Assembly: GCA_000004985.1 (NCBI GenBank)
Contig: GG739277.1
Length of the DNA stretch: 2,227 nt
DNA from: Naegleria gruberi
Lineage: Eukaryota
Reading direction: 5' to 3' (one strand)
The translations under genes were made by a program, and so were the position numbers. Shown piece by piece: positions 1 through 2,227 of this stretch; the stretch's first letter is position 1, and each line of letters opens with the position of its first letter. Under the pieces are notes generated by a model. The model worked only from the letters and a program-made list of their open reading frames with translations, was not told the origin of the DNA and ran no database searches.

Positions 1-1
1 C

Positions 2-508
2 AGGTCAACATCTCGTGTTGAAGCCTTGAGACCATCCCTTCAATTTTGGGCCAATATTGAGAGAAGAGTTTTTCCAATTTCATGGTCTTATGATAAGATT
101 AAAAGAGGAATTATTTTTATTTGGTCCTTGATTGATAGAAAAGCTTTGAAACGTGATCCAATTTTCTATCATCATATTGAAGGTTTCATTCAGAGAAAAG
201 ATCATTATGATCCTTTCATTTTCAAACTCACTAGTGCCATGTTAGTCATTGGTTTCAGACTTTTCGCTAGACCAGGTGAATTAGCTAGACTCAAGTGGTG
301 TTATGTTACAAAGCTTAGAAATGGTAACATCAAATTAGATCTCAGTGGTCACAAAACAGATTTCTTTCTACTAGAAAAGCCGATGACTATTGACAAGCAT
401 CTTGAAAATCCTTTAGTGTGTCCAGTGAAATTGCTTTTTGATTACATGTCTAATTCTGAGCGAAGTGAAGAATGGACTTGTTTTCATTGTAAACTTAATA
501 AAATATAA
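2..508 (+). CDS. Partial CDS, 5' end outside the window (frame 2 is open from base 2; the first codon in the ORF track is TTG, not ATG). Tyrosine-recombinase-like protein fragment with a Box I Arg motif and a beta-hairpin Lys; it lacks the C-terminal HxxR/Tyr half.
   Basis: There is no stop in frame 2 from base 2 to the TAA at 506-508. The translation contains ...SAMLVIGFRLFARPGELARLKWCYVTK... (nt ~236-310). This aligns to YR Box I, e.g. lambda Int TGQRVGDLCEMKWSDI, with the pattern R-x-G-[DE]-L-x-x-[LM]-K-W-x-x-[IV]. SGHKTDFFLLEKP at nt ~347-385 resembles the catalytic Lys hairpin (Int SKTG). The R-to-K spacing is 28 residues, as in Cre (R173/K201). The protein ends ~50 aa after the Lys, without HxxR or a Tyr nucleophile. 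Confidence 0.55.
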   Translation, partial: RSTSRVEALRPSLQFWANIERRVFPISWSYDKIKRGIIFIWSLIDRKALKRDPIFYHHIEGFIQRKDHYDPFIFKLTSAMLVIGFRLFARPGELARLKWCYVTKLRNGNIKLDLSGHKTDFFLLEKPMTIDKHLENPLVCPVKLLFDYMSNSERSEEWTCFHCKLNKI

Positions 509-523
509 GTTGAGTATTTTTCC

Positions 524-538
524 ATGCTCAAAAAATTA
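524..538 (+). promoter_or_regulatory. Leader motif copy A: ATGCTCAAAAAATTA, 20 nt upstream of the ORF2 ATG. It contains an out-of-frame uATG.
   Basis: A 15-nt string that matches 1909-1924 exactly except for one extra A in the A-run there. Same orientation, and a similar distance to the downstream start codon. Confidence 0.4.
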
Positions 539-543
539 TCACA

Positions 544-1536
544 ATGGCCCCAACACCAACTACACCAAAGAACAACAAGAAAACGAAAGACCTTAGCTCA
601 CCTTCTGCAGGTAGCGAGCAACGAGTCATTGTTCTAACTCCTTCCACCTCAAATTCTTCTGATAGTTCTGCTATGCCTTCACCTCCTCCTGTTCAAGACA
701 CAAAGAAGAACAAGAAGAACAATCAACAAAAGATATCACCTGGCAAAGACTCAAACAACGCCAAGGTTGGTTCACAAGGTGCTTCTGCTCTCGCTTCTTC
801 GATGGAATTGTTTGAGTCCAACCCATCTGAAGAGGTTTCTGGTAAAAGAGCAAGAGTTGCTGATGAACCAGATGATTGGTTTAAAAACCACGTCATCGAC
901 TCTTACCAAAGAATGTTTGGTGAGTCATTGAAAGAAGATTTGCCGTTGGAAGAAGCTGTTTCTCTTCTATTCGAAACAGCCAATGCTCCATACGCTGACA
1001 ACTTGGAATTCAAGAATAGAATGGCTGCTCTTGAATTGTTGTTCAGAAAAGAAGTAGACACTCCCATTCCAGATTCATCTGGTATAAAAGATATTAAAAG
1101 TAAAGGTTATTCTTTACTTTTAACAAACTCTTTTATCATCTCTCAAATCTGCAAGCGTTTGAGAGAGAGTGATACCCTTGATTTACCGCTTATTCTTCAA
1201 GGATTTGAATTTATTCAGAATATTTCTGAGTTAAATCTAGTCTGTATTCGAATGGGCATTAAAAATGGCTTTGAAGCAGCTGAAAACTTCTCTAACAGCT
1301 ACAAATCAGGAGGTTCACTTGACCAAATCACCTCCAAACAACAAGAGAAGGCCATTAAATCTGCTGAAAAAGTAAAAGCAGTAGAAACCATTGAAAAAGT
1401 CAGCAAATGGGCCAGCAGAACCCCTAATTTTCATAAGTTCCCCACTAGATACGATAATCTTAGTAGTACCGTTTCAGTTTTACCTAGTTGTAATAAACAC
1501 CGGAAATTTATTTATGTTTTTAACAATAAAAGCTGA
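544..1536 (+). CDS. Hypothetical protein, 330 aa. The N-terminal ~110 aa are low-complexity (S/T/P and K/N rich, with basic clusters). The C-terminal ~200 aa look globular and are of unknown function.
   Basis: A complete ATG-to-TGA ORF of 993 nt in frame 1. Yeast-like codon usage (AGA Arg, TTG/TTA Leu, no CTG codons). The N-terminus (MAPTPTTPKNNKKTKD...KKNKKNNQQKISPGKD...SGKRARV) has NLS-like basic runs and an S-P-x-K Cdk-consensus site. I do not recognise the C-terminal domain. Confidence 0.55.
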   Translation: MAPTPTTPKNNKKTKDLSSPSAGSEQRVIVLTPSTSNSSDSSAMPSPPPVQDTKKNKKNNQQKISPGKDSNNAKVGSQGASALASSMELFESNPSEEVSGKRARVADEPDDWFKNHVIDSYQRMFGESLKEDLPLEEAVSLLFETANAPYADNLEFKNRMAALELLFRKEVDTPIPDSSGIKDIKSKGYSLLLTNSFIISQICKRLRESDTLDLPLILQGFEFIQNISELNLVCIRMGIKNGFEAAENFSNSYKSGGSLDQITSKQQEKAIKSAEKVKAVETIEKVSKWASRTPNFHKFPTRYDNLSSTVSVLPSCNKHRKFIYVFNNKS

Positions 1537-1559
1537 AAGTAGTCAAATGATGATATTTG

Positions 1560-1600
<41 letters not shown>

Positions 1601-1710
1601 AATTGATGTTAGATATTAGTTGTTCCATTTATTTTTAAACTACTCCATCAACCTCCATGAATCTAGTTGTCTATTTCTTGTTGTAAGAGTTTTTCTTTGT
1701 TTTAATAAAC
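1537..1710 (+). terminator. Probable 3' UTR and polyadenylation region of ORF2. TATATA-type efficiency element ((AT)18) followed by A/T-rich positioning sequences, including AATAAA at ~1703.
   Basis: In S. cerevisiae-type 3'-end formation the efficiency element is UAUAUA, followed by an A-rich positioning element and a Py(A)n cleavage site. The (AT)18 tract lies directly downstream of the TGA at 1534-1536, and T-rich/A-rich runs follow (ttttaattgatg, atttatttttaaac, tttaataaac). Confidence 0.4.
1562..1597. repeat. (AT)18 dinucleotide microsatellite.
   Basis: A perfect 36-bp alternating AT run, read directly in the sequence. It begins 25 bp after the ORF2 stop codon. Confidence 0.95.
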
Positions 1711-1908
1711 AACTATCATAACTCTACTTTTACTACTTCTAATAACAGTGTTTTTGTAATATTTTTACAAAGTTTGTTTTTTCTTTGAATTTATTTTCTT
1801 TGGATTTACCATAAAGATTATTACTTCCAATGTAGAGTTGCGAGGAACGATGCAACGTTAGTATTACGACAAATTGTAAACAATAAAATTGAGTTGATAA
1901 ATAATTTT

Positions 1909-1924
1909 ATGCTCAAAAAAATTA
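1909..1924 (+). promoter_or_regulatory. Leader motif copy B: ATGCTCAAAAAAATTA, 27 nt upstream of the ORF3 ATG at 1936. Its own ATG is in frame with ORF3.
   Basis: Second copy of the motif found at 524-538. A 15/16-nt exact repeat is not expected by chance within 2.2 kb. Confidence 0.4.
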
Positions 1925-1935
1925 AGTATATTGAA

Positions 1936-2227
1936 ATGGTTCAAACACCAAGCAAGGCGAATATTTCCAACATTCGTCAAAGAGTTTCAGCAAGCAAATC
2001 TTCAACTTCTACCTACAAGTCAGGTTACATCCCAGTAACTGACAATGGTAGCTCAGCTTCACTCCCCTCTGTGGTTGACCCAACATCCAAAACCTTGGAT
2101 AACAACCAAGCTGGTTCTGAAAAGAACCTTGATGCTATTCTCAACGCCATCACTTCTTTGGGTGAGAGAATAAAGCATCTCGAAGCTGTTCCTCCTGTTC
2201 TGCAACAAGCTAATCAACTTGATGAAG
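1936..2227 (+). CDS. Partial CDS, 3' end outside the window. Hypothetical protein with an S/T-rich N-terminus followed by a probable helical segment. An alternative in-frame start lies at 1909.
   Basis: Frame 1 is open from 1789 to the window end. ATGs are at 1909 and 1936, and the sequence around 1936 (aaATGg) is the better context. The translation is MVQTPSKANISNIRQRVSASKSSTSTYKSGYIPVTDNGSSASLPSVVDPTSKTLDNNQAGSEKNLDAILNAITSLGERIKHLEAVPPVLQQANQLDE. It is not in the ORF track only because no stop occurs inside the window. The first 17 coding nt and the N-terminal peptide resemble ORF2. Confidence 0.5.
   Translation, partial: MVQTPSKANISNIRQRVSASKSSTSTYKSGYIPVTDNGSSASLPSVVDPTSKTLDNNQAGSEKNLDAILNAITSLGERIKHLEAVPPVLQQANQLDE

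What the first reader, a model, noticed from the sequence alone, without database searches (positions are those of the whole stretch)
506..546. Only 35 bp separate the ORF1 stop from the ORF2 start on the same strand
Yeast nuclear genes in tandem normally have several hundred bp between a stop codon and the next ATG, to fit a terminator and a promoter. Here the TAA at 506-508 is followed by the ORF2 ATG at 544, and that spacer also contains the conserved leader motif. The ORF2 promoter would therefore have to lie inside ORF1 coding sequence. The alternatives are that ORF1 is a pseudogene or element remnant inserted at the ORF2 promoter, that ORF1 and ORF2 share one transcript, or that the real ORF2 start is a downstream Met (M44, M87, M114...). 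ORF1 is in frame 2 and ORF2 in frame 1, so a single +/-1 event could once have joined them.
Basis: seen in the sequence. Interest (0 to 1): 0.5.

Follow-up and report, generated by a model that had tools for sequence, protein, structure and literature searches.

The report
Truncated recombinase gene abutting retrotransposon gag
The 35-bp gap is not two tightly packed yeast genes: it is a junction in Naegleria gruberi transposon debris, where a broken tyrosine-recombinase gene reads by chance into the conserved leader of a neighbouring retrotransposon's gag gene. This is ordinary.

Summary
In detail: TAA at 506-508, ATG at 544-546, a 35-nt gap, and the motif ATGCTCAAAAAA at 524-535 and again at 1909-1920. 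The premise is wrong. The window is a whole 2227-bp scaffold of the amoeboflagellate Naegleria gruberi, not yeast.

ORF1 is a fragment of a tyrosine-recombinase (YR) gene from a DIRS-order retrotransposon. It is about 95% identical to residues 75-223 of intact 326-aa N. gruberi copies, up to nt 448. The remaining 103 residues, which include the HxxR box and the catalytic Tyr, are absent.

From nt 450 the sequence is a conserved ~94-nt leader. In related elements this leader lies directly upstream of the first (gag-like) ORF. ORF1's last 19 codons and its TAA are therefore chance read-through into that leader.

ORF2 is the gag-like ORF. Its M1 is conserved in relatives. It is cut after residue 305 (nt 1458), and its pol and YR genes are missing. 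Its own family carries a different YR type (40% identity to ORF1's type), so two different elements meet at this junction.

ORF3 starts a second gag family with its own copy of the leader. The window is therefore a cluster of truncated retrotransposon pieces. No operon, frameshift or promoter puzzle remains. Interest is low.

The parts
2..448 (+). Fragment of a tyrosine-recombinase (YR) gene of a DIRS-order retrotransposon (P0011/P0035 family). It is cut at the 5' side by the contig end and truncated at the 3' side. It keeps the box-I Arg (FARPGEL) and the GHKTD Lys region, but lacks HxxR and the catalytic Tyr.
   Evidence: 93-96% identity to residues 75-223 of the intact 326-aa N. gruberi proteins P0011 and P0035, ending at 'LLFDYM'. 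Homologues carry PF00589. Relatives continue with SGHSLRIG...Y. No trace of that part was found elsewhere in the window by tblastn at E<=10.
449..449 (+). Junction between the YR fragment and the leader. This single base cannot be assigned to either side.
   Evidence: YR homology ends at 448: intact copies read ...FDYM(D/N)TVQ. Leader homology to L001 starts at 450, at CTAATTCT.
450..543 (+). Conserved 5' leader of the gag-bearing element. It contains the fortuitous ORF1 stop (TAA 506-508), the invariant blocks ATTGTAAAC (486-494) and ATGCTCAAA (524-532), and an A/T-rich AATAAAAT box (497-504). It is the inferred site of the element's own promoter and transcription start.
   Evidence: Window 450-547 matches L001 117-212 at 81% identity. 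A 39-nt block (465-503) is 97% identical, although the two gag proteins share only 56% of residues. Shuffle tests gave 0 of 2000 shuffles reaching the score against L001, L003 and the second leader. L001 1-116, upstream of its leader, is unrelated to any element protein.
544..1458 (+). gag-like ORF (ORF2), residues 1-305. It is the first ORF of a gag-pol-YR retrotransposon and is truncated at its 3' end.
   Evidence: 100% identity to NAEGRDRAFT_54940. 98% identity over residues 1-305 to the 361-aa P0033. 56-62% identity to the first ORFs of L001 and L008, which are followed by RVT_1 pol and YR genes. M1 is invariant.
1459..1536 (+). Read-through tail of ORF2: 25 codons plus the stop, beyond the second breakpoint. 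It is not gag sequence.
   Evidence: After '...FPTRYDN' P0033 continues with an N-rich tail, whereas the window reads LSSTVSV.... No RT or YR remnant lies downstream. The same tail occurs in P0002 on a 196,593-bp N. gruberi scaffold.
1537..1840 (.). AT-rich non-coding stretch (GC 21-25%) with a (TA)n microsatellite at about 1562-1597. Its origin is unknown.
   Evidence: Composition profile and repeats. No similarity to any fetched locus or element protein.
1841..1935 (+). Second copy of the leader, upstream of ORF3. The robust similarity covers 1872-1924.
   Evidence: Local alignment to leader 1 scored 48 against 17.5+/-2.8 in shuffles, with 0 of 2000 shuffles reaching it. It shares ATTGTAAAC (1873-1881) and ATGCTCAAAAAA (1909-1920).
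1936..2227 (+). First 97 codons of a second gag-like gene (ORF3), from a different element family. It runs off the 3' end of the contig.
   Evidence: 100% identical to residues 1-97 of the 341-aa N. gruberi protein P0028. Profile comparison of this family with the ORF2 family gives 93% probability, E 2.7e-7. The L010 gag belongs to this family and is followed by pol and YR.

Best explanation
The window is a small cluster of truncated DIRS-order (tyrosine-recombinase) retrotransposon pieces in the Naegleria gruberi genome.

ORF1 is the middle of a YR gene from one element family, broken after codon 149 (nt 448). Directly joined to it, from nt 450, is the 5' end of a copy from a different family: a conserved ~94-nt leader followed by the gag-like ORF2. 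The YR reading frame stays open by chance for 19 codons into the leader, until a TAA at 506. This creates the appearance of two intact genes 35 bp apart. ORF2 does not need a promoter inside ORF1.

What is shown: the identities of the pieces, both breakpoints, the conservation of the leader, and the gag-pol-YR order in intact relatives.

What is inferred: the leader carries the element's own transcription and translation start signals. It has an A/T-rich box about 25-27 nt upstream of the invariant ATGCTCAAA block, which itself lies about 12-20 nt before the ATG.

My preferred origin for the junction is one element copy, or a fragment of one, integrating into or recombining with a resident copy of another family. 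DIRS-1 elements are reported to do this. ORF2's element was then, or already, cut at the gag/pol boundary (nt 1458). A third family's 5' end (leader 2 plus ORF3) lies about 380 bp further on.
For: Organism and gene identity.

ORF1 is a YR fragment ending at nt 448. Intact paralogues (P0011, P0035, P0036-38) continue for 103 residues that include HSLRIG and the catalytic Tyr.

ORF1 residues 149-167 match the translated L001 leader, not any recombinase.

The leader is conserved. It is 81% identical to L001 overall, with a 39-nt block at 97%, against 56% protein identity for gag. Its similarity to L003 and to leader 2 is also significant.

In L001 the leader is preceded by unrelated DNA from exactly the homologous position, so nt 450 behaves as an element terminus.

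The order gag - pol (RVT_1 plus a Dam-like region) - YR holds in L001, L008, L010 and L012.

ORF2's start is conserved. Its 3' truncation at residue 305 is shown.

The junction is heterologous. P0033, the 98%-identical full-length gag, and the YR P0043 both come from an ENA contig of 4239 nt. P0043 is of the L001/P0019 type and only 40% identical to ORF1's type.

Similar junctions of a truncated YR with a leader occur in L003 and in L010/L011, where the downstream gag start resembles the L012 family rather than the element's own.

The same neighbours (ORF2-type gag 54068, ORF3-type gag 54067, intact YR 54063) lie together on a 196,593-bp N. gruberi scaffold.

DIRS-like sequences are already reported in N. 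gruberi (PMC3266345) and N. lovaniensis (PMC6125883). DIRS-1 is reported to insert preferentially into existing DIRS-1 copies (PMC7192593).
Against: No full-length genomic copy with both termini could be fetched, so the true ends of these elements are not defined. That nt 450 is a terminus rests on two loci only (the window and L001).

In L012 (an assembly that closes on itself) and L013 (a linear contig), an intact YR is naturally followed after 137 and about 124 nt by a leader-like sequence and a gag start. YR-then-gag adjacency is therefore a normal feature of these elements (split direct repeats or tandem units). The window junction could be a deletion or recombination within such an arrangement rather than a nested insertion.

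Placing P0033 and P0043 on one contig is inferred from their equal contig length (4239) and shared source. It was not read directly.

Promoter function of the leader is untested.

The window is a tiny unplaced scaffold, so a chimeric assembly cannot be excluded.
Confidence: 0.85

Rival explanations
1. The general picture is the same (retrotransposon debris, chimeric ORF1), but the junction arose inside a tandem or split-direct-repeat arrangement. In that arrangement a YR gene is normally followed after about 125-140 nt by the leader and gag start. A deletion, an aberrant reverse-transcriptase template switch at the 5' end of the RNA, or YR-mediated recombination then removed the last 103 YR codons and the post-YR spacer.
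For: L012 closes on itself through a 30-nt terminal overlap, with the YR stop at 3850 and a gag ATG at 3988. L013, a linear contig, shows the YR stop followed after about 124 nt by a gag-like start. Three junctions share a fixed leader side and a variable YR side: the window, L003 and L010/L011. That pattern is what a site-specific or strand-transfer error at the leader start would produce.
Against: ORF1's YR type and ORF2's gag family appear to belong to different elements. The L010 junction also joins different families. An intra-element deletion does not explain that, unless mixed tandem arrays exist. L001 shows the leader preceded by unrelated DNA.
Confidence: 0.3
2. The junction at 448-450 is an assembly or cloning chimera in a very small unplaced scaffold built from repeat-derived reads.
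For: The window is an entire 2227-bp scaffold made only of repeat fragments.
Against: No repeat shared between the two sides was found at 448-450 that could mislead an assembler. Analogous YR|leader junctions occur in independent assemblies, and L010 and L011 from two samples are identical over the ~170 nt compared across the junction. The ORF2 tail and its ORF3-type neighbour recur on a 196,593-bp scaffold.
Confidence: 0.05
3. ORF1 and ORF2 are a functional coupled pair: bicistronic, linked by frameshift or readthrough, or with ORF2 starting at a downstream Met and its promoter inside ORF1.
For: Only the short spacing and the same-strand arrangement.
Against: ORF1 lacks the catalytic half of the recombinase. 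Its C-terminus is leader sequence. ORF2's M1 and its N-terminus are conserved. The normal gene order is gag-pol-YR.
Confidence: 0.02

Closest known systems
[quoted passage not shown]
   Same: They share a gag-like first ORF without a zinc knuckle, a pol with RT and a Dam-like methyltransferase region, and a YR gene on the same strand. A copy of the 5' leader and gag start lies downstream of the YR (L012, L013), as expected for A1...B1-A2-B2 split direct repeats (definitions in PMC4157794).
   Different: The split direct repeats were not demonstrated on a complete genomic copy. The Dam-like hits are below Pfam's cut-off. No phylogeny was done. The window itself holds only fragments (half a YR, a truncated gag, a gag start) and no RT.
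DIRS-1 of Dictyostelium discoideum (DIRS1-like superfamily)
   Same: Both are retrotransposons that use a tyrosine recombinase and encode gag, RT/RH/MT and YR. DIRS-1 copies accumulate in clusters and are reported to insert into pre-existing copies (PMC7192593). That matches the nested-fragment picture here.
   Different: The DIRS1-like order is GAG-YR-pol, with inverted terminal repeats and internal complementary regions (PMC3266345). The Naegleria relatives have gag-pol-YR, and no inverted terminal repeats were seen.
Ngaro / VIPER elements
   Same: They share the gag-pol-YR order and internal repeats downstream of the YR (PMC4157794).
   Different: Ngaro and VIPER lack the methyltransferase domain. 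The Naegleria pol proteins show a consistent, though sub-threshold, Dam-like region in three families.
Previously reported DIRS-like sequences of Naegleria
   Same: Piednoel et al. 2011 list 7 DIRS-like sequences in 6 families in N. gruberi. RepeatMasker finds 89 DIRS fragments in N. lovaniensis.
   Different: Those reports left the N. gruberi sequences unclassified because of frameshifts and indels. They describe neither the leader nor this junction.

Membership tests
DIRS order (tyrosine-recombinase retrotransposons) | A tyrosine recombinase of the phage-integrase type is encoded by the element | tested here: met
   ORF1 is about 95% identical to P0011 and P0035. Relatives hit PF00589 (P0022 at 44 bits, P0008 at 28.6 bits, cut-off 27.1). 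There is a weak XerA hit in the PDB.
DIRS order (tyrosine-recombinase retrotransposons) | A reverse transcriptase lies in the same element as the YR and a gag-like first ORF | tested here: met
   Met in relatives: L001, L008, L010 and L012 have gag - RVT_1 pol (72-87 bits) - YR. Not met within the window itself, which holds no RT remnant.
DIRS1-like superfamily | ORF order GAG - YR - pol | tested here: not met
   All four multi-gene relatives have gag - pol - YR. Definition from PMC3266345.
DIRS1-like superfamily | Inverted terminal repeats plus internal complementary regions | tested here: inconclusive
   No reverse-complement copy of the leader was found in the window or in L001, L008-L013 by self-BLAST. 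However, no complete genomic copy with both ends was available.
PAT-like elements | Methyltransferase domain in pol | tested here: inconclusive
   PF05869 (Dam) is matched at the same place in three pol proteins, with 23.1, 24.8 and 26.2 bits. All are below the 28.1-bit cut-off.
PAT-like elements | Split direct repeats A1-B1-A2-B2 | tested here: inconclusive
   A leader-like sequence plus a gag start follows the YR in L012 and L013, as an A2 copy would. L012's 30-nt end overlap could equally reflect a tandem array or a circle. B2 and the flanks were not seen.
Ngaro / VIPER | Absence of the methyltransferase domain | tested here: inconclusive
   Consistent sub-threshold Dam-like matches argue against absence.
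Active tyrosine recombinase (for ORF1 itself) | Complete catalytic set: Arg (box I), Lys, His-x-x-Arg (box II) and the nucleophilic Tyr | tested here: not met
   ORF1 keeps FARPGEL and GHKTD but ends before SGHSLRIG and the ...PY/RY Tyr that all intact relatives have. Assigning these motifs to catalytic roles rests on general knowledge of the family.
   ORF2 and ORF3 are 100% identical, and ORF1 about 95% identical, to Naegleria gruberi NEG-M predicted proteins.

The most novel reading that the evidence does not exclude
The 5' end of the conserved leader may be a defined recombination or strand-transfer point that repeatedly becomes joined to recombinase-coding DNA of resident elements. The window, L003 and L010/L011 are three independent junctions at three different YR positions, and two involve different families. 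That could mean Naegleria DIRS-order elements preferentially target the YR genes of other copies. If so, these junctions would give a sequence-level handle on target choice by a eukaryotic retrotransposon tyrosine recombinase, which has not been determined experimentally. The palindrome-rich spacer and the conserved TCTCGGRAC..ACCCATTWGTAT motif at the YR stop would be candidate recombination sites. Caveat: two of the three junctions were retrieved through YR homology, so the apparent enrichment is biased by how they were found.
Probability: 0.12. Interest if true: 0.45.

Novelty: new member of a known kind. Interest (0 to 1): 0.15.

Why it matters
The main value is as a correction. An apparent 'two genes 35 bp apart' puzzle disappears once the organism and the repeat nature of the sequence are known. 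Three N. gruberi 'predicted proteins' can be re-annotated as retrotransposon gag or recombinase fragments: NAEGRDRAFT_54940 (ORF2) and its paralogues NAEGRDRAFT_54067 and NAEGRDRAFT_54068.

There is also a modest gain. The work outlines the organisation of Naegleria DIRS-order elements, which earlier surveys left unclassified. They are compact units of about 4.1 kb with the order gag-pol-YR. A leader is conserved across families, and a second conserved motif sits at the YR stop.

Tried and rejected
- Pfam on the three window ORFs gave no hits.
- BLAST of the window against plasmids gave no match. This ended an initial idea of a yeast 2-micron-like or linear plasmid.
- A JGI metagenome scan with the gag alignment confirmed no relatives.
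- A degenerate leader pattern in metagenome contigs gave 4 loci (L004-L007). All are chance matches with no element proteins. The same pattern gave none in viral contigs.
- The AlphaFold model of ORF2 from a 4-sequence alignment had mean pLDDT 41 and was all-helical at 112-290. It was too poor for a fold search, so none was run.
- A PDB sequence search with the gag profile found nothing meaningful.
- Rfam gave only sub-threshold chance hits.
- The leader shows no conserved RNA structure: consensus energy -0.41 kcal/mol, single-sequence z-score -1.6.
- I considered that the leader is a relic of the YR C-terminal coding region, because tblastn extends P0006 and P0012 through the L003 leader. I rejected this as the main reading. 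Identity drops abruptly from about 81% to about 33% at 'ISSKG', and P0011 and P0016 alignments stop there.
- I considered an intron joining ORF1 to a downstream YR exon and rejected it. No YR C-terminal coding sequence exists anywhere in the window, and GTCTAA at 448 is a poor donor site.
- Contig look-ups for the N. gruberi proteins P0002, P0004, P0006 and P0024 failed. The large N. gruberi scaffolds could therefore not be read.
Full report
**Observation.** The coordinates are right. Frame 2 is open from nt 2 to a TAA at 506-508. A 330-codon ORF starts at ATG 544-546 in frame 1, and 35 nt lie between them. The 12-mer ATGCTCAAAAAA occurs at 524-535 and again at 1909-1920, just upstream of a third ORF that starts at 1936. 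About 0.09 matches are expected by chance.

**Source.** ORF2 is 100% identical to a Naegleria gruberi predicted protein (NAEGRDRAFT_54940, EFC35399.1) whose contig is 2227 bp long, the length of the window. ORF3's 97 codons are 100% identical to the start of another N. gruberi protein, P0028 (NAEGRDRAFT_54067).

**ORF1.** ORF1 is part of a tyrosine-recombinase gene.
- Its closest relatives are intact 326-aa N. gruberi proteins, P0011 and P0035. ORF1 matches their residues 75-223 at 93-96% identity, ending at 'LLFDYM', which is nt 448.
- The intact proteins and more distant relatives continue for 103 residues. These contain SGHSLRIG (box II) and the Tyr region.
- No trace of that segment exists anywhere in the window.
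- Relatives carry the phage-integrase domain PF00589.
- ORF1 therefore cannot encode an active recombinase.

**What follows nt 448.**
- Window 450-547 aligns to L001 117-212 at 81% identity. It includes a 39-nt block (465-503) that is 97% identical.
- In L001, an ENA metagenome contig from a Naegleria-like organism, this sequence lies directly upstream of the ATG of the ORF2 homologue.
- The two gag proteins share only 56% of residues, so the leader is more conserved than the coding sequence next to it.
- In translation, ORF1 residues 149-167 match the L001 leader, not any recombinase.
- ORF1's last 19 codons and its stop codon are thus chance read-through into a non-coding leader. The real boundary is at 448/450.
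- In L001 the 116 nt upstream of the leader are unrelated to any element protein. This suggests that the start of the leader is an element terminus.

**ORF2 and the element type.**
- In L001 the ORF2 homologue is the first of three same-strand ORFs. It is followed by a 645-aa pol (RVT_1) and then a recombinase.
- The same gag - pol - YR order is seen in L008, L010/L011 and L012.
- Three pol proteins also show a Dam-like methyltransferase region at the same position, just under Pfam's cut-off.
- This marks the elements as tyrosine-recombinase retrotransposons of the DIRS order. Their order is unlike DIRS-1 itself (GAG-YR-pol with inverted repeats) and like PAT or Ngaro-type elements (definitions: PMC3266345; PMC4157794).
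- DIRS-like sequences have already been reported in N. gruberi (7 sequences in 6 families, left unclassified) and in N. lovaniensis (89 fragments).

**ORF2's start and end.** M1 is invariant in the four aligned homologues, and the first 34 residues are conserved in P0004. P0033, a 361-aa protein from an independent contig, starts identically and is 98% identical over residues 1-305. After '...FPTRYDN' P0033 continues with an N-rich tail, while the window diverges. ORF2 is therefore cut at nt 1458, and its last 25 codons are again read-through. No pol or YR remnant follows.

**ORF3 and the second leader.** ORF3 begins a second gag-like family. A profile comparison with the ORF2 family gives 93% probability, E 2.7e-7. 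L010 shows this family followed by pol and a P0013/P0014-type YR. Upstream of ORF3 is a second copy of the leader. The shared blocks are ATTGTAAAC, an AATAAAAT box and ATGCTCAAAAAA, and no shuffle in 2000 reached the alignment score.

**Are ORF1 and ORF2 from one element?** Probably not.
- P0033 and the recombinase P0043 both come from an ENA contig of 4239 nt. That length fits one gag-pol-YR unit.
- P0043 is of the L001/P0019 type and only 40% identical to ORF1's type.
- N. gruberi thus has at least three families, and the window joins pieces of all three.
- The same neighbours sit together on a 196,593-bp scaffold: ORF2-type gag (54068), ORF3-type gag (54067) and an intact P0011-type YR (54063). 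That scaffold's ORF2-type copy has the same read-through tail, so the arrangement has been duplicated.

**How the junction arose.**
- L012 has an exact 30-nt overlap between its two ends. I read this as a k=31 assembly closing on itself. It gives a 4097-nt unit in which the YR stop (3850) is followed after 137 nt by a leader-like sequence and the gag ATG (3988).
- L013, a linear JGI contig, shows a YR stop followed after about 124 nt by a gag-like start.
- A copy of the leader downstream of the YR is therefore normal for these elements. It is what split direct repeats, tandem units or circular forms would give.
- The window differs. Its YR is cut 103 codons early and belongs to another family.
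- Comparable truncated-YR|leader junctions exist in L003, where identity to N. fowleri P0006 falls from 81% to about 33% right after 'ISSKG' and the leader begins there.
- They also exist in L010/L011. There the YR is cut after HSLRIGAT, and 18 nt after its premature stop comes an ATG whose context resembles the L012 family. The two contigs, from two samples, are identical over the ~170 nt compared across the junction.
- I favour insertion of, or recombination with, a copy of another family. This agrees with the reported tendency of DIRS-1 to insert into existing copies.
- A deletion or template-switch error within a mixed array remains a serious rival. The data cannot separate the two, because no complete genomic copy with flanks could be fetched.

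**The leader's function.** No conserved RNA fold was found and there is no Rfam match. Conservation is at the level of primary sequence. An A/T-rich box lies about 25-27 nt upstream of the invariant ATGCTCAAA block, which itself lies 12-20 nt before an AATGG start context. I infer a compact internal promoter and start region. This would explain why ORF2 needs nothing from ORF1. It is untested.

**Verdict.** The elements are new members of a known kind. Interest is low.

Noticed in passing
L012:1-4127 (Logan contig from ERR2815209): The first and last 30 nt are identical, so the contig closes on itself into a 4097-nt unit: gag (about 382 aa across the join), pol (640 aa), YR (285 aa) and a 137-nt spacer. 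It may represent a tandem array, collapsed split direct repeats or an extrachromosomal circle of a DIRS-order element.
   Followed up: partly
L008:3719-3745, L009:2704-2730, L012:3848-3873, L013:2390-2412: A DNA motif, TAATCTCGGRAC(3-4 nt)ACCCATTWGTAT, is conserved at or just after the YR stop codon in three families whose YR proteins share only 33-37% identity. In several YRs it is read as the C-terminal '...(T/I)H*'. It is absent from the window at up to 6 mismatches. It could be a cis-acting terminus or recombination site.
   Followed up: partly
L013:2418-2519 and L012:3884-3995: The spacer between the YR stop and the gag start is rich in inverted repeats. Examples are CAAACATGTTAT/ATAACATGTATG with 7 nt between the arms, and a 16-nt pair at L013 2486-2519. 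They recall recombinase binding sites. They were not tested.
   Followed up: no
L003:815-915; L010:3620-3666 and L011:2440-2480: There are two further junctions where a recombinase gene is cut short and a leader or gag start follows, at different YR positions (after 'ISSKG' and after 'HSLRIGAT'). L010 and L011 come from two different samples and are identical over the ~170 nt compared across the junction. These loci were found through YR homology, so the recurrence may be a selection effect.
   Followed up: partly
window:465-505 (frame 2); L001:132-208; L003:838-880: In ORF1's frame the leader encodes EEWTCFHCK. The L001 leader encodes the same peptide, and L003 encodes a similar one (NEGHECFDCK), each with a CxxC. 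In L001 this frame is continuous with gag but has no upstream ATG. Leader 2 lacks the first Cys. It is probably not coding, but the conservation pattern is unexplained.
   Followed up: no
window:646-759 (ORF2 residues 35-72): The N. gruberi paralogues P0002 and P0034 lack exactly these 38 residues. This is either a 114-nt deletion or an intron invented by the gene models. The segment is present in P0033 from an independent contig.
   Followed up: no
P0039 (NAEGRDRAFT_60086, 5,723-bp N. gruberi scaffold): This 631-aa predicted protein joins an ORF3-type gag directly to a P0014-type recombinase with no pol between them. It looks like an internally deleted (non-autonomous) copy or a merged gene model.
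   Followed up: no
window:1562-1597: A (TA)n microsatellite of about 18 units lies inside a 300-nt stretch with 21-25% GC, between the truncated ORF2 and the second leader. The origin of this stretch is unknown.
   Followed up: no

Follow-up and report, generated by a model that had tools for sequence, protein, structure and literature searches.

The window analysed here is a whole contig of Naegleria gruberi (2,227 bp), and it is assembled from pieces of tyrosine-recombinase (YR; DIRS-order) retrotransposons. In order, these are a broken YR gene, a leader (A) with the gag-like ORF2, an AT-rich spacer, and a second leader (B) with the start of ORF3, arranged as follows:

2-445, + strand: window ORF1, a truncated piece of the YR gene of a DIRS-order retrotransposon, entering from the window's left edge
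446-543, + strand: leader A, conserved non-coding, preceding gag-like ORF2 and aligning with L001 118-208
486-504, + strand: upstream blocks in leader A, ATTGTAAAC (486-494) and the putative TATA-like (AATAAA) box AATAAAAT (497-504; starting at -33 from A530)
510-514, + strand: TTGAG in leader A, the reverse complement of the motif's CTCAA
524-538, + strand: motif copy A, ATGCTCAAAAAATTA, then 5 nt and the ATG at 544
544-1536, + strand: ORF2, family A gag-like first ORF, 330 aa
1537-1845, no strand: AT-rich spacer of 21-26% GC; an (AT)18 microsatellite occupies 1562-1597
1846-1935, + strand: leader B, conserved non-coding, preceding gag-like ORF3 and aligning with L002 1-104
1873-1881, 1882-1889 and 1889-1893, + strand: leader B blocks ATTGTAAAC, AATAAAAT (starting at -33) and TTGAG, respectively
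1909-1924, + strand: motif copy B, ATGCTCAAAAAAATTA, then 11 nt and the ATG at 1936
1936-2227, + strand: ORF3 codons 1-97, family B gag-like first ORF, continuing past the window's right edge

A Pfam search with the three window ORFs returned no matches, a search of phage DNA gave no match, and the spacer region (window 1440-1850) did not significantly resemble the flanks of other loci.

ORF1 matches residues 75-226 of P0009, a 326-aa N. gruberi protein, at 93% identity, with homology ending at ...LLFDY (nt 445); it shares 49% identity with the family-B YR P0015 and 36% with the family-A YR of L001. The YR gene meets leader A at nt 446-449, the last 20 codons and stop of 'ORF1' (446-508) being read-through into that leader, and this YR copy is truncated before the H-x-x-R motif and the catalytic Tyr. 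The DIRS-order assignment follows the encoded recombinase, which is a tyrosine recombinase and not a DDE integrase: ORF1 resembles P0009, and its relatives match the Pfam family Phage_integrase (PF00589; 28.6 bits for P0006, against a cut-off of 27.1, and 21.8 bits, below the cut-off, for P0009), with the R...K...HxxR...W...Y residues visible in P0016. In related loci, and not in the window, an RT/RNase H ORF lies between the gag-like ORF and the YR; L001, for example, has gag first, RVT_1 with a Dam-like MT second and YR last. RVT_1 matched the pol of L001 (E = 9 × 10−20) and that of L006 (E = 2 × 10−23), and in the two families PF05869 (Dam) matched the C-terminal end of pol, at 23.1 and 24.8 bits (E = 7 × 10−5 and 2 × 10−5), below its 28.1-bit cut-off. 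An MT domain at the end of pol is a feature of DIRS1-like and PAT-like elements and is absent in Ngaro and VIPER. DIRS-like elements have already been recorded in Naegleria (PMC3266345; PMC6125883), and N. gruberi copies were left unclassified by Piednoel et al. 2011 (PMC3266345).

The two gag-like ORFs could each be placed in such an element. ORF2 and the predicted N. gruberi protein P0001 have the same sequence (100% identity), and in L001 and L004 homologues of ORF2 lie directly 5' of two ORFs, one for RT/RNase H/MT and one for YR; in the window, homology to other family-A gags stops near aa 298 (~nt 1437) and no pol follows. Codons 1-97 of ORF3 correspond to residues 1-97 of P0023 (341 aa; 100% identity), which is itself 51% identical to an ORF of L006 (193-993) that directly precedes RT/MT and YR ORFs. 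Judged by this gene context in L001 and L006, ORF2 and ORF3 are the first ORFs of two diverged YR retrotransposon families, and fragments of the two families have been brought together by insertion, as indicated by the break in the upstream recombinase gene at nt 446-449. As encoded within the window, ORF2 and ORF3 show no significant protein similarity. With full-length ORF3 (P0023), the gag A and gag B profiles align over 196 columns (hhalign 95%, E = 4 × 10−8), and ORF2 and P0023 share ~22% identity by BLASTP (E = 0.014); on these comparisons, ORF2 and full-length ORF3 are remote homologues, at ~20% identity. A previous, sequence-only reading of the window had proposed that they are tandem paralogues: the distant homology is upheld by the full-length alignment, and the local duplication of a host gene is contradicted by the ~20% identity and by the YR/RT context, ORF2 and P0023 each having closer homologues beside RT and YR genes.

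Both leaders carry the exact 12-mer ATGCTCAAAAAA, at 524-535 and 1909-1920, and the two motif copies differ in the length of the A-run alone (6 versus 7). The coordinates first given for the two copies, with their distances to the ATGs at 544 and 1936, were correct on re-check, as were the 13/17 matches at the start regions; what had been described as a 15-nt exact repeat is really a 12-nt exact repeat and a TTA after it, the A-runs of the two copies differing by one base. The accompanying claim that the repeat is far beyond chance is poorly supported by the 12-mer alone and holds for the longer, collinear alignment of the leaders. By itself the 12-mer is weak evidence: a second, unrelated exact 12-mer repeat also lies within the window, and at least two matches at two or fewer mismatches were obtained in 52 of 200 shuffles. 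Collinear similarity continues for ~38 nt upstream of the motif, however, through ATTGTAAAC, AATAAAAT and TTGAG (486-538 versus 1873-1924). When window 1-1540 is aligned locally with 1611-2227, this leader pair comes out best; its score of 48 was reached in none of 500 dinucleotide shuffles of the same comparison (mean 24.9, s.d. 2.7, maximum 40). It is the upstream extension, the top alignment and the recurrence of the same blocks in three independent loci that place the similarity beyond chance, and the collinear blocks and their score bear out the proposal that the copies are homologous 5' leaders before two genes.

Among the loci compared, the exact 12-mer was found in five leaders of three element families (window A, window B, L001, L002 and L008). 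Each of the five genuine exact copies is on the coding (+) strand and is followed 20-34 nt later by a gag-like ATG, which agrees with the earlier suggestion of a conserved cis element common to a gene family, and none of the exact occurrences in these loci precedes a pol or YR ORF. The ATTGTAAAC and AATAAAAT blocks recur in both window leaders and in those of L001 and L002, and L008 has a rearranged version, AAATAAATTGTAAAA, starting at -29. Leader A is 88% identical (ungapped columns) to L001 118-208, the stretch before P0003 (an ORF2 homologue), and the adjoining family-A gag coding DNA (window versus L001) is 58.7% identical, with 39% identity at third codon positions; for leader B and L002 1-104, which lies before P0005 (an ORF3 homologue), the figure is 91% (ungapped), and for ORF3 coding DNA versus L002 it is 69.5% (55% at third positions). 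Conservation is far stronger in the leaders than in the neighbouring coding DNA, and ATGCTCAAAAAA has the same position in families A and B and in the third family, that of L008, with gag proteins that have diverged to ~20% identity. Because the motif is part of the upstream region before the gag-like genes of two YR retrotransposon families, its two copies in the window are an ordinary mobile-element feature of adjoining retrotransposon fragments.

The position at which homology between the window and L001 is lost, CTAATTCT, was considered as the 5' end of family A and dropped, since homology must stop there wherever the true end of L001 lies. A composite pattern scan found nothing in viral contigs and nothing in prokaryotic genomes; in JGI metagenomes it gave one match (L003), which falls within coding sequence on a small, circular contig of virus-like character and was judged a chance match.

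We hold with moderate confidence that the motif is the most conserved block in a 55-95-nt promoter/leader of the gag-like first ORF of Naegleria YR (DIRS-order) retrotransposons, and the upstream region common to both leaders is probably a promoter together with its transcription start. The AATAAA(A/T) box would act as a TATA-like element, 29-33 nt ahead of the A of CTCA, and CTCA(+1)AAAAA would be the initiator, in which case the genomic/gag mRNA would start at A530 in copy A and at A1915 in copy B. The resulting 5' UTR would be short (14-28 nt), A-rich and unstructured, with the motif's own ATG outside the transcript. Farther upstream, the family-specific sequences GTGAAGAATGGACTTGTTTTC (family A) and ATGCAACGTYAGTATTWCGAC (family B) may be regulatory sites, and both transcription and the choice of start site would depend on CTCAAAAAA and AATAAAAT. 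This start position is suggested by geometry, that is, by the TATA-like box plus initiator: measured from the assumed start site (the A of CTCA), AATAAA(A/T) begins at -33, -33, -31 and -29 in four of the five leaders, the exception being L002 (first AATAAAA at -44, second at -20), a contig of 1.4x coverage with a premature stop.

The putative promoter resembles the combination of TATA box and initiator (Inr) in its A/T-rich box ~30 nt upstream of CA(+1), in the pyrimidine-rich CTCA that holds this CA, and in its very short predicted 5' UTR. It differs in that the box is AATAAA(A/T), not TATAAA, that the invariant block is 12 nt long, and that the A-run from +2 departs from the Inr consensus (CTCA(+1)AA differs at +2 from BBCA(+1)BW, the human consensus). 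Short-UTR initiator promoters are also a feature of protists such as Trichomonas, with TCA+1Y(T/A). As initiators are typically shorter than the invariant block of 12 nt, something more specific than the initiator machinery may bind it. A literature search on Naegleria core promoters or start sites found no paper.

Conservation of the leader might instead be driven by the needs of reverse transcription, cDNA completion or YR recombination and not by transcription initiation, the leader then being a replication or integration cis-element within a terminal repeat (the 'A' of a split-direct-repeat element, or a circle-junction region). We regard this as unlikely, and such a role and a promoter role are not exclusive and can coexist. 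In L008, an intact 305-aa YR is followed after 145 nt by leader and gag start in direct orientation (YR stop, 111 nt, motif, gag-like ATG); this YR-leader-gag layout is predicted by a head-to-tail or split-direct-repeat organisation, and is compatible with split direct repeats and equally with tandem copies. An ACCCATT motif that follows the YR stop may mark the junction. YR elements also require specific junction sequences (PMC3266345; PMC7192593), and a TTGAG...CTCAA inverted repeat brackets the region. Yet the insertion junction in the window (446-449) lies 75 nt upstream of the motif and not at it, and the relation of motif to gag ATG is fixed (20-34 nt) over three families. The inverted repeat is also a poor match to YR core sites, which have fixed 6-8 bp spacers: its spacer ranges from ~10 to 25 nt and its arms are just 5-6 bp.

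Considered as RNA, the same TTGAG and CTCAA give a 5-6 bp inverted repeat of variable spacer, for which RNAalifold returned a 6-pair consensus helix (total -0.2 kcal/mol) with no compensatory change or covariation; single-sequence fold z-scores were inconsistent (-2.6 to +0.5), and an Rfam search gave only sub-threshold chance matches. This helix is weak and is not treated as structure, and both an RNA structure and membership of an RNA family were rejected on these results.

Two further possibilities, which taken together we consider quite unlikely, are that the region is a dual-purpose, end-defining signal of the YR retroelement, or that ATGCTCAAAAAA is a general Naegleria initiator or transcription-factor site borrowed by the elements. 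As a dual-purpose signal, AATAAA would be both TATA-like box and poly(A) signal and CTCA/AAAAAA both start and cleavage site, and one ~35-nt module would define both ends of the genomic RNA in a head-to-tail or terminally redundant element. There is a likeness here to the U3-R region of retroviruses and LTR elements, in that an AATAAA-type box ~30 nt before the (putative) start could be promoter at the 5' end and poly(A) signal at the 3' end; the Naegleria elements, in contrast, are without LTRs and without a DDE integrase, and LTR-like dual use of the box here is pure speculation.

Very unlikely, in our estimate, is a signal for 3'-end formation, in which AATAAA would be the polyadenylation signal and the CA of CTCA/AAAAAA the cleavage site 24-28 nt downstream (possibly doubling as promoter), for transcripts that would enter from a YR upstream where copies are terminally redundant or joined head to tail. 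CA follows the end of the AATAAA hexamer by 28 nt in both window leaders, by 26 nt in L001 and by 24 nt in L008; this spacing would suit such a signal, eukaryotic cleavage generally falling within 10-30 nt, and so would the order of YR then leader in L008 and the window. On the other side, AATAAA is common in such AT-rich DNA, and the intact YRs of L004 and L005 are followed by at least 38-73 nt without a leader.

More doubtful still is a post-transcriptional element, with the motif inside the 5' UTR and acting either as a uORF (MLKK...) or as a translation or packaging signal. The motif's ATG is invariant and opens a uORF in all five leaders; in window B this is in frame with ORF3, and in the other four (window A, L001, L002 and L008) it overlaps the start of gag. 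However, the frame, length and sequence of this uORF vary between loci beyond MLKK(I/L), and because the 12-mer is invariant at all synonymous positions while uORF frame and length vary, the constraint is on nucleotides and not on a peptide; a conserved uORF peptide was rejected on the same grounds. The leaders also show no conserved structure (z-scores as above), and the context of the motif's ATG is poor (Y at -3, C at +4), that of the gag ATG usually having A at -3 and G at +4. Finally, that ORF2 and ORF3 are neighbouring cellular paralogues of a host tandem duplication with a retained 5' UTR is scarcely credible: they do share orientation, lie 1.4 kb apart and have similar leaders and first codons, but their proteins are ~20% identical although the leaders share exact blocks, closer relatives of each precede RT/MT and YR genes in other contigs, and the gene upstream is a broken recombinase.

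A promoter/leader of the gag-like first ORF, the reading we prefer, has a counterpart in Dictyostelium DIRS-1, in which the promoter is the left terminal repeat, upstream of gag, the transcript starts near the inner end of that repeat and is without most of it, and copies prefer to insert into other copies (PMC7192593; PMC4482531). Like DIRS-1, the Naegleria elements are YR retrotransposons whose first ORF is gag-like and which also encode a pol (RT/RH/MT) and a YR, their putative promoter lies in the sequence immediately 5' of gag, and insertion into own copies matches the broken YR gene in the window. Unlike DIRS-1, which has inverted terminal repeats and an internal complementary region, L008, the one informative locus, has a direct YR-leader-gag arrangement with no inverted leader copy; nor was an inverted leader copy found in any locus compared, each of these contigs spanning part of an element. 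The Naegleria leaders are also much shorter (~90-145 nt) and have no sequence similarity to DIRS-1 repeats. PAT-like elements offer a second comparison, through the gene order gag, RT/RH/MT, YR, the Dam-like MT match (below cut-off) at the C-terminal end of pol in both Naegleria families, and the direct-repeat-like arrangement of L008; PAT-like elements have split direct repeats (A1...B1 A2 B2), whereas the Naegleria elements are known from partial-element contigs only.

Elements of this kind are already known, and the finding opens no major question; what it adds is a precise cis element, a 12-nt block invariant over at least three families whose gags are ~20% identical. The geometry of the leader predicts the transcription start to the nucleotide, and the motif could mark these elements, formerly 'unclassifiable' in N. 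gruberi, for annotation. The leader is in addition a candidate compact promoter for Naegleria transfection constructs and a handle on RNA-end definition in split-repeat YR elements. If ATGCTCAAAAAA were a general Naegleria initiator or transcription-factor site, it would be the first defined core-promoter motif for Heterolobosea.

The sequence-only reading placed two copies of a motif (12-mer ATGCTCAAAAAA followed by TTA) upstream of ORF2 and ORF3, and the window sequence agrees with its coordinates and spacings to the ATG for both:

Features of the window
2-508: ORF1, broken tyrosine recombinase (YR) gene (similarity to the N. gruberi YR P0009 ends at nt 445)
524-538: motif copy A, ATGCTCAAAAAATTA, then 5 nt and the ATG at 544 (read from the window)
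544-1536: ORF2, gag-like first ORF, family A (homology and context of homologues)
1909-1924: motif copy B, ATGCTCAAAAAAATTA, then 11 nt and the ATG at 1936 (read from the window)
97 codons inside the window: ORF3, gag-like ORF, family B (identity to P0023, its full-length form)

The exact part of the repeat, however, is 12 nt rather than 15 nt, the A-run differing by one base between copies. A lone 12-mer repeat is not remarkable given the AT-rich window: a second exact 12-mer repeat (D10) is also present, and two matches at ≤2 mismatches occurred in 52 of 200 shuffles. Beyond the motif, the copies are also alike upstream (ATTGTAAAC / AATAAAAT / TTGAG), and the top local alignment between positions 1-1540 and 1611-2227 is this extended pair (486-538 versus 1873-1924), with a score of 48 (500 dinucleotide shuffles: 24.9 ± 2.7, maximum 40, none reaching 48). 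The repeat is thus real, longer than first reported and not due to chance.

The ORF identities and the break in ORF1 show that the window is a mosaic of a YR fragment, leader A with gag A and no pol, an AT-rich spacer with (AT)18, and leader B with the start of gag B. ORF1 matches residues 75-226 of P0009 (326 aa) at 93% identity as far as ...CPVKLLFDY (nt 445); its identity is 49% with P0015, the family-B recombinase, and 36% with the family-A counterpart on metagenome contig L001. From nt 450 on, the window matches non-coding leader sequence of L001 instead of a recombinase. DIRS-type elements (tyrosine-recombinase retrotransposons) are known to insert into other copies (PMC7192593). ORF2 is 100% identical to 'predicted protein [Naegleria gruberi]', and its homologue on L001 (P0003, 52% identity) lies immediately before a 645-aa ORF matching RVT_1 (E = 9e-20), itself followed by a YR, a layout shared by locus L004. 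ORF3 is 100% identical to the N-terminal part of P0023 (341 aa), which is 51% identical to an ORF directly before the RT/methyltransferase (MT) and YR ORFs of locus L006.

Several features of the window stand apart from the motif. The last ~32 residues of ORF2 (codons ~299-330; 1437-1536) find no homologous stretch in the remaining family-A gags, and a pol is missing downstream. A second genomic copy of ORF2 (P0002, on a 196-kb scaffold) ends in the same C-terminal tail; units made up of leader and gag alone are therefore present at two or more places in the genome and may represent a non-autonomous derivative or a segmental copy. Residues 35-72 of ORF2 (38 aa) have no equivalent in P0002, perhaps through a true deletion or because an intron was predicted there. 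The spacer (1537-1845; 21-26% GC; (AT)18 at 1562-1597) may derive from the host or from the outermost portion of the family-B terminal region, and a 24-nt direct repeat (83% identical; ...TAATAAACA) occupies 1476-1499 and 1688-1711.

The same leader blocks precede gag homologues at three independent loci:

Leaders at other loci, with identities to the window
L001, family A: ...GTGAAGAATGGACTTGTTTTCATTGTAAACTCAATAAAAGTAAAATTGACTCAAACCATGCTCAAAAAAATTATTCAATGG upstream of the gag homologue; leader 88% (ungapped columns), adjacent coding sequence 58.7%, third codon positions 39%
L002, family B: blocks upstream of the gag homologue; leader 91% (ungapped columns), adjacent coding sequence 69.5%, third codon positions 55%
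L008, third family (C): motif 34 nt before a gag-like ATG opening MPAKSPVKTPSAS

The leaders are conserved much better than the genes downstream. In ~23 kb of DNA from the window and related loci, ATGCTCAAAAAA has five genuine exact matches, all on the coding strand before gag-like starts (20, 27, 20, 29 and 34 nt from motif start to ATG), and none of the five preceded a pol or YR ORF. The identity of the 12-mer in all five sequences, despite only ~20% identity between gags A and B, indicates strong purifying selection at the DNA or RNA sequence level. The proposal of a conserved cis element of a gene family is borne out by these five leaders from three families. Open-access literature yielded no account of this leader motif or of core promoters in Naegleria.

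Other observations came from the related loci. Another non-coding motif, ACCCATTNGT (followed by ...TTCCAA), is conserved around the end of the recombinase ORF at four loci of different families (L004, 3722-3759; L005, 2707-2779; L008, 1660-1700; L009, 1700-1730). Its position relative to the reading frame varies: it overlaps the stop codon in L009, comes directly after it in L008 and is set 20 nt beyond it in L004 and L005. The motif may be a signal for 3' ends or junctions of the elements. In L006 (3560-3740) and L007 (2380-2556), the family-B recombinase ORF (267 aa) diverges past GHSLRIGA, before the catalytic Tyr, and 18 nt later a new ORF begins (MSNKLAPSASVDDISDSDSSSVVED...), making this a second interrupted recombinase gene with an acidic/Ser-rich N-terminus next to it; ATGCTCAAAAAA is absent at this junction. 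The only metagenome match to the 28-base composite pattern (L003; Ga0181385_1020601, 2112 bp) was judged a chance match having nothing to do with Naegleria. It falls within a coding region of a small contig whose ends share TGACAAGGATGCTTATCAAGG, so this is probably a circular ssDNA-virus-like genome.

With the A of CTCA taken as the reference point (A530 in copy A, A1915 in copy B), the first base of an AATAAA(A/T) box falls at -33 in both window copies, -31 in L001 and -29 in L008; in L002 (a contig of 1.4x coverage with a premature stop) it lies at -44, with a second at -20. The stretch from this A to the gag ATG (14, 21, 14, 23 and 28 nt) is A-rich and unstructured. The best-supported reading is that the leader serves as a compact RNA polymerase II core promoter, for which we infer a transcription start site and box roles: a TATA-like box would precede an initiator-like CTCA(+1) by ~30 nt, initiation there would yield a very short A-rich leader and leave the motif's ATG out of the transcript, and family-specific conserved sequence farther upstream may provide regulatory sites. 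Of the roles first suggested for the shared element, that of initiator is favoured. A small palindrome upstream of the common blocks in families A and C (ATTCT-N11-AGAAT at window 453-473 and L001 121-141; CATCCT-N15-AGGATG at L008 1700-1750, within a 50-nt hairpin, z = -2.6) is possibly a factor-binding site, with one compensatory change only (T-A to C-G).

One rival reading makes the region a poly(A) signal with its cleavage site: the distance from AATAAA to CA/A is 24-28 nt, so the motif could terminate transcripts arriving from the upstream recombinase, a role that may go together with promoter use. A dual start/poly(A) module proper, or a general Naegleria promoter motif, seems improbable. 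Another rival reading, that the leader is a terminal-repeat, replication or recombination site, draws on L008, where an intact 305-aa recombinase with a full set of catalytic residues is followed after 145 nt by leader and gag start in direct orientation, a head-to-tail or split-direct-repeat layout; against it, the insertion junction in the window (446-449) is away from the motif, and the small inverted repeat has a variable spacer.

A uORF, or the 5'-UTR translational control element also suggested at first, is disfavoured. The motif's ATG is in a poor start-codon context, with a pyrimidine at -3 and C at +4 (gag ATGs mostly: A at -3, G at +4), and the uORF differs in frame and length at every locus, so a conserved peptide does not explain the invariance. 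It is out of frame with gag in copy A (524-637, 37 aa), L001, L002 and L008; the copy B ATG (1909-1935) is in frame, so ORF3 could have a 9-residue N-terminal extension (MLKKIKYIE). RNAalifold returned only a 6-pair TTGAGT/GCTCAA helix (-0.2 kcal/mol, no compensatory change), single-sequence folding z-scores were -2.6 to +0.5, and Rfam gave nothing above threshold. A sub-threshold histone 3' stem-loop match antisense within ORF3 (2088-2133, minus strand; 20 bits, gathering 34; E = 0.024) is most likely chance.

The ORF2 and ORF3 proteins show no similarity within the window and a marginal one at full length (BLASTP E = 0.014, 22% identity), and profile-profile comparison of families A and B (95% probability, E = 4e-8, 196 columns) identifies them as remote gag-like homologues; they are 'tandem paralogs' only in a loose sense, belonging to two retrotransposon families. 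Host tandem paralogues are contradicted by homologues adjoining RT and YR ORFs, by the broken YR of ORF1 and by a retrotransposon leader shared between such divergent gags.

The elements belong to the DIRS order, with YR, RT, a gag-like first ORF, the order gag-pol-YR and a 4-nt pol/YR overlap. Matches to Dam (N6-adenine methyltransferase, PF05869), below the Pfam cut-off (23 bits in L001), occupy the same C-terminal place in both pols (residues ~506-611; L001 2624-2896, L006 2432-2749); this is where DIRS1/PAT-like elements have their enigmatic 'MT' domain, and the matches would argue for DIRS1-like or PAT-like over Ngaro or VIPER. No inverted leader copy was found in the loci examined, and with the direct YR-leader-gag order of L008 this agrees better with the split direct repeats of PAT-like elements than with the inverted repeats of DIRS-1, as judged from contigs that each span part of an element. 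Previously, N. gruberi was assigned 7 copies in 6 families, not classifiable (Piednoel et al. 2011; PMC3266345), and N. lovaniensis 89 DIRS fragments by RepeatMasker (PMC6125883). In Dictyostelium DIRS-1, transcription is driven from the terminal repeat just before gag, most of which is absent from the RNA (PMC7192593; PMC4482531), an arrangement that the proposed short Naegleria leader without the motif's ATG would mirror. The motif and its leader form a genuine cis element, kept by selection, in mobile elements of a type already known.
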